Made by a program: the position numbers and the translations under genes
The notes under the pieces: generated by a model
The model's database searches: none
Seen by the model: the letters and a program-made list of their open reading frames with translations, nothing else
What the model was told of the DNA's origin: nothing
Shown here: positions 1 through 64,000 of the stretch, piece after piece
Numbering within the stretch: the stretch's first letter is position 1
Layout: each line of letters opens with the position of its first letter
Source of the DNA: an uncultured Clostridia bacterium
Lineage (GTDB): Bacteria > Bacillota > Clostridia > TANB77 > CAG-508
Length of the DNA stretch: 64,000 bases
Direction: 5' to 3'
NCBI GenBank assembly: GCA_944386675.1
Contig: CALXBY010000003.1
Coordinates: 17,689-81,688 of the forward strand

Positions 1-565
1 CTAATAATTTTGAAATCTCTTCTCCTTCTTTTATATAAATAGAATATCTACTTTTTGTAATCAACTCTTTTGTGTGAACACCCATTTCGTTTAATATCTC
101 TTGTAAAATCCTCAAATTATTTTCACTTGATACCACAAATTCTAAATGATATGCATTTTCAGGATTATTAATCGAACCTGCACCTAAAAACGTTCCCCTA
201 ATAAAAGCTCTTTTCCTTTCTTCCGCCTTTGAATCATTTCCTATGTGTTTTATTTCTTCTTTCAAAAATATTTCATTTTCTATTATTTCTAGAAATGTTA
301 GTTTTGTTATATCTAATGCTTTTGTAACAATATTGAATGTTTTTCCATTCACATCTATATCATGATTTATTTCTAAATTTGATAATAATTTTGAAAATCG
401 ATTGATATTATAATCACTTTCTGTTGAAAATCGAATATTTTTTCCTTTTGTCACACTGGTATTTGCAGATATAAAATAACCAATTAATTCAAATTTCACG
501 TTTTCCTTATTAGCTAGACTATTTGTTTTGTTTAATTCTTGCTTAATATCTGATGAAAAAGACAT
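1..565 (-). CDS. whiA: DNA-binding protein WhiA, N-terminal 188 aa (C-terminus runs off window start)
   Basis: Reverse translation from ATG at 565-563 gives MSFSSDIKQELNKTNSLANKENVKFELIGYF...RAFIRGTFLGAGSINNPENAYHLEFV, the WhiA N-terminus and LAGLIDADG-like motif; GGAGAG RBS 8 nt upstream; no stop before position 1. Confidence 0.8.
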   Translation of the reverse strand, partial: MSFSSDIKQELNKTNSLANKENVKFELIGYFISANTSVTKGKNIRFSTESDYNINRFSKLLSNLEINHDIDVNGKTFNIVTKALDITKLTFLEIIENEIFLKEEIKHIGNDSKAEERKRAFIRGTFLGAGSINNPENAYHLEFVVSSENNLRILQEILNEMGVHTKELITKSRYSIYIKEGEEISKLL

Positions 566-580
566 ATTTTTCTCTCCTTT

Positions 581-703
581 TAGGGACGTGCCAAATCGTT
601 TCAAAATGAAACCAAAAGGGACAGACCCCATTACTTATTAATCTCTTAAACATTTAGGTCTGTCCCTTTTGGTTTCATTTTGAAACGATTTGGCACGTCC
701 CTA
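581..703. mobile_element. MITE-like element, family 1, minimal copy: two perfect 45-bp inverted arms (GGGACGTGCCAAATCGTTTCAAAATGAAACCAAAAGGGACAGACC) around a 29-bp spacer, flanked by TA
   Basis: Arms 583-627 and 657-701 are exact reverse complements; TA at 581-582 and 702-703; lies exactly between prmC stop (704) and whiA RBS. Confidence 0.8.
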
Positions 704-1558
704 TTAGTTCAATTTTGTTACGATGACTCTGTCATTATCATATAAATCTTTTTTGCAGTATGTTCCAACATATTGTTTTTTATCTTCTATAATTTTTATA
801 ACTTCTTCTTTTTGATCATATCCTATTTCTAAACAAATATATCCTCCATATTTTAAATATTGATAGCCTTGGTCTATGATTTTTCTATAAAATTCTAATC
901 CGTCTTTTCCTCCATCTAATGCTACTTTTGGTTCTCTTTTTACTTCTTTATCTAATTTTTCAATCTCTTCACTTCTTATATAAGGAGGATTTGAAACAAT
1001 GATATCATATTTTTCTTGTGCTAAATCTTGAAATAAATTAGATTCTACAAATGTAATTCTATCTTGTACATGATTATTTTTTGCATTTGCAATAGCTATA
1101 TCTAATGCTTTTCCACTAATATCTAAAGCTGTTAACTGTACATTTTCTAAATATTTTGCCAGAGAAATAGCAATTGCCCCACTACCTGTACATAAATCTA
1201 ATATCTTTTTTGCTTTTATTTTTTTTGCTATTTGAATTACTTCTTCTACTAAAACTTCTGTATCTTGTCTTGGTATTAATACATTTTCATCTACATAAAA
1301 ATTCAGTTTCATAAATTCTTTTTGATGTGTTATATGCTCTATTGGCTCTCCTTGTTTTAATAATTCAATATATTCTAAATATTCCTGTTCCTGCATCTGT
1401 GTTAATTTTTGGTTATCATATACAATTAAATATTGTCTTGGCTTTTTTAAAACATATTGCAATAATAATCTTGCTTTTAATTTGGGTGATGTTATTTTCT
1501 CTAATTTTAATAATGTTACTCCTTTTATCATCGCTTGTTTAATTGTCATATGATACAC
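704..1558 (-). CDS. prmC: release factor glutamine N5-methyltransferase PrmC/HemK
   Basis: 284 aa; LDLCTGSGAIAISL SAM motif and NPPY catalytic motif. Confidence 0.9.
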   Translation of the reverse strand: MYHMTIKQAMIKGVTLLKLEKITSPKLKARLLLQYVLKKPRQYLIVYDNQKLTQMQEQEYLEYIELLKQGEPIEHITHQKEFMKLNFYVDENVLIPRQDTEVLVEEVIQIAKKIKAKKILDLCTGSGAIAISLAKYLENVQLTALDISGKALDIAIANAKNNHVQDRITFVESNLFQDLAQEKYDIIVSNPPYIRSEEIEKLDKEVKREPKVALDGGKDGLEFYRKIIDQGYQYLKYGGYICLEIGYDQKEEVIKIIEDKKQYVGTYCKKDLYDNDRVIVTKLN

Positions 1559-1687
1559 CTTCTTTCATAAAGAATCCCTCTTTTTTGTTTCGTTTACTGT
1601 AATTATTCTATCATTATGTATATAAAAAAACAAGGACAAATCTCGTTTTTTATTGTATAGGAAATTACTTTTATATAATAAAAAAAA

Positions 1688-1900
1688 GCCCCGCCTTAGC
1701 CGTCAGCTTTTTAATTTTTAAGGACCTGCTCCTAAAAACAGGTGGGTGCCTACCTAAATACTTATGGGCTTCTCACTTTTATAATGTGAGCTTGCACGCC
1801 ATATTCCAGAGATCAGCCCCTCTTAAAATTTGTTGGTTCTAAAAATTATGCTCTTACGTACTATGCAGGGATTTCATGTAATCCTTATTAGATTATCTAT
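1688..1900 (-). ncRNA. GC-rich island (~210 nt) in AT-rich non-coding DNA; candidate structured RNA of unassigned class, strand uncertain
   Basis: No ORF in 1559-2104; local GC far above surroundings; on the minus strand the segment ends in GGCGGGGC followed by a T9 run (terminator-like) ~100 nt upstream of prmC; several short hairpins (GGATTtcatgtAATCC, CTCACttttataaTGTGAG). Confidence 0.25.
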
Positions 1901-2104
1901 ATATTAACATATCTAAATACTTTTTACAACTGCCTTTTTCTTTTTTAATTATACCTTTTCTTTATTTATATTATTTTATCTCACTTTTTCATATTTATTC
2001 TCTTTTTCTTTCCTTTTTCTTAACTTGATTTTAAACATAAATTATGTTAAAATATATTTATATTTGTGAGTATTTGGAGGCTTTGATGCCTTCTTTTTTT
2101 GTTC

Positions 2105-2780
2105 TTACATGACATATAATAATATGCAGAAAAATTGTAATATGCTACCTAATAATATAAACATATGAAAAATAGAATGCATCCATTTATGTTTTTTTCC
2201 AACACCATAAAGAATCGCTCCTATAGAATAAGCAATTCCTCCTGCTAATAATAGGCTAAATCCTGCTATTCCTAATAATGATGGTAATAAATTTATTTTT
2301 ACAATAATACACCATCCCATGACCAAATAACATATCATTGAAAACTTTTTATATTTCTTTATATCAATTGAATTTAAAATAATTCCTAATATCGCCATAG
2401 CCCATATAATTCCAAATATCGTCCATCCGGGTTGCTGTATCATATTCTCTTAAAGTACATAATGCAAATGGTGTATAAGAACCTGCTATTAGCAAAAATA
2501 TAGAGCAATGGTCTAGCACCTGAAATACTCTTTTAGAATATCTCTTTGGACTTAGTCCATGATAAATACTAGACATAGTATATAATATAATCATTGTAGC
2601 ACCATAAATTGCACCACTAACTACTCCATATGCATTTCCTCTAATTGCTGCAAATACAATACACAAAACTGTTGCAACAATTCCTAAAGCTGCACCTACA
2701 ATATGTGAAGTCATATTAAATATTTCTTCACCTTTTGTATATTGGGGTAATATTCTATCTTTTAATTTGATTCTATTCAT
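2105..2780 (-). pseudogene. hemolysin III / PAQR family membrane protein, apparently frameshifted (two overlapping ORFs 2364-2780 and 2105-2443)
   Basis: N-terminal ORF MNRIKLKDR...YTPFALCTLRE and C-terminal ORF ...QQPGWTIFGIIWAMAILGI together match HlyIII topology; frame change near 2440-2460. Confidence 0.5.
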
Positions 2781-2970
2781 ATTTTTCTCCTATATTTTAA
2801 TCATATTCTTAAATATAATTTGTACACATTTTTTATATTTACAATTTATAGTTTTTTGTCATTTCTATATCTGTTGCTATTATAACATTTTCATACATGT
2901 AAGTAAATAAATATATAATAATTACTCTTCGCAGTTTTTTCTATATTATGACATTCTTTTTTATTTATAA

Positions 2971-3846
2971 TTATATATCTATGTCCTTATATGTTGTTAC
3001 TATCTTAGCTCCCTGCTTTATTAAATCATTTGTTCCTACTGAATTTATCTCATCAATATTTCCTGGTACTACATATACATCTCTTCCTTGTTCTAATGCA
3101 AAATCCACAGTAATTAAAGTTCCACTTTTCTTTTTGGCTTCAATGACTATAATTCCTTTACTCATTCCACTAATAATTCTATTTCTAGCTGGAAAATTCA
3201 TCTTAGCAGGCTCTACTCCTAATGGATATTCAGATAAAATTGCCCCATTTTCTCCTATTATTTTATCATACAAATATTGATTTTCTTTAGGATATACAAT
3301 ATCTAATCCACTTCCAATAACCCCCACTGTTATTCCTTTGGCTTTTATTGTACCTATATGTGACCAACTATCAATTCCTTTTGCTAATCCACTAATGATA
3401 TTAATATCTTTTTTAGCTAAATTATATGAAAAATATTGTGCCATTTTTATTCCATATTGGCTTGCATCTCTACAACCAACAATCCCTATTGACTGATTAT
3501 TTAATATTTTTAGGTTTCCTTTTATATACAAAGATATGGGATAATCATATATATTTTTTAAAATTTGCGGATATTCTACATCTTCAACTGTTATTATATT
3601 CACATTTTGTTTTTTCATTTTTTCTATATATTTATCTATTTTTTCTCTTTCTTCTTTATTTAATATATTATCTGCTATTATCCCATTAAATCCTTTTATT
3701 TTTATAATTTCCTCTTTTTTTAGATTATATATTTTCTCTGGCGTTTTATATATTTCCAATAATTTTTGTTTTCTTTTACTTCCTAATCCTTTTACTAAAG
3801 ATAGCCAAATCCAATATTTTTTGTTCTTCAAATTTTCTATATTCAT
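2971..3846 (-). CDS. dprA: DNA processing protein DprA/Smf
   Basis: 291 aa; IVGCRDASQYG...GLAKGIDSWSH...GVIGSGLDIVYP...FPARNRIISG Rossmann-like DprA motifs. Confidence 0.85.
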   Translation of the reverse strand: MNIENLKNKKYWIWLSLVKGLGSKRKQKLLEIYKTPEKIYNLKKEEIIKIKGFNGIIADNILNKEEREKIDKYIEKMKKQNVNIITVEDVEYPQILKNIYDYPISLYIKGNLKILNNQSIGIVGCRDASQYGIKMAQYFSYNLAKKDINIISGLAKGIDSWSHIGTIKAKGITVGVIGSGLDIVYPKENQYLYDKIIGENGAILSEYPLGVEPAKMNFPARNRIISGMSKGIIVIEAKKKSGTLITVDFALEQGRDVYVVPGNIDEINSVGTNDLIKQGAKIVTTYKDIDI

Positions 3847-3854
3847 TCCTCCTA

Positions 3855-3890
3855 AAAACCCAAAAAGACACTTTTAAAAGTGCCCCTTTA
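3855..3890 (-). terminator. putative rho-independent terminator after folD
   Basis: minus-strand GGCACTTTTAAAAGTGTC hairpin followed by TTTTTGGGTTTTT. Confidence 0.4.
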
Positions 3891-3894
3891 TTTT

Positions 3895-4743
3895 TTATTT
3901 ATTTTGATTTATTGTTGCTTTTATAACATTATTCATAAGCATTGCTACTGTCATTGGTCCCACTCCCCCTGGAACTGGCGTAATATAGCTTGCTTTTTCC
4001 TTTACATTTTCAAAATCTACATCTCCTGTTATTTTTTTATCTGTGCCTCTATTAATTCCAACATCTATAACAACTGCTCCTTCTTTTACCATATCAGCTG
4101 TTACAAAATTTGGTTTCCCAATAGCAGCTACTAATATATCTGCATTTCTTGTTTTTTCCTTTAAATCTTTCGTTCTTGAATGACAGATTGTTACAGTTGC
4201 ATGCTTATTTAAGCAGCATGCCATAAGTGGTTTTCCTACAATGTTACTTCTTCCTATAATTACTAAGTTTTTTCCTTCTAAATCTATATTATACTCTTCA
4301 AACATTTTCATAATGCCATATGGTGTACAAGATATAAATGTATCTTGATTTAATAATAACTTTCCTACATTTACTGGATTAAATCCGTCAACATCTTTTT
4401 CATATGAAATTTCTCTAAAAGCTTCATCTATATCTAAATGTTTTGGAATAGGACTTTGTAATAAAATTCCATTTACAGTTTTATCTTCATTTAAGGTATG
4501 TATTAATTCAATTAATTCTTTTTGCGTAATATTTTCATTTAATATATGTTCTTCATATTTTACACCAATTTCATCACATGCTTTACTTTTATTTCTAACA
4601 TATACCTTTGATGCTGGATCATCTCCTACCATGATGACAGCAAATTTAGGTATGATTCCTTTTGCCTTTAAATTTTCACATTCTATTTTTAAATTTTCTC
4701 TTACGTTTTTTGCTAATGTTTTTCCATCTATTATTACAGCCAT
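3895..4743 (-). CDS. folD: bifunctional methylenetetrahydrofolate dehydrogenase/cyclohydrolase FolD
   Basis: MAVIIDGK...VGDDPASKVYVRNK...IIGRSNIVGKP...TPVPGGVGPMT; start taken at internal Met 8 of the track ORF. Confidence 0.9.
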   Translation of the reverse strand: MAVIIDGKTLAKNVRENLKIECENLKAKGIIPKFAVIMVGDDPASKVYVRNKSKACDEIGVKYEEHILNENITQKELIELIHTLNEDKTVNGILLQSPIPKHLDIDEAFREISYEKDVDGFNPVNVGKLLLNQDTFISCTPYGIMKMFEEYNIDLEGKNLVIIGRSNIVGKPLMACCLNKHATVTICHSRTKDLKEKTRNADILVAAIGKPNFVTADMVKEGAVVIDVGINRGTDKKITGDVDFENVKEKASYITPVPGGVGPMTVAMLMNNVIKATINQNK

Positions 4744-5069
4744 TTTTTCTATTTTACAGAGCATATATTTACACTCTATATCTCCTTTCTTTTTTTCTTA
4801 ACTGATTATATACTAACACATTTCTTTTTGCAAGAACAAATCTTGTATCTTCAAAAATTCTTTTCTAAATTTTAAATCACATACTTTATTTTAATTTTTG
4901 AAAGTGGTATAAGAACTTATCCATATAAAAAGCTATCCTGTTTTTATTTATTTTAACAGAATAGCCTTTGAAAAAAAGGGGATGTTTATGATTATTAATA
5001 TACTATCTGTATATGGATTATTCTTGCATGAAATGTGAATTATATGTGAATTCCCCTTTGTTTTATTTT

Positions 5070-5786
5070 TTATTCATCTATAACATTTTCATTACTATCT
5101 TTTATTATATAACCAGTTAAATCTGGTAATGTAACCTCCTCTTTGGTAAGTGCATTAAATTGATAATGATATGTTGAAATATTGCTATACATATTTTTAT
5201 CTTCATCTGATGAAACACCATTCATTGTTCCTATCATTCGATAATTTTCTTTATCTACCCATATAGAATGTTCTTCAGAATCCAAAAAGTTGAATGAAAT
5301 TTTATAGGCTTTTTCATCATTCCATCTAGTACTGCTAATACTTGTTAGCATAGATAATTGTATCAATGGCCATATATCATTACTTGATGGCAGTCCTGTA
5401 GCAACTCCAGCATTTGGAATCAATATAGCATCTTCATTATATTCTATTTTCGTTGCTATTTTTTCTCCATTAATATCTGTGATAATCCATGTTTCTTGTT
5501 CCTTATCATCTATGTAGATGCTTCTTTTCGCTAATTGTTCTTTTTCTAAAGAAGTATATGTCAACATTTTTCTTTCTCCACATATCCATAGTTCTGTAAT
5601 TCCATCGACTATATTATATGTTTTAGAATAATAATTTGTACTTTTTCTATCTTCTTCTTCTTGAATTGCAATTTGTCTTAGGATTAAAAATTTTCGAAAC
5701 GTGATTAATAAAAATATAAATAATAAAATTAATACAATAATTAAAATTTTCACACTTAATTTCATCTTTTTCTTTTCCATATTCAT
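5070..5786 (-). CDS. hypothetical membrane-anchored protein (N-terminal TM helix, no recognised domain)
   Basis: 238 aa ORF; KLSVKILIIVLILLFIFLLITF hydrophobic anchor; long-loop hairpin plus T-run 4985-5063 downstream. Confidence 0.5.
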   Translation of the reverse strand: MNMEKKKMKLSVKILIIVLILLFIFLLITFRKFLILRQIAIQEEEDRKSTNYYSKTYNIVDGITELWICGERKMLTYTSLEKEQLAKRSIYIDDKEQETWIITDINGEKIATKIEYNEDAILIPNAGVATGLPSSNDIWPLIQLSMLTSISSTRWNDEKAYKISFNFLDSEEHSIWVDKENYRMIGTMNGVSSDEDKNMYSNISTYHYQFNALTKEEVTLPDLTGYIIKDSNENVIDE

Positions 5787-5823
5787 TCCCCTTTTATCAT
5801 TATTCTCTTATTAAAATATTTTT

Positions 5824-6441
5824 CTAAATTTCTATTTTATATTCTTTTAATAATGTTAAAACATCTTGACTATCATTCGGCTTTACTTTTCTTCCTAGTA
5901 TTCCTAGTCTATTTGCCGTTTCAAAGCTTTTTCCTGTGTCATCATCATCAATAAATAAACATTCTTCCGCTTTTAAATGATATTTATTTAGTAATGTCTT
6001 AAATATTTTTTCATCTGGCTTTACTAGATGTTCATAAGCCGATATGATAATTCCATTACATAATTTAAAGAAATCAATTTCTTGAAAATATTCATATGTA
6101 AATGCTGCCATATTAGATAAAACATATATATGATATCCCTTTTCTTTTAATTTCTTTGCGATTTCTATAGTATCTTCATTTACTATTAAATATTTACATC
6201 TTTTATCCATAACATCTTTAATAAGTTTACTATATTCCTTTGGTGCTTTTTCTTGCATTCTAATTATTGCTTCTTCTTTACTTATATTTCCTAAATCTAA
6301 TAATTTCCACTCTTCTGTTTTAAATATATATTCTTTCAATTCTTTTGATATTTTTTCATTCTTTGTAAAATGCATTAATGTTTCAATACTTGAACCTTTT
6401 ATAATCACATTTCCTAAATCAAATATTATATTTTTTATCAT
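5824..6441 (-). CDS. HAD-superfamily hydrolase
   Basis: IIFDLGNVI motif I, VLSN motif II, FIDDDD motif IV. Confidence 0.7.
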   Translation of the reverse strand: MIKNIIFDLGNVIIKGSSIETLMHFTKNEKISKELKEYIFKTEEWKLLDLGNISKEEAIIRMQEKAPKEYSKLIKDVMDKRCKYLIVNEDTIEIAKKLKEKGYHIYVLSNMAAFTYEYFQEIDFFKLCNGIIISAYEHLVKPDEKIFKTLLNKYHLKAEECLFIDDDDTGKSFETANRLGILGRKVKPNDSQDVLTLLKEYKIEI

Positions 6442-6465
6442 TTTTTCATCCCTTCTTATTCTTTT

Positions 6466-6720
6466 TTATTGCTCTTCATCAGATATTCCTATACGATACT
6501 CAATATTTTCCATATGTGGAAACATTTCCTTCACCCTTTTTAAAGTAAGCATTGTCATCTTAGGTTGTGGATTTTTAGGATTTGTTGATAATAATTTTTG
6601 CGTATAGCAATTAGATGCTGTTTTAAATAATAAATATCGATTTCTTACATAGGTATAGTAAATTTGATACCCATCATCTAAATCTTCCCACATCATTTCA
6701 AATGTATAATTTTTGTCCAT
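6466..6720 (-). CDS. small hypothetical protein (84 aa)
   Basis: ORF with AAAGGAGG RBS at 6724-6731; no recognisable motif. Confidence 0.4.
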   Translation of the reverse strand: MDKNYTFEMMWEDLDDGYQIYYTYVRNRYLLFKTASNCYTQKLLSTNPKNPQPKMTMLTLKRVKEMFPHMENIEYRIGISDEEQ

Positions 6721-6735
6721 TTTTCCTCCTTTTGT

Positions 6736-6953
6736 CCAATTGAGAGATTTTGAGGGATTTTGGGGACGGACTCATTTTTCCCTTTTTTAGTTTAAAAAAT
6801 CGATTATATATAAGTTCTGTATATGTAAATTTAACTTAAAAAAACAAGTTCGTTATACATAAAACCATCTAATGATATTATGTTTCTATACTTATTAATA
6901 CAAAAAGGGAAAAATGAGTCCGTCCCCAAAATCCCTCAAAATGCCTCAATTGG
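6736..6953. mobile_element. MITE-like element, family 3: ~47-bp near-perfect terminal inverted repeats (CCAATTGAG[a/g]GATTTTGAGGGATTTTGGGGACGGACTCATTTTTCCC) around a 123-bp AT-rich core
   Basis: 6736-6782 versus reverse complement of 6907-6953 differ only at 6745-6748 (GAGAGATT vs GAGGCATT); sits between ligA stop (6958) and the RBS of the 84-aa ORF. Confidence 0.75.
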
Positions 6954-6957
6954 ATAT

Positions 6958-8976
<2,019 letters not shown>

Positions 8977-9061
8977 TTATTCATTTAGGGTCCATCGGGG
9001 ACGTTTCTTTTTGGACATTTTTTGTATTTTTTCTTTCTTATTATATACAAATGGAATAAAA

Positions 9062-9093
9062 AAATAAAGGAATTTTTGTAAATTCCTTTATTT
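9062..9093 (-). terminator. perfect 14-bp palindromic hairpin terminator after the pilin-like gene
   Basis: AAATAAAGGAATTT TTGT AAATTCCTTTATTT. Confidence 0.6.
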
Positions 9094-9156
9094 AAAATTA
9101 CAAATTATTTTTTTATTCCTTCACTTTTTTATTCATGGCTAATATTATCTTAAAGC

Positions 9157-11214
9157 TTACGGACAAAACACTGCACGGAACGATTCGTTGCCAACACTGT
9201 TACCAAGACTACCTGTAGAGCAAAACACGCCTGCACCGTTATTGCTAGTATAATCTCCTCCGCGTCCGAAAAATGGACCACTCGTATATGCAAAATAAGA
9301 ATTGTCACTAAACCATGCTACTGCACTACTATTGTTAGTACGTACTTCTTTTATGGCATCTCCTATTTTACAGATAGCATATGCATTATTCATTGACGAA
9401 TTTGAACTATTACTATATGTTGTTATATATTTAGTACTGATATAATTTCCTTCTCCGTCTTTTGCTTCTCGTGTCATTTTTAGTCCATAACTAAAATTAG
9501 CAAGATATGAACTTGATCCTAATTTATTAAAGTCTGCTGTTCTCTCATGTGTTCCTCCCGCCATATCATATATTCCATATATATTTCCGGTTGTACTTGC
9601 CTTTGCTCCTATTTCTGTATTATATGCATTTGCTGTTCCTGAAACGGAACTTACATCTCCGCCAACAGCTCCACCGCCATTTCCTGTTATAAAGCTTCTA
9701 CTATTATTCGTATCGATCTCATTTCCATTTCTTCCATATTGACTTTGTGTTAAATATGCCACTGCTCCCCATTCACTATTTTTTGCTAAATGGCTATCCA
9801 TAAAACTTGTATGGTTGTATTCTGTTCCTCCTGACGTGATTGTGTTTTGAGTTCCTGTATATCCATACGTTGCATTTCTTGCCTCTACATATTGATCTCC
9901 TATTGGCTCATTTCTTAAACTTGCTATATCAGGTACACTTTGTAAATTTGATGAATTTCCACTCATCTCATATTTTGCAAACCAAAATCCTGCTAAGTCT
10001 TCATCCCATTCTCCATTTACATATCCATTACTGCTTCCATCACAAAATGCTGGATGTACGATATATTTATTTCCATTGTAATCCACTGTTTCAATTCCTT
10101 CATCTAATTTATATTTTAATGTTCCATCATTTTTCCACATTCCCCATCCATCATAAAATCCTGTGGGTTCTGTCGAACTCGTAGCATCATAATATGTAAT
10201 CCTATATGCATATCTTGGTATCCATACAAAATAACTTCCATTTGCTGTTTTTGCATTTGCCCATTTACTTGTCGTATTGTCTATTGGTCCATTTTCATCT
10301 CTGTTCGATACAGGATTATAGTTATACCAATTTGATATATCTGCTGTTTCATCTTCTGTCCATGTTTGCGAATTTTCATCATAACTCCATGTCACTGGTG
10401 TCATTGTTTCATTATTTGCACTTAATACTGGTGCATTAGGTTCACTTGATACTTGGTTCTCTTCTGTTAGCCATATTACATCTATTGTTCCATAACTTGT
10501 TGAAAAGCTTATTCCTGCATTTGGCTCACTGTCTTCTGTTGGCGTTGTTACAACTGTTACTATACATTCTGCTGTATACTCTCCATAATTTACCGTTATT
10601 TTTGCTGTTTTTCCTGCCGCATTTCCTGCTTTTAACTCAATTATGTTTTCTCTTATTTCTTCTACTTTTACAACACTTTCATTTGAAGATATAGCAGTTA
10701 ATATATTTCCTTCTGAATCCTCTATATTTGTTGGTTCTCTTGATACAATAATTCCATTATCTGTCATTGTCATTAAATAGTATTTTCCTCTGACCACTGC
10801 ATAATATTGCATTCCATCTGCATTTCCTTCATAAGTTACCGTTATACTTATTGTTGCACCTTTTTCTACAGTTAAACTATTACTATCTAATTTTATACCG
10901 GTTATGTTATTTCCCACTGCTGTAGCAATTTCATATCCATCTGTTTGCAATTGATTTACGATGTCTTCCATCGTGATATCTGGTTGTGGATATGTATTTC
11001 CCATTAATTTAGAAGTATAAATTAAGTTTGCTGCTTCCTCTATTTCAGAAAGTTCTGTCTGAATAGCTGCATCATTTGCCTTTGTCAAAATTCCATTTTC
11101 TCCTGTTAATGTCGCAATTGTTACACCTGCAAGTATTAATAACACAATGATTGTGATGACTAACGCAATTAAGGTAATACCATTATTCTTTTTGTTTTTT
11201 AACTTTTCCCTCAT
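9157..11214 (-). CDS. large exported protein: prepilin-like N-terminal hydrophobic segment, Ig-like (Big_2-type) middle, C-terminal formylglycine-generating-enzyme (FGE/SUMF1)-like domain
   Basis: 685 aa; N-term KKNNGITLIALVITIIVLLILAGV (pilin-like but Ala at +5); C-term GIYDMAGGTHE...GPFFGRGGDY...SFRAVFCP resembles the FGE-sulfatase fold. Confidence 0.65.
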   Translation of the reverse strand: MREKLKNKKNNGITLIALVITIIVLLILAGVTIATLTGENGILTKANDAAIQTELSEIEEAANLIYTSKLMGNTYPQPDITMEDIVNQLQTDGYEIATAVGNNITGIKLDSNSLTVEKGATISITVTYEGNADGMQYYAVVRGKYYLMTMTDNGIIVSREPTNIEDSEGNILTAISSNESVVKVEEIRENIIELKAGNAAGKTAKITVNYGEYTAECIVTVVTTPTEDSEPNAGISFSTSYGTIDVIWLTEENQVSSEPNAPVLSANNETMTPVTWSYDENSQTWTEDETADISNWYNYNPVSNRDENGPIDNTTSKWANAKTANGSYFVWIPRYAYRITYYDATSSTEPTGFYDGWGMWKNDGTLKYKLDEGIETVDYNGNKYIVHPAFCDGSSNGYVNGEWDEDLAGFWFAKYEMSGNSSNLQSVPDIASLRNEPIGDQYVEARNATYGYTGTQNTITSGGTEYNHTSFMDSHLAKNSEWGAVAYLTQSQYGRNGNEIDTNNSRSFITGNGGGAVGGDVSSVSGTANAYNTEIGAKASTTGNIYGIYDMAGGTHERTADFNKLGSSSYLANFSYGLKMTREAKDGEGNYISTKYITTYSNSSNSSMNNAYAICKIGDAIKEVRTNNSSAVAWFSDNSYFAYTSGPFFGRGGDYTSNNGAGVFCSTGSLGNSVGNESFRAVFCP

Positions 11215-11368
11215 TTGTTTTCTCCTTTTTTTCTTAATTTATTTATATACTCTTAACATTAAAAACTTTTAAACGCAAAAAAGACAGCAATATAAACCTA
11301 AATTTTATAGGTTTATATCACTATCTTTTTTCTTATTTATATCAATTATTTTATTAACTAAACATATT

Positions 11369-11392
11369 GTGTGTGTGTGTGTGTGTGTGTGT
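11369..11392. repeat. (GT)12 dinucleotide microsatellite
   Basis: uninterrupted GTGT... run 11369-11392 in the intergenic region between the LbH gene stop (11554) and the pilin-like gene start (11214). Confidence 0.95.
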
Positions 11393-11553
11393 ACAGCCTC
11401 AAGGCTTACAGCTATTATTTTCATATGCTTTACTCCTCTTTTGTTCTCTTTATTTATATATCACTTTTAGTTAGATTTTGTCAATACTTTTCATTGATAC
11501 TATAATCATTTTTTTGTAATATTTATTTACAAATTATATCATTTTTTCATCAA

Positions 11554-12234
11554 TTATTTATCCTGTTTTTCTACTACTTCATTTTTATTTTTATAAATAC
11601 TATTTTCTGGAACCACACCTCTTACAGAAGATAATGGATAAATGTTAGAATTTCTTCCAACAACTGTTCCTGGATTTAATACAGAACCACAACCTACTTC
11701 TACATTATCTCCTAGCATAGCTCCTACTTTTTTTCTATTAGTTTCTATTGTTTCTTTTCCATTTTTGATAATAACTAATTTTTTATCTGACTTCACATTA
11801 GATGTGATAGAGCCTGCTCCCATATGTGCTTTATATCCTAAAATAGAATCTCCTACATAATTATAATGTGGAACTTGCACTTTATTAAATAAAATAACAT
11901 TTTTTAATTCTGTAGAATTTCCTACAACTGCACCTTCTCCGACAATTGCATTTCCTCTAATAAATGCACAATGTCTTACTTCTGCTTCTTTTCCAATAAT
12001 TGCTGGTCCATTAATATATGCTGTTGGTGCAACTTTGGCTGTTTTTGCAATCCACACATTTTCTCCTACTTTTTCATATTCTTCTTTGTCTAATTTTTCT
12101 CCTAAATCTAAAATGTAATCTCCTATATTAGGTAACACTTCCCATGGATATATACTTTTTTCTAATAATTCTTTTGCAATGGTTTCTTCTAAATTATATA
12201 AATTTTTAATTTTACATTCTTCCATTCTTTTCAT
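11554..12234 (-). CDS. left-handed beta-helix (hexapeptide-repeat) acyl/acetyltransferase-like protein
   Basis: 226 aa; repeated [LIV]G..xx[IV] hexapeptides (IIGKEAEVRHCAFIRGNAIVGEGAVVGNSTELKNVILF...). Confidence 0.65.
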   Translation of the reverse strand: MKRMEECKIKNLYNLEETIAKELLEKSIYPWEVLPNIGDYILDLGEKLDKEEYEKVGENVWIAKTAKVAPTAYINGPAIIGKEAEVRHCAFIRGNAIVGEGAVVGNSTELKNVILFNKVQVPHYNYVGDSILGYKAHMGAGSITSNVKSDKKLVIIKNGKETIETNRKKVGAMLGDNVEVGCGSVLNPGTVVGRNSNIYPLSSVRGVVPENSIYKNKNEVVEKQDK

Positions 12235-12330
12235 TCCTTTCTGAATGTTTTATAATTATCATTCTCTCTAAAATATGTACTCTATTTTAAGCATTATTTA
12301 TTATAAGATTCTCCATCTTTATTACCAAAG

Positions 12331-12364
12331 AATTGCCAAAATGGCCCGTCCCCTTTGGCAACTT
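12331..12364. repeat. family-2 palindromic repeat GTTGCCAAAATGGCCCGTCCCCTTTGGCAAC (REP-like hairpin), 2 bp after the stop of the UDP-sugar pyrophosphorylase gene
   Basis: 8-bp stem TTGCCAAA/TTTGGCAA with GGCCCGTCCCC loop; identical copies at 54173, 54243 and 61452. Confidence 0.8.
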
Positions 12365-12365
12365 T

Positions 12366-13613
12366 TTAGCTGTTCCTATTCCAATATTTTTCATATAATT
12401 CTTTCGCTGTTTTTGGGCTATCTTCTCCATCTTTATTTTTCACTGGAGCAAAATCATCTTCTCTTTTTCCTCTTAATATAGCTATATCATCAAATAATTC
12501 AAATGCATCAAAGATAAATGATTCGAATTTATATGAATTTGGCTCTGTTGGAATAACTTCTTTTCCTTCTTCATCTATGTATGAATTCTTTTTAAAAGCA
12601 CTATGATAAATTAGGGTTTCTTTACTAATTTTCTCTATTGCTTCTATTGTATATAAGTTACACATGATATGGGCTTCTCCATATTTTAGCTCTCCATCTT
12701 CATCCACTTCTTCTGCCATTTTTTCTGGTAATTCTGTATACTCAATAACTTTTGGATGTCCATTCATTTTTCCAAATACCCCAACTCTTTCATGTGCATT
12801 TGCTTTTACAATTGATTTTGAAGCAATTTGTACTTTTTTCTTAATTGCCATTCCTAATAAAATGGTATCTGCCATTTTTAGTAAAGCATTATCAACGCCT
12901 CCAATAAATACCCATTTGATTCCTTTTTCCTTCATTTCTGCCAATGCTCCACTTGCTCTTAATGAAGAATATGTTCCACCATTTCCATCAGATGCTTCTT
13001 TTATTTTCATATCTTTTCCAACTAATAATTTTCCATTTATATCTAACAAAGGTAATTCACTTTGTGCAAAAAATCTTACTGAATCTTTATCATATCCAAA
13101 ATAGTTGTTTTTTTCCATGAATTGTATTGTTTCTTCGTTGTTTTCTTTACTTGTCATTATATACCATGGAATTACTTTTTCATATTTTTGATTTGCTTCT
13201 TTTAAATTTTCTGCTAATATTTCAAATAAGTATTTTCCTTTTCCATATACATCTAATTTAAATGTCCCTTTAGGTCCTGAATGTCCTAATCTCGTTCCTT
13301 GCCCACCTGCCATTGTAACAACTGCATATTCACCTTTTCTTAGAACTTCTTCTCCTAATTTTTGAAATTCTTCTCTTTGTTCTTCTGATAATTTCTTCTT
13401 ATCCATATATGGTAATGGTTCTATTTTATTTTCCTTTATTACTATTTCTTTTTTTGTACTATCATATAATTCTTTTAGCTGATGAAAATCTATTTTACTA
13501 ATTTGCTCTATCAATTCTTGTTTTTTATCTTCGTCTAATTTTTCTAACAAATTTATAATATGTTCTTGATTATAAACTCTTAATAGGTCTATTGTATCTT
13601 GTACTTTATCCAT
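12366..13613 (-). CDS. UDP-sugar pyrophosphorylase, eukaryotic-type UDPGP family (UDP-GlcNAc/UDP-Glc pyrophosphorylase-like)
   Basis: 415 aa; MAGGQGTRLG nucleotide-binding signature of the UDPGP family. Confidence 0.75.
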   Translation of the reverse strand: MDKVQDTIDLLRVYNQEHIINLLEKLDEDKKQELIEQISKIDFHQLKELYDSTKKEIVIKENKIEPLPYMDKKKLSEEQREEFQKLGEEVLRKGEYAVVTMAGGQGTRLGHSGPKGTFKLDVYGKGKYLFEILAENLKEANQKYEKVIPWYIMTSKENNEETIQFMEKNNYFGYDKDSVRFFAQSELPLLDINGKLLVGKDMKIKEASDGNGGTYSSLRASGALAEMKEKGIKWVFIGGVDNALLKMADTILLGMAIKKKVQIASKSIVKANAHERVGVFGKMNGHPKVIEYTELPEKMAEEVDEDGELKYGEAHIMCNLYTIEAIEKISKETLIYHSAFKKNSYIDEEGKEVIPTEPNSYKFESFIFDAFELFDDIAILRGKREDDFAPVKNKDGEDSPKTAKELYEKYWNRNS

Positions 13614-13939
13614 TTTGTTTTCGCTCCTTTTAGCTAATATAGTATAGTATATGTTTTTATTTCAATATTGACATTTTATCACACTCCAATATTTTTATCA
13701 AGTTTTTCCTAAAACTTGTCATAAACCTAAGGAAAGTCCAATATACATTAAATAAAGTAATTTAGAACAGAAGCGACATGATTTAAAATCTTTGTCCTTT
13801 TTGTTAACTTACATGTCGCGTCTTTGTTCGTGTGCCAATTTTATGCAAGTAAAATTGTGTACAACGATTTTACTTTTAGAAAATATAATTTTCTAAAAGT
13901 ATACAAACATTTTGAAAGTGATTAGAAGGAGGTATATAG

Positions 13940-15418
13940 ATGGAAAATACAAGATTGTATCAAGACATCGCAAAAAGGACTGATGGGGATATTTATGTAG
14001 GTGTTGTTGGTCCTGTGAGAACTGGTAAATCTACTTTTATCAAAAGATTTATGGATTTACTAGTCATTCCAAATATTGATAATGAATACAAAAAAGAAAG
14101 AGCAAAAGATGAACTGCCACAAAGTGCTGGTGGCAGAACTATTATGACAACAGAGCCAAAGTTTGTTCCAAATGAGGCTATTGAAATTACTTTAAATGAT
14201 AATCTAAAATTTAAAACCAGGCTTGTTGATTGTGTTGGTTATTTAGTAGATAATGCAATTGGCTATTTAGAAGATGATATGCCTAGAATGGTTAAAACAC
14301 CTTGGTCTGAAGAAGAAATTCCTTTTGAAACTGCTGCTGAAATTGGAACAAAAAAAGTTATTGAGGAACATTCTACTATAGGTATCTTAGTTACTACTGA
14401 TGGAACAATTACTGACATTCCAAGAGAAGATTATATTAAAGCTGAAGAAAGAGTTGTAAATGAATTAAAAGCTTTAAACAAGCCTTTTATTATTTTACTA
14501 AATTCAAATGACCCTGATTCTGACTATACGAAAGAGCTTGCGGAAAACTTAAGCAAAAAATACAATACTTCTGTTATGCCTCTTAATTGTGAATATCTAA
14601 CCATTGAAGATATTAATACAATGTTTTCTAAAGTATTATATGAATTTCCTGTTGACCAAATTTGTATTAAATTTCCTAGATGGATTGATGGATTAGATAT
14701 ATCACATCCTCTAAAAACAGAATTATATAAAGAAATTAAAGATGCATTTTCTAATGTAAATGTTTTAAAAGAAATCTCAGGTTGTGTAGAAACTATCAAG
14801 CAAACAGAAATCATTTCAAAAACTTCTATAACAGACATTCAACTAGGAACTGGAAAAGTAAATGTTGAAATCACCTTAAAAGAAGAATTATTCTATCAAG
14901 TACTTTCAGAAATTACAGGTGTTACAGTTTCTAATGAAGGTGATTTATTTAGTATCATTTCTGAATTAGCTGATGTGAAAAAGAAATATGATAAAATTGC
15001 CTACGCCTTAGATGAAGTTAATAGAAAAGGTTATGGAATCGTTACACCTTCAATGGATGAATTAATTCTAGAGGAACCAGAAATGGTAAAACAAGGCTCT
15101 AAATTTGGAGTAAAACTAAAAGCAATGGCACCTTCTATTCATCTTATCAAAACAAATGTGGCAACAGAAGTATGCCCAATTGTTGGTTCTGAAAAACAAT
15201 CAGAAGAACTAGTAAATTATCTATTATCCGGATTTGAAAGTGACCCTCAAAAAATCTGGGAATCTAATATCTTTGGAAAGAGTCTACATGAATTGGTAAA
15301 TGAAGGTTTACAAACCAAACTTGCAAAAATGCCAGAAGAAGCTCAAATTAAACTACAAGAAACTTTAGAAAGAATTGTTAATGAAGGCAGTGGTGGACTA
15401 ATTTGCATTATCCTTTAG
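13940..15418 (+). CDS. spoIVA: stage IV sporulation protein A (spore-coat morphogenetic ATPase)
   Basis: 492 aa; GVVGPVRTGKSTF Walker A at N-terminus; length and composition typical of SpoIVA. Confidence 0.9.
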   Translation: MENTRLYQDIAKRTDGDIYVGVVGPVRTGKSTFIKRFMDLLVIPNIDNEYKKERAKDELPQSAGGRTIMTTEPKFVPNEAIEITLNDNLKFKTRLVDCVGYLVDNAIGYLEDDMPRMVKTPWSEEEIPFETAAEIGTKKVIEEHSTIGILVTTDGTITDIPREDYIKAEERVVNELKALNKPFIILLNSNDPDSDYTKELAENLSKKYNTSVMPLNCEYLTIEDINTMFSKVLYEFPVDQICIKFPRWIDGLDISHPLKTELYKEIKDAFSNVNVLKEISGCVETIKQTEIISKTSITDIQLGTGKVNVEITLKEELFYQVLSEITGVTVSNEGDLFSIISELADVKKKYDKIAYALDEVNRKGYGIVTPSMDELILEEPEMVKQGSKFGVKLKAMAPSIHLIKTNVATEVCPIVGSEKQSEELVNYLLSGFESDPQKIWESNIFGKSLHELVNEGLQTKLAKMPEEAQIKLQETLERIVNEGSGGLICIIL

Positions 15419-15423
15419 TCCGT

Positions 15424-15469
15424 TAGGGACGTGCCAAAATAGACATTTTTTGTCCCAAAGGGACACACC
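15424..15469. repeat. degenerate solo copy of family-1 arm (TA + GGGACGTGCCAAAAT...GTCCCAAAGGGACACACC), 5 bp after spoIVA stop
   Basis: first 17 nt and last 13 nt match the family-1 arm ends; internally deleted. Confidence 0.6.
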
Positions 15470-15543
15470 TTATCTCTATAAGTTAGAAAAAGTCAATTGT
15501 ACACATTATTTTTTCTAACTTATATGTAAGGCTACACTATAAA

Positions 15544-15584
15544 ACCAGGACTTAGAAAATAGTTTCTAAATCCTGGTTTTTTTA
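15544..15584. terminator. bidirectional rho-independent terminator between spoIVA and the convergent phosphatase gene
   Basis: ACCAGGACTTAGAAA...TTTCTAAATCCTGGT stem followed by T7. Confidence 0.7.
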
Positions 15585-15592
15585 TGTTTCTT

Positions 15593-16129
15593 TTATTTAG
15601 ATATTTCTAACATAAAATACTCTAAATTTTTCAACATGATATTCTCTGTTTTAATATTATACATTCTCTTTATTGTTCTCATAATACCATTACTTGTACA
15701 AACTAAAATTAGAGAATTATCTGGATAAGTTGCAAAAATCCTTTCAATTGTTTCTCTCACTCTTGCTTCTACTTCTTCATGTCTTTCACCATAAGGTGGT
15801 GTGTAAATTCCTTTCTGAAAATCTTTTCTTAAAGATTGATCTACGTTTTCTTTATTTTTTCCTTCCCAATCTCCAAGACTGATTTCTGTAAATCCATCCT
15901 CTTCAATGAATTCCTGATTTGGAAAGATAGCCTCTAAAGTCTGTTTCGTTCTTTTAAGAGGTGAACAATAAATTGCATCAAAATGATAATTTTTAAACGT
16001 TTTTCTCATTTTTTTAGCCTGATTTCTTCCCTCTTCTGTAATCCCTACATCTATTCTTCCACAAAACCTACCTTCTTCATTCATTTTCGTCTTTGCATGT
16101 CTTAGAAAAATAATTTGTTTCATATGCAC
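15593..16129 (-). CDS. histidine phosphatase (phosphoglycerate-mutase family) protein
   Basis: 178 aa; IIFLRHAKT RHG motif. Confidence 0.8.
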   Translation of the reverse strand: MHMKQIIFLRHAKTKMNEEGRFCGRIDVGITEEGRNQAKKMRKTFKNYHFDAIYCSPLKRTKQTLEAIFPNQEFIEEDGFTEISLGDWEGKNKENVDQSLRKDFQKGIYTPPYGERHEEVEARVRETIERIFATYPDNSLILVCTSNGIMRTIKRMYNIKTENIMLKNLEYFMLEISK

Positions 16130-16145
16130 TCTCCTAATATGTTAT

Positions 16146-16679
16146 TTAAAACTGAAAATTTTTTACCTCACAATTTTTGATACACAATTGTAAACATGCT
16201 CCATTTTGAGGCACTCCATTAAAATAGCAGTTAACAGCTATACTAACACCTCCATGAGTTACCAATAAAATATTCTTATCTTTATACTTCTTTTTTATTT
16301 CATCTAAAAATAAAAATATTCTATTAAAGAAAACACTGATATTTTCAGCTTTTTCATAAGTTACATTTTTCTCGTAATTCCAAAATGCCTGAAAATCAAA
16401 TTCATCTTTAGACATTCCTTCCATTTCTCCGAAATCTCTCTCAGAAATTCTTTCATCAAAGATAATGAAAACGTTTTTCTCTAAATTAATAATTTCAGCT
16501 GTCTGTCTTGCTCTTTTTAAGGGGGAACAGATAATCAAATCAATGTTTTCTTCTTTTAACTTTTCCATTGTTTCTTTTGCCTGTTCTATTCCCTTAGCAT
16601 TTAACTCAATATTTGCTTTTCCTTGTACTTTTCCATACAAGTTCCAGTCTGTTTCTCCATGTCTTGTTACATATAACAT
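16146..16679 (-). CDS. histidine phosphatase (phosphoglycerate-mutase family) protein, second tandem paralogue
   Basis: MLYVTRHGETDWN...LLVTHGG; start moved to internal Met so that it abuts the upstream gene stop (16681) without overlap. Confidence 0.8.
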   Translation of the reverse strand: MLYVTRHGETDWNLYGKVQGKANIELNAKGIEQAKETMEKLKEENIDLIICSPLKRARQTAEIINLEKNVFIIFDERISERDFGEMEGMSKDEFDFQAFWNYEKNVTYEKAENISVFFNRIFLFLDEIKKKYKDKNILLVTHGGVSIAVNCYFNGVPQNGACLQLCIKNCEVKNFQF

Positions 16680-16680
16680 A

Positions 16681-17766
16681 TCAACCTCTCCATACTTGAA
16701 ATCCATTCGCAGAAAATGAACAAATCTGTTTTAATTCTGCACAAATTTCTAATTCATTAATCTCTGCTATTTTTCTGACATACTTTCTTAAATTTTCATC
16801 AGTTTCAGGAAAGCTATGCCGACTAATCGCATCCTCTCCAATGGTAATACTTCCAGAACAAAATTTCTTTTCACCTATTTGTATAGCATTTTTATGATAA
16901 GTGAAATCACTTTTTTCTGGTAGTTCTAATCCAAAACCATGTGGTATATAGTTGTTCTTAGCATTTTCCATTTTCTTCACTATATACACATTTTTTCCCG
17001 AACTTGTGAGCAATGTTGCAAGTCCTTCAGTCTTCTGAACACCAATTAATACTTCATGCACTGTTGGCATACCATAATGAGCCACATTTAAAACCTCTTT
17101 TCCCATTTCAGTCTTCAAAACCCTTTGGCAAAAAGTATAATTTCTTTCAGCATTAAAGGTCTTAAGCATTTCTGCAATTTTATAAAACTTTTCTGCTTTT
17201 TTACCTTCAATATACCTTAGATACCGGCAATCATCAACTCTTCCTGTCTTGATATCTTGGTGATACCAGTTTCCTACTGTCGGATACAGTTGCTCCTTAT
17301 ACTCACATGCTGATGCATGAACGAGCATATAATACCCTTTCTTCATTCCTATGTGATTATCATCATTTTCCAGATGACACAAAGAAATAAAGTGGTTACC
17401 ATTGGTAAAATTCCAGTTATACTTTGATGTATCTGATAAAACCTTCTCACACTTTTTCTTGAATTCACTTACCTGCATATCGAAATTTATCCAATACAAA
17501 GCCGTACCACAAACATTTATTGTAGCATCTACAGGAATGAACGGAATGTCTGAATGTTCCCATTTATACACAGCTCCTGTAAAGAAACCACCTTTCATTC
17601 TTGTAACATTATGTGCAATCCCTAAATCAGACATTGCATAAATATCACATGTTTTCTGTGTTGATGAAAGTTTTGTCGCAACCTTTGAAATTAGCTTTTC
17701 TGTTGTTTCTAATTCCCGAAGCAAAATCTTTTGTGTTCTGTCATTTAATGTTAAATTATAAATCAT
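16681..17766 (-). CDS. divergent RtcB-family (3'-phosphate/5'-OH RNA ligase-like) protein
   Basis: 361 aa; by-eye motif alignment to RtcB: AMSDLGIAHN ~ MPDVHLGKG, PVDATINVCG ~ VGVDIGCG, NFTNGNHFISLC ~ GTLGTGNHFIEIC, MLVHASAC ~ MLHSGSRG, NVAHYG ~ NCHHNY, IPHGFG ~ SHGAGR. Confidence 0.55.
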   Translation of the reverse strand: MIYNLTLNDRTQKILLRELETTEKLISKVATKLSSTQKTCDIYAMSDLGIAHNVTRMKGGFFTGAVYKWEHSDIPFIPVDATINVCGTALYWINFDMQVSEFKKKCEKVLSDTSKYNWNFTNGNHFISLCHLENDDNHIGMKKGYYMLVHASACEYKEQLYPTVGNWYHQDIKTGRVDDCRYLRYIEGKKAEKFYKIAEMLKTFNAERNYTFCQRVLKTEMGKEVLNVAHYGMPTVHEVLIGVQKTEGLATLLTSSGKNVYIVKKMENAKNNYIPHGFGLELPEKSDFTYHKNAIQIGEKKFCSGSITIGEDAISRHSFPETDENLRKYVRKIAEINELEICAELKQICSFSANGFQVWRG

Positions 17767-18035
17767 ATTGTTTCCTCCTTTTTGTCACATTAAATGTTTT
17801 TTGTTACAATTCCTTTACTATAAAGAATCAAGTTTCGCATTTTAAGCATTTATTTTTTTGCTTAATATCTGCCCTGTTTTATTTTATGTTAATCTCAATC
17901 GTTAAACTTTTCAAAATACAGTTTTTCAAAATTGATAAAAAAAATATCAAATTTCATTTTCTTTATGGAGATATTCCCTTCTATCCTTGTACTTTTATGT
18001 AACATAATGGTATAATAAAGATAGATTTTGTTATT

Positions 18036-20339
18036 ATGGAGGAACTTATGGAACAAGATATCTTAAAAACAAATAGAGCAAAATTATTATCTGATTTTAT
18101 TAATGAAATGAAACTATCTATTAAAAAACATAATATAAAAGGAGAATTACCTAGTAAAACATATATCTATACAAGAATTGCAGATTATACACATTATGCA
18201 GAAGTAAGTATCCGAAAATTTTTAACTGGTAGTATTCCAAAAGACATTCCTAGTTTTCTTCAAGGAATTTTAGAATATGCAAAATTGATACAAGTAGATG
18301 ATTCTAAAATTGATGCATTTGCTAAAAATTATTTATCTGCTACGAATACAGTTGTTTTTCAGGATGCAACTATCCAAACAAAAAACAACCTAATTCCTCA
18401 AGACTTAAGCAAAATTATTCGATCTCAAAAACTAACTTCGTTTTTAGATGATTTTATCAATCATCCTATTAATATTGCTTATATTTATGGATATAAATTA
18501 GGTGGAAAATCAAAATCTGTTATGGCATATATGTATGATTTGAGCTTAAAAAATAAATTTGAAAATATGATTTGGATCAATCTAAAAAAGGAAAATCAGC
18601 TATCTACTATTTTAGATACCATTTTGCTTTTCAATTTAGAAAATAAAGCAGAAATCAAACCTGAAGAAAAACAAGATACTTGTCTTGAGTTTATAAAAAG
18701 CACGAAATCTATCCTTATATTAGATTTTGATGATGACATTATCCAAGATGAAACCTTTACATTTGTAAAAAACTTTTCTAAATTTTCAAAAATAGTAATG
18801 ATTACTTCTGTCCCTTATTATCAATATGAAAATCAGTTAGATACCTATTGTTCTAGTTTCTGTATTAATGACTTCATTTCTAAGGAAGAATTAAAAGCTA
18901 TGCTTCATACAACAGAAAATTTTAGAAAAATTATAGATATGCAACCTTCATTAGTTGATACATTATATTCCATTACTGGTGGCATTCCATTTGCCTCTAT
19001 CTATCTAATGAAAAAAATTGTAAGTGTCAATAAACTAGGCGTTTCTTTAGAAAATGCCATTTCTAAATATACAAAAACAAATGAAGATTATAAAATCATG
19101 TCAGAAAAAATCATTCATGATATATGGAAAGAATTAAGTCCAATCGCAAAAAAAATACTCATCATTTGTGCAAATTTTAAATATACCATCTCGATTGAAC
19201 TTGTTTCCTACATATTACATTTAGATATATTATCTAATGAGTGGCAAGAAGCAATTACAGAATGTTATACAAATGATTTATTGATACCTATTATCCAAAA
19301 TCATCCAAGACTTGATATGCACAATTTAATAAGAACACTTGTCTTAGTAAATGCATCTGAAGAAGATTTTAATAAAGAAACATTTTTAAAACAATTAGCA
19401 AAGTTTTATATAGATAAGTCTGCCTATGTGGGTGAATGTTATAATGATATTTCTAAATTAAAATTATTTGATGAGTTAGATGAATGGAACATTACAAAAC
19501 AAGTATTAAATATGTTAGAAGAAAATAAATTATATAAAGAATATATTACGATAATTAGAAATTTAAAATACTACATTTATGTTAGAGGTATGTGGGAAAA
19601 AGGAGAAGATTCTCCACATTTAAAAAGAGCAAAAATGGCAAATATGATTGAAGATAAAAATGAAGAATTAGAAGCTTTGTGTGATTATATTAATATTATG
19701 TCTAAATCACAAAATCAAGAAGAAGCAAAAAAATATTTAGATATTGCTTCAAAAATTATTGAAAAAGAAAAAGATTCTTTAGAAAAACGTATTGTTTGCT
19801 TATTTTATCATGTAAAAGCTCTGTACACTTGTAACTGTTTAAAAAATTACAAAGAAAGTTATGACATATGGATCAATATTAAAGAAAACTATTTTCCTTA
19901 TATTAATGAATATAGAAAATTGGTAACAGATTTATGGATTACCAGATGCTATTTAAAAATTGAAAATGATTTTAAAGCAAAATATGATATGCTAGTTAAT
20001 CGTCTAAAAGATGCAAAAACAGCAAACTTTACTCGTGGTCAAGCAGATTATCATCTTTTACTCATCTCGCTTCTATTAGAACATTTTTCTATCACGCAAG
20101 ATGTAAAATTCTTAAAAATGGCAAATACAAAATTACATACTTGTGAACAATTTTTAAAAGATAATGATTCTTATGATATTCGAAATGAAGCTTTATATTA
20201 TCGTCTAAGAGCTATTTATTATACATACAACAATGATTTTACACAAGCTCAAGAAGTTGCTCAAAAAGCAATTAAAGATTACCAAATAATGAATTGCAAA
20301 AAAGATATTGAGAGTTTACTTGAAATTTTAGATAAATGA
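18036..20339 (+). CDS. STAND-class NTPase: N-terminal XRE-like HTH, NB-ARC-type P-loop module, C-terminal TPR-like helical repeats
   Basis: 767 aa; Walker A GYKLGGKS, Walker B ILILDFDDD; N-term ...LPSKTYIYTRIADYTHYAEVSIRKFLTGS HTH-like; start may be Met5 at 18048 (GGAGG 6 nt upstream). Confidence 0.6.
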   Translation: MEELMEQDILKTNRAKLLSDFINEMKLSIKKHNIKGELPSKTYIYTRIADYTHYAEVSIRKFLTGSIPKDIPSFLQGILEYAKLIQVDDSKIDAFAKNYLSATNTVVFQDATIQTKNNLIPQDLSKIIRSQKLTSFLDDFINHPINIAYIYGYKLGGKSKSVMAYMYDLSLKNKFENMIWINLKKENQLSTILDTILLFNLENKAEIKPEEKQDTCLEFIKSTKSILILDFDDDIIQDETFTFVKNFSKFSKIVMITSVPYYQYENQLDTYCSSFCINDFISKEELKAMLHTTENFRKIIDMQPSLVDTLYSITGGIPFASIYLMKKIVSVNKLGVSLENAISKYTKTNEDYKIMSEKIIHDIWKELSPIAKKILIICANFKYTISIELVSYILHLDILSNEWQEAITECYTNDLLIPIIQNHPRLDMHNLIRTLVLVNASEEDFNKETFLKQLAKFYIDKSAYVGECYNDISKLKLFDELDEWNITKQVLNMLEENKLYKEYITIIRNLKYYIYVRGMWEKGEDSPHLKRAKMANMIEDKNEELEALCDYINIMSKSQNQEEAKKYLDIASKIIEKEKDSLEKRIVCLFYHVKALYTCNCLKNYKESYDIWINIKENYFPYINEYRKLVTDLWITRCYLKIENDFKAKYDMLVNRLKDAKTANFTRGQADYHLLLISLLLEHFSITQDVKFLKMANTKLHTCEQFLKDNDSYDIRNEALYYRLRAIYYTYNNDFTQAQEVAQKAIKDYQIMNCKKDIESLLEILDK

Positions 20340-20375
20340 TTTTTAAGTAAAAACAATGTAACATTTCTAGTATTC

Positions 20376-20407
20376 GCAAAAACCCGAAGGGTAATTCCCT
20401 TCGGGTT
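20376..20407. terminator. GC-rich hairpin terminator shared by the convergent STAND gene and the orphan gene
   Basis: AACCCGAAGGG TAATT CCCTTCGGGTT; T-run on the minus-strand reading. Confidence 0.7.
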
Positions 20408-20409
20408 GC

Positions 20410-21495
20410 TTAATTGTATGTTTCCACGGGTTCAGCTGGTTCCACTAAGATTTTTATCAGCTGAAGCCTATTTTCAATTGATTCTTCCAAATCTTCATTA
20501 TTAGATCTGGAAATTTGGAGAGCGTCTCCTTTATATTTGGCTAAAATCTTTATTTTATTATTATCATCAAATTTTGCCAAAAATAAATTACCTTTTCGAT
20601 CTCCGATTTCATAATAAGCAATATTACCAACGCTTCCCAAGCACGTAAGTCTGCTTCCAGGAATTGAATATATTATGGGTTTTCCATTTGATGTTGACAG
20701 GGGTAGTTCCAATATTTCTCCAGTGTCCTTGCCTTTTATTGTAGCTATATATACATTTGCTACTTCATCAATCGGCTCAACATTATCCCATTCGCCCAGC
20801 CACTCTATAATGCCACTTTCTTTTGTGACTTCGTAAATTTTCCATTTACCATTGTTCAGTGGTTTATTTACTTGAAATCGGTTGGGAATACTTGACGAAA
20901 TATCCTGCTTATAGCCCTCAAATCTTTTTTGAAATGGCTCAGAAATAACTATTTTCTCATCTCTAAGGTACACATATTTAAAGCCTTTCCCGTCAAGCAT
21001 TTCTATTCCAGCATTCATAACTGGGTGGCCCCACTTCTCAAAAGGTCGAATGCTTCCATCAATTTCAGATATTTTCCCTGAAGAAATCCATAACATTTTA
21101 CTATACATGTTTCTCCTATTCTCTTGGAATAGGAGACCTTCTGTTCCATAAGACTGAAACCAATGGAAACCTGCTAATTCTTGAATTTCAACAACTTCAG
21201 ATTTGTTTTTCCATTTTTTAAACACCTTGTCACCGGTAGAAATTAGCAGATATTCTTCATTTTGTCCAGTTTTTATTACTTCATAATGAAATTTGGGATC
21301 TTTACGAAATGGTGCCAACAACATTTCTTTCTCTTCATCAATTATGGTCTCCTCTAATTCATCAGATTCGTTTTGCCTCTGCACAATAGAAATACCATAT
21401 TCCTTAAGAAGCTCATCTTTGTTATACCAATACCCTCCTAAATTTTCCATCCGCAGATACTTACAAGATTTTCCTTTTACCTTTTTTAATAACAT
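20410..21495 (-). CDS. hypothetical protein, no recognised domain, compositionally GC-shifted relative to neighbours
   Basis: 361 aa from ATG at 21495 (AGAGGA RBS); the track ORF starts at an upstream TTG; local GC visibly higher (CCACGGGTTCAGCTGG, GGGTGGCCCCACTTC). Confidence 0.5.
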   Translation of the reverse strand: MLLKKVKGKSCKYLRMENLGGYWYNKDELLKEYGISIVQRQNESDELEETIIDEEKEMLLAPFRKDPKFHYEVIKTGQNEEYLLISTGDKVFKKWKNKSEVVEIQELAGFHWFQSYGTEGLLFQENRRNMYSKMLWISSGKISEIDGSIRPFEKWGHPVMNAGIEMLDGKGFKYVYLRDEKIVISEPFQKRFEGYKQDISSSIPNRFQVNKPLNNGKWKIYEVTKESGIIEWLGEWDNVEPIDEVANVYIATIKGKDTGEILELPLSTSNGKPIIYSIPGSRLTCLGSVGNIAYYEIGDRKGNLFLAKFDDNNKIKILAKYKGDALQISRSNNEDLEESIENRLQLIKILVEPAEPVETYN

Positions 21496-21596
21496 ACTTT
21501 TTCCTCTCTTTCTCGCCAAATAGGCTTAAAATTGGTTACAGTTCTTAACTTGCGCTAGTATATCATAAAAATAACTCTTTTTCAATCTTATGTAAC

Positions 21597-22616
21597 TTAA
21601 AGATTCTTTCTCCTTAATTGCCCACATGCAGCATCAATATCTGATCCTAGTTCTCTTCGAATGGTCGCAACAATTCCATGGTCATTTAAATAATCTCTAA
21701 ATTTCATGATGTTTTCATTTGAGCTTTTGGTATAAGTTCCATTTTCTATTTTGTTAATTGGAATTAAATTTACATGACAAAGCATTCCTTTTAGTAGTTT
21801 TACTAATCTTTTTGCATCTTCTAAATTATCATTATTTTCTTTTGCTAAGGCATATTCAAAAGAAATTCTTCTATGTGTTTTTTCTATGTAATCCTTGCAT
21901 GCTTGTAATAATTCTTCTATATTATATGTATTATTTACTGGCATCATTTTACTTCTTTGTTCATCTGTTGTTGCATGCAAAGAAATAGACAAAGTACATT
22001 GTATATTTTCTTCTGCCAATTGATATATTTTAGGTACTAAACCACTTGTAGATATACTAATATGTCTAGCACCTATATTTAATCCTTTAGGATGATTGAT
22101 AATTCGAATTGCTTTTACGACATTATCATAATTGTCTAATGGTTCTCCTATTCCCATAAATACAATATTAGAAATTCTAACACCTGAATCTCTTTCTACT
22201 GCCATAATTTGTTCTATAATTTCTCCTGTACTTAAATTTCTGGCAAATGGAATTCCTGTTGAGGCACAAAATTTACATCCCATTTTGCATCCAATTTGTG
22301 AAGAAACACAAATACTATATCCATGATGATATTGCATCAATACAGTTTCAATTGCATTTCCATCTAATACATCAAATAAATATTTTTTTGTTCCGTCTGA
22401 TGCAACTTGTTTTTTTAATATTTTAAATTCTTTAATTTCATAGACTTGTTTTAATTTTTCTCTTAATTCTAATGATAGATTTGTCATATCATCAAAATCA
22501 GATACTCTTGCTTCATAAATCCATTTATAAATTTGTTCTGCTCTAAATGGTTTTTCTCCGATTTCTTTTAGTTCTTCTTTTAATTCATCTAATGCATAGT
22601 CTTTGATATTTTTCAT
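21597..22616 (-). CDS. rlmN: 23S rRNA/tRNA adenine C2-methyltransferase RlmN (radical SAM)
   Basis: 339 aa; CKMGCKFCAS radical-SAM CxxxCxxC, C-terminal ...DIDAACGQL. Confidence 0.9.
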   Translation of the reverse strand: MKNIKDYALDELKEELKEIGEKPFRAEQIYKWIYEARVSDFDDMTNLSLELREKLKQVYEIKEFKILKKQVASDGTKKYLFDVLDGNAIETVLMQYHHGYSICVSSQIGCKMGCKFCASTGIPFARNLSTGEIIEQIMAVERDSGVRISNIVFMGIGEPLDNYDNVVKAIRIINHPKGLNIGARHISISTSGLVPKIYQLAEENIQCTLSISLHATTDEQRSKMMPVNNTYNIEELLQACKDYIEKTHRRISFEYALAKENNDNLEDAKRLVKLLKGMLCHVNLIPINKIENGTYTKSSNENIMKFRDYLNDHGIVATIRRELGSDIDAACGQLRRKNL

Positions 22617-22692
22617 TATTTTTCCTCACTTATATCTTTAATCATTATTCTATTTTTCAATTATTACATATTCTATTATATCATCTTTCTTC

Positions 22693-23667
22693 CTAATTCA
22701 AATACTGTATATTTTGATTTTTTGGTAATTCATATATTTCCAAATTCTCTTCGTTCTTATTTTTTTCATTTAATGAAACTGCATTTATTTGATTATTGTA
22801 ATAGGTTTTAAAATAATATATGCCTTTACTTGCATTCATACAAGAAGAATATGTTGTCATATCATAATTATTTTCTTTAGTTATAACACTTCCCTTTATC
22901 ATTGAAACAGAATCTAATATATGAAAAAATTGAGAGATAGAACTTTCTTCATCCTCATCTGTAATTGAGTTAAGCTTATAAAATGCTGTTCTTACAAATC
23001 TAGAAGTTGGTGTTACATCTCCTGGTAATCCCATCATTCCCATTCCTTGTCCATATGGCTTCAAATCAATTTCTTCTGAAAATGTATTAGTTGGAAATTT
23101 AGCTGATACATTCATATAATTGTTCATATTCATGTCATGATAATAAAAAGGAGGATTGTTTGTTAAAACTCCATAGGGATTATCATAAATTTGTAATCCA
23201 TATTTCGTTTGTTCTAATACAATACATTCTTTTTCATCACTTATCATCCAATGTAACTCAGCATTTGGCATATTCTCTGAGAACGCTTGATTTGTTATAT
23301 TTATCTTTTCTAAATCTTTCCTTAATTCTGCTATATTTGAATAGTTTCCCAAACACCATGGAATAAGTTCAAATGATGCTATATTTAAGTAACTTTCTTT
23401 TTCTTTATAATACACTGCATTTCCAGGGAAATATAATCCAGCAATACATAATCCTTTTTCATTAACTGCATCTGCATATAATGGATAACTGTCTATTACT
23501 GTTGCCATTCCTATCATAGCATACTTAGTTTGAAAACTGTTTTTGTTTTTTAGTTCAAATTTATACTTTCTAGGTGTAATTATTACTTTTTCTCCAAAGT
23601 TATATTCTAAATCCAAATTTCTTCCAAAGTAGAAATCTTTTGTTTTAAAATTAATACATGTACACAT
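22693..23667 (-). CDS. choloylglycine hydrolase family protein (bile salt hydrolase / linear amide C-N hydrolase, Ntn-hydrolase)
   Basis: 324 aa; N-terminal MCTCINF with Cys2 nucleophile typical of the BSH/PVA family. Confidence 0.75.
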   Translation of the reverse strand: MCTCINFKTKDFYFGRNLDLEYNFGEKVIITPRKYKFELKNKNSFQTKYAMIGMATVIDSYPLYADAVNEKGLCIAGLYFPGNAVYYKEKESYLNIASFELIPWCLGNYSNIAELRKDLEKINITNQAFSENMPNAELHWMISDEKECIVLEQTKYGLQIYDNPYGVLTNNPPFYYHDMNMNNYMNVSAKFPTNTFSEEIDLKPYGQGMGMMGLPGDVTPTSRFVRTAFYKLNSITDEDEESSISQFFHILDSVSMIKGSVITKENNYDMTTYSSCMNASKGIYYFKTYYNNQINAVSLNEKNKNEENLEIYELPKNQNIQYLN

Positions 23668-24083
23668 TTTATCACCTATATTTTTATCTCTTACAGATTT
23701 TTCATTTCTCTCGGAATGATAATATTTCTTGGTCTATTTACTTTTATTAATTGTTGGTAATTCTCAAATATTTTATAATCCTTTCCGTAAAAAAACATCA
23801 TCAGACCTCTTCTTATTTTATCAAATTTTGTATGTTTTATTACAATTAATCCTGTTTCCATTTTTTTATGTGACATAAAAATCACCAACCTTATCTAATT
23901 AAGGAGGTTTCTTTTTGAGATTTCCCCTATTGGACAATATTATATCATTATACCTATTTATATACAAGAAAAAATTTTTTTGATTTTTACTATTACATCC
24001 AATTTTCAAATATGATATAATAAATAAGTATGTAAACGTGTAGCTTTAATGGCGTAAATCCAGTTTAGCTACGCGTTCTTTTT

Positions 24084-24605
24084 ATGATGAAAGGAGGGAA
24101 TCTTATGCCAACAAACAAAAAAGAAGGAATTATTTTTGGAATTAGTATGTGTTTCATTATGGTATTTTTTATGGGACTTTTAAATATCTCTATTCATTTA
24201 GGTGGATTTAATTTAAATTCTATAAAAACTACATTAGTTGCTTTTCCTATAACATTTATTATTGTATTTATTTTAGAAAATGTAATTATTGGAAAAATCA
24301 ATCACAAATTATTAGAAAAATTTGTTGATAAATCTGATAGTAAAAATGCACATATTCTTTTCAATTGTTTCTTTATTGTAACATTAATGTCTTTAATCAT
24401 GACTATTATTGGCGGTTTTTTAGGTGGAGATAACGCACAAACTATTTTTAGTGAATTCTTTATTAGATGGCCTAGAAATTTCTGTGCAGCATTTTTCTTA
24501 AATATCCTAGTTGCTGGTCCTATTAGTAGAGCAATTTTAAGAGCAATTCAATCTAAAAACAGCACAATAAATGATTCTGTTTTAGCTAATCAAAATAATG
24601 ATTAG
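24084..24605 (+). CDS. small polytopic membrane protein (hypothetical)
   Basis: 173 aa, 4 predicted hydrophobic helices; AAAGGAGGG RBS; preceded by a 9-bp stem-loop plus U-run in the leader. Confidence 0.5.
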   Translation: MMKGGNLMPTNKKEGIIFGISMCFIMVFFMGLLNISIHLGGFNLNSIKTTLVAFPITFIIVFILENVIIGKINHKLLEKFVDKSDSKNAHILFNCFFIVTLMSLIMTIIGGFLGGDNAQTIFSEFFIRWPRNFCAAFFLNILVAGPISRAILRAIQSKNSTINDSVLANQNND

Positions 24606-24703
24606 TCATTCTATATTTCAAAAAATGACGATTTGGAAATCAATTCCTTTATGGAATTCTCCTAATCGTCATTTTTTCTCTTATTTTTGTAATAACAATT
24701 TTA

Positions 24704-25891
24704 TTAACATGTCTCATTTAGAAACGTCCCCAATTGGACATCTGCCATTTTTTCCATTTGTGCTATATTTTCATCACTCATTGTTGATTTTATTGTTATT
24801 ATTGGGTCAATCATATTTATATTTTTCATTTCTTCTAATATTCCCTTCATACATTTCCCAGCTGAAGGTGCCCATGAACCATTTTCTATAATTCCTACTG
24901 TTCTATTTTGATAATTTCTTTCTTTTAAATGTTCTAAAAATTGTTTCATTGGTGGGAATAATCCCGCATTATAGCTAGAAGATGCAACAATTAAATGTGA
25001 ATATTTAAAAGCTTCTCCTACCGCCTCTGCCCAATCTTTTTTAGTTAAATCTGCTAAAACAACCTTTTTTGCACCTTTTTCTTTTAAAATTTCTTCCATC
25101 TTTTTAGCCGCTTTTAAGGTATTTCCATAGATAGAACTACAAGCTATATAAATTCCTTCTTCTTCTGGCTTGTAACTACTCCATGTATTATATTTTTCTA
25201 TATAATATCCTAAATTTTCTTTTAAAATTGGTCCATGTAAAGGGCATATCATTTCAATGTCTAAAGTTGCTGCCTTTTTTAATAATGCTTGTACTTGCAT
25301 TCCATATTTTCCGACAATTCCAAAATAATATCTTCTTGCTTCTTCATTCCATTCTTCATCTACATCTAGTGCACCAAATTTTCCAAATCCATCTGCTGAA
25401 AATAGTATTTTTTCTGTTTGTTCATATGTTACCATAACTTCTGGCCAGTGTACCATTGGTGCCATAAAGAATTGTAGTTTATGGTTTCCAATATCTAATA
25501 CATCACCTTCCATAACAACAAATTTTCTATTAGAAAAATCAATTTCTTTGAAGAAATTTGCAAGCATATTAAAGGTAAGTTGATTTCCGACCACCTTCAT
25601 ATCTGGATATTTTTTCGCTAATATTCCTATATTATATGCATGGTCTGGCTCCATATGAGAAACAATTAAATAATCTGGTTTTTCTCCATCTAATGCTTTT
25701 TCTAAATTTTCTAACCATTTGTCTGTTAATTTTTCATCAATTGTGTCTAGCACTACATTTTTCTCATCTTTTATTACATATGAATTGTAACTCATTCCGT
25801 TTTTTAATACATATTGATTTTCAAATATTTTAAGATTTTTATCACTTGCTCCTATATGGATAATATCCTTTGAAATTGTCATATCTGCCAT
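24704..25891 (-). CDS. flavodiiron protein (FprA-type; metallo-beta-lactamase-like diiron domain + flavodoxin domain), O2/NO detoxification
   Basis: 395 aa; HxExDH-type diiron motif LIVSHMEPDHAYN, C-terminal flavodoxin-like segment. Confidence 0.85.
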   Translation of the reverse strand: MADMTISKDIIHIGASDKNLKIFENQYVLKNGMSYNSYVIKDEKNVVLDTIDEKLTDKWLENLEKALDGEKPDYLIVSHMEPDHAYNIGILAKKYPDMKVVGNQLTFNMLANFFKEIDFSNRKFVVMEGDVLDIGNHKLQFFMAPMVHWPEVMVTYEQTEKILFSADGFGKFGALDVDEEWNEEARRYYFGIVGKYGMQVQALLKKAATLDIEMICPLHGPILKENLGYYIEKYNTWSSYKPEEEGIYIACSSIYGNTLKAAKKMEEILKEKGAKKVVLADLTKKDWAEAVGEAFKYSHLIVASSSYNAGLFPPMKQFLEHLKERNYQNRTVGIIENGSWAPSAGKCMKGILEEMKNINMIDPIITIKSTMSDENIAQMEKMADVQLGTFLNETC

Positions 25892-25925
25892 TTTTCATTC
25901 TCCCTTTCTAAAACTCTCTAATATT

Positions 25926-27629
25926 TTATATTTCTGTAATAATGATTTCATGAATTAAACCATTTTCATTATAGTTCATTTCTATGTTGTATCTTGAAGT
26001 TGTACTGATATCATCAGTTGATACACTTGTTTCATCTCTATCTAGTGTAATAACTCCACTTATACTTATTTTTCTTTCTTCGTCTTCTTGTGATATATTA
26101 TTTGTAAGAACTGCTTGTATCAAAACTTTCGTAGCTGTTCCTCTTTGCTCTCCTTCGTATTGTATAAACTTTTGGTTAAAGCTTTCTTTTTCTATTTCAC
26201 TCATAGAATTATCTTCTACAACATTTGTTGCTTGGTTATACATCATTAATGAAAGTGATGTTAATGGAAAAGCATATAACATTGGATTTCCATATTCACT
26301 AAATCCGATTTCTTCCATTTGCATTGTATTAACTTGTCCTATTCTTTCTCCAATTGCTGATAATAGTGTGGCTATTTGTTCACCATTATATTCATTTAAT
26401 AATTGTATTTCCTCTTCTGCATAGTCTTCTATGTTTATATTGTCTTTAAATGTATCTGTACAGTTTAAATTATATACTAGTTTTTGTTCTTCTCCATTAA
26501 CTGTTATAATAGCTCCGATTTGATAAGTTTCATTAACACTACTTAATTGTTCTAATCCCTGGTAACTTGCACTCATAAAATATCTCATATTATCTTGTGT
26601 TTCTGTATCTTTGCTGTTAAATTCTACTGTATATGTTAAAACTCCTTGGGTACTTGATTTTGTTAAACTTATCTCTGTTTCTTCTGATTTTATAGTTATT
26701 CCTGATAATTTTCTGTCTGTTTGAGATACCATGATTGATATATTTCCATTTTGAATCTCTGCATCATTTAAATTATCAATTGATTCTTGGATAATATCTT
26801 GAATCGTTACTTCTTCAGTAGAATTTTGATTCATTAATTCTAATGTTTCTTTTGACATTTCTTCTATTCTAGGTAACAAAATCTGATTATTTTTTAAATC
26901 TTCTAACACTGCTATTATTATATCTTTTAATTCTTGGTTAGTTAATTCTACAGCGTAGGTTGTTGTTTCAACATTTTGCGTTTTTGTAAATTCTTTTCCT
27001 TCTAGTTTTGTTTGTAGAATTGTTTTATATGTTTCTTTTAACTGTTCTTTTTCCTCATCTGTAAAGTTACGTGTTTGGTTATTTATATTCTCAAATAAAT
27101 CTATTTTATCTGGGATTTCTGCTGTATCTGTTATTCCAAATTTTTCAGCAAATTCTTTTAAATTTTCATTTTGTATTCCTATATATTTGCTAGAAACATA
27201 ATTAGTTTGTAATCCTAATGTTTCATTAGCATATTTATACTTTATTGGAAAATTTACATCATCTGAATAATTAATTGCTATTTCTTGCTCATTTTTTCTT
27301 GCTGTATTATCTATTTTTCCTGAATATTCTATATTAAAATCATTAATTGTCTGTAATACGTCTGCATCTAGACCTGTCATATTAATATCTACATAAAACT
27401 TACCACTATCTTCATATTTTCCGGTATATTTCTTATTTGAATATTCACTTAGTCTATTATCTATAAAGCCATCTTCTTGTTCTACCATTTGTCCTAAATA
27501 TTGAAAAAATAATTGTTTATTTGTTTTTAATAAATCCGTTCCAAAATATAGGTATGCAAAAACACCACCTAAAATAGCTATTAAAATGATTAATATAATG
27601 ATAATTCTTCCTATAACTTTTGTCTTCAT
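25926..27629 (-). CDS. hypothetical membrane-anchored extracellular protein
   Basis: 567 aa; single N-terminal TM (IIIILIILIAILGGVFAYLYF) then acidic/Thr-rich ectodomain. Confidence 0.5.
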   Translation of the reverse strand: MKTKVIGRIIIILIILIAILGGVFAYLYFGTDLLKTNKQLFFQYLGQMVEQEDGFIDNRLSEYSNKKYTGKYEDSGKFYVDINMTGLDADVLQTINDFNIEYSGKIDNTARKNEQEIAINYSDDVNFPIKYKYANETLGLQTNYVSSKYIGIQNENLKEFAEKFGITDTAEIPDKIDLFENINNQTRNFTDEEKEQLKETYKTILQTKLEGKEFTKTQNVETTTYAVELTNQELKDIIIAVLEDLKNNQILLPRIEEMSKETLELMNQNSTEEVTIQDIIQESIDNLNDAEIQNGNISIMVSQTDRKLSGITIKSEETEISLTKSSTQGVLTYTVEFNSKDTETQDNMRYFMSASYQGLEQLSSVNETYQIGAIITVNGEEQKLVYNLNCTDTFKDNINIEDYAEEEIQLLNEYNGEQIATLLSAIGERIGQVNTMQMEEIGFSEYGNPMLYAFPLTSLSLMMYNQATNVVEDNSMSEIEKESFNQKFIQYEGEQRGTATKVLIQAVLTNNISQEDEERKISISGVITLDRDETSVSTDDISTTSRYNIEMNYNENGLIHEIIITEI

Positions 27630-27751
27630 TTGTTATTTTCCCCCTTTTTATTTTCCTTTTCAAATTTTATCATAATAATTTATTTTTGTACACCTTTTGT
27701 TGTTTTTTATTGTATAGAAAAAAAATGAACTTTAAGGACTGTCCCTAAAGT

Positions 27752-29614
27752 TCAATCAATTTCAATTGCTCCTGTGTATAATCCATAATATGTTCCTTTT
27801 TTGGCAATTAATTCATTATGGTTTCCTCTTTCGATGATTCTTCCATGATCTAATACCATGATTAAATCAGAATTTTTAATAGTAGAAAGTCTGTGTGCAA
27901 TAACAAATACAGTTCTTCCTTTCATTAATTTATCCATTCCTTCTTGAACAATTTTTTCTGTTCTAGTATCGATACTTGATGTTGCTTCATCCAAGATCAA
28001 TACTGGTGGATTATTTAATGCTGCTCTTGCAATAGATAATAATTGTCTTTGTCCTTGTGACAAACCTTCTCCATTACCAGTTATCATCGTATCATATCCA
28101 TGTGGTAAGTGTTTAATAAATTTATCTGCATTTGAAAGTTTTGCAGCTGCTTCAACCTCCTCATCTGTTGCATTTAGCTTTCCATAACGAATATTGTCTC
28201 TTATGGTTCCTGTAAATAAACTCGTATCTTGAAGAACCATTCCTAATGATCTTCTTAAATCATCTTTCTTTATTTTTCTAATATTAATTCTATCATAACG
28301 AATTTTTCCGTCTTGAATATCATAAAATCTGTTGATTAGATTTGTAATCGTTGTTTTTCCTGCTCCTGTTGCTCCAACAAAAGATACTTTTTGCCCTTCT
28401 TTAGCTGCTAAAGTAATATCATGTAAAATTCTTTTCTTTTTCTCGTATCCGAATTGTACATCTTCAAATTCTACTTGACCACGAAGTCTTGTATAGGTGA
28501 TTCTTCCATCTTTATGTGGATGTTTCCATGCCCACATTCCTGTTCTTTCTTCTGATTCAACAATTTTTCCATTTTCCATTTTTGCATTAACTAGTGTTAC
28601 ATATCCTTCATCAACCTCTTCTTCTTGGTCAATTAAGTCAAAGATTCTTTCAGCACCTGCTAATGCCATAATAATAGAGTTCATTTGTTGTGATACTTGA
28701 CCTAATGGATTTGTAAAGGCTTTTACATATTGTAAAAAGGCTGCAATACTTCCTATTGTTAAGATACCATTAACTGATAAAATACCACCAATAACAGCAA
28801 CTAATACATATCCTAAGTTTCCAATATTCATAATACATGGCATTAAGATATTGGCATACATATTGGCTTTTGTCATACTATCACATAATTGTTCATTTAA
28901 CTCATCAAATCTTGCTTTTGAATCTTCCTCATAGTTAAATACTTTGACAACTTTTTGTCCTTCCATCATTTCTTCAATATATCCATTAACTTTTCCAATA
29001 TCTTCTTGTTGTTTAACGAAAAATCTTGAACTATTTCCACCTAAATATCTTGATACAAATATCATTAATATTACCATTGCTAATACCACTAATGTTAAGT
29101 AAAAATTTGTTGCAAACATAGCAATTAATACGGCTACCATAGAAACACAAGCTGAAAATACTTGTGGGATACTTTGGCTAAGCATTTGTCTTAATGTATC
29201 TACGTCATTTGTATAAGTACTCATAATCTCACCATGTGAACGACTATCAAAATATCTAATTGGTAGTTTTTGCATATGATTAAACATTTGCTCACGAATT
29301 TTATTTAGAACACCTTGTGATATATTAACCATTAATCTGTTATATGTAAATGTACAAATCACACCTACTAAATAGATAAGTGCCATTATCATAATCACAT
29401 TTAATAATGCTGAATAATCTGGAGACTTGTTTCCTAAAAGTGGTGTTATAACATCATCAATTAAGTATTTAATAAATTGTGTACCAATAACACCTACTAA
29501 AGCACTAATAATGATACTTACTAAAACAACTACTAGTTGTAATTTATATCCTTCTGTTACATATTTTAATAGTCTTTTAATTGTTTTTCTTTTCTTCCCC
29601 TTACTTTTAAGCAT
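27752..29614 (-). CDS. ABC transporter, fused permease/ATP-binding protein (type I exporter)
   Basis: 620 aa; 6-TM domain then GATGAGKTT Walker A, LSQGQRQLLSIARA signature, ILILDEATS Walker B. Confidence 0.9.
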   Translation of the reverse strand: MLKSKGKKRKTIKRLLKYVTEGYKLQLVVVLVSIIISALVGVIGTQFIKYLIDDVITPLLGNKSPDYSALLNVIMIMALIYLVGVICTFTYNRLMVNISQGVLNKIREQMFNHMQKLPIRYFDSRSHGEIMSTYTNDVDTLRQMLSQSIPQVFSACVSMVAVLIAMFATNFYLTLVVLAMVILMIFVSRYLGGNSSRFFVKQQEDIGKVNGYIEEMMEGQKVVKVFNYEEDSKARFDELNEQLCDSMTKANMYANILMPCIMNIGNLGYVLVAVIGGILSVNGILTIGSIAAFLQYVKAFTNPLGQVSQQMNSIIMALAGAERIFDLIDQEEEVDEGYVTLVNAKMENGKIVESEERTGMWAWKHPHKDGRITYTRLRGQVEFEDVQFGYEKKKRILHDITLAAKEGQKVSFVGATGAGKTTITNLINRFYDIQDGKIRYDRINIRKIKKDDLRRSLGMVLQDTSLFTGTIRDNIRYGKLNATDEEVEAAAKLSNADKFIKHLPHGYDTMITGNGEGLSQGQRQLLSIARAALNNPPVLILDEATSSIDTRTEKIVQEGMDKLMKGRTVFVIAHRLSTIKNSDLIMVLDHGRIIERGNHNELIAKKGTYYGLYTGAIEID

Positions 29615-31347
29615 CTTCGTCTCCTCCTTTCATCTGTGATTCATATACTTCTCTATAAATTTCGTTTGTTTTTAGTAATTCTTCTGATGTTCCAATTCCA
29701 TCTATTTTTCCTTCATTTAAAACAATAATTTTATCGGCATCTTCTATTGAAGAAACTCTTTGTGCAATAATAATTTTAGTTGTATTTGGAATTTCTTCTC
29801 TAAATGCTTTTCGAATTAATGCATCTGTTTTTGTATCTACTGCACTTGTTGAATCATCTAAGATTAATATTTTAGGTTTCTTTAGCATTGCTCTTGCAAT
29901 ACATATTCTTTGCTTTTGTCCTCCTGAAACATTTGTGCCACCTTGATCTAGTACAGTTTCATATTTACTTGGGAATTCTTTAATGAATCCATCTGCTTGT
30001 GCTAATTTACAAGCCTCTTCCAATTCTTCTTGATCTGCCTCTTTATCTCCCCATCTTAAGTTTTCTGCAATTGTTCCAGAAAATAGGACATTTTTTTGTA
30101 ATACCATAGCTACTGCATCTCTTAAAGTATGAATTTCATAATTTTTAACATCAACGCCTCCAACTTTAATACTTCCTTTTGTAACATCATATAATCTTGG
30201 AATTAATTGTACAAGTGTTGATTTTGAACTTCCTGTTCCTCCAATAATTCCTATGGTTTCTCCAGCTTTAATATCTAAATTAATATTTTTCAGAGCAAAC
30301 TTATCCTCGTTTTGCTCGTCACTATATTGGAAACTTACATTTTCAAATTTAATAGAACCATCCTTTACTTCTGTTACTGGATTTTCTTTATCTTTTATGG
30401 TTGGTTCTTCATCAATTACTTCAATAATTCTTTCTGCTGATGATTGTGCCATGATAATCATAACAAATACAAATGATAGCATCATAAGACTTGCAAGAAT
30501 TTGCCATGCATATGTAATAATACTTGATAATTGACCTGTTCCGCATTTCTCCACCAACAATTAGCTTTGTACCAATCCATGAAATTAATAAAATACAAGT
30601 ATAAATGGTAAATTGCATAACCGGTCCATTAAAAGCAACAATTTTTTCAGCTTTTTTGAATTTTTCATATACTTCGTCATTTACTTCTTTAAACTTCTTT
30701 TCTTCGAAAGATTCTCTAACATAAGCTTTTACAACTCTAATAGCTGATACATTCTCTTGCACTACTCTATTTAATTTATCGTATTTTTTAAATACGCTTT
30801 CAAAATTAGGATGTGCTTTTATAGCTATATAAAATAAAATAGCTCCTAAAACTGGTATTGCTATAAAAAAGACTGCTGACAACTTCAAACTGATAGACAT
30901 TACCATTAATAAAGCAAATACCATCATAATTGGTCCTCTAGCCAAAATTCTGATAATCATTTGAAATGCCATTTGTACATTAGTAACATCTGTTGTCATA
31001 CGAGTTACTAAACTTGATGTTGAAAATTTGTCTATATTTTCAAATGAATAATCTTGAATTTTATGGAACATTGCTTTTCTTAAATTTTTAGCATATCCTG
31101 CTGATGCTTTTGCTGCAAATCTTCCTGATAACATTCCAAATGTTAAAGATAATATAGCAGAAACAATTAGTAATGCTCCCATTTCTAGGATATAGTGTAC
31201 ATCTCCATTTTGAATTCCTACATCAATAATTTTTGCCATTAATAATGGAATAACAACTTCCATAACAACTTCTAAAACAACAAAAATAGGTGTTAATATG
31301 GTATCTTTCTTATATTCTTTTATATAACTTGCTAATTTTTTTAACAT
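29607..31347 (-). pseudogene. ABC transporter fused permease/ATP-binding protein (exporter partner), interrupted by a single-base frameshift near 30545-30550
   Basis: TMD ORF 30421-31347 and NBD ORF 29607-30560 overlap in different frames; junction ...LIVGGEM|...TGQLSSIITYAWQIL with a 4-nt CGGA where 3 nt are expected; NBD has GGTGSSKST, SGGQKQRICIARA. Confidence 0.6.
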
Positions 31348-31402
31348 ATCTCTCTCCTTTCTTTTATATTGTTTTTAGAAACAGATTTTTTTATCTAAAA
31401 TC

Positions 31403-31855
31403 TCATATTTCCTTATTTTTTTCATCCATATTACATAAACTATATGAGGCTTTTTTTAACAATTTTAAAAAGATTTCCTGTTCTTCCTTTGTCATTTCTT
31501 TAACCATTTCTTTTTCTGTCGTGTCTATCTGCTTTTTAGCAATTTTTTCTATTTGTAATGCTTTTGGTGTTAAAACAATGCTTTTTAATCTGCAATCTCC
31601 TTGTTTTGCTTTTCTTATTATAAGACCATTGTTTTCCATTAATTGAACAATTCCTGCAACGCTTGCTTTTCTCATTTCAAATTCTTCTTCAATATCTTTT
31701 GCAAAGACTTCTCCTTTTTTAGATTTTTTATAGATATATCCTATAATCATAGATTGTACACCTGTAACACTGTAACCATTTAATGTTTCATCCATATTTC
31801 TTTTTAATTGTCTGGAAACAATTTGAATATATTTTCCAATTTCATTTTTCCCCAT
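31403..31855 (-). CDS. MarR-family transcriptional regulator (likely regulator of the downstream ABC exporter pair)
   Basis: 150 aa; winged-helix MarR pattern ...SVTGVQSMIIGYI...GLIIRK...D.R. Confidence 0.8.
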   Translation of the reverse strand: MGKNEIGKYIQIVSRQLKRNMDETLNGYSVTGVQSMIIGYIYKKSKKGEVFAKDIEEEFEMRKASVAGIVQLMENNGLIIRKAKQGDCRLKSIVLTPKALQIEKIAKKQIDTTEKEMVKEMTKEEQEIFLKLLKKASYSLCNMDEKNKEI

Positions 31856-32001
31856 ATCAACACCTCTTTTAGTTCGTTGCCTAACTATTTTAATACGTCA
31901 TTTTTTATTTGTCAAGTACATATTCTATTTCATTTCCATTTATTTTTATTGTATAAATATTATATTTTGTTTTTATTAGGAAATACTAATAAATATGAAA
32001 A

Positions 32002-32736
32002 ATGACTGGAGGATTTAAAATGAATCAAATTATAAATATTGATTTAAATAAAAACATTGACACTTCAGAAAATTTAAATAGTTCTGAATCTTTAAATATA
32101 ATAAATAAAAAATCCTTACACACAAAAAATCAAAAAAAAATCTTTAGTATTCAATTTTTTCTCTCTATTACTGCTATTTTAGTTATTATCACATTATTTA
32201 TATATTCTAAAATCTCATTAAGTAACAAAGAAAGTTTTTCTGACCTTCTTATTAATAATTATAGTATAACCAAATTATATTCAAATGATAACAATAATAC
32301 TATTAATGAAAATCTTCCTTTAAACCCTGATACCATTATTGGGGTTATAGAAATTCCTTCTTTAAACATCTCTTATCCTGTTTTTAATGAATTAAATGAT
32401 GAATTGTTAAAAACCTCTCCTTGTCGATTTTATGGAAACTTTCCAACTATGTACAAAAATTCTTCAAATACAAATTTATGTATTGCAGGACATAATTATG
32501 ACAATGGTAAATTTTTTAGTAAAATTAAAAATTTAAAAATCAATGACAGTATTTTTTTATATGACACCTTTGACAAAAAATATATATATTCTGTTATAAA
32601 AAATTATGAAGTAAAATCTGATGATCTATCTCCAGTATATAATACTATTAGTGATTCTTTTGAACTAACATTAGTAACTTGTAATAATTTCAATGGTAAC
32701 AGAATTATTATAAAAGCAAAAATTGAAGATGGTTAA
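32002..32736 (+). CDS. sortase (class A/B-like transpeptidase)
   Basis: 244 aa; N-terminal TM, LCIAGHNY and TLVTCN (TLxTC catalytic Cys) motifs. Confidence 0.8.
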   Translation: MTGGFKMNQIINIDLNKNIDTSENLNSSESLNIINKKSLHTKNQKKIFSIQFFLSITAILVIITLFIYSKISLSNKESFSDLLINNYSITKLYSNDNNNTINENLPLNPDTIIGVIEIPSLNISYPVFNELNDELLKTSPCRFYGNFPTMYKNSSNTNLCIAGHNYDNGKFFSKIKNLKINDSIFLYDTFDKKYIYSVIKNYEVKSDDLSPVYNTISDSFELTLVTCNNFNGNRIIIKAKIEDG

Positions 32737-32763
32737 CATCTTCAATTCTATATTCATTTTATA

Positions 32764-33150
32764 TTAATCTATATTTCTATAATCTTTTATCTTTTTATAT
32801 GCATAAATTGCTGAAATTGCAAATACAACAACTAATAATACAGTTGGTAAAGAATCTTGTATACCTGTTTTTGGTAATGTATTAGATGTTTTGTTTACTC
32901 CATTACTTGTATTTCTTAATGCATTTAAATTTTGTACATTAGAATTTGTGTTGGCACTATTGCTATTTGTATTAGCATTATTTGATGCATTATTAGATGT
33001 ATTGTCATCTGTTAACATATCTGTAAATCCTTCATCTTCTGGTGATGATGGTGTTGCTGTTGTAGCATATACTGCTGATGTTGAAAATACAACCATTGCA
33101 CTAACTAAAATTACTAAAAAACTTTTTAAAATAATTGATTTTTTCATATT
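32764..33150 (-). CDS. small LPXTG cell-wall-anchored protein (Asn/Thr-rich)
   Basis: start at MKKSIILKSF signal peptide; C-terminal LPKTG + hydrophobic stretch + KKIKDYR tail. Confidence 0.7.
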   Translation of the reverse strand, partial: NMKKSIILKSFLVILVSAMVVFSTSAVYATTATPSSPEDEGFTDMLTDDNTSNNASNNANTNSNSANTNSNVQNLNALRNTSNGVNKTSNTLPKTGIQDSLPTVLLVVVFAISAIYAYKKIKDYRNID

Positions 33151-33334
33151 ACCTCTCCTTACTTCAAATAGTATATTTTCTGATTCCTCTATAAACAATT
33201 ATTATTATAGCACGTTTTTTTAATAATTGCAAGTTTACAAACACACTATTATCTTTTGTTTACATCACAAATATAATATACTTATTTTATTTTTTAGTCA
33301 ATAGGTTTTTTGTTACATTTTTATTACAAAAAAA

Positions 33335-34426
33335 TTACACATTAAATTTAAATAAAACAATATCTCCATCTTGCATTATATATTCTTTTCCTTCAGACCT
33401 AACAAGTCCTTTTTCTTTGGCTGCAACCATAGATCCTTGTTCTACTAAATCTTTAAATGATACAACTTCTGCTTTTATAAATCCTCTTTCTATGTCTGAA
33501 TGAATTTTTCCTGCTGCTTGTGGAGCTTTTGTTCCTTTTTTTATTGTCCATGCTCTAACTTCTGGCTCTCCTGCTGTTAAAAATGACATTAAGCCAAGTA
33601 AGTCATAGCTTTTCTTTATAACTTTATCTAACCCAGACTCTTCTAACCCTAGCATGTCTAACATTTCCTTTTTATCATTATCATCTAATCCTGATAATTC
33701 TTCTTCTACTTTTACACATAAAGGAATTACTTCTGCTTTTTCTTTTGCAGCATACTCTTTTACTTTTTTAACCATCGGGTCATTTTCTGCATCACTTAAT
33801 TGCTCTTCAGAAACATTTGCAATATATAATATTGGTTTTGTAGTTAATAGAAACATTTCTTTTACTAAAGCTTGTTCATCCTCATTAAAATCTATTGCCC
33901 TTGCTGATATTCCATTTTCCAAACTTTCTTTTATTTTCTCTAATACATCAATCTCTTCTTGATATTTTTTATCTGCTTTTAAATTTTTCTTTGCCTTGTC
34001 TAGTCTTTTATTAACTGTTTCTATATCAGCAAAAATTAATTCTAAATTGATTGTTTCAATATCTCTTATTGGGTCTATACTTCCATCAACATGCACAATA
34101 TTTGAGTCTTCAAAACATCTAACAACTTCACATATGGCATCTGTTTCACGTATATGTGATAAAAATTTATTTCCTAGTCCTTCACCTTTGCTTGCTCCCT
34201 TTACCAATCCTGCTATATCTACAAATTCAATAACTGCATGTGTTGTTTTTTGTGGATGATACATATTGGTTAATACATCTAATCTTTCATCTGGAACAGG
34301 TACAACACCTACATTTGGCTCTATTGTACAAAATGGATAATTTGCACATTCAGCACCTGCTTTTGTTATACTATTAAATAATGTACTTTTTCCTACATTT
34401 GGTAATCCAACAATTCCTAATTTCAT
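33335..34426 (-). CDS. ychF: ribosome-binding ATPase YchF (Obg-family GTPase/ATPase)
   Basis: 363 aa; MKLGIVGLPNVGKSTLFN, C-terminal TGS domain. Confidence 0.95.
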   Translation of the reverse strand: MKLGIVGLPNVGKSTLFNSITKAGAECANYPFCTIEPNVGVVPVPDERLDVLTNMYHPQKTTHAVIEFVDIAGLVKGASKGEGLGNKFLSHIRETDAICEVVRCFEDSNIVHVDGSIDPIRDIETINLELIFADIETVNKRLDKAKKNLKADKKYQEEIDVLEKIKESLENGISARAIDFNEDEQALVKEMFLLTTKPILYIANVSEEQLSDAENDPMVKKVKEYAAKEKAEVIPLCVKVEEELSGLDDNDKKEMLDMLGLEESGLDKVIKKSYDLLGLMSFLTAGEPEVRAWTIKKGTKAPQAAGKIHSDIERGFIKAEVVSFKDLVEQGSMVAAKEKGLVRSEGKEYIMQDGDIVLFKFNV

Positions 34427-34560
34427 TTTTTCATTCCTTCTTCTTTTATTATTCTTAATCTCACTGTAACAATTTTTATTATTTCATAATTTATCTTTTT
34501 AATTTGCTGTAAGTATTGCTACCAAACTATTTTATCATACATATATTTCTTAGTCAATTA

Positions 34561-35379
34561 TTATTTGATATAAATTGATGGGTCCTCTTGTACTGAATTT
34601 TTTAATATTTCAAAATGTAAATGTGGTTCATCTGCTATTTCAAATACAGCACTATTACCAACTGTTCCTATAGATTGTCCTTTTTCTACTGTTTCACCCT
34701 CAACTACAAATTCAGATGTTAATAAATTAGAATATACTGTTTGATATACATCATCATGTTCTATAACAATTGTTAAACCATATCTTGGGTCATTCTTTAT
34801 TGATTTCACAATACCTGCTTCTGCTGCTTTTACGACTGTTGTTTTATCTGCTTTTATATCAATTCCATTATGTGTCACCCATTCTTCTAAAGTTTCTGAA
34901 TATACAAGATTATCTTGGGCAAATTCTCTTACAATTTCTCCTTCAACTGGTTTTTGAAAACTTAATTCTTTTACTTCTTGTGTTTCGGTTTGATTACTAG
35001 TTGTATTTTGAGTATTAGTTGTAACATTATTTGTATTTACACTACTTGTTTCTATGTCATTATTTAAAGTTGTATTTTGTATCTCTTCTACTTGTGTATT
35101 TTGTTTTTCAAGCGTTTCTTGGCTTTCTTCTACCGTTTTTCCTATGTCTGTACTTGCACTTTCTGTTTCCTCTTCAACATCGTCTGTTTCACCAATTATA
35201 TTAGTCATTTGTTCTAATGACATAGTTTCATCTTTTACATCATCATTAATTTTTTGACTATATAATAATAATGAAATAATAATGATAGCCACAACAATTG
35301 CTCCCATAACAACATAAGAAATTATTTTATCATTTATATTTTTGTCCCCAACATTTTTTAAATTCATACTTCTTTTCAT
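34561..35379 (-). CDS. M23/LytM-family metallopeptidase with N-terminal membrane anchor (sporulation-cluster context; SpoIIQ-like position but catalytic His retained)
   Basis: start at Met21 with AGGAGG RBS; C-terminal HLHFEI zinc-binding motif. Confidence 0.75.
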   Translation of the reverse strand: MKRSMNLKNVGDKNINDKIISYVVMGAIVVAIIIISLLLYSQKINDDVKDETMSLEQMTNIIGETDDVEEETESASTDIGKTVEESQETLEKQNTQVEEIQNTTLNNDIETSSVNTNNVTTNTQNTTSNQTETQEVKELSFQKPVEGEIVREFAQDNLVYSETLEEWVTHNGIDIKADKTTVVKAAEAGIVKSIKNDPRYGLTIVIEHDDVYQTVYSNLLTSEFVVEGETVEKGQSIGTVGNSAVFEIADEPHLHFEILKNSVQEDPSIYIK

Positions 35380-35466
35380 ATAATCCTCCTTAAATACTTT
35401 GTTATTACAAGTATTTCCTTTTTTAAAAAGATTATACATTTTTTAAAATAATTTTTTGATTATTAT

Positions 35467-35676
35467 AAAATCGTGATTTTTCTAAAGACATACTATATAT
35501 TTTATGAAATTACGAATGTGAATGAAATTATATTAGAAATTATTAAGATAGCTAATAGGAGAATCTCAAACTTGCTTTGAGAGGTGCCTATTAGCTATCT
35601 TTAAAATTTCTTTATGATGTAATGTTAACCGAGTAATAAATAAAATATATAGTATGTCTTTAGAAAAATCACGATT
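35467..35676. mobile_element. MITE-like element with 32-bp perfect terminal inverted repeats (AATCGTGATTTTTCTAAAGACATACTATATAT) and an internal ~48-bp hairpin; right arm overlaps the spoIID stop codon
   Basis: 35467-35500 versus reverse complement of 35645-35676; internal ~150 bp homologous (inverted) to 56904-57139 inside family-1 copy B, including the CTAATAGGAGAATCTCAAA...TTTGAGAGGTGCCTATTAG hairpin. Confidence 0.7.
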
Positions 35677-36682
35677 ACAGAGAATTAACTTCCTTAATCT
35701 CTACTCCAACATAAAAATGTTGAATAATATCTTCTGCTGTACTTCCACTTTTTGCCATACTATCTGCTCCTGTTTGACTCATACCAACACCATGACCATA
35801 TCCTTTTACCGTAAATTTTATTTTTCCTTCATTTTTTGATATATCAAAATTTGTAGCTCGTAATCCAAATATATTTCTAGCTTCTGTTCCCGAAATTTCA
35901 TGATTTCCGAATTTTATTGTTTTTACTCTTCCACTACTTGTATATTCTAATATTTTAATATCATCATCATTATTAAAATCGATTTGAATATCTGTGTATT
36001 TTGCTTTTAATTTTTCTAAAAGTTCTTCATTTGTTAACTCTACTTCTGAATTGTATTGAGAATATGCATCTTCTCCTGATGTTTCTACTACCTGGAGATA
36101 TGGCATATTGCTTCCCCCTCCCCAAACATCTACTGGTAATTCCGTTTTTCCACCACTATTAGAATGAAAAAATGCATTAATTGGTTGATTATTATATGTT
36201 ATTATTTTTCCTTTTGTTTCATTTACACATTCTTCTATTTTGCTCCATTTTGCTTCTTTATCTCCATCCCATCTTGCTAATCTATCCTCTTTTGAAATCC
36301 ATGCTTGACAGCATGTAGAATCATCACAAACATCCGCATTTTCATGTTTTTTATTGTTAACTTTATAAATTGTATATGTTCTTGCGACAATTGCTTGTGC
36401 TTTTAATGCTTCCTTTTCGAAATCTACTGGCATTTCTGCTGATACCACATTGCAAAGATAGTTATCTAAAGCTACTTCCTCTACTGTATTTGTATCTGTA
36501 TGTAATAATTTTATGGTTCCATATTGATTATATATATATTCACTTTCTGAATGTTCTTCTTTAATTTCCACTATTCCATCATCTGTCTCTGAAGATGTTT
36601 GCATATTACTTTTTGTTAATAATGCTGGTAAAAAAAAGCAAATAAACAAAAAGGCAAAAAAATAGATAAAAACTTTTCGCAA
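35675..36682 (-). CDS. spoIID: stage II sporulation protein D (SpoIID, lytic transglycosylase-like)
   Basis: 335 aa; signal peptide, SpoIID/LytB domain (AQAIVARTYT...). Confidence 0.8.
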   Translation of the reverse strand: MRKVFIYFFAFLFICFFLPALLTKSNMQTSSETDDGIVEIKEEHSESEYIYNQYGTIKLLHTDTNTVEEVALDNYLCNVVSAEMPVDFEKEALKAQAIVARTYTIYKVNNKKHENADVCDDSTCCQAWISKEDRLARWDGDKEAKWSKIEECVNETKGKIITYNNQPINAFFHSNSGGKTELPVDVWGGGSNMPYLQVVETSGEDAYSQYNSEVELTNEELLEKLKAKYTDIQIDFNNDDDIKILEYTSSGRVKTIKFGNHEISGTEARNIFGLRATNFDISKNEGKIKFTVKGYGHGVGMSQTGADSMAKSGSTAEDIIQHFYVGVEIKEVNSL

Positions 36683-36695
36683 TTTATCACCCTCT

Positions 36696-37424
36696 TTAAG
36701 AAATTAACTTCATTTTCATATTTTCTAAAATTTTTCTTTCTAATCTCGATACTTGTACTTGCGTAATTCCAAGAATTTTTGCTACTTGTGACTGTGTTTT
36801 GTCTTTATAAAATCTAAGTAATATAATTTCTTTATCTCTATCTTCTAATTCTTCTATTAATTGTTTAATTGCTAATTTATTTGTGATAAATTCTTCTTCA
36901 TTTTTATCTGATGAAATCTTTTCTATTAAGCAAATGCTATTCCCATCTTTATTATCTGTATAAAATTTTCCATCTATAGACTCGACTGTATTACTTGCTT
37001 CCAATGCTAAATTGATGTCTTCCTTTGAAATTTTCAACTCCTTTTCTAACTCTTCTATACTTAATTCTTTTCCTTTTTTATTGATACTTTCTTTTTGTAG
37101 CTCTCTAATTTTCATTCCTAATTCTTTAATTCCTCTACTTACCTTTATCGGTCCATCATCTCTTATATATCTTTTTATTTCTCCAATCATATAAGGAACC
37201 GCATATGTAGATAATTTCACATCATAATTGGTATCAAATCTTTTAATTGATTTTATAAAGCCCATACAACCAATCTGGTATAAATCTTCTAAATCATATC
37301 CTCTTCCATTAAATCTTTTAACTATACTCCATATAAGTCCATTATTATCTCGAATCATTCTTTCTAATTCGTATTTATCACCAGATTGCGCTTTTTTGAT
37401 TGCTTCCACACTGTTTTCAAACAT
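36696..37424 (-). CDS. sigF: sporulation sigma factor SigF
   Basis: 242 aa sigma-70 family, immediately downstream of spoIIAB; region 2.x/4 motifs. Confidence 0.9.
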   Translation of the reverse strand: MFENSVEAIKKAQSGDKYELERMIRDNNGLIWSIVKRFNGRGYDLEDLYQIGCMGFIKSIKRFDTNYDVKLSTYAVPYMIGEIKRYIRDDGPIKVSRGIKELGMKIRELQKESINKKGKELSIEELEKELKISKEDINLALEASNTVESIDGKFYTDNKDGNSICLIEKISSDKNEEEFITNKLAIKQLIEELEDRDKEIILLRFYKDKTQSQVAKILGITQVQVSRLERKILENMKMKLIS

Positions 37425-37433
37425 AGTATACCT

Positions 37434-37916
37434 CTATTCTTTTGTAATCATTTCAAACTCATCATCTGACTCTTCATTTTCCACTTTATTTTTTATAACT
37501 TTACGCATCGTAACTTTTGTCCCTAGTCCTACAACAGATTCCACATCTACTTTATCCATAAAGCTTTCCATAATTGTAAATCCCATTCCTGACCTCTCTA
37601 AATTTGGTTTTGTTGTATACAATGGCTCTTTTGCTATATCAATATTTTCTATTCCCTTTCCTTTATCTGATATTTCTATAATAATTTCATTTTCTGTTAG
37701 TCTTGCAAAAATTTTAACAATTCCTTGTTTCTTGTCATATCCATGAATGATGCAGTTTGTAACTGCTTCTGAAACTGCTGTTTTTATATCGGCTAACTCT
37801 TCTATTGTTGGATCCAATTGAGAAGCAAAGGCTGCAACTGTAATTCTTGCAAATGCTTCATTTGCAGATTTGCTAATAAATTCTAACTTCATTTCATTTT
37901 CGATTTCACTTTTCAT
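37434..37916 (-). CDS. spoIIAB: anti-sigma F factor SpoIIAB (serine protein kinase)
   Basis: 160 aa; GHKL ATPase motifs (N-box [11 protein letters not shown]-box GMGFTIM). Confidence 0.9.
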
Positions 37917-37993
37917 TTTTCTTTCCTTTAATATATATATTTAGGTTTTTTTAGGGTATACCTATAAATCCCCATAATTTTAAGTATATCTGT

Positions 37994-38314
37994 TTATGAA
38001 ACTTCTAAATTCGTTATTGGAATTAATCTCAATATTCCACTCATTTCAAATATTTTTCTAATACTACTTGTTAAATTGGCAAGTTCAACAGTTCCTCCTA
38101 GCATTTTTACAAATTTATATCTTCCAATAATCAAACCTATCCCTGCGCTATCCATGAATGTAACACTATTAAAATCAAATATAACTTTTTTAGGCATATA
38201 TCTTTCAATTTCATAATCCGCCTTCCTCCTTATCTTTTGAACACTAAAATCATCAATTTCATCAGTTATTTTAAAAATTAATAACTTGTCCTCTTCGTAA
38301 AATTTTGATTCCAT
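37994..38314 (-). CDS. spoIIAA: anti-sigma F factor antagonist SpoIIAA (STAS domain)
   Basis: start at internal MESKFYEED; FMDSAGIGLIIGRYK STAS phosphorylation-site region; the track ORF's 42-aa N-terminal extension runs into the repeat and is rejected. Confidence 0.8.
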   Translation of the reverse strand: MESKFYEEDKLLIFKITDEIDDFSVQKIRRKADYEIERYMPKKVIFDFNSVTFMDSAGIGLIIGRYKFVKMLGGTVELANLTSSIRKIFEMSGILRLIPITNLEVS

Positions 38315-38428
38315 TATAGCCTCCTTTAAAATTCTTCTTGTATTATATTTCTTTTTCCAATATTTTCCAAGAGTAAAAAATAAGAAGTTTTGTCGTTTTA
38401 TAAGAAGTTTTCGACAAATGAAACAATT

Positions 38429-38491
38429 GGGACGTGTCAAATCATTTCAAAACGAAACAAAAAGGACAGGCATCCTGCCTGTCCCTTTTGG
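38429..38491. repeat. family-1 element remnant: one diverged arm (GGGACGTGTCAAATCATTTCAAAACGAAACAAAAAGGACAGG) plus the first 16 nt of the opposite arm
   Basis: alignment to the 45-bp family-1 arm; lies between GH13 stop (38520) and spoIIAA start. Confidence 0.7.
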
Positions 38492-38519
38492 ATTAAAAAG
38501 TACAAAAGATATTTTGAAT

Positions 38520-40412
38520 TTATTTTTTATCTTTTCTTAAAATGAGTGTTCCATATTCTCCTACTTTATCTTTTGTACTATTTTCGGTAAATACAACTTC
38601 ATAATTCCTAAAATTGTCATTAAAAATAACTTTGTCGGTTCTATTGGAATATAAAACTATATTTCCTTTCTCTGAATACATTTCTAATAGCATGCATCCT
38701 TCATCAATCTCTCTCAGCCTTGGTTCGCCATCACCTAAAATATCTATATTACTCTTTCGATAATGGTTTAATTTTGTTACATAAGTTTGCATATCCAGCT
38801 TAGGATTCTCCCAATCCATATCTTTTCGGCAAAATGGATCTTTATATCCCATGACACAATTCTCCGTTCCCTGAAGCATACTGGGATTTCCTGGCAAAGT
38901 ATAAAAGATTGGTAATGCATTCTTTTCATTCCTTCTTGCCACAATTCTCTGCTCTTCCGGTAATTGATCATGACTTGCCGAATAACTTCTAAAGCCAAAT
39001 ATCTCAAACTCAGCGTCTATATGCCTCCAAGGACCTTCAATATCATCCAGTTTTTTATATGGGTCTGGATTCATGAGTTCTCCAACCAAAGATGTCATCA
39101 AGGTCACCGTATCATGCGTAGATATAACATTCATCAGAATATCTGACACAGATTTTGGATATTCTCTATAAACTTTTTCAAAGTTATATCGAAAATGCTC
39201 ATGCAATCCCCATCTCACCCAACGGATAATCGCATCTCTTATTGGATAATTCATCAATGAATTTGCCTGTCCATCAAAGATTTGTGGATTTTCTCGCTCG
39301 GTTGCAATGTCCCACATCTCATTAATGAAAATAATCTGTGGATAATCCTTTTGAATATCTTTTACAATTGCCAAAAGAAATTCTTTGGGTAATATATCTC
39401 CCAAGTCCATTCTAAAGGCATCTACTCCTACACTGATATATTTCTTTAGGATTTTAATGCATTCCTTTTGCACTTCTGGATTTTGTTTATTGAGTTCTGG
39501 CATATTGGTATAACCATACCATGTAACTGGTTTTCCATCTTTGAAAATGTAAAATTTTCTATAAGGAGAATTTACATCAGATATTGCTGATTTAAAATAT
39601 TCATGTTCATCTGATGTATGGTTAAATGCCATATCGCATATAACCTTTATTCCCAGTTTCTTTGCTTCTATGCAAAGTTCCTCCAAATCTTTCCAAGTCC
39701 CCAGCATAGGATCTATCTGCCAGAAATCTTCTGCCTCATAATGATGATAATTTCTACTTTTACAGATTGGATTCATATATATTGCATTAAATCCAAGTGC
39801 TTTTATATATGGCAATTTTTCTTTTATGCCTTGTAAATTACCACCATAAAAATATTCGTTCCGATAGATTCCATCAGAATCTGGTTTCCAGTCTGGCATT
39901 CTATCATTCCAATCTTTGTTTTTTCTTCCTTCAACTGGAATAATCCCATTACTACCAATTGCAAACCTATCTGGTATGATTTGATAAATCATCCGTCCTT
40001 TCCATTCTGGATATTCTTTCAAAGTCGCATCTTTTACTTCAAGTTTCCAGCAGTACTCATTTGGATATGCTTTTGTGTTTTTCTGTGTTGTCAAAAATTC
40101 TTCATTTTGATATACATAGTACAGTTGTCCCTCTATAAAGAGAGTAAAGTAGAACCAGTATATCCCTGATTTACCAAGTGAAAATTCAGCCAAATAAACA
40201 CTTCTGGTTATACCTGTTTCTCTTTCCTCTTTTCCTTCGTACGGTATGCTCACTTTTTTCACTATCCTATCAAATTGATAGAACATTATCTGAAGTTTTT
40301 CTACAAATCCTTTATCCAGGATTTTTACTTGAACTTTTACCTTGTTTTTGGTTGTACATTTTTCTGGCTTTATAAGCCGGAATTCAAAATACTCTTCTCT
40401 CCTTTTTAACAT
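38520..40412 (-). CDS. GH13 alpha-amylase-family glycosidase (neopullulanase/cyclomaltodextrinase-like, intracellular)
   Basis: 630 aa; GH13 regions II-IV GFRMDLGD, EMWD, SHDT; no signal peptide. Confidence 0.85.
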   Translation of the reverse strand: MLKRREEYFEFRLIKPEKCTTKNKVKVQVKILDKGFVEKLQIMFYQFDRIVKKVSIPYEGKEERETGITRSVYLAEFSLGKSGIYWFYFTLFIEGQLYYVYQNEEFLTTQKNTKAYPNEYCWKLEVKDATLKEYPEWKGRMIYQIIPDRFAIGSNGIIPVEGRKNKDWNDRMPDWKPDSDGIYRNEYFYGGNLQGIKEKLPYIKALGFNAIYMNPICKSRNYHHYEAEDFWQIDPMLGTWKDLEELCIEAKKLGIKVICDMAFNHTSDEHEYFKSAISDVNSPYRKFYIFKDGKPVTWYGYTNMPELNKQNPEVQKECIKILKKYISVGVDAFRMDLGDILPKEFLLAIVKDIQKDYPQIIFINEMWDIATERENPQIFDGQANSLMNYPIRDAIIRWVRWGLHEHFRYNFEKVYREYPKSVSDILMNVISTHDTVTLMTSLVGELMNPDPYKKLDDIEGPWRHIDAEFEIFGFRSYSASHDQLPEEQRIVARRNEKNALPIFYTLPGNPSMLQGTENCVMGYKDPFCRKDMDWENPKLDMQTYVTKLNHYRKSNIDILGDGEPRLREIDEGCMLLEMYSEKGNIVLYSNRTDKVIFNDNFRNYEVVFTENSTKDKVGEYGTLILRKDKK

Positions 40413-40634
40413 TTTTTCTCCATCCTTTCTATTTATAATACATGAATTTTTATCTATCGTAAAAAGCCATTTGGCTTATAAGTTCACTTTACTATTTTCC
40501 TTTCCATTTGTCAATGTCATTTTCTGTAAATCCTTGCTATTTCTTTATACTTTTTTAATAAATTTGTAAATAAAAATCTTAGCTTTATATAAAAAATAAA
40601 CCTTAGATACAATAATTATAGAAATTGTATCTAA

Positions 40635-40681
40635 GGTCTGTCCCTTTTGGTATCATTTTGAAACGATTTGGCACGTCCCTA
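40635..40681. repeat. family-1 solo right arm (45 bp, 43/45 identical to consensus) + TA, ending 4 bp before the ytfJ stop codon
   Basis: GGTCTGTCCCTTTTGGTATCATTTTGAAACGATTTGGCACGTCCC TA. Confidence 0.8.
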
Positions 40682-40685
40682 TTGT

Positions 40686-41330
40686 TCACTCATCATCTAA
40701 TGTTTCATCATATTCATACTCATAAGTAATTTCTTCTTCTATTGGTTTCTTTGTTTTTTCAATTCTTTCTTTCATATGTCTACTTTCTTCTAAATCACTT
40801 TCAATTTTATCTTTATCCATCTTTACTTTTTCTGATTTTTTCTTTTCTAGATTTTTTGGATCTTCTTTTTCAGTTGTTTTTTCTTTTGCTTTTTGCATAC
40901 ATTTATTTATCATATTATTTGTTTTATCTAATACATCTGGAATATAATCTAAAAGCTTGTCTATTGAAGAACTATAATTAACTGGCATTAGCTTTACATT
41001 TTCTCCTTGTATCACCAAAAAAGCAATTGGATTAATTGTAACACCTGCTCCTGAACCTCCTCCAAATGGTAATCTGTATTGTACCTCTTCTTCTTTTTCT
41101 TTCTTCTTATATTCATCAACTGTTTCTCCTTTAAATTCACTTCCTCCTGCTGCAAATCCAAAAGATACTTTTGATATGGGAATAATCACAATATTATTAG
41201 AAGTTTCAATTGGTTCTCCTATAATGGTATTCACATCTATCATATCTTGAATACTATTCATAGCTGTAGTCATAAGACCTTCTATTGGATGTTCGCTCAT
41301 CTTTTTTTCCTCCTTTTTTATTAAATACAT
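40686..41330 (-). CDS. ytfJ: sporulation protein YtfJ/GerW family
   Basis: IIPISKVSFGFAAGGSEF core of the GerW/YtfJ family; acidic Lys/Glu-rich tail; true start probably an internal Met (41300 or 41273). Confidence 0.75.
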   Translation of the reverse strand: MYLIKKEEKKMSEHPIEGLMTTAMNSIQDMIDVNTIIGEPIETSNNIVIIPISKVSFGFAAGGSEFKGETVDEYKKKEKEEEVQYRLPFGGGSGAGVTINPIAFLVIQGENVKLMPVNYSSSIDKLLDYIPDVLDKTNNMINKCMQKAKEKTTEKEDPKNLEKKKSEKVKMDKDKIESDLEESRHMKERIEKTKKPIEEEITYEYEYDETLDDE

Positions 41331-41889
41331 ATATGATATTTATAATATGTATCAGTTTTATTTGAAATATACCAGAAATGACAATTTTTATGAAATTTTG
41401 GTCAATATATATTGGCTTTACTTGATACTTTATACTATTCTTTCTTACATACATATTAGAAATTCCTATGGATAAAATGCTTGAAAAAATTGCTACTAAC
41501 ATAGCTGTTAAAAATGCATTTTCTGTTCCAAATTGCATCTCTAAATTTAATTTTTTTATATACATACTTTTTCTCAATTCTTTTACCATATCTATAAATT
41601 TAAAATCTATCTTATCTTTATTATTCAAAATATCTTTTTCTAATTTCTTTATCTTTTCATTCATCTGAAATCTTTTCTGCATTTTGATTAATTTTTTCTT
41701 CGTTATTTTGAATTTTATGATTGGTAACTTTTCTAATATATTCAGTTTTAAAATTATTTCATATTTATCATTTATATGATTATTACTTTGTGTGTTTATG
41801 ACTAGATTTATGATTTTTATTTCTATTTTAGCCGTCATAAAGATTATGATTAGTAAAAGAATCACCAATAAAATAAAAGAAAAAACCAA
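41254..41889 (-). CDS. DUF2953/YtfI-like membrane protein
   Basis: 211 aa, N-terminal TM, positioned upstream of ytfJ as in the Bacillus ytfI-ytfJ operon. Confidence 0.5.
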   Translation of the reverse strand: MVFSFILLVILLLIIIFMTAKIEIKIINLVINTQSNNHINDKYEIILKLNILEKLPIIKFKITKKKLIKMQKRFQMNEKIKKLEKDILNNKDKIDFKFIDMVKELRKSMYIKKLNLEMQFGTENAFLTAMLVAIFSSILSIGISNMYVRKNSIKYQVKPIYIDQNFIKIVISGIFQIKLIHIINIIYVFNKKGGKKDERTSNRRSYDYSYE

Positions 41890-41967
41890 TTACATCACCT
41901 TATTTCAAGTTCTGTAATTAGTTTTCCCATCTTTTTGTAATTTAAACAATAATAGCAAAATTATTAC

Positions 41968-42717
41968 TTAAGCTCTTTTGGTTTTCTCCACAGTAATATC
42001 ACCAAATAATTCTTCTTGCGTTGTTTCTACTTTTTTTCTTCTTGACATTTCTAATAATCCACTAAATGCTGTTACTACTTCTTGTTTATTATGTTTATTT
42101 AAAGAGAATAATTTATTAAATACAAATCTTTTTTGTTTTACTAAAACTTTAAACATTTCTTTTACTTTACTAGCTACTGTATATGTTTCTACTAATGCAA
42201 TTTTCTCAATATTTTTTGCATTTTGATTAATTTTTACACGATTTCTTTCCATTAAGTCTTTATATATATTTGGAATCATTGTATTATCGTAATTTTTTTC
42301 CAATTTTTGTTTTGGAAGTGTAATCTCTTCTTGTATTTTATAATATCGATTTCCATTTTCTATATAATTTTGTTTTAATACTTTACTAATTTCTTTAAAC
42401 TTTTTATATTCTATAATTCTTCTAATTAATTCTTCCTCTGTTAATTCTTCTTCCTCTTCTTCCTGTTTTGGAAGTAATTTTTTGGATTTCAAATATAACA
42501 AAGTAGATGCCATTACCACAAATTCACTAGCAATTTCTAAATTCATCTCTTCCATTTCATTTAAATATTGTATATATTGATCTGATATTTCATTTAAATT
42601 AATATCATATATACTCATTTTATTTTTTTCTATCAAATGGCATAATAAATCAAGAGGACCTTCAAAGTTCTCTATTTTTATAGCATATTTTTTTGTTTCT
42701 AATGTTAATATTGACAT
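41968..42717 (-). CDS. scpA: segregation and condensation protein A (kleisin ScpA)
   Basis: 249 aa; N-terminal FEGPLDLLLHLI and C-terminal winged-helix. Confidence 0.85.
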   Translation of the reverse strand: MSILTLETKKYAIKIENFEGPLDLLCHLIEKNKMSIYDINLNEISDQYIQYLNEMEEMNLEIASEFVVMASTLLYLKSKKLLPKQEEEEEELTEEELIRRIIEYKKFKEISKVLKQNYIENGNRYYKIQEEITLPKQKLEKNYDNTMIPNIYKDLMERNRVKINQNAKNIEKIALVETYTVASKVKEMFKVLVKQKRFVFNKLFSLNKHNKQEVVTAFSGLLEMSRRKKVETTQEELFGDITVEKTKRA

Positions 42718-42737
42718 ACATATCTCCTCTTATATTT

Positions 42738-43184
42738 TTATACATCTTCTAATGCTGTATTAATATTCTCTTTTTTATATCCTTTTTTTAATAAATATTG
42801 TTTTATTTCTTCTATTTCCAATGAAGTCATTTTTTTACTTACAATATTTCTTGCAGATTTTATTTCATATTCATTCAATTCTTCTTTATTTTGATAGATA
42901 TAATCTTCTATATCTTCTTTTCTAATTCCTTTACCATATAACTTATATTCTATTTCTCGAATAGATAAATTTTTTAGCGCTATAAAATTATTAACTGTTT
43001 TTCTAATATATTCTTTATCATCAATGTATTTTGCTTCTTTTAAATATTCTATAACATCTTCTAATAAATTTGGTTCTATCTCATTTTCAAATTTTCTTCT
43101 TATTTCATTTTCGCTTCTCTTTTTATATAACACATATTTTAACACTTTCGTTTTTTCTTTATCAAATTCTTCTATTGTATACAT
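42738..43184 (-). CDS. RecX-like regulatory protein
   Basis: 148 aa of three-helix repeats (YIDDKEYIRKTV...KKGYKKENINTALE); assignment by pattern only. Confidence 0.45.
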   Translation of the reverse strand: MYTIEEFDKEKTKVLKYVLYKKRSENEIRRKFENEIEPNLLEDVIEYLKEAKYIDDKEYIRKTVNNFIALKNLSIREIEYKLYGKGIRKEDIEDYIYQNKEELNEYEIKSARNIVSKKMTSLEIEEIKQYLLKKGYKKENINTALEDV

Positions 43185-43194
43185 GTTTTCTCCT

Positions 43195-44049
43195 TTATAA
43201 CTCTATAAATTTATAAACTGCTTCTGCAAATCCTCCTGTTTTTACTGTATTTTTTGTCACATAAGAAGCTGCTTTTTCTACGACTTTGTAACTTCCTCCT
43301 ATTGCTACTCCCACTCCTGCATGTTTTATCATCTCTATATCATTAATATTGTCTCCTACAGCCATGACTTCTTCATTTGAAATTTTTAAATATTTGCTTA
43401 ATTCTTTAATGGCATCATATTTGGTTACATGTCTTGGAACAATATCTAAATATTCATATTCTTGTCCTATAATCTTATCCATATATTGACCATATTTCTT
43501 AATTTGTATGGCTGTTAACTCTTCTTCTTTCTCAATTTCCGTTTTAATTTCTTTTAAATCTGTTTCTCCTGATATTACCAATTTTAAGATGTTTGGATTT
43601 TGTTCTTGAATGTAATTTTCTAAAGAATCTACTGTTTCGAACTGTACCTGATTTTTATACAATATATAATTTCTATACGCCATGTATTGTAAACTTCCTT
43701 GTGTAATAATTTGACTATCTGTATAAATATGTACATGTAGGTGATAATTTTTAGCAATCTTTAAACAATCAATTGCTTTATTATTGGGTACAACATTTCT
43801 GCCGATTTCTTCTCCAGTCTTTAAATTTATAATTTGTGTTCCATTACCAAAAATCCCATAAGTAGGATTTAACTTATGGCACAAATCTTTTGTCATTGCA
43901 TAGGTTTTCCCAGTACAAATTGCAAAATTAACAGTTGTTGAAGTTTGTAATTTATGAATTACATTTAAATCATCATTTGTTACTTGATTTTGATTATCAA
44001 TAATGGTTCCATCTAAATCACTGGCTAATAATTTTATCATAACATCCAC
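43195..44049 (-). CDS. Cof-type HAD-IIB phosphatase
   Basis: 284 aa; SDLDGTI motif I, VAVGDNINDIEM motif IV. Confidence 0.8.
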   Translation of the reverse strand: MDVMIKLLASDLDGTIIDNQNQVTNDDLNVIHKLQTSTTVNFAICTGKTYAMTKDLCHKLNPTYGIFGNGTQIINLKTGEEIGRNVVPNNKAIDCLKIAKNYHLHVHIYTDSQIITQGSLQYMAYRNYILYKNQVQFETVDSLENYIQEQNPNILKLVISGETDLKEIKTEIEKEEELTAIQIKKYGQYMDKIIGQEYEYLDIVPRHVTKYDAIKELSKYLKISNEEVMAVGDNINDIEMIKHAGVGVAIGGSYKVVEKAASYVTKNTVKTGGFAEAVYKFIEL

Positions 44050-44051
44050 CT

Positions 44052-44522
44052 TTACTTTTGTTTTTCTTCATCCCATCCGAATTCACTATAGGGTATTTTA
44101 TGTATGTAATTATAAATCGCTTCCTTTCTATCATCTACTAGATTTTCTGGAAGATGATGAATATCAAACCATTTTATTTCTTCGTTCTTTTCTGGTTCAC
44201 CTATTTTAGGTTCATTTTTCCATTTTGTTGTCTTAAAATATCCATTATAATAAATCGTATCTTTTCCATTTATTTTATGGACTAATGACACAAATTCTAA
44301 ATCTTTTATATCAATATCAATTAATAACTCTTCTTTTGCTTCTCTTTTCATTGCCATTTTCATGCTTTCCATATTTTCTACATGACCACTTGCTGAATAA
44401 TCCCAATAGCCATCCATATATCCTGTATTTTTTCTTTTTTGTAATAGGATTTCTTCTACTCCATTTTTTTCTCTAATTAACATCAGCATAACAGCTGATA
44501 ATGTTCTATATCTCTCTTTCAT
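44052..44522 (-). CDS. NUDIX hydrolase
   Basis: 156 aa; Nudix box GHVENMESMKMAMKREAKEELLI. Confidence 0.8.
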   Translation of the reverse strand: MKERYRTLSAVMLMLIREKNGVEEILLQKRKNTGYMDGYWDYSASGHVENMESMKMAMKREAKEELLIDIDIKDLEFVSLVHKINGKDTIYYNGYFKTTKWKNEPKIGEPEKNEEIKWFDIHHLPENLVDDRKEAIYNYIHKIPYSEFGWDEEKQK

Positions 44523-44614
44523 ATTTTTACCCCCTTTCTATTTTACTATAATCAATTGGAAATAGCAACCATAAAAAGAAAGAAGATACATATCTTCATG
44601 TATCTCCCCCTTTT

Positions 44615-45670
44615 TTATTCTTCTTCGTCATCATCCATATCAATTTCAGGTATTTCTTCTCCTAAACTTTCTTCAAATACTTTTTCAAAGTCTTGTCTTA
44701 CTTTTCCTTCTATTTCTTCTAACATTTTTGGATTTTCTTTTAAGTATTTCTTAACATTTTCTCTTCCCTGTCCAATTCTTTCTCCATTATAGCTAAACCA
44801 AGAACCTGCTTTTTCTACAATATCTAAATTAACAGCCATATCTAGAATATTACCCTCTTTTGAAATTCCTTCACCATAGATAATGTCAAACTCTGCTTCT
44901 CTAAATGGAGGTGCTACTTTATTTTTTATAACTTTTACTCTTACTCTATTTCCCTTTACTTCTCCATCTTGTTTAATATTCTCTATTTTTCTAATGTCCA
45001 TTCTAACAGATGCGTAGAATTTTAGTGCTCTACCACCAGTTGTTGTTTCTGGATTTCCAAACATAACTCCTATTTTTTCTCTTAATTGGTTAATAAAAAT
45101 TAAAACCGTTTTAGATTTATTGATTGCTCCCGCTAATTTTCTTAAAGCTTGTGACATAAGTCTTGCTTGTAATCCCATGTGTGAATCTCCCATATCACCA
45201 TCAATTTCAGCTTTTGGGACTAATGCTGCTACAGAATCCACTACAATAACATCTAAGGCTCCACTTCTAACCAAGCTTTCTGTTATTTCTAATGCTTGCT
45301 CTCCAGTATCTGGTTGAGATACAATTAAATTATCTATATCTACACCTAATTTTTTTGCATACACTGGGTCTAATGCATGTTCTGCATCTATAAATGCTGC
45401 TTCTCCTCCTATTTTTTGTGCCTCTGCAATAATATGTAAGGCTAATGTTGTTTTACCTGAAGATTCTGGTCCAAATACTTCTATGATTCTTCCTCTTGGT
45501 ACTCCTCCAATTCCTAATGCAATATCCAAACTCAAAGCACCTGTTGGAATTGCTTCTATTTCCATGGCTTTAAATTCTCCTAATTTCATAACAGAACCTT
45601 TACCAAATTGTTTTTCTATCTGACTCATTGCTGCTTCTAATGCCTTCTTTTTTTCTGCATTTTCACTCAT
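44615..45670 (-). CDS. recA: recombinase RecA
   Basis: 351 aa; GPESSGKTT Walker A, canonical RecA core. Confidence 0.95.
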
Positions 45671-45791
45671 AATTTTCCTCCTTATTTTTTGAACTTTTGT
45701 TTGATATTGTTATTATATATCAAAAATTTGTTTTGTCAATACTTATTTTAAAAAAATTTTAAAGCTGTTTTATCCTATACTATTTATTTGC

Positions 45792-47373
45792 TTATTTATA
45801 CCATGTTTCTATGCCACAAAATGGGTTGAACCAATTTGAGTTGATTTCTCCTACTAATTCTGTATTATATGCAATAGTATGTTTATTCGTATATAAACTA
45901 ATATATGGTATCTCTGTCTTATAAATTTCTGCAAGTCTTGTATAATCATTTTTTATAATTTGCTCATCCGTTGTATTTTTTACTTCATTCATTAAATTAG
46001 TAACTTCTTCATTATTATAATTTGCTAAATTTCCATCTCCAAAGAATAAAGACATATCTGGAGCTGGTGATAAATTCACACTACACAAAATCATATCGTA
46101 AGATTTATTTTGTATTGCAATATTGTACTGCTCATTAGAATATTGTTGAATATTGACTCTAATTCCTTGGTTAGCTAATTGTGTTCTTATATTTTCAGCT
46201 ACTGCAACTTGTGTACTATTTGATGCTTTTACAATTAAATTTAATTCAATTCTCCTTGTTCTATAATCTATTGTTTTTTGCCAATAACCATTTCTATAGC
46301 TCCATCCATTTTCTGATAATAATTGATTTGCTTGTTCAGGATTGTATCCAGAGCTTACATCTTGTTCTTGGTATACCCAATTCCCATAATCTAATGGGAA
46401 ACTTGACGTATAATATTTATTTTGAAAAACATCAGATACAATATTATTTTTATCTATTGAATAAGATATTGCTTTTCTTACTTCTTGATTAGCTAGTAAT
46501 TCATTTTGTGTATTTAAAACAATAAAATCATGTTCTCTTCCTTTTATTTCTTTTGTATTATATCCGAATAGTTCCTATATAATCTTGTATATTGGTATTA
46601 TTGGTACTTACTAAATCCACATTTCCCAATTTGAATGCATTATATAGCTCACCTACTGAGTCATATACATTAACATTTATTTTCTCTATCGTAATTTCTG
46701 TATCTCTCTCCCACCAATTTGTATTTTTTGTAAGCGTTATATAATTTTCTTGTACACTATCTACTTTATACTTTCCAGTTCCTACTGGTACAATTCCTGT
46801 ATTATAATAATCTTGTGTATCATAAAAAGTCTTAGATAATATAGGAAATGTTAGATAATATTCAAAAAATGGTACTTCTTGGTCTAAATACATTTTCACT
46901 GTATAGTCATCTACGATTTCTAACATTGTAACATGTTCCAGATTACTAGAATATATTGAAGAATTTTCTTTTAGCTTATCATATGTAAACTGAACATCTG
47001 CTGAAGTAAATCTTTCTCCATCTGACCATTTTACATTTTCTCTCAATTTTATAATATAGGTTGTTGCATCTTGTTTTGCCCATTCTGTAGCTAACATTGG
47101 TGTTGCTTTATAATCTGAAGATATATCAACTAATGGTTCATAAATTAATTTTGTTATATCTTGAACATTTTTATTAGTCGTTAATAATGGATTTAATGTA
47201 TCACACTGTGCAATTCCTAATCTGATTTCTTTTACAATTTCTTGATTTTCTGTAGCTATCGTTTCTTCTTCTGTTTCCCCATTATTTTCATTATTTCTTA
47301 TAACAAAAAAAGCAATAACTACAATTATAATAACAAATATAATAAATATATATTTAAAAATATTAGATTTCAT
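45792..47373 (-). pseudogene. ABC transporter family-5 (Opp/Dpp-like) substrate-binding protein, one frameshift near 46560-46575
   Basis: N-terminal 271-aa ORF (signal/TM, ...TPMLATEWAKQD...) stops at 46558; translation continues in another frame (GYNTKEIKGREHDFIVLNTQNE... to ...ETWYK) without further interruption. Confidence 0.6.
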
Positions 47374-47408
47374 CTCTCACCTCTAGCTTAAATTATTCTT
47401 TCTAGATT

Positions 47409-47897
47409 TTATAATGCTCTAATTTCTTCTTCTGTTAAATTTGTTACCTCTTTTATAAATTCAATATCTGTACCTTTTTCCTTCATCTTTTTTGCAGTTT
47501 CTTTTATGCCTTCTTTTCTTCCTTCTTTTTTTCCTTCTTCTCTTCCTTCTTCTCTTCCTTCTCTCATTGCAAACCTTTTAATTGCTTTTTCATCCATAAT
47601 AGCTTTTTCTCTCAGTTCTGCAAGCTTTTGCATTTTTTCATCCTCGCTCATAATCTTTAATTTTTCTTTTGCTTCTTTCATTTCTTGATTATCTTTCATA
47701 TATTCCCCCACCTTTTCACTTTCTGGATTTTCTATGAAATATATCCATTTCATTAATTCTTCTTCTCTTTTTGCTCCTTTTATTCTATATACCTTTGGCA
47801 TTTCAATTATATGTATTTCTAAATCTTCTGTCAATATATGTTTTCGATATTTTTCCTCGATTATCTTCCATTTACTATGATATTCTAGCTCCTTCAA
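47409..47897 (-). pseudogene. C-terminal remnant of an Rpn-family (YhgA-like, transposase_31/PD-(D/E)XK) recombination-promoting nuclease; N-terminal nuclease domain absent
   Basis: ...EIHIIEMPKV... followed by the family-typical REGREEGREEGKKEGRKEGIKE repeat and ...LTEEEIRAL tail; only TTG start; upstream 370 bp is non-coding. Confidence 0.55.
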
Positions 47898-48267
47898 TTC
47901 TTTTATTTCAAAATTTACTATTAATACCTCTATGTTTTTTTTTCAAATTCACATAGTCATTTCCAGATTTTAAATTTTTTGTATAAATTCTTGCCCAATA
48001 ATATAAATTTGTTTTGATTCAATAATTGTTTATAATTAAATTGCTTTTTTGAATTTTTAAGATTTTAAAATTTTGCTTATAAAATAATTGATATAAAAAA
48101 ACTAAATGAAAATTTCTAGTAATAAAAACTATTATATATAACAAAATAAAATTATGTTAATAATATATCACGAAATTTTAAAGTTAGCAAGTATTGTATA
48201 TAAAAAATTGAGCCCTACATCCAATAAGACTCAATTTTTTTCCTTCTATTTTTTTACTAATTACCAT

Positions 48268-48831
48268 TTACATATGAAATTTCCTTATAATAGTTTCTTT
48301 TACATCTCTTGCTGAAAGGATAATTGTAAGTATAAAATTTACAATAGAAATTCCAATAGCCACATAGCTTAAAATATAGTTATCAATTAGCTCTTTTTGT
48401 ATAAAATAAATTGGTAATAGGCTATAAATGCAAATAACTAATTGATATATAGCATATCTCATATATTTCCTATGACTAACGATAGTTAATACTAACATCG
48501 TCATATTCGCTATCATGATAATAATAGGAATTGAAATTTCTAAAGACCAACCTTTAAATCCTAAGTTATAATCTATATAAGTTGTTAACAGTGAAATAGC
48601 AATTGCTTGTATCATAACATGACCTGCAATATTGGTTCTTTTATTAATCGAATATCTTACCGTTATCCATGCATATATAATTCCACTATTGGCAAGTGCT
48701 GCCCAATGAATTTCTGGCGTTGTTAACTTATTAATAATTGTTAATATAATAGCTATTAACAATGAAACCCCCAATAATATTTTTATCAATAAATTACTCT
48801 TTTTACTACTTAATTTTTTAGGATATAACAT
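48268..48831 (-). CDS. hypothetical polytopic membrane protein
   Basis: 187 aa, ~5 TM helices. Confidence 0.5.
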   Translation of the reverse strand: MLYPKKLSSKKSNLLIKILLGVSLLIAIILTIINKLTTPEIHWAALANSGIIYAWITVRYSINKRTNIAGHVMIQAIAISLLTTYIDYNLGFKGWSLEISIPIIIMIANMTMLVLTIVSHRKYMRYAIYQLVICIYSLLPIYFIQKELIDNYILSYVAIGISIVNFILTIILSARDVKETIIRKFHM

Positions 48832-48878
48832 ATATGATTCCTTTCTATTTCTATCTTCTTTTTAATTACTTTAGCTTT

Positions 48879-50165
48879 CTATGATTTGTTAATGTCTAAA
48901 ATTTCATTACTTTCAATGGTCACATGAATCTTTCTTTTTGTTAGAAATTCATAAAATGCTTTTTCAATATGACAATCATCTAAAATAGAAGTAAATGTAA
49001 ATACAATATGATTTTCAAAAGAGCATGCTGAACATTTAATCTTTTCTACTGGTTCAGGTGCAATTAACATTAAAAAATCTTGTATATATTTTTGATACTT
49101 ACCTATGATACCAATTCTTCCTATATTAGAAAAAGTTGTTGTTGTATATTTTCTAATTTCTAAATAACTTAATCGAACAATTGGCTTTTTTAGGACCAAT
49201 GGTATCATTTTTATAAATAAATTTGTTCCTAATTTTACATTACCAGACATTGTTTTTTGTATTTCTTCTGGTGTCAACTTTTTTTCAAAATCTTCCTTTA
49301 CAAATGCTAATATTTTATCAAATGTATCTAAATTATCTTTTTGCATTTGAGCTTCTACAGTTATATATGAAAAGAAATTAGAAATTGTATTAGAAGGAAA
49401 ATATTTTTTTAAGTTAACTGGTATACATACTTTTATTGGTTTTTTTCCTTTATTTTTTAAATAATTTGCTTGATAAATAGCATAAATTAAAACTGCTGTT
49501 AAGTATTGCGTAATCGTTGCATTATTATTTTTTGCTTCTTGTTTTAACTCATTTAAGTCAATAATTTCATGTATAGCTGAAATGGCTCCTAACTTTATCT
49601 TTCTACCTGCTAATTTATATGCTTTTTTAGAAGAATTATTTCCTTTGGCTTTTTTATCATAATTTCTTATATAACTATCTTCTGTGGATAAGTCAATCTT
49701 TCTTTTTATTCTCAATTCTTCTTGAAATTCTTCTTTATGTGATAGTTCTATATAATTATAGACAATTTCTCTAAAAAACATGACACCACTATTTCCGTCT
49801 GTTAATGAATGAAAAATGTCAATATTTATCTTTTTATCAAAATAAGTAACTTTAAACAAATAATTGTTATTTTCTCTTGGTTCTATATATTTACAAGGAT
49901 ATTCTTTTTCTAGCTCTATAATTGGTCTTTTAGGATTATATTCTAAGTAATTCCAAAAAAATCCATTTTTTAATCGAACTCTAAAGAATTCATATTGCTC
50001 TAATGCTTTTTCTACAGCTATTTCTAATATATCTGGTTGTATTTTTTCTTTTAAAACTGCTGATAATCTAAAGACTGTACTATATTTTTTTCCAGCAGAA
50101 ATAGGAAATATTTTTGCTGAATTATCTAATTTTCTCCAATATAATTTTTCTTTTTTATCACTCAT
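48879..50165 (-). CDS. condensation-domain-like acyltransferase (HxxxDG motif; WS/DGAT- or alcohol-acetyltransferase-like)
   Basis: 428 aa; DIFHSLTDGNSG ~ HHxxxDG catalytic motif. Confidence 0.55.
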   Translation of the reverse strand: MSDKKEKLYWRKLDNSAKIFPISAGKKYSTVFRLSAVLKEKIQPDILEIAVEKALEQYEFFRVRLKNGFFWNYLEYNPKRPIIELEKEYPCKYIEPRENNNYLFKVTYFDKKINIDIFHSLTDGNSGVMFFREIVYNYIELSHKEEFQEELRIKRKIDLSTEDSYIRNYDKKAKGNNSSKKAYKLAGRKIKLGAISAIHEIIDLNELKQEAKNNNATITQYLTAVLIYAIYQANYLKNKGKKPIKVCIPVNLKKYFPSNTISNFFSYITVEAQMQKDNLDTFDKILAFVKEDFEKKLTPEEIQKTMSGNVKLGTNLFIKMIPLVLKKPIVRLSYLEIRKYTTTTFSNIGRIGIIGKYQKYIQDFLMLIAPEPVEKIKCSACSFENHIVFTFTSILDDCHIEKAFYEFLTKRKIHVTIESNEILDINKS

Positions 50166-50175
50166 GATTTACTCC

Positions 50176-51078
50176 TTAGTTATTTTTTAATTCTCTTACT
50201 ACATCATTATATGCTTGCTTTGTTACATCTTCTCCTGAATTATTATCAATAATCCAAATATGTTTTGCATCCTTATATTCTTTTATTTCTACATCACCAC
50301 TTACACTTTCTGCTTTTTCTTTTAGTAATTGACAATCTGGATTTAATATGTCTTCTGTTCCAATAAAGATTTTTATGTTTTTTAGTGTTGATAAATTTCC
50401 ATCTATTGGATTTACTAAATAGCTATTAATTCCATCATTTCCTGCATAAGCAATTCCTGCTACCCTTAATGCCTCTTTATTTAGAATGGTATCTTTTTTC
50501 TCTATTTTACGTATATTTTCATTTTGTAATCTTACGTCTAACCATGGAGATATTAAAATTGTTTTTGAAGGAAGCATAATTTCTTCTTCTGCCATTTTTT
50601 CATATAATCCAAGTGCTAAACCGCCTCCTGCAGAATCTCCCATTATAATTAAATTTTCATTTCCTACCTTTTCTATGATTTTTTTATATAATGGTCCTAC
50701 CATATTATATACATCCTTATAATGATATTTTGGAGTTAATGGATAATCTGGCATAATCACGGTATATCCTGTATCTTTTACAATATTTTCTAAAAAGTTC
50801 CAATGATTTTGAGTTGCTTCTGCAACATAAGAACCACCATGAAAATACAATATATATTTTTGTGCATTACTTTCTGCTTCATTTTTCTTTGTAATTGTAA
50901 ATATATTCCTTTCTTCATATTTATATGTATTTATTTCACAATCTTCAATAACTTGTTTTGGCTTTCTTGTTTCAATATCTGTATTAAAAAAGTATGCTAT
51001 TGTTAATGCTAAAATAATACTACACAATAATATGCTTACTACCATTATTTTTAATATTAATGATTTCATTTTTTCCAC
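50176..51078 (-). CDS. alpha/beta-hydrolase fold esterase/lipase (HSL-like)
   Basis: 300 aa; YFHGGSY oxyanion motif, GDSAGG nucleophile elbow; N-terminal TM. Confidence 0.8.
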   Translation of the reverse strand: MEKMKSLILKIMVVSILLCSIILALTIAYFFNTDIETRKPKQVIEDCEINTYKYEERNIFTITKKNEAESNAQKYILYFHGGSYVAEATQNHWNFLENIVKDTGYTVIMPDYPLTPKYHYKDVYNMVGPLYKKIIEKVGNENLIIMGDSAGGGLALGLYEKMAEEEIMLPSKTILISPWLDVRLQNENIRKIEKKDTILNKEALRVAGIAYAGNDGINSYLVNPIDGNLSTLKNIKIFIGTEDILNPDCQLLKEKAESVSGDVEIKEYKDAKHIWIIDNNSGEDVTKQAYNDVVRELKNN

Positions 51079-51210
51079 CTTTTCATTTTTTCATCTTTTA
51101 TTTTTCATGAGTAATATTTTACCATATTTTCTATTTAAAGTACAAGTATTTTCTATTTCAAAGACAAAAAAACAGCTATTTATATAATAGCTGTTAATTC
51201 ATTTTATTTT

Positions 51211-52092
51211 TTATGCTCTTGGATGTGCTTTTCTATAAATATCTCTTAATCCTTCATCTTGGAATTGCATATATACTTGTGTTGATGATATATCTGAATG
51301 TCCAAGCATTGTTTGAATTGCTTTTAAATCTGCACCATTTTGTAATAAATGTGTTGCAAACGAATGTCTTAATACATGTGGTGTTATATCTTTCGTTATA
51401 TGTGCTTGTTCTTTATAATATTTTATAATTTTCCAGAAACCTTGTCTTGTTAGTCTTCCACCATTTATATTAACAAATAGGGCTTTTTCATCCTCATTTT
51501 TGATTAAGATTCCCCTTGCTTCTTCTATATATTCTTTTAATGCCTTTAATGACATTGTACCTAATGGTATAATCCTTTGTTTGTTTCCATTTTTACAAAT
51601 AACGTAGGCTTCTTCTAAATTAACATCATCTATATCTAATGAAATAATTTCTGTAACTCTCATTCCTGTAGCATATGCAAACTCTAGCATTGCCTTATCT
51701 CTTATTCCTTTTAAATCAACATCATCTGGTTGTTTTAATAATAATTCTACTTCTTTTGCTGTTAATACACTTGGTGTTCTCTTTTCTATTTTTGGAGATT
51801 GGATATTTGCTGTTGGATCAGCTTTTATCTTTTTATTTTTTAATATAAATTGATAAAATGATCTAATAGATGCTATACATCTAGAAATACTTGAGGCTTT
51901 TTTTCCATTTTCTTGCAATTGGTTAATGTAATCTTGAATATCTTCTTCTTTCACTCTATTGTAATGAATACCATTTTCCTCTAGATATTTTCTAAATTGT
52001 TTTAAATCTCTTTTGTATGATTGTAATGTATTTTCTGATAATTTCTTATCATTTTCTAAAAAGTTAAAAAAGAATTTTAATTGTCTCTCCAT
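51211..52092 (-). CDS. xerD: tyrosine site-specific recombinase XerD
   Basis: 293 aa; C-terminal HVLRHSFATHLL...LGHSDISSTQVY with catalytic Tyr; adjacent to spoIIM as in Bacillus. Confidence 0.75.
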   Translation of the reverse strand: MERQLKFFFNFLENDKKLSENTLQSYKRDLKQFRKYLEENGIHYNRVKEEDIQDYINQLQENGKKASSISRCIASIRSFYQFILKNKKIKADPTANIQSPKIEKRTPSVLTAKEVELLLKQPDDVDLKGIRDKAMLEFAYATGMRVTEIISLDIDDVNLEEAYVICKNGNKQRIIPLGTMSLKALKEYIEEARGILIKNEDEKALFVNINGGRLTRQGFWKIIKYYKEQAHITKDITPHVLRHSFATHLLQNGADLKAIQTMLGHSDISSTQVYMQFQDEGLRDIYRKAHPRA

Positions 52093-52192
52093 TTTATTCC
52101 CCTACCTCTATATATTTTGAATTATATTTACATAAACTATATATGTTATATCAAACAATTTTAAAATTGTAAATACATTTTTTCATATTTTT

Positions 52193-52831
52193 TTAAAAAT
52201 ATTTAATTACAAGCTTTAGCAAATTAGTAGACATAAATATCTCTACCACAGATGCTATTAGTAGTACAATTAACATAATAATTGAAAATACAGTATGTCT
52301 TAATATCTCTAATTTTATATTTTCTTTTCTTTTATCTTTTACAATAGATTTATATAATTTGATTCCACTCACAGCTAAAGCTAGAATTGCAGGAATTAAT
52401 AATATGTTTTGCAGAAGTAATGTAACTAACACAAAATTAATTCCTTTTCCTAGCCCCATTATGGTTATACATAATGATATCGTATATCCTAAACAAAATC
52501 CTCTATATATGATAATACCAAATACAATTGGAATACCTATTACTGTTGTTCCAAAAAACCAGATTGTAATTGCTAATATCACGTTTTGCATAATTGAATT
52601 TTTTAATAATTCTATACTATTAATTTTTTCTAGTCCTTTAAATTTTTCTACAAATTGATTTAAATAATTGATTATTTCTGTTTTAGGCTCTTCTTGTATA
52701 TTGTTAATAAAAAAGACTCCACTAAATATGCCAACAACAAATATTAAAAATACAATTGCATATTCTTTTTTATTATTTATGACATGTTCTTTTATTATTT
52801 TTAATACTTTAAATTCTTTTCTTTCTCTCAT
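52193..52831 (-). CDS. spoIIM: stage II sporulation protein M
   Basis: 212 aa polytopic membrane protein of SpoIIM size and topology. Confidence 0.7.
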   Translation of the reverse strand: MRERKEFKVLKIIKEHVINNKKEYAIVFLIFVVGIFSGVFFINNIQEEPKTEIINYLNQFVEKFKGLEKINSIELLKNSIMQNVILAITIWFFGTTVIGIPIVFGIIIYRGFCLGYTISLCITIMGLGKGINFVLVTLLLQNILLIPAILALAVSGIKLYKSIVKDKRKENIKLEILRHTVFSIIMLIVLLIASVVEIFMSTNLLKLVIKYF

Positions 52832-52962
52832 AAAAATCTCCTTATCGTTTATACATAATGTGTATTCGATAAGAAGATTTATAGAACTATAATTTTTGCA
52901 TTATAGAAAATTCTCATAAATTATAAATATGTATATGTTGTTTTTATAATAAAACATTATTT

Positions 52963-54150
52963 TTAAACTACTTTTCCGTAATTTCCTCCACCACCAGATT
53001 GGACTTTACATTCTCCGTTTCTTGCTCTTTCAATTGTATCCGCAATTTTTTCTCCTACAACCGCTTCTATATCATCTTTTGATAATTTATGAAGAATATT
53101 CATTTCTGTATCAAAATTATCTAACAATTTGGTAATTGTTTTTCCGCCAACTCCTGGTATAAATCCTAACGGAATTTGATACACATATGGTGGTCTATTT
53201 TCTGGACTTCTTGATTCTTGTTTATCTCTAATTAATTCAATTCTGTCAAAAACACCAAATGTAACATTTTTCCCTCCACAATATGGACAAACTTCTACAG
53301 GTTCTTTTGTTTCAATTGCTTTTTCACAATCATCACAATATGTTCTATGATATTTTCCAAGCTTAGGGTCTAATCCATAATTGCTAATTACTTTTCTTCC
53401 ATCTTCATTTTTTAATGCTTTAACAATTTCTTTAAAAGATATGTCTTCAACTTGCATCTTGTTATACTCTCTTGCAATTTTAGGTAAAGAATGCGCATCT
53501 GAATTAGTAACAAATGTCTTATTTTCTAATTCTGAAATCATATCTGCTAAATATGTATCTGAACTTAATCCTAATTCAACAGCAAATATTTTATCATATT
53601 TTTCTTTAAATATATATTGTAATCTATCTGTACAATTTCCATAATAACTTTTATGTGGTGTAAAAATATGTGCTGGAATTAATATACCATGATATCTTTC
53701 TACCATATCAATTAAATCATATCCTGATAAATCTGACCTTTGTGTACTTAATGTAATATTTTTTAAATGATGACTCAATTCGCTTGAAAAACCTTTAATA
53801 TCTGTTAAATGTGGAAAGAAACAAATATTATGTGCTGCACCCTTTTTTCCATTTCTTCCTTCTTCTGAAGTTTCTACCTCACTTCCTAAAAGAATACAAA
53901 CTTTATCTTTATAGATAATTCCACCATCCTCTAATTCATAAGCATCTCCTGTTTTTAAGAATCTTTCTATATCTTCTATTACATATGGTGATGCACAATC
54001 AATAATTCCTACAACATTGATTCCTTTTCTATCTGCACATTCTTTTGCAATGTTTGCAAAATTTAAAGATCTGGCAGCTGTTATTTTAATTGGTTTTCCA
54101 TTCTCACTTCTTCCTATGTGTACATGTAAATCCGCAAATATTTCGTACAT
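52963..54150 (-). CDS. PHP-domain endonuclease Q-like protein (TIGR00375 family)
   Basis: start at MYEIFADLHVHIG (PHP His motif); C-terminal CPYCGG zinc ribbon; the track's TTG-extended start is rejected. Confidence 0.55.
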   Translation of the reverse strand: MYEIFADLHVHIGRSENGKPIKITAARSLNFANIAKECADRKGINVVGIIDCASPYVIEDIERFLKTGDAYELEDGGIIYKDKVCILLGSEVETSEEGRNGKKGAAHNICFFPHLTDIKGFSSELSHHLKNITLSTQRSDLSGYDLIDMVERYHGILIPAHIFTPHKSYYGNCTDRLQYIFKEKYDKIFAVELGLSSDTYLADMISELENKTFVTNSDAHSLPKIAREYNKMQVEDISFKEIVKALKNEDGRKVISNYGLDPKLGKYHRTYCDDCEKAIETKEPVEVCPYCGGKNVTFGVFDRIELIRDKQESRSPENRPPYVYQIPLGFIPGVGGKTITKLLDNFDTEMNILHKLSKDDIEAVVGEKIADTIERARNGECKVQSGGGGNYGKVV

Positions 54151-54172
54151 TTTTTGTTCCTCTTTTCTAAAA

Positions 54173-54203
54173 GTTGCCAAAAGGGACGGGCCATTTTGGC
54201 AAC
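54173..54203. repeat. family-2 palindromic repeat (inverted orientation) in the 5' leader of the EndoQ-like gene
   Basis: GTTGCCAAAAGGGACGGGCCATTTTGGCAAC. Confidence 0.8.
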
Positions 54204-54242
54204 TTTCTTTCTATAATTAACTAATAATTTTTCCTAAAAAAA

Positions 54243-54283
54243 ATTGCCATTTTAGCCCGTCCCCTTTGGCAACTTTTGGCAAC
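54243..54283. repeat. family-2 palindromic repeat with duplicated 3' half (TTTTGGCAAC x2), terminator-like for the 54289 gene
   Basis: TTGCCATTTTAGCCCGTCCCCTTTGGCAACTTTTGGCAAC followed by T7. Confidence 0.8.
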
Positions 54284-54288
54284 TTTTT

Positions 54289-55092
54289 TTAATTGTTTTC
54301 CTTTTTTAATTTCTCACCTTGTATATTCTCTTCTGCTATATGTGCTAATATTTTTCTTGTTGTTTCTTCACTAAATAATGGCCTATTAGAATCTTTAAAC
54401 ATTTCTTTTTTTATTTCATTTCTGTATTTTTGAACAGCTTTATCTACTTTAGATTCATATTCATAACATACTTTTTTTATGAATTCTTTTATATTTTCTG
54501 ATTCATTATGTATTTTTACTAAACGTCTTAAAGATTTCATTGATGTTAAATCACTTAGTTCTACTTGTTCCATCATTTGAACAAATTCTCCAAATGTGTG
54601 TAAAAATCGATTATACTGTCCTTTCAAATTTCTGTGTTCTAATAATACCATAGCTTCATCTGGCTGAAATCCTATTCTTTCTGGTCTATCTAATAGCATT
54701 CCTCCAAATTGGTCTACTAACTCTAAGACGTCACTTTCTCTTTCTCTTGGATTGCTATTACTATATCTGTTAATTTCTTCACACATTTTACAAAACTTAC
54801 GGTCAAATCCTAATGTTAATAAATAATCTGCTCCTTCTTTTGCATATGAATGAATTTTTTCTAAATCTTGTGCATTGTCTACTTTTTTACAATTACATAA
54901 TAGACATGCTGTTAATACTAAGTTTTTGTCTACATCTATTTTCATGTAGTCTATAAACATTCTGGCAATTTCTGTTTTGAAAATAACAGATTTGTCAAAA
55001 AATATTCTTGTCTTTTTTGCTAAATAATAGGTGATTTCCATTTTAGCTGCTAAATCTTGTTCATCTAAAATGTAATTAGCAAATGTATCCAT
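54289..55092 (-). CDS. hypothetical protein (Cys-rich helical; no confident assignment)
   Basis: ORF 276 aa, probable start at MDTFANY. Confidence 0.4.
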   Translation of the reverse strand: MDTFANYILDEQDLAAKMEITYYLAKKTRIFFDKSVIFKTEIARMFIDYMKIDVDKNLVLTACLLCNCKKVDNAQDLEKIHSYAKEGADYLLTLGFDRKFCKMCEEINRYSNSNPRERESDVLELVDQFGGMLLDRPERIGFQPDEAMVLLEHRNLKGQYNRFLHTFGEFVQMMEQVELSDLTSMKSLRRLVKIHNESENIKEFIKKVCYEYESKVDKAVQKYRNEIKKEMFKDSNRPLFSEETTRKILAHIAEENIQGEKLKKENN

Positions 55093-55259
55093 ATGCTTCC
55101 TCCTTTGTTCAAGTTTCATACAATTTTATTATATATGAATAAAGGAGTTTTTTCAATATTTTTTTTGAATGTAATGGAAATGTAATATAATTTTTTAATT
55201 GTATTTTCCTGTAATATATAGTATAATACTATTTGAAAATATTCATTTAGAGGTATATT

Positions 55260-55724
55260 ATGAAACAATTAAAAATCACAACAAACAATGAAAAAGAAAC
55301 TTTAAACTTTGGAAAAAAATTAGGTAGTTTCTTAAAAAAAGGAGATACGGTTGTTCTATCTGGAGATTTAGGCTCTGGAAAGACAAAACTAACAGAAGGT
55401 ATCTTAACTTATTATGGTCTAGAAGATGAAATATCTAGTCCTACTTTTACAATTGTCAATGAATATGTAAAAGATGATATTAAACTTTTTCATTTTGATG
55501 TCTATCGATTAGAAGATTCTTCTGAATTCTATGCTATTGGAGGAGAAGAATATTTTGAAAATGGAATTTGTATTATTGAATGGGGAGAAATTATTGAAGA
55601 TGCCCTTCCAACAGAATATATACACATTCGATTTGAAAGAGATGAATCAGATGATAATTTAAGAGTTTTAAATATCATTTCTTATGGTGAAAAATATGAT
55701 GAACTATTAAATAAACTTATATAA
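55260..55724 (+). CDS. tsaE: tRNA threonylcarbamoyladenosine biosynthesis ATPase TsaE
   Basis: 154 aa; GDLGSGKTKLTEG Walker A. Confidence 0.9.
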   Translation: MKQLKITTNNEKETLNFGKKLGSFLKKGDTVVLSGDLGSGKTKLTEGILTYYGLEDEISSPTFTIVNEYVKDDIKLFHFDVYRLEDSSEFYAIGGEEYFENGICIIEWGEIIEDALPTEYIHIRFERDESDDNLRVLNIISYGEKYDELLNKLI

Positions 55725-55748
55725 ATAATTATGTATTGGAGGATCACA

Positions 55749-56885
55749 TTGAAAATATTAAGTATAGAAACTTCTAGTAAAATATGTAGTGTCGCAATAT
55801 TAGAAGATAAAAATTTAGTAAAAAAAATTGAATTAAATAATGGATTAACACATTCAGAAACATTAATGCCACTCATTAAACAAATATTAAATGAAACAAA
55901 TTTAAATTTATCTGACATGAATTTACTCGTTTGTGATATTGGACCAGGTTCTTTTACTGGTATTCGAATTGGTGTTGCAACAGTAAAAGCTTTCACTGAT
56001 AGTTTGCAAATTCCTTCTGTTGGCATTAGTTCTCTTGAAGGATTAGCTTATAATATTAAAGATGATGGTCTTATCTGTAGTATTATCGATTGTAAAAACA
56101 ACAATTGTTATTATGCTTTATATGAATTAAAAAATGATACATATACATTATTAGAAGCACCTAAAGCAGATAGCGTCCAAAATTGTTTAAATTTTTTTAA
56201 TTATAAATATGCAAATTCTAAAATCACTTTTGTTGGAGATGGCTCTATTATTTACAAAAATGTAATAGAAAATATATCTTCAAACTTTGTTTTTGCTAAT
56301 ACAAATTTTCCAGATAATGAACTTAATATGATTGATGTATATAATTTAGGAATTGCTGGAATGAATAAATATACCAAATATGGAGCAGATGAAAATCTAC
56401 TACCTCTTTACTTAAAAAAGCCTCAAGCACAAAGACAGCTAGAAGAAAAAAATATTGTTATAAAAGATATGAACATTTCTGATTTAGAAAATTTAGACAT
56501 TTCTAAATTTGATGATTTCTGGAATATCGATATTTTAAAAGATGAATTAAATAGTGAAAATTCTAAATTTGTCTGTGCCAAACTAGAAAATACAGTTATT
56601 GGTTTTGCTGGTATTAAAATTATTTTAGACGAAGCTGATATTATGAATATAGCTGTTATGAAAAATTACAGAAGACAAGGTGTTGCAACTTTACTCCTAA
56701 ATCATATCTTTAATATTTGCAAAGAAAAAAATATTGAAACCCTAAATCTTGAAGTTAATGAAGAAAATTTTTCTGCCATCTCTTTATATCAAAAATTCGG
56801 TTTTAAAGAATGTGGCAGAAGAAAAAAATATTATGATAACAAATATGATGCGATTTTAGGGACGTGCCAAATCGTTTCAAAATGA
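55749..56885 (+). CDS. TsaB (t6A biosynthesis, inactive Kae1 paralogue) fused in one frame to a RimI-type GNAT acetyltransferase; last 9 codons and stop supplied by the family-1 repeat
   Basis: TTG start with GGAGG 6 nt upstream; N-term LKILSIETSS...CDIGPGSFTGIRIG (TsaB); C-term ...AGIKIILDEADIMNIAVMKNYRRQGVATLLL... (GNAT motif A); terminal ...AIL|GTCQIVSK* read from repeat sequence. Confidence 0.75.
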   Translation: MKILSIETSSKICSVAILEDKNLVKKIELNNGLTHSETLMPLIKQILNETNLNLSDMNLLVCDIGPGSFTGIRIGVATVKAFTDSLQIPSVGISSLEGLAYNIKDDGLICSIIDCKNNNCYYALYELKNDTYTLLEAPKADSVQNCLNFFNYKYANSKITFVGDGSIIYKNVIENISSNFVFANTNFPDNELNMIDVYNLGIAGMNKYTKYGADENLLPLYLKKPQAQRQLEEKNIVIKDMNISDLENLDISKFDDFWNIDILKDELNSENSKFVCAKLENTVIGFAGIKIILDEADIMNIAVMKNYRRQGVATLLLNHIFNICKEKNIETLNLEVNEENFSAISLYQKFGFKECGRRKKYYDNKYDAILGTCQIVSK

Positions 56886-57186
56886 GACCAAAAGGGACAG
56901 ACCTATTTATATAGAAGTATAACAAAATTAAAATATTATATTTCTTAATTTATTACATTCCTCGGCTAACATTGCATCATAAAGAAAAACTAAAAGTATC
57001 TAATAGGCACCGCTCAAAATCAAGTTTTGAGATTCTCCTATTAGATACTTTAATTTTTTCTAATATGATTTCATTTGCATTCGTCATTTTATAAATTAAG
57101 AAATATAATATTTTTAATAATTTTTCTTTCTTCTAAACAGGTCTGTCCCTTTTGGTCTCATTTTGAAACGATTTGGCACGTCCCTA
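56857..57186. mobile_element. MITE-like element, family 1, full copy (~330 bp): TA + 45-bp arm ... 236-bp core with internal hairpin ... 45-bp arm + TA
   Basis: arms 56859-56903 and 57140-57184 are reverse complements (one G/A difference from copy A); TA at 56857-58 and 57185-86; right end forms the TAG stop of the S4-domain gene. Confidence 0.85.
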
Positions 57187-57987
57187 AACGTATTTTTCAA
57201 TTAATACAACTGTTCTTCCACTTCTTGTTGTTCCTGTGAATTCTTTTATAATAAATCTGCCTTTTCCTCTAATTGTAATGACATCTCCTAATTTTACTGT
57301 TTTTGAATTTTTGGTTTCATTTTGTCCGTTTATAAATACTCTTTCTTGTGCAATAATTTCTGATGCTTTACTTCTAGAGGTTCTTGCTAAATCTGATACG
57401 ATGTTATCTAATCTTAGTGATGGTACTATGATTGTTACTTCTTCTATTTTTAGTTCTAATTTTCTAACATTTTGTATTTCTTCTATTTCGATTTTAGCAT
57501 TTTCAAATCTTGTAAGAGATGGTAATTGTGTTTTTAATACATCTGCAAATTCATTTAATGTTATAATGTCTGCCCCATCTTCTCCTACGATAATATCTCC
57601 TACTTTTTCTCTTTTTAATCCTAATTTCACAATTCCACCTAAATAGTTTCTATGTGAATATTTTCCTTTTTCTTCTTCTGGTAATATGATTCTTACTACT
57701 TTTAAAATTTTGTCATAGTTTTTTTCTAACATTTTATCATCAAATTTTTCAGGATATAGTATACATATTTTTCTTTCTGCATCTTCATATCCACCATATA
57801 GTTTATAATTTTTATATTGTAGTTTTCTTAAAAAATTTTCTACTAATGATACTTGATACATATCTAAAAAATCTGTATGCTCTATCTTTTCTCTTTTTGA
57901 TGATATTTCTATTTTATCTAATACTTGTGATAAGCATAATTTATCATCTTGTTTTTTATAGTCTTTTAATAAGTCTTGTTTATTCAT
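57184..57987 (-). CDS. YlmH-like S4-domain RNA-binding protein
   Basis: 267 aa; TDFLDMYQ N-terminal motif, C-terminal S4 fold (RLDNIVSDLARTSRSKASEII); 4-nt ATGA overlap with dxs. Confidence 0.6.
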   Translation of the reverse strand: MNKQDLLKDYKKQDDKLCLSQVLDKIEISSKREKIEHTDFLDMYQVSLVENFLRKLQYKNYKLYGGYEDAERKICILYPEKFDDKMLEKNYDKILKVVRIILPEEEKGKYSHRNYLGGIVKLGLKREKVGDIIVGEDGADIITLNEFADVLKTQLPSLTRFENAKIEIEEIQNVRKLELKIEEVTIIVPSLRLDNIVSDLARTSRSKASEIIAQERVFINGQNETKNSKTVKLGDVITIRGKGRFIIKEFTGTTRSGRTVVLIEKYV

Positions 57988-59858
57988 TTTAAAGTTTCTC
58001 TCTCCTCTTCATTTTCTAACAAATCCTTTATAATGCTTTCTTCATCTAGATGATATATTTTTTCTAATTCATCAACACTTCCATGTTGAATAAATTTATC
58101 TGGATAAGCATATGCTTTTATTTTTACATCTTCTATGTTTTCATCTACTATCAATTCTTTTATAGTTGTTCCTAGTCCATTTATAATTGTTCCATCTTCT
58201 ATTGTAATTACATTTTTTGTTTTTTCAATTGATTTTTTTATTGTTTCTTTATCTAATGGCTTTAAAAATCTTATATTAATTATTTCAGCATCTATATCTT
58301 TTTCCTTTAGTTTTTTTGCTATTTTCATACCTCTTGCTACTGTTTTTCCTATTGCAAATATAGATATGTCTTTTCCTTCCTTCAATATTTCAGCTTTTCC
58401 TTCTTCTATTTTTTCATGTTTTTCAAATTTTTCCTTATCTTCTCCACCTCTTGGGTATCGAATAACAACTGGCTTTTTCAAATTTACTGCAAATTCTAAC
58501 ATATCTTCTAATTCTTGAAAATCTTTTGGTGCTAATATAACCAAGTTTGGTACTAACCTAAAAAATGCCATATCTAATATACCTTGATGTGTTTCTCCAT
58601 CTGCTCCAACAATTCCTGCTCTATCTACACACATAATGACATGTAAATTTTGAAGTGCTATATCGTGAATTACTTGGTCATATGCTCTTTGATAGAAAGA
58701 TGAATATATTGGTACAACTGGAATTATTCCATCTATTGCCATTCCTGCTGCTAAACCTAATGCATGTTGTTCTGCAATTCCTATATCAAAAAATCGTTCA
58801 GAAAATTCTTTACTAAATTTGGTAAGTCCTGTTCCATCTTTCATTGAAGCTGTTATTGCAACAATTTTTTCGTTTTTCTTTGCTAGTTCTACCAATTTAT
58901 CTCCAAATACTTTGGAATAATCTTTTCCTTTTTCTTTTTTGCCTTTTCCTGTTTCAATGTCAAAAGGTCCTGTTGCATGAAATTTATCTGGATTTTTTTC
59001 TGCAATTTCATATCCTTTTCCTTTTTTGGTTAATACATGAATTAATACAGGATTATCTATTTGTTTACTTAGTGTTAATATACTTTGTAATTCTTCTATA
59101 TTATGCCCATCAACCGGTCCTAAATACGTAAATCCAATATCTTCAAAAAACATTTTAGGAATAATTAACTGTTTTATACTTCTTTTTACTGCTTGTACAA
59201 ATTTTACAGTTGGTTTTCCTACAACAGGTATTTTACTAATTCGTTTTTTCATAATAATATTTGATCTCGTATACATCTTTTTAGCTCTTAATTTACTAAG
59301 TAGCATATTTAACCCACCAATATTTGGTGAAATACTCATTTCATTATCATTTAATATAATTGTCATTTTTGTCTTGCTATAGCCCACATCATTTAATGCT
59401 TCTAATGCCATTCCGCCAGTTAAAGCACCATCTCCTATTACTGCTAATACAGAATAGTTTCCATTTTTTAAATCTCTTGCTCTTGCCATTCCTAATGCTG
59501 CTGATATAGAGGTACTACTATGTCCTGTATTAAAAAAATCATATTCTGATTCATTTGTTTTTGGAAAACCGGCTATTCCATTTAGTTTTCTCAATGTTTT
59601 TAACTTTTCTTTTCTTCCTGTTAATATTTTATGCACATATGTTTGATGTCCTACATCCCATACTATTTTATCAGTTTTAAAATCAAATACACTATGTAAT
59701 GCAATTGTTAGCTCTACCACTCCTAGGTTAGATGCTAAATGTCCTCCATTTTCAGATACAATTTCCAATATATATTTTCTTATTTCATCTGCTAATTTTT
59801 GTTTTTCTAAAATACTTAATTTTTTCAAGTCATTTGGAAAATTTATATTTTCTAACAT
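57984..59858 (-). CDS. dxs: 1-deoxy-D-xylulose-5-phosphate synthase
   Basis: 624 aa; TPP-binding GDGALTGGMALEALN, transketolase-like domains. Confidence 0.95.
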   Translation of the reverse strand: MLENINFPNDLKKLSILEKQKLADEIRKYILEIVSENGGHLASNLGVVELTIALHSVFDFKTDKIVWDVGHQTYVHKILTGRKEKLKTLRKLNGIAGFPKTNESEYDFFNTGHSSTSISAALGMARARDLKNGNYSVLAVIGDGALTGGMALEALNDVGYSKTKMTIILNDNEMSISPNIGGLNMLLSKLRAKKMYTRSNIIMKKRISKIPVVGKPTVKFVQAVKRSIKQLIIPKMFFEDIGFTYLGPVDGHNIEELQSILTLSKQIDNPVLIHVLTKKGKGYEIAEKNPDKFHATGPFDIETGKGKKEKGKDYSKVFGDKLVELAKKNEKIVAITASMKDGTGLTKFSKEFSERFFDIGIAEQHALGLAAGMAIDGIIPVVPIYSSFYQRAYDQVIHDIALQNLHVIMCVDRAGIVGADGETHQGILDMAFFRLVPNLVILAPKDFQELEDMLEFAVNLKKPVVIRYPRGGEDKEKFEKHEKIEEGKAEILKEGKDISIFAIGKTVARGMKIAKKLKEKDIDAEIINIRFLKPLDKETIKKSIEKTKNVITIEDGTIINGLGTTIKELIVDENIEDVKIKAYAYPDKFIQHGSVDELEKIYHLDEESIIKDLLENEEERETLK

Positions 59859-59990
59859 TTTATCACCTTTTTATACCAATTTGTGTATTCCATTTTATCA
59901 CATTTCTATGTTTTTTTCTACAAATTTGTTGTATTTTTTATATCTTGTGTTAAAATATATATGAAATCAAATTATGGGAGGAATTTATAT

Positions 59991-61343
59991 ATGAAAAAAA
60001 GTGTTTTAGTTACATTATTTTTAGTTCTAATTTTAATCGCAAACCTATCTTTTGCAACTTATGAAACAGTTACAATGGAAGTTGTTGAAGAACCTGTTTG
60101 CACAATAGAAATTGGAGAAAATTCAAAATTTGAAAAAAGACTAATCGAAAAGAATTTAAATAATAAAGAAGTTACACTTCAATTACAAGTAACCAATGAA
60201 GAAACAGCTCTGCAACCTACTGGTGAAATCATGTTAGTTATTGACAACTCAAAAAGTATGGAAGATATTGTTAGTGGAACAACTACCAGAGAAGATTTGG
60301 TTGTAGAATCCGCCAAAACTTTAGTAAATACAATTTTAGATGGAAATGAAAACTTAAGAGTAGGAGTTGTTAGTTTCTCTACAAATGAGGAAGTTTCCAA
60401 AGAAGGAACAATTGAAGATGCTACATTAGTTTCTGATTTGTCTACTGATTCACAAGCATTAGTATCTGCCATTTCTAATATACAATACACTGGACCTAGA
60501 ACAGATTTAGAATCAGGATTAAGCTTAGCTAGCCAATACTTTACAGAAGAAGATAATAATAAATATGTTATTGTTTTAACAGATGGTGTTCCAAATGTTG
60601 CTTTAAATTATGACAAAGTTTATTATTCAGATGATGTTATTAATAAAACAAAAGCACAATTACAAGCTCTAGACACTGCTGGATATGATGTTATCACAAT
60701 GCTTACAGGTATTTCTAATGCTGATGATGTTCCTGCAACTAGAGATGATGATAAAACTTATGGTGACATTATAGAAGAAATTTTTGGAACTGAAACAAAT
60801 CCAACAGTTGGTAAATTCTACTATGTACAAGATAGTGAAATTGAACAAACAATCACAGAAGATATTTATAATGACTTGTTACCAATTGAAAAAGTTTTAA
60901 CAAATATTACAGTTACAGATTATTTCCCACAAGAAATTATTGATAACTTTGAATTTGCTTATGTTTCAGAAGCCAATATCGGAACAATATCAGCCCAAGT
61001 TAATCCAGAAGATAATTCTATTACTTGGACAATCCCAGAACTAAATCCTGGAGAAACCGCAACTGTTCAATATACATTAAAATTAAAAGAAGATTTTGAT
61101 AGTAGCATTGTTGGTAAACTTCTAGATACAAACGAGAAAGTAGATATTACTTACACAGATTTTGATGGTGAACAAGTTTCTGATACCTCAGATGTTACTC
61201 CAAAATTAAGACTTACAGAACCACCAGTTGAATTACCTAAAGCTGGTACACCAATTATGATAGCTTTATTTACAGTTGGTATTGGATTATTTATTTATTC
61301 ATTTGTAAAATTAACAATAACAAATAAAAATATGAAACATTAA
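59991..61343 (+). CDS. von Willebrand factor A-domain surface protein with C-terminal LPKAG sortase-type anchor
   Basis: start at MKKSVLV (GGGAGG RBS); MIDAS VIDNSKSM (DxSxS)...LTDGVP; C-term ELPKAGTPIMIALFTVGIGLFIY...KNMKH. Confidence 0.75.
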   Translation: MKKSVLVTLFLVLILIANLSFATYETVTMEVVEEPVCTIEIGENSKFEKRLIEKNLNNKEVTLQLQVTNEETALQPTGEIMLVIDNSKSMEDIVSGTTTREDLVVESAKTLVNTILDGNENLRVGVVSFSTNEEVSKEGTIEDATLVSDLSTDSQALVSAISNIQYTGPRTDLESGLSLASQYFTEEDNNKYVIVLTDGVPNVALNYDKVYYSDDVINKTKAQLQALDTAGYDVITMLTGISNADDVPATRDDDKTYGDIIEEIFGTETNPTVGKFYYVQDSEIEQTITEDIYNDLLPIEKVLTNITVTDYFPQEIIDNFEFAYVSEANIGTISAQVNPEDNSITWTIPELNPGETATVQYTLKLKEDFDSSIVGKLLDTNEKVDITYTDFDGEQVSDTSDVTPKLRLTEPPVELPKAGTPIMIALFTVGIGLFIYSFVKLTITNKNMKH

Positions 61344-61361
61344 TAAATCTTACAAGAAAAC

Positions 61362-61424
61362 AAGGTATTTAATAAAAATTTCAAAATCAAATTTGAAAAA
61401 TATTTATTAAATACCTTATTTTTG
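61362..61424 (+). terminator. long-stem terminator after the VWA gene
   Basis: AAGGTATTTAATAAA ... TTTATTAAATACCTT then ATTTTTG. Confidence 0.5.
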
Positions 61425-61451
61425 TATATAGAAAAACTTATTTTATTAAAG

Positions 61452-61482
61452 GTTGCCAAAATGGCCCGTCCCCTTTGGCAAC
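61452..61482. repeat. family-2 palindromic repeat, 3 bp after the enolase stop codon
   Basis: GTTGCCAAAATGGCCCGTCCCCTTTGGCAAC, identical to the copy at 12333. Confidence 0.85.
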
Positions 61483-61485
61483 TAA

Positions 61486-62859
<1,374 letters not shown>

Positions 62860-62902
62860 TTATTAAACTTATTTCCGTCTAATAAATTAGGTTACTTAAA
62901 TT

Positions 62903-64000
62903 TTAACTTGCTTTTTTATTTCTTAATTCATACGCATATTTTAAAGTAACTTCATTAATTTCTCCTGAAGAAATTCTTGCAATTTCTTCTATAACTTCAT
63001 TTTCTTTTAATAATTTTATTTGTGTTTTAGTTCTATCTTCTTTTACGTTTTTACTAATAAAATAGTTGTAATCTGCAATTGCTGCAATATTTGGCAAATG
63101 AGATATACACATTACCTGGTGTTTATTTGCTATTGCTTTTAATTTTGTTGCTACTGCATTTGCTGCTTTTCCACTAATTCCTGTATCAATTTCATCAAAT
63201 ACTAATACTGGTATACTATCTGTATCAGCTAATACTTTCTTTATAGCTAACATCGTTCTTGACATTTCTCCACCAGAAGCAATTTTTGATAATTCTTTTT
63301 CATCTTCTCCTAAGTTTGTTGTGATATAAAATTTAACAATATCTTTTCCTGTTTTGAAAAATTCATTTTCTATATATTCTACTTTTACATTGATTTTTGC
63401 ATTTTTCATTTCTAAATCAATTAATTCTTGATTAATGTTATCACTTAACTTACTTGCATATTGGGTTCTTATAAGATTAATCTTTTTGCCTATCATATTC
63501 ATAGATTTTTCTATCTTTTTTAGTTCTGCCTTTAATTTGTTATTATATTCTTCTAGATTTTCTATATGATTAATCTCTTCTTTTATTTGTTCATTATATG
63601 CTAATATTTCTTTTATACTATTTCCATATTTTCTTTTTAATGAATATATAATATCCAATCTTTCTTCTATTTGATTTCTTTCTTCTCCATCAAAATACAC
63701 ATCTTCTTTATAATTACTAATATCTCTTGCTAACTCTTGTAGCTCATAATATGAACTCTTTAAACTATTACTTGCTTTCTCATATTTTTTATCTATATCT
63801 TCAATCTTTTCCAATGCTCGAATTGCCATACTTAAACTATCTATTGTATTTTCTGATAACAAACTATCTGCTTCATTTAAATTTTCTACAATTTTTTCTG
63901 AATTCAAGAATAATTTTCTTTTTTCTTCTAATGCCTCTTCTTCATTTTCTTTTAATTTTGCTTCTTCGATTTCCTCTGTTTGATATCTTAATAAATCTAA
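62903..64000 (-). CDS. recN: DNA repair protein RecN, C-terminal ~365 aa (N-terminus beyond window end)
   Basis: coiled-coil region then SMC-type signature LSKIASGGEMSRTMLAIK and Walker B VLVFDEIDTGISG; open frame continues to 64000. Confidence 0.85.
   Translation of the reverse strand, partial: LDLLRYQTEEIEEAKLKENEEEALEEKRKLFLNSEKIVENLNEADSLLSENTIDSLSMAIRALEKIEDIDKKYEKASNSLKSSYYELQELARDISNYKEDVYFDGEERNQIEERLDIIYSLKRKYGNSIKEILAYNEQIKEEINHIENLEEYNNKLKAELKKIEKSMNMIGKKINLIRTQYASKLSDNINQELIDLEMKNAKINVKVEYIENEFFKTGKDIVKFYITTNLGEDEKELSKIASGGEMSRTMLAIKKVLADTDSIPVLVFDEIDTGISGKAANAVATKLKAIANKHQVMCISHLPNIAAIADYNYFISKNVKEDRTKTQIKLLKENEVIEEIARISSGEINEVTLKYAYELRNKKAS

Follow-up and report, generated by a model that had tools for sequence, protein, structure and literature searches.

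Organisation of the locus

In the window, that is, the whole 64,000-nt stretch of DNA analysed here, a gene for a GH13 glycosidase of 630 aa lies between spoIIAA, spoIIAB and sigF on one side and ytfJ and ytfI on the other (Table 1). Inverted arms of a repeat that we call family-1 were found on both sides of this gene (38429-38470 and 40635-40681), their outer ends pointing away from it, and the GH13 gene was the sole ORF with a Pfam domain between them. The original prediction, made from the nucleotide sequence, had placed inverted arms here that enclosed only the GH13 gene, and this arrangement was borne out at those coordinates.

About 114 nt separate the end of the left arm from the ATG of spoIIAA, in agreement with the upstream distance of about 110 bp proposed earlier. 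The arm lies just upstream of the spoIIA promoter and outside the block containing the Spo0A-box-like motifs and the promoter-like site, which is intact and conserved, being near-identical across all the relatives with or without the GH13 gene or the arms. When Rfam was searched at gathering thresholds, no family matching the arms or the GH13 leader was obtained. The same thresholds gave only a 6S RNA at 1684-1874 of the window. As a side observation, sigF is a candidate for +1 frameshifting, with the sequence AAU-AAU-C-GGN, which would yield a full-length sigma F.

Table 1. Features of the GH13 locus and complete family-1 doublets in the window
Feature	Position	Strand	Description and basis
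Complete family-1 doublet, REPIN-like	581-703		47-nt perfect inverted arms, 29-nt spacer; between two co-directional genes
sigF	36696-37424
spoIIAB	37434-37916
spoIIAA	about 37994-38315
spoIIA promoter block	38316-38418	minus	sequence reading and promoter scan
Ribosome-binding site in the block			AAGGAGG
Promoter-like site in the block	38342-38370		TTGGAA-17-TATAAT
Spo0A-box-like motif in the block	38391-38397	plus	TGTCGTT
Spo0A-box-like motif in the block	38410-38416	minus	TGTCGAA
Left family-1 arm, old solo REP-type repeat	38419-38470	plus	outer stem 38419-38428, outer box GGGACGTGTCAAATC
Predicted rho-independent terminator of GH13	38458-38490	minus	CAAAAGGGACAGGC-AGGAT-GCCTGTCCTTTTTG; terminator scan and fold
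GH13 glycosidase gene	38520-40412	minus
GH13 promoter-like site	40486-40514	minus	TTGACA-17-TAAAGT; scan; block TTTACAGAAAATGACATTGACA conserved in all GH13-bearing relatives
AT-rich 16-bp hairpin, then UUUAUUUUUU	40590-40637	minus	RNA fold; directly after the right arm
Right family-1 arm, young solo REP-type repeat	40635-40688	minus	arm proper 40635-40681
ytfJ	40686-41330
ytfI	41254-41889
Complete family-1 doublet, 330 nt	56857-57186		spacer with a second palindromic element, related to 35469-35676

Family-1 repeats

The window holds six family-1 arms, arranged as two doublets and two singlets. The arms are modular: an outer box TAGGGACGTGCCAAAT, held by a short stem that covaries, is combined with a small hairpin and with an inner box AAAAGGGACAGACC. 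The covariation of the outer stem amounted to 464 paired positions, versus 443 +/- 5.5 in shuffles. The doublet at 581-703 had a fold energy of -89 kcal/mol (z -18). The terminus of the family reads TAGGGACG and has no GTAG, and its reverse complement has CGTC 3 nt from the end (these tags are defined in PMC3733652). The complete copies have TA at either end, which continues the palindrome. The orthologous spacer of the related locus L070 is occupied by unrelated, unalignable sequence and gave neither an empty site nor a target duplication for the doublet at 581-703.

The matches listed for an exact 20-mer of the terminus came from about 25 related MAGs and comprised more than 108 stretches. 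Of 112 termini, about half (53-57) lacked an inverted partner within 400 nt and about half had one. Although 82% of the loci is taken up by ORFs of 120 aa or more, 103 of 119 termini (87%) were extragenic. Family-1 is a group of REP/REPIN-like extragenic palindromic repeats, in which solo arms are commoner than inverted doublets.

The two arms beside the GH13 gene

The right arm, which had been described as 43/45 identical, matched every one of the four arms in the complete copies (581-703 and 56857-57186) at 46 of 47 positions. It showed 0-1 mismatch to the arm pattern, which had no matches in 100 shuffles. Its partial outer stem, TGAACA, reaches 40688 and includes the ytfJ stop codon TGA (40686-40688). 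The arm was present in the 99%-identical strains L009/L010 and absent from every other GH13-bearing relative examined.

The AT-rich hairpin beside the right arm opens with the 3 nt that close the arm, and the RNA fold of a 131-nt stretch including it gave a z of -3.6; it is the likely ytfJ terminator. The simple terminator scan missed it because its loop has 10 nt. Relatives carry unrelated hairpins at the corresponding position. The T-rich tail that follows was considered as a partner arm decayed by C-to-T and G-to-A changes, a candidate that was dropped, the complexity of the sequence being too low.

The left arm had been predicted as a diverged copy starting at 38429 and it was indeed recovered as such, with 37-38 of 44 positions identical to the other arms (38429-38470) and a local alignment score of 28 for its outer part, versus a maximum of 14 in 300 shuffles. 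At the corresponding position, the distant lineages L121 and L126 have orthologous remnants, with scores of 24 and 17 respectively. Significant outer-arm alignments were restricted to the window, L121 and L126 for the GH13-spoIIAA spacer, and to the window alone for the ytfJ-GH13 spacer. A decayed left arm was also sought in L008/L011, which have a GATTT in common at the same offset, and was rejected because the alignment was no better than that of shuffles.

The identity of the two arms to the family (46/47 on the right, 37-38/44 on the left) implies that they differ in age. Between the window and the clade, 4-fold degenerate sites are 0.60-0.68 identical, and the retention of about 85% of the left arm therefore agrees with an insertion of roughly clade age.

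The GH13 gene, its predicted promoter and its predicted terminator

The GH13 protein matched PF00128 with 154.8 bits (cut-off 22) over residues 144-442. Its best NCBIfam match was the cyclomaltodextrinase AglB (240 bits, under the cut-off), and every NCBIfam equivalog scored under its cut-off, so that none fixed the substrate specificity. Its sequence suggests a cyclomaltodextrinase/neopullulanase-like glycosidase, and its N-terminus is not signal-peptide-like. The G+C content of the gene (0.335, versus 0.22-0.31 in the neighbours) and its GC3 (0.28 versus 0.13-0.23) are somewhat above those of its surroundings.

Downstream of the gene, the terminator scan gave a 15-bp hairpin with seven G-C pairs followed by a T tail. 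What had been interpreted as a 16-nt stub of the right arm turned out to be, together with the inner left arm, this predicted terminator hairpin and its T-run (38490-38458, minus strand). The hairpin, with variable loops, is also found in L003, L006, L008, L011, L121, L123 and L126, and it occurs in relatives without an arm, e.g. L003/L004 and L006. Its stem, GGGACAGGC, fits the motif GGGAC(R)(K)(R)C, present 18 times in the window versus about 0.3 expected (our own estimate from base composition), and every other copy in the window falls inside a repeat element. The inner box of the left arm and the terminator stem are fused in register, and a collapsed doublet comparable to the left arm plus terminator was seen in L048.

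We infer that the hairpin is REP-derived and that it may act both as the terminator of the GH13 gene and as an insulator for the spoIIA promoter. The likeness between the terminator and the inner box could instead be a coincidence, a solo arm having been inserted right after an older, unrelated terminator. The relatives that have the terminator without any arm favour this explanation, and the sequence options of intrinsic terminators in AT-rich genomes are few, given that they require a short stem rich in G+C between runs of A and T. However, the motif in the stem, otherwise confined to repeats in the window, the fusion in register to the outer arm and the collapsed doublet of L048 argue against it, so that we regard a coincidence as possible but rather doubtful.

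A RAYT-like transposase in related loci

When about 1 Mb of related DNA was searched for other gene-sized segments inside matched arms, which had been proposed as a check on the capture of the GH13 gene, the only such segment besides GH13 contained a RAYT gene. Another wide-spaced arm pair, in L079, corresponded to two separate elements. In L022 the 1217-nt segment between inverted arms (3912-5128) holds an ORF of 251 aa, and inverted arms likewise bracket an ORF of 251-252 aa in L207/L209. The 251-aa protein matched the Pfam family Y1_Tnp (PF01797) with 36 bits (cut-off 23). Its best NCBIfam match was the REP-associated tyrosine transposase (NF047646), yet with 62.2 bits against a cut-off of 80, and we therefore place it in the Y1 family as a divergent, RAYT-like protein. 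A plain sequence search against the PDB gave nothing at E<=0.01, and a profile of 23 homologues retrieved only 4ER8 (TnpA-REP, E 6e-4), with the HUH and Y motifs aligned. The protein carries a C-terminal HTH domain.

The site of this gene, between ileS and an ABC ATPase gene, was the same for proteins 100%, 77% and 72% identical (L022, L207-L212 and L101), and the 72% and 77% orthologues were also bracketed by variants of the family. The 77% protein was at the ileS/ABC site in all the places listed (23 contigs read). The RAYT gene was not found within the 64-kb window. No DDE transposase was seen between arms in the related loci, where the sole gene seen between matched arms was that of the Y1 transposase. 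These observations suggest that the RAYT-like Y1 (HUH) tyrosine transposase, encoded by a probably single-copy gene between ileS and the ABC-transporter gene, would mobilise the family-1 arms in trans.

The GH13 gene in relatives

The synteny of the region was established from exact-protein look-ups and a metagenome scan, and arms in the loci of the relatives were sought by short-word BLAST and Hamming scans. A GH13 gene occupied the slot between ytfJ and spoIIAA in L008 (83% identical), L121/L123 (81%), L011 (79%), L126 (78%), L003/L004 (71%), L006 (69%) and L204 (52%). At least seven related lineages thus have the gene (52-83% identical) in this slot without the right arm, and no arm was detectable on either side of it in L003/L004, L006 and L204. 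Wherever the genomic context of a GH13 homologue with at least 52% identity (52-99%) was read, the gene lay in the same slot.

In the outgroups (L127, L161, L148) and in the nested close relatives L124 and L125, which have no GH13 gene, ytfJ directly adjoins spoIIAA, supporting the proposal that the gene was inserted between two sporulation units. In L139 and L161 a Spo0A box follows about 10 nt after ytfJ. In L124 and L125 the whole ytfJ-spoIIAA spacer is one palindromic repeat with a GGGAC-type core, belonging to families other than family-1, and in L158 a further palindromic repeat with such a core lies between ytfJ and the 0A box. The comparison of synteny that had been suggested earlier gave a divided answer: GH13-less relatives with ytfJ beside spoIIAA do exist, as expected from an insertion, but other relatives have the GH13 gene in the same slot without arms, the pattern that had been named beforehand as refuting a composite or a capture.

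A tree was built from six flanking genes (3861 nt, 500 bootstraps, support counted on splits). The core clade had 100% bootstrap support, the GH13-less L125 was sister to the window (83%), and the GH13-less L124 was sister to L008 plus L011 (95%). The best fit to this distribution is that the GH13 gene is an accessory cassette with one old gain and two later losses.

Origin of the arms and of the GH13 cassette

The original prediction had proposed that the GH13 gene could be the cargo of a composite version of the MITE, or could have been captured through recombination of two copies. The inverted arms with their outer ends outwards around one gene, the absence of GH13 from the junction in the outgroups, L124 and L125, the somewhat elevated G+C and GC3 of the gene, and the RAYT gene of L022, which has a like topology of a gene between arms, all agree with that proposal. 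Nevertheless, it did not hold, because at least seven lineages have the GH13 gene without the right arm and at least three without both, the arms are of different age, and the right arm is confined to 99%-identical strains. Furthermore, the flanks of the arm-GH13-arm unit (AATT/GGGACG at the left, CGTCCC/TATTGT at the right) showed no matching duplication, with TT at the left end and TA at the right, and no second unit was obtained in any search, the nearest GH13 found elsewhere being 44% identical and in an unrelated context. The GH13 gene was at the site long before the younger right arm, and therefore it is not the cargo of the arms. A composite element or a recombination event with the two arms as its ends is, in our view, very improbable.

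The data taken together make it probable that the arms are independent REP/REPIN-type repeats of different age, not the ends of one element, and that GH13 is an old, vertically inherited cassette. Two observations count against independence. Two solo arms in adjacent spacers, with their outer ends outwards, would have a naive chance of about 1% per window (our own estimate), and the 3' limit of the GH13 cassette, as defined by comparison with the outgroups, falls exactly at the outer end of the old left arm. The latter leaves room for some part of REP in the original gain of the gene.

Such a part is made explicit if the ytfJ-spoIIAA spacer is a REPIN hot spot in which, at the base of the clade, the GH13 gene was integrated beside or within a REP doublet, the precise losses in L124 and L125 resulting from recombination between flanking palindromes and the right arm being a later, unrelated arrival. 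The left arm plus terminator would then mark the 3' end of the cassette, the centre of the doublet having become the terminator, and either excision would have left one palindromic repeat behind. The outer end of the left arm does abut the Spo0A box, exactly at the end of the cassette relative to L139 and L161, and the arm is of clade age; the single GGGAC-core palindromes of the L124 and L125 spacers, the other one in L158 and the excess of GGGAC(R)(K)(R)C, in repeats except for the GH13 terminator, point in the same direction. However, no trace of an old arm was found on the ytfJ side in any lineage, L003/L004 and L204 have the cassette without an arm, the repeats of L124 and L125 come from other families, and any non-essential spacer may simply collect repeats. 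An integration of this kind seems unlikely to us, though clearly less so than the composite element.

Under the preferred reading of independent arms, the GH13 cassette, with its own promoter and terminator, would have entered the ytfJ-spoIIAA junction once, at the base of the clade, and would have been vertically inherited afterwards and lost in two lineages. The left arm may be about as old as the cassette and, with the terminator hairpin, resembles a REP doublet that has collapsed. Its central hairpin would have been kept by selection as the GH13 terminator, shielding the spoIIA promoter from read-through, while the outer part would decay neutrally. The right arm would be a recent insertion at the ytfJ stop codon, providing the present TGA.

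Relation to known systems and significance

Family-1 resembles the REP/BIME elements and REPINs that are associated with RAYTs (E. coli TnpA-REP, 4ER8; Pseudomonas fluorescens) in consisting of short extragenic palindromes, with inverted doublets and many singlets, often at the 3' ends of genes, in the coexistence of several related families per genome, and in having, here in relatives, a probably single-copy Y1/HUH transposase gene at an apparently fixed site bracketed by inverted repeats (PMC3116915, PMC3337134, PMC5581495). In contrast to the REPs, which are 20-40-nt hairpins, the family-1 arms are long (about 47-54 nt) and modular, a covarying 6-bp stem closes the loop that contains their conserved box, and the GTAG tag is missing. 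The host also differs, being an uncultured gut Clostridia lineage of 28% G+C, as does the transposase of the relatives, with its C-terminal HTH and its score under the NCBIfam RAYT cut-off.

RAYT genes flanked by long TIRs unrelated to the GTAG REPs, which form moderately abundant families, have been described (Di Nocera et al. 2013, PMC3733652). Here too, long non-GTAG TIRs surround a RAYT-like gene and recur at moderate copy number in the genome, with the difference that solo arms outnumber doublets; neither Firmicutes nor Clostridia came up in a word search of that paper.

MITEs with a TA duplication (IS630/Tc1-mariner derived; Correia and RUP-like) are similar in their 123-330 nt, perfect TIRs, TA boundaries and long hairpins. 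However, the TA of family-1 belongs to the palindrome, half of its termini are solo, and the sole gene between matched arms is a Y1 transposase, with no DDE enzyme found. Composite transposons and cargo-carrying MITE pairs also have two inverted repeat copies flanking one accessory gene, whereas here the arms are unequal in age, the GH13 gene is older than at least one of them, and neither a common target duplication nor a second copy of the unit was found.

The analysis removes a tempting but wrong case of a MITE pair capturing a gene, and the locus as a whole is ordinary. To our knowledge, REP/REPIN elements tied to a RAYT-like transposase have hardly been described outside the Proteobacteria, and in these uncultured gut Clostridia a repeat family behaves in this manner. 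A hairpin of probable repeat origin appears to have been kept as a predicted terminator that separates the spoIIA promoter from a metabolic gene, and, according to the best fit, the gene for a starch/glycogen-type enzyme was gained once and lost twice at a single junction among close relatives. If the GH13 gene had entered through a REPIN hot spot, REP/RAYT systems would be agents of accessory-gene turnover beside a master sporulation operon.

Repeat arms on both sides of the GH13 gene

All the genes of this locus were found on the minus strand, in the order HAD hydrolase, RecX-like, scpA, ytfI, ytfJ, GH13, spoIIAA, spoIIAB, sigF and SpoIID-domain gene. Inverted arms of the palindromic family 1 had been predicted around the GH13 gene, and both were present as solo arms whose outer ends point outwards from GH13, far beyond chance. 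By our naive estimate, the chance that a gene is flanked by two solo arms in such orientation is ~1% per window; the coincidence is less surprising given how often the ytfJ-spoIIAA junction acquires repeats. The right arm retains a partial outer stem, TGAACA, which contains the ytfJ stop codon TGA (TAA or TAG in relatives); repeat and gene end thus overlap, as was also seen at ileS (locus L022) and at an M23 peptidase gene (L006). An AT-rich hairpin with a U-run obtained by RNA folding behind the right arm (40590-40637) probably terminates ytfJ. The arm-specific part of the left arm was limited to its outer ~40 nt (38419-38457).

Features of the GH13 locus and copies of family 1 in the window
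Feature	Position	Strand	Remarks
ytfJ	40686-41330	minus	
GH13 gene	38520-40412	minus	
GH13 promoter	40486-40514		sigma-70-like, conserved
GH13 terminator	38490-38458	minus	15-bp stem with 7 G-C pairs, short loop, T-run (terminator scan, fold)
spoIIAA start	38315	minus	ATG; AAGGAGG ribosome-binding site
spoIIA promoter block	38316-38418		two Spo0A-box-like motifs, TTGGAA-17-TATAAT site, ribosome-binding site
Right solo arm	40635-40681		46/47 identity with any of the four arms in the complete copies
Left solo arm	38429-38470		37-38/44 identity to other arms
Complete copy	581-703		123 nt, perfect 47-nt inverted arms
Complete copy	56857-57186		330 nt, another palindromic element nested in the spacer

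The original prediction had suggested that the arms could be the ends of a composite element, or products of a recombination that captured GH13. Homologues of GH13 in relatives were located by exact-protein look-ups, and the order scpA-ytfI-ytfJ-GH13-spoIIAA-spoIIAB-sigF was present in the related loci L008 (GH13 83% identical to that of the window), L121 and L123 (81% each), L011 (79%), L003/L004 (71%), L006 (69%) and L204 (52%); L126 (78%) came from a metagenome scan. When the outer arm was aligned locally to each spacer, using 300 shuffles as control, the ytfJ-GH13 spacer gave a significant match in the window only (score 31, shuffle maximum 14), and the GH13-spoIIAA spacer in the window (28), L121 (24) and L126 (17). 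The same comparison found no arm on either side of GH13 in L003/L004, L006 and L204; both arms were present in the 99%-identical strains L009 and L010. Relatives with GH13 in the same slot and without arms are the result named beforehand as refuting the composite or capture model, which is not supported.

The ages of the arms pointed the same way. At 4-fold degenerate sites the window was 0.60-0.68 identical to the other members of the core clade, so neutral sequence of clade age should keep roughly 80% of the ancestral bases. This expectation fits both the left arm (~85% retained) and its orthologues in L121 and L126, which have decayed further; the right arm was essentially undiverged and found only in the 99% strains. 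The two arms cannot be both ends of one insertion event, and the right arm would have inserted recently at the ytfJ end.

Transcription signals of GH13 and spoIIA

The GH13 gene has its own conserved sigma-70-like promoter site and its own conserved predicted terminator. The terminator hairpin begins 29 nt past the stop codon, and the same hairpin (AAAAGGGACAGGC, a variable loop and GCCTGTC(C/T)CTTTT) was found 3' of GH13 in L003/L004, L006, L008, L011, L121, L123 and L126; thus, what had been read as a 16-nt stub of the right arm forms, with the inner end of the left arm, the two halves of this intrinsic terminator. In turn, it probably derives from the middle of a REP doublet that is old and has collapsed, because it fits the motif GGGAC(R)(K)(R)C (18 copies in the window against ~0.3 expected, by our estimate, from base composition), all other copies of which are confined to repeats, because it is joined in register to the left outer arm, and because L048 has a comparable collapsed doublet. 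The hairpin may have been retained by selection, halting GH13 transcription just ahead of the spoIIA Spo0A boxes, with the outer part of the left arm decaying.

The left remnant does lie upstream of spoIIAA, as predicted, but it does not overlap the promoter: the intact spoIIA promoter block is placed between arm and gene, is near-identical in all the relatives irrespective of arms and GH13, and is undisturbed.

Between the GH13 promoter and start codon, the leader (40430-40480) contained a conserved small stem-loop and, after it, Ts (TAAGCCAAATGGCTTTTTA). This element is located at the same place in all GH13-bearing relatives, even L204, and may act as an attenuator or be bound by a regulator. 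The sole Rfam match within the window was a 6S (SsrS) RNA gene (1684-1874, minus strand; 91 bits, gathering score 46).

Family 1 and a RAYT-like transposase

Scanning species-representative genomes with the 20-nt terminus of family 1 turned up over 108 stretches from ~25 gut MAGs of uncultured Clostridia/Eubacteriales. About half of the 112 evaluable termini had no inverted partner within 400 nt, solo being the commonest state of the arms, and 103 of 119 were extragenic, though ORFs cover 82% of the DNA in these loci. The element usually reaches 7 nt beyond the arm as originally delimited; its flank NNAACG pairs and covaries with an internal CGTTNN (464 positions paired; shuffles, 443 +/- 5.5), placing the conserved TAGGGACGTGCCAAAT in a loop.

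The original prediction had proposed looking for other gene-sized segments between arms. In ~1 Mb of related DNA the only one that matched arms enclose, besides GH13, was L022 3912-5128, containing a 251-aa ORF; a single further wide-spaced arm pair, in L079, was rejected as two separate elements. The protein matched Pfam Y1_Tnp (36 bits, cut-off 23), its best NCBIfam match was REP-associated tyrosine transposase (RAYT; 62 bits, under the cut-off of 80), and it has a C-terminal HTH domain. A PDB profile search with 23 homologues matched only E. coli TnpA-REP (4ER8), with HUH and Y motifs aligned. Orthologues 72% (L101) and 77% (P0132) identical occupy the same ileS/ABC-ATPase site, bracketed by family variants; P0132 was read on 23 contigs, including samples from a study that also contained the window's sequence. 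RAYTs with flanking GTAG REPs, or with long TIRs forming moderately abundant families, have been described (PMC3733652), and Group 1 RAYTs have been noted in Clostridia (PMC5581495). As in REP/REPIN-RAYT systems, a RAYT-like gene is bracketed by family arms in L022 and by variants of them in L101 and around P0132. Family 1 was therefore assigned as REP/REPIN-like and RAYT-associated, with putative mobility and a transposase under the curated RAYT cut-off.

Other palindromic families in the window have the family-1 core GGGAC(G/A)(G/T)(G/A)C, e.g. AAAGTTGCCAAAAGGGACGGGCCATTTTGGCAACTTT and GAGGGATTTTGGGGACGGACTCATTTTTCCC: family 2 (12328-12365, 54169-54276, 61448-61485), family 3 (6735-6954) and a further copy at 15426-15475, which resembles the arms around the RAYT orthologue of L101. 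Downstream of the SpoIID-domain gene, a separate element of 208 nt (35469-35676) ends in perfect 37-nt inverted repeats (AATCGTGATTTTTCTAAAGACATACTATATATTTTAT); a related core (56948-57098) is that nested in the second complete family-1 copy.

The sigF reading frame in relatives

An extra C was found at exactly the same spot (AAY-AAY-C-GGN or CAA-C-GGN) in 27 of 66 sigF loci: L003/L004, L006, L011, L126, L204 and 20+ metagenome loci (e.g. L128, L131, L133-138, L150, L153, L155-158, L167, L172, L175, L182, L183). It separates the frames of a conserved 28-aa N-terminus and a conserved sigma body, and joining them requires a +1 shift; in frame 0 the site has the codon CGG, expected to be rare in DNA of 28% G+C. 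Conservation of the two parts extends across lineages whose SpoIIAB is 72-93% identical to that of the window and whose sequences come from many studies and assemblers. In the window itself, sigF (36696-37424, minus strand) has no frame break, and the shifted form looks ancestral in the core clade, with the C lost in the lineage of the window and L125. From sequence comparison, the first forespore sigma factor could be made by programmed +1 frameshifting that has been conserved, or the shifted loci could be recurrent pseudogenes; our literature search found no paper linking sigF with programmed frameshifting.

Gain and loss of GH13

A metagenome scan with SpoIIAB gave 80 loci, and spoIIAA directly followed ytfJ in all the outgroup loci that included ytfJ (L127, L139, L145, L148, L158, L161-164, L168, L172, L174, L175), with only ~10 nt from the ytfJ stop to the Spo0A box in L139 and L161. 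The close relatives L124 and L125 (SpoIIAB 98% and 96% identical to the window's) also have ytfJ next to spoIIAA, each spacer being made up of one palindromic repeat of another family with a GGGAC-type core. GH13 thus proved to be an accessory cassette inserted between sporulation units, as anticipated. When six flanking genes were combined in an NJ tree (3861 columns, 500 bootstraps), the core clade had 100% support, {window, L125} 83% and {L124, (L008, L011)} 95%. Lineages lacking GH13 thus fall within the GH13-bearing ones, and a single gain at the base of the core clade followed by two losses is most parsimonious. GH13 evolves much faster than its neighbours (52-83% against 86-98% identity) and its G+C is somewhat higher.

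In L122 (2565-3384; GH13 77% identical), a sortase gene that the window has ~5.8 kb further along comes directly after GH13. All of the segment spoIIAA-spoIIAB-sigF-spoIID-M23-ychF is absent and the GH13 terminator differs, suggesting a lineage that lost the sporulation genes and kept ytfJ and GH13.

Since the old left arm has its outer end where the GH13 cassette has its 3' edge, and the ytfJ-spoIIAA spacer was repeatedly occupied by palindromic repeats in GH13-less lineages, REPs might have contributed to the first acquisition of GH13 or to its two losses, which we consider improbable.

Small palindromic insertions in the spacers around GH13 distinguish near-identical relatives (L003 and L004; L006 6966-7356; downstream in L121, L123 and L126): L003 has a 53-nt insert that L004 lacks, an element of ~250 nt whose ends read GTTACTATTCACAGC was found in L006, L126 and L123, and CTATATATTAGGAAAGTCATGATGACTTTCTAATATATA lies near GH13 in L123 and L126, with a close variant in L121. 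This shows a very active turnover of miniature elements in this clade.

Follow-up and report, generated by a model that had tools for sequence, protein, structure and literature searches.

The tsaB-rimI/ylmH locus

The locus described here lies within a 64-kb stretch of DNA from an uncultured Clostridia bacterium, analysed as a whole and referred to below as the window. A 328-bp palindrome occupies the whole gap between two convergent genes, a tsaB-rimI fusion gene and a gene resembling ylmH, and the features at this place are the following.

55260-55724, + strand: tsaE (Pfam TsaE PF02367, E 3e-41)
55749-56885, + strand: tsaB-rimI fusion ORF (Pfam and NCBIfam domains), its final 9 codons and stop inside the repeat
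56856-56858, + strand: repeat head TTA (T-T-R in the flank logo), read as the Leu codon of DAIL
56859-56904, + strand: left 46-nt arm, REP/TIR of type A, encoding GTCQIVSK and TGA (56883-56885); also found flanking RAYT genes in loci L004 and L032
56905-57138, no strand: 234-bp interior, a nested palindrome with internal repeats, with an 81% copy at 35498-35655; inverted in L058 and L062
57139-57184, - strand: right arm, 46 nt, perfectly reverse-complementary to the left one
57184-57186, - strand: TAG that stops the ylmH-like gene, composed of the arm's final base and the TA of the head
57184-57987, - strand: ylmH-like S4-domain gene, 267 aa (Pfam YlmH_RBD and S4)

The fusion gene probably starts at TTG 55749, which has a GGAGGA motif upstream and yields a product of 378 aa, the form annotated by gene callers in the homologues P0001-P0003. 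An earlier interpretation made from the DNA alone (the sequence-only reading) expected 384 aa, a length that holds for the alternative start at ATG 55731 (the ORF is listed as 55731-56885) and not for the likely one. It was right that a single ORF encodes TsaB followed by a RimI-type GNAT acetyltransferase: Pfam finds the TsaD-family domain PF00814 at aa 40-234 and the GNAT domain PF00583 at aa 252-358, and the NCBIfam models TIGR03725 (TsaB, 144 bits, cut-off 69) and TIGR01575 (RimI, 112 bits, cut-off 86) both match. Its remark that these are normally two genes suggests a fusion special to this place, which finds no support: 120 of the 120 best homologues (63-99% identity) carry the same fusion with both domains. 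Judged from these homologues, the fusion is a clade-wide trait independent of the repeat.

At the C-terminus, relatives have a conserved ...YDAILM followed by 2-6 residues. In the window, the ORF ends GAT GCG ATT TTA GGG ACG TGC CAA ATC GTT TCA AAA TGA, the stop being in frame and the tail reading L-GTCQIVSK-stop. Sequence and frame bear out the earlier proposal that the last eight residues and the TGA are translated from the left arm and have replaced the native end of RimI. The Leu of DAIL itself is probably repeat-encoded as well, because its codon, TTA, coincides with the conserved repeat head and all seven DAILM orthologues read have CTT instead. An alignment with the solved E. coli RimI extends through DAIL, corresponding to chain residue 141 of 165, and the enzyme loses only its last few native residues (L-M-x-x changed to L-GTCQIVSK). 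The predicted C-terminal tryptic peptide of the repeat-tailed protein is YDAILGTCQIVSK.

At the opposite end of the element, the CTA at 57184-57186, composed of the last C of the right arm plus TA, reads as TAG on the minus strand and terminates the ylmH-like gene, again as had been suggested.

Structure of the palindromic element

Pairing within the palindrome reaches slightly beyond the arms (56855-56922 with 57121-57188). The interior contains a perfect 24-nt middle inverted repeat (56930-56953 and 57091-57114) and a central hairpin (56983-57019 and 57025-57061), and its own arms are 78-81% complementary to each other. When folded as RNA, the entire element forms a single hairpin with a dG of -158 kcal/mol (z = -23 relative to shuffled sequences). 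A pattern scan of positions 56600-57400 returned no canonical intrinsic terminator; only TATTTTTC occurs 6 nt past the hairpin on the plus strand, with no terminator-like U-tract, and an Rfam search of 56500-57500 at E <= 1 gave solely sub-threshold snoRNA and miRNA noise. By analogy with other repeats of this kind, the transcribed hairpin probably works in both directions as a 3'-end structure, stabilising transcripts or terminating them. Translation termination may be damped as well, because both stop codons sit in the hairpin stem; E. coli REPs located within 15 nt of a stop codon can stall ribosomes, according to a study cited in PMC12306157 (ref. 17 therein).

The arms form a dispersed family linked to a Y1 transposase

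The arm occurs five times in the window when up to three mismatches are allowed, compared with 0.00 occurrences expected. The copies and relatives of the element elsewhere in the window are these.

583-701, no strand: two of the same arms forming a short doublet, 27 nt apart, 2 nt past the prmC stop (704-706)
15424-15469, + strand: variant solo arm, type B-like, 5 nt after an in-frame TAG
35470-35675, no strand: a second member of the interior repeat family, which has 30-nt inverted repeats of its own and abuts a stop codon (35675-35677)
40634-40679, - strand: solo arm of the same family, starting 6 nt past a ytfJ-like gene's stop codon, with a small hairpin and a T-run behind it

A further 47 arm loci were found in about 18 metagenome-assembled genomes (MAGs) of uncultured Clostridia, and a scan of metagenomes for arms gave two loci only. 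Most arms are unpaired (47 of 63) and eight convergent pairs were seen, though fragmentation of the MAGs and diverged partners may conceal doublets. A logo of 38 unique flanks shows T at position -3 in 31, T at -2 in 35, and A (21) or G (16) at -1. The head of the arm can accordingly be written as T-T-R followed by GGGACGTG; the strings TTAG and GACG are present, not in the form of the described unpaired tag, and the unpaired GTAG (or CGTC) tag of REPs is absent from the repeat end in the head logo of these flanks.

The nature of the family is clarified by those copies that enclose a gene. In L004, full arms at 3911-3958 (+) and 5129-5082 (-) bracket a gene for a 251-aa protein at 4164-4916; in L032, arms at 3141-3185 (+) and 4507-4433 (-) surround a gene at 3517-4275; and orthologous copies exist in L014 and L048. 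In four MAGs the gene is syntenic, with ileS on one side and the same ABC ATPase gene on the other. Its product matches Pfam Y1_Tnp with 33 bits (cut-off 23) and the NCBIfam model REP_Tyr_transpos with E 2e-15, the 56.9 bits of the latter match being under the curated cut-off of 80. The HUH (NHxHxL) and Y..NPV motifs are invariant among 26 homologues, and a C-terminal HTH is indicated by PF08279 plus a weak match to PF13412. A phmmer search of the protein against the PDB gave no matches; the top Foldseek match of its AF2 model (pLDDT 79) is 4er8_A, a REP-associated tyrosine transposase (E 4.6e-6, TM 0.72). Elements of this sort have been described as TIRtrons or TIRYTs (Di Nocera et al. 2013, PMC3733652), and the C-terminal HTH characterises TnpA-REP subclass 2.1, which equals RAYT group 1 (Quentin et al. 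2018, PMC6006769), a group that occurs in Clostridia too (Bertels et al. 2017, PMC5581495).

Judging from the related Clostridia MAGs, the arms appear to be the terminal inverted repeats of an IS200-like Y1 transposase of the RAYT/TIRYT type. No RAYT gene lies within the 64-kb window, and the copy between rimI and ylmH would be a transposase-less doublet, in which two identical outward-facing 46-nt arms with T-T-R heads enclose a 234-bp palindrome belonging to a second, nested repeat family. With a probability of roughly three in four, we favour reading 56856-57187 as a REP/REPIN-type palindromic repeat that is non-autonomous and built from a doublet of RAYT-group-1 (TIRYT) terminal inverted repeats. 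The idea that the interior is what a RAYT gene left behind upon deletion was rejected: it has no extended similarity to the flanks of RAYT genes (one 30-nt match, in L014 only) and matches the second repeat at 35498-35655 instead.

The window by itself could suggest something else, namely a classical MITE mobilised by a DDE transposase of the IS630/Tc1-mariner-like kind, recently inserted at a TA in the intact end of rimI with duplication of the TA. In its favour are the long, perfect terminal inverted repeats and the TA directly outside the arms in all three canonical copies of the window, from which this reading had been drawn. It was dropped in view of the flank logo and the Y1 partner: TA is present in just 19 of the 38 unique flanks and TG in 15, the conserved motif being T-T-R; the only gene found with these ends encodes a Y1/HUH transposase and no DDE enzyme; and the majority of arms are solitary. 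Together with the state of the locus in relatives (see below), these observations make a MITE very improbable.

How the rimI-ylmH junction arose

We read the orthologous rimI-ylmH loci L001-L003 and L051-L063, and an empty site (such as ...GATGCGATT TTA AACGTA...) was found in none of them; the tail DAILNVFFN, which a hypothetical precise excision would restore, is likewise absent among the best 120 homologues. In all relatives whose gap was readable, the gap holds repeats of the same superfamily (the contigs of L051 and L052 break within a different repeat), and it is filled across lineages that are 76-85% identical in protein. The sequence-only reading had it that a repeat insertion truncates the fusion gene, which would imply a discrete insertion into an intact gene. 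The junction in the window equals the L001-type junction minus 11 nt, which points rather to an 11-nt junction deletion in an already repeat-bearing locus. The proteins P0041 and P0019, 99% identical, show the same kind of junction slippage. The deletion scenario would need parallel events or recombination, because P0029 has the window's junction yet branches outside the window plus P0004 in an NJ tree. We also considered whether recent recombination gave the window and L002 their common junction, and discarded the idea, since sliding identity between the two is fairly even (60-91 per 100 columns) and shows no near-identical block. No transposition event, in the form of a filled-versus-empty site pair, was observed, and mobility of the repeat is an inference.

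An assembly or sequencing artefact that creates the apparent tail, be it a fold-back chimera or a frameshift error, has a precedent in the related contig L059, at whose end the terminal part of its rimI is repeated as a fold-back. As an explanation for the tail it is nevertheless barely conceivable, given that four independent assemblies of the same species from different samples have identical left and right junctions and the 378-aa product, and that both flanks run on into normal genes.

Donation of stop codons and protein tails

The head of the arm closes two of the three reading frames, one with TAG (formed by the head TTA and the first G) and one with TGA 24 nt in. A gene end abutting the arm or sliding into it is therefore closed at once or after eight extra residues; at the present locus ylmH takes the TAG, and rimI, in the other frame, the L-GTCQIVSK-stop. 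Outcomes were counted for 24 long ORFs that face the head of an arm and are not orthologous to one another. The head TAG is the stop codon of eight of them. Six carry the GTCQIVSK tail: TsaB-RimI, an unknown protein and, in other MAGs, IleS, a P-type ATPase, a histidine kinase and TsaE. A single ORF uses the third frame, and the others stop ahead of the arm, 5-13 nt upstream of its head in eight cases and 36 nt upstream in one. Donation of stops and tails is systematic, indeed routine, for this repeat family, and repeats of this sort are known for supplying gene ends: TAG stops come from REP termini, and a REP located between convergent genes is less than 20 bp away from either ORF (PMC3733652).

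Alternatively, the host may have selected the arms and hairpin mainly as a 3'-end module that does not move (a terminator acting both ways, an mRNA stabiliser or a protein-binding site), with the adjacent RAYT being incidental or domesticated. Every arm head has a gene end within 36 nt; arms occupy orthologous positions in several species (e.g. L020/L028/L039/L045 and L009/L015/L022); the rimI-ylmH gap is filled across lineages; the hairpin is extremely stable; and RAYTs have been characterised as domesticated, vertically inherited genes (PMC5581495). On the other hand, near-identical 46-nt sequences at many unrelated loci in about 18 species are hard to account for without copying or conversion, no terminator-like U-tract was found, and in L002 the arm (38/46) has diverged about as fast as its neutrally drifting flanks, meaning that constraint is not universal. 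On balance we regard a non-mobile host module as unlikely, and note that it is compatible with the doublet of RAYT/TIRYT repeats favoured here. That several species have copies at orthologous sites is as consistent with long residence as with mobility.

Two orientations of the interior

Among same-species assemblies the interior occurs in two orientations. It runs one way in the window and in L063 (ERZ28613881), and the other way in L058 (ERZ24773554) and L062 (ERZ24773403), where 233 of 234 positions match as the reverse complement; two of the four complete same-species assemblies thus have it inverted, with arms and flanks identical. In L061 (ERZ17292905) the contig breaks exactly at the inner end of an arm, as a mixed population would produce.

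One could see in this a regulated inverton that alters expression of the flanking genes, all the more as the interior contains promoter-like hexamers. Their number barely exceeds that in shuffled sequences (8 vs 4.6 expected), and each copy of the 24-nt middle repeat contains a TATAAT box that faces outwards. The interior is about 70-80% palindromic (aligned to its own reverse complement, it is identical in 163 of 237 columns), and a flip would alter little. The sole recombinase in the ORFs scanned, at about 48-64 kb, is a 293-aa tyrosine recombinase adjoining spoIIM, which looks like a housekeeping XerD. RecA recombination between the arms would be enough to invert the segment, and assembler ambiguity over a perfect 46-nt inverted repeat could mimic inversion. 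A regulated inverton is, all things considered, distinctly improbable.

A broader picture, which we offer as speculation with the odds clearly against it, would have the RAYT/TIRYT arms of this Clostridia lineage as host-integrated gene-end modules, with dozens of genes, including the essential IleS, PheT, TsaE, TsaB-RimI and YlmH, depending on repeat-supplied stops and sharing a repeat-encoded C-terminal peptide. The interior would then be an active flip-flop, turned over by recombination or the RAYT, and would tune the 3'-end structure or the antisense transcription of the convergent genes.

Comparison with known systems and implications

The family most resembles the TIRtrons/TIRYTs (subclass 2.1, RAYT group 1), with which it shares the Y1/HUH enzyme, a probable C-terminal HTH, long terminal inverted repeats, dispersal as singles, dimers and groups, and a single syntenic locus of the transposase gene. 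Between the head TTR-GGGACGTG and the motif GGGGWSAS published for TIRs the fit is only approximate (GGGGACGT, 7/8, only if R = G). The arms seem denser here (five canonical copies plus variants in 64 kb) than the flanking 16-mers reported for RAYT group 1 (12 per replicon), and the present hosts are uncultured gut Clostridia whose RAYT scores under the NCBIfam cut-off.

With the proteobacterial REP/REPIN-RAYT systems of E. coli and Pseudomonas the elements have in common the hairpin-forming inverted doublets, the TAG-supplying termini, a site 3' of genes at no more than 20 nt from both convergent ORFs, and a transposase fold matching 4er8. They differ in that the arms are 46 nt long, not short GC-rich hairpins, and lack the unpaired GTAG tag; unlike REPINs, the copies found are mostly solitary, and this doublet holds a 234-bp nested second repeat. 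Repeat-derived codons in conserved housekeeping proteins, here tRNA-modification enzymes, an aminoacyl-tRNA synthetase and others, recall the Rickettsia RPEs and intragenic REPs, the difference being that just the extreme C-terminus (8-20 residues) is repeat-encoded, with no in-frame internal insertion, because the arm closes two frames quickly. Like the invertons of gut bacteria, the interior is a segment bounded by perfect inverted repeats and found in both orientations in natural populations; in contrast to them, it is nearly palindromic and has no clear promoter, the ORFs scanned at about 48-64 kb revealed no dedicated invertase, and inversion may be passive recombination.

In a poorly known group of gut Clostridia, gene ends are shaped by a transposase-linked family of palindromic repeats. 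With two of three frames closing at once, the sliding of a gene end into the repeat is nearly harmless, and its consequence is a common eight-residue tail on unrelated proteins. For the annotation of MAGs this means that C-terminal differences between orthologues, contig breaks and fold-back contigs here are to be read as effects of the repeat and not as protein biology; knowledge of the function of TsaB or RimI is unchanged. The inversion polymorphism and the nested composition, both of which the sequence-only reading had missed along with the RAYT link of this REP/TIR element, are small new observations on REP-like elements outside Proteobacteria.

Anatomy of a repeat shared by two gene ends

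The palindrome between the convergent tsaB-rimI and ylmH-like genes is best explained as a REP/TIR repeat of a RAYT-type (REP-associated Y1 tyrosine transposase) system that overlaps both gene ends, a phenomenon for which the explanation is known and the host is new. The relevant features are as follows.

55731..56885, plus strand: open reading frame of tsaB-rimI, with its in-frame TGA stop at 56883-56885
56855-57188: full palindrome
56859-56904, plus strand: left arm, 46 nt, GGGACGTGCCAAATCGTTTCAAAATGAGACCAAAAGGGACAGACCT
57139-57184: right arm, perfect reverse complement of the left arm
57184..57987, minus strand: ylmH-like gene, 267 aa, with YlmH_RBD and S4 domains
57184-57186: stop of the ylmH-like gene, CTA on the plus strand (TAG on the minus strand), made of the arm's last base plus TA

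The palindrome folds as a single hairpin (RNA dG -158 kcal/mol, z = -23), and the window holds five arm copies at no more than three mismatches, with none in shuffled sequence. What the sequence-only reading had observed in the sequence is fully borne out: the left arm, read in frame, encodes the C-terminal GTCQIVSK and the TGA of TsaB-RimI (3' end of the gene: ...AAA TAT GAT GCG ATT TTA GGG ACG TGC CAA ATC GTT TCA AAA TGA), and the right arm with TA forms the TAG stop of the S4-domain gene at 57184-57186.

The likelier start of tsaB-rimI is TTG 55749, behind a GGAGGA motif, giving 378 aa, which is the gene-caller length for the near-identical database proteins P0001-P0003. TsaB (Pfam PF00814, aa 40-234; NCBIfam TIGR03725, 144 bits, cut-off 69) precedes RimI (GNAT, PF00583, aa 252-358; TIGR01575, 112 bits, cut-off 86). 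The fusion had been presented as a departure from two normally separate genes; both domains, however, are present in every one of the 120 best database homologues (342-395 aa, 63-99% identical), and the fusion is an ancestral trait of this uncultured Clostridia clade, unconnected with the repeat.

Affinity of the arms to a RAYT-type transposase

A search with an exact 27-mer of the arm gave 47 loci, which come from about 18 MAGs carrying the labels uncultured Clostridia, Eubacteriales or Bacillota. Of the three positions preceding GGGACG, the first has T (31) or A (7) in the 38 unique flanks, the second T (35) and the third A (21) or G (16). This T-T-R motif, with TA in just half of the flanks, rules out a TA-duplicating MITE.

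In the related locus L004, two full inverted arms (3911-3958 and 5129-5082) enclose a 251-aa gene; a transposase gene is likewise enclosed in L032 (3141-4507), and L014 and L048 have orthologous copies. The 251-aa protein matches Pfam Y1_Tnp above threshold and the NCBIfam 'REP-associated tyrosine transposase' family with E 2e-15, yet under the curated cut-off. The HUH (NHxHxL) and Y..NPV motifs are invariant across 26 homologues, and the best structural match of the transposase model (mean pLDDT 79) is the E. coli REP-associated tyrosine transposase 4er8 (E 4.6e-6, TM 0.72), with the IS608 and ISDra2 transposases ranking behind it. In all four MAGs the unit has ileS on one side and the same ABC ATPase gene on the other, and the transposase is more diverged (66% identity) than its neighbours (84-92%). 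Residence of the arm-flanked gene at one locus is the pattern of RAYTs, which have been described as single-locus and vertically inherited (PMC5581495). The combination of arms, Y1 transposase and C-terminal HTH resembles the TIRtron/TIRYT units of Di Nocera et al. (PMC3733652), that is, TnpA-REP subclass 2.1 (PMC6006769) or RAYT group 1, which has been noted in Clostridia too (PMC5581495).

The association was read in related MAGs, the window's own genome lying outside the retrieved genome-collection loci. Since no RAYT-type gene was found within the 64-kb window, the element is best read as a transposase-less doublet of RAYT-flanking arms. A RAYT would be spreading such arms, or would once have done so, by the single-stranded DNA route that has been proposed for REPINs.

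The C-terminus of RimI and the history of the junction

Homologues end in ...YDAILM plus 2-6 residues (MKK, MGR, MER, MKL, MNR and others), and the ending ...YDAIL-GTCQIVSK is confined, among the 120 best, to the window and its 98-99% relatives. The Leu codon of DAILM is CTT in all seven orthologues read as DNA; the window, L002/L003, L058 and L061-L063 have TTA, the conserved repeat head, so this Leu is probably repeat-encoded too. Most likely, then, the native part ends at ...GAT GCG ATT and the repeat gives L-GTCQIVSK-stop. Because the alignment with the solved E. coli RimI (5isv) extends through DAIL ~ DAII, to chain residue 141 of 165, the GNAT core is intact, and the replacement is confined to the tail and the terminal part of the last strand. 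The proposal that RimI was truncated and its native C-terminus exchanged for repeat codons thus stands as to the exchange, with the loss limited to the last few native residues.

No empty rimI-ylmH site was encountered: every orthologous gap that could be read holds a palindrome.

L001: 44-bp mini-hairpin that shares the termini; the TAG of rimI is completed by its first G
L053: type-B arms behind MGR-TAG
L056: unrelated palindrome, made from both gene ends
L051/L052: contigs break within a different repeat

A direct example of junction slippage is provided by P0041 and P0019, two 99% identical TsaB-RimI proteins compared as DNA (L053 3620-3640 vs L055 1855-1870): loss of 9 nt (GGACGTTAG), with direct GGACGT repeats on either side, removes the TAG and carries the frame 18 codons into the arm (377 to 395 aa). 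The window junction, GCGATT/TTAGGGACG, equals that of L001 (GCAATT CTTATGAATCG TTAGGGACG) less 11 nt, and on the ylmH side 9 nt of L001 are absent from the window. Given the occupied gaps, the slippage and this correspondence, a small deletion at the junction of a locus that was occupied beforehand seems likelier to us than an insertion into an intact gene, as the originally suggested truncation would imply. A weak point of this account is that P0029, which has the window's junction, branches outside the window and P0004 in an NJ tree, and no local rise in DNA identity hints at recent recombination; the account then has to suppose either parallel events or a tree that is unreliable.

Right behind the right arm, the L059 contig finishes in a reverse-complement copy of its own 3' rimI sequence (2255-2284), most probably an artefact produced when the palindrome folded back in assembly.

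Stops and tails supplied across the family

The GTCQIVSK tail also decorates several unrelated proteins of related genomes. For each arm we recorded the long ORF reading into its head, tallying non-orthologous ORFs of at least 140 codons.

Table. Position of the stop codon in ORFs reading into an arm.
Head TAG (offset -2): 8 ORFs, among them PheT, an AMP-binding enzyme, a TraG/VirD4 protein, a GH18 protein and ylmH
After GTCQIVSK (offset +24): 6 ORFs (IleS, heavy-metal P-type ATPase, histidine kinase, TsaE, unknown protein, TsaB-RimI)
Third, open frame (offset +47): 1 ORF (orthologous P-type ATPase of another species)
5-13 nt upstream of the arm: 8 ORFs, among them prmC and the ytfJ-like gene of the window
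36 nt upstream of the arm: 1 ORF (in L037)

The arm presents a stop in two of three frames, and the open one is used by 1 of 15 ORFs, below the expected one-third (binomial p about 0.02 by our own arithmetic on a small sample), a shortage that fits selection against long repeat-encoded extensions. Orthologous heavy-metal P-type ATPases (L030 vs L027/L033) enter the same arm in two frames: one species has the tail GTCQIVSK, the remaining ones DVPNRFKMTPKGTDL. REP termini often supply the TAG stop of flanking ORFs, and REPs between convergent genes lie <20 bp from both (Di Nocera et al., PMC3733652).

When transcribed, the hairpin may serve as a two-way 3'-end structure. Termination may be slowed at both stops, because each is located within a perfect 50-bp stem or at its base; a precedent is offered by REPs <=15 nt from the stop in E. 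coli, as cited in PMC12306157 (its reference 17). A simple terminator scan found no terminator.

A 268-aa ORF in L009 (3507-4313, minus strand) ends in ...LGTGQNVSK, which looks like a diverged form of the repeat-encoded tail; the two arms of L009 flank an intervening 176-aa host ORF and are not one element.

The nested interior and its inversion

Small extras beyond the known pattern are a nested second repeat and an inversion polymorphism. The 234-bp interior bears no relation to RAYT-flanking DNA, and it matches a palindromic repeat at window positions 35498-35655 (81% over 166 nt). The latter belongs to a second family (35470-35675) with its own perfect 30-nt inverted repeats (35470-35499 and 35646-35675), and its right end adjoins 35675-35677, where the minus-strand gene 35675..36682 has its TAA stop. 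L002 (P0029 lineage) carries the same interior at its orthologous site, as does L059 (P0006 lineage), in which a second type of arm (GGGACGTGCCAAAATGGAC...) encloses it; the composite is thus present at this locus across lineages whose TsaB-RimI are 76-82% identical, and it stayed there while arms and junctions were altered.

Among four complete same-species assemblies, the interior is flipped in two, with arms (46/46) and flanks identical in all four: L063 reads as the window, and L058 (1899-2132) and L062 carry the reverse complement (233/234). This reflects either real flipping between perfect inverted repeats or an arbitrary choice by the assembler. The contig of L061 breaks off precisely where the left arm has its inner end. 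A regulated invertible switch is regarded as unlikely, because the interior is itself largely palindromic and the sole recombinase in the neighbouring ORFs scanned, a 293-aa tyrosine recombinase adjoining spoIIM (51211-52092, minus strand; Phage_integrase and N-terminal SAM-like domains), looks like housekeeping XerD and not an invertase for the element.

Elsewhere, L011 (1194-1524) has a same-arm doublet around a different 240-nt nested palindrome, with an upstream 186-codon ORF stopping at the head TAG. In the window, a doublet at 583-701 (two arms, 27-nt spacer) takes up nearly the whole gap downstream of the prmC stop (704-706), facing on its other side an apparent RBS and start (about 565-577, minus strand) of a gene leaving the window start. 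At 54170-54290, between minus-strand ORFs of 405 aa and 276 aa, lies a different palindromic repeat (GTTGCCAAAAGGGACGGGCC...GCCCGTCCCCTTTGGCAAC, with TTTTGGCAAC repeats) that has the CCAAAAGGGAC motif in common with the arms. Finally, a diverged arm at 38424-38492 (GGGACGTGTCAAATCATTTCAAAACGAAAC...), downstream of a 630-aa ORF with its end at 38520, passes directly into a short hairpin, GGACAGGCA-TCC-TGCCTGTCC.
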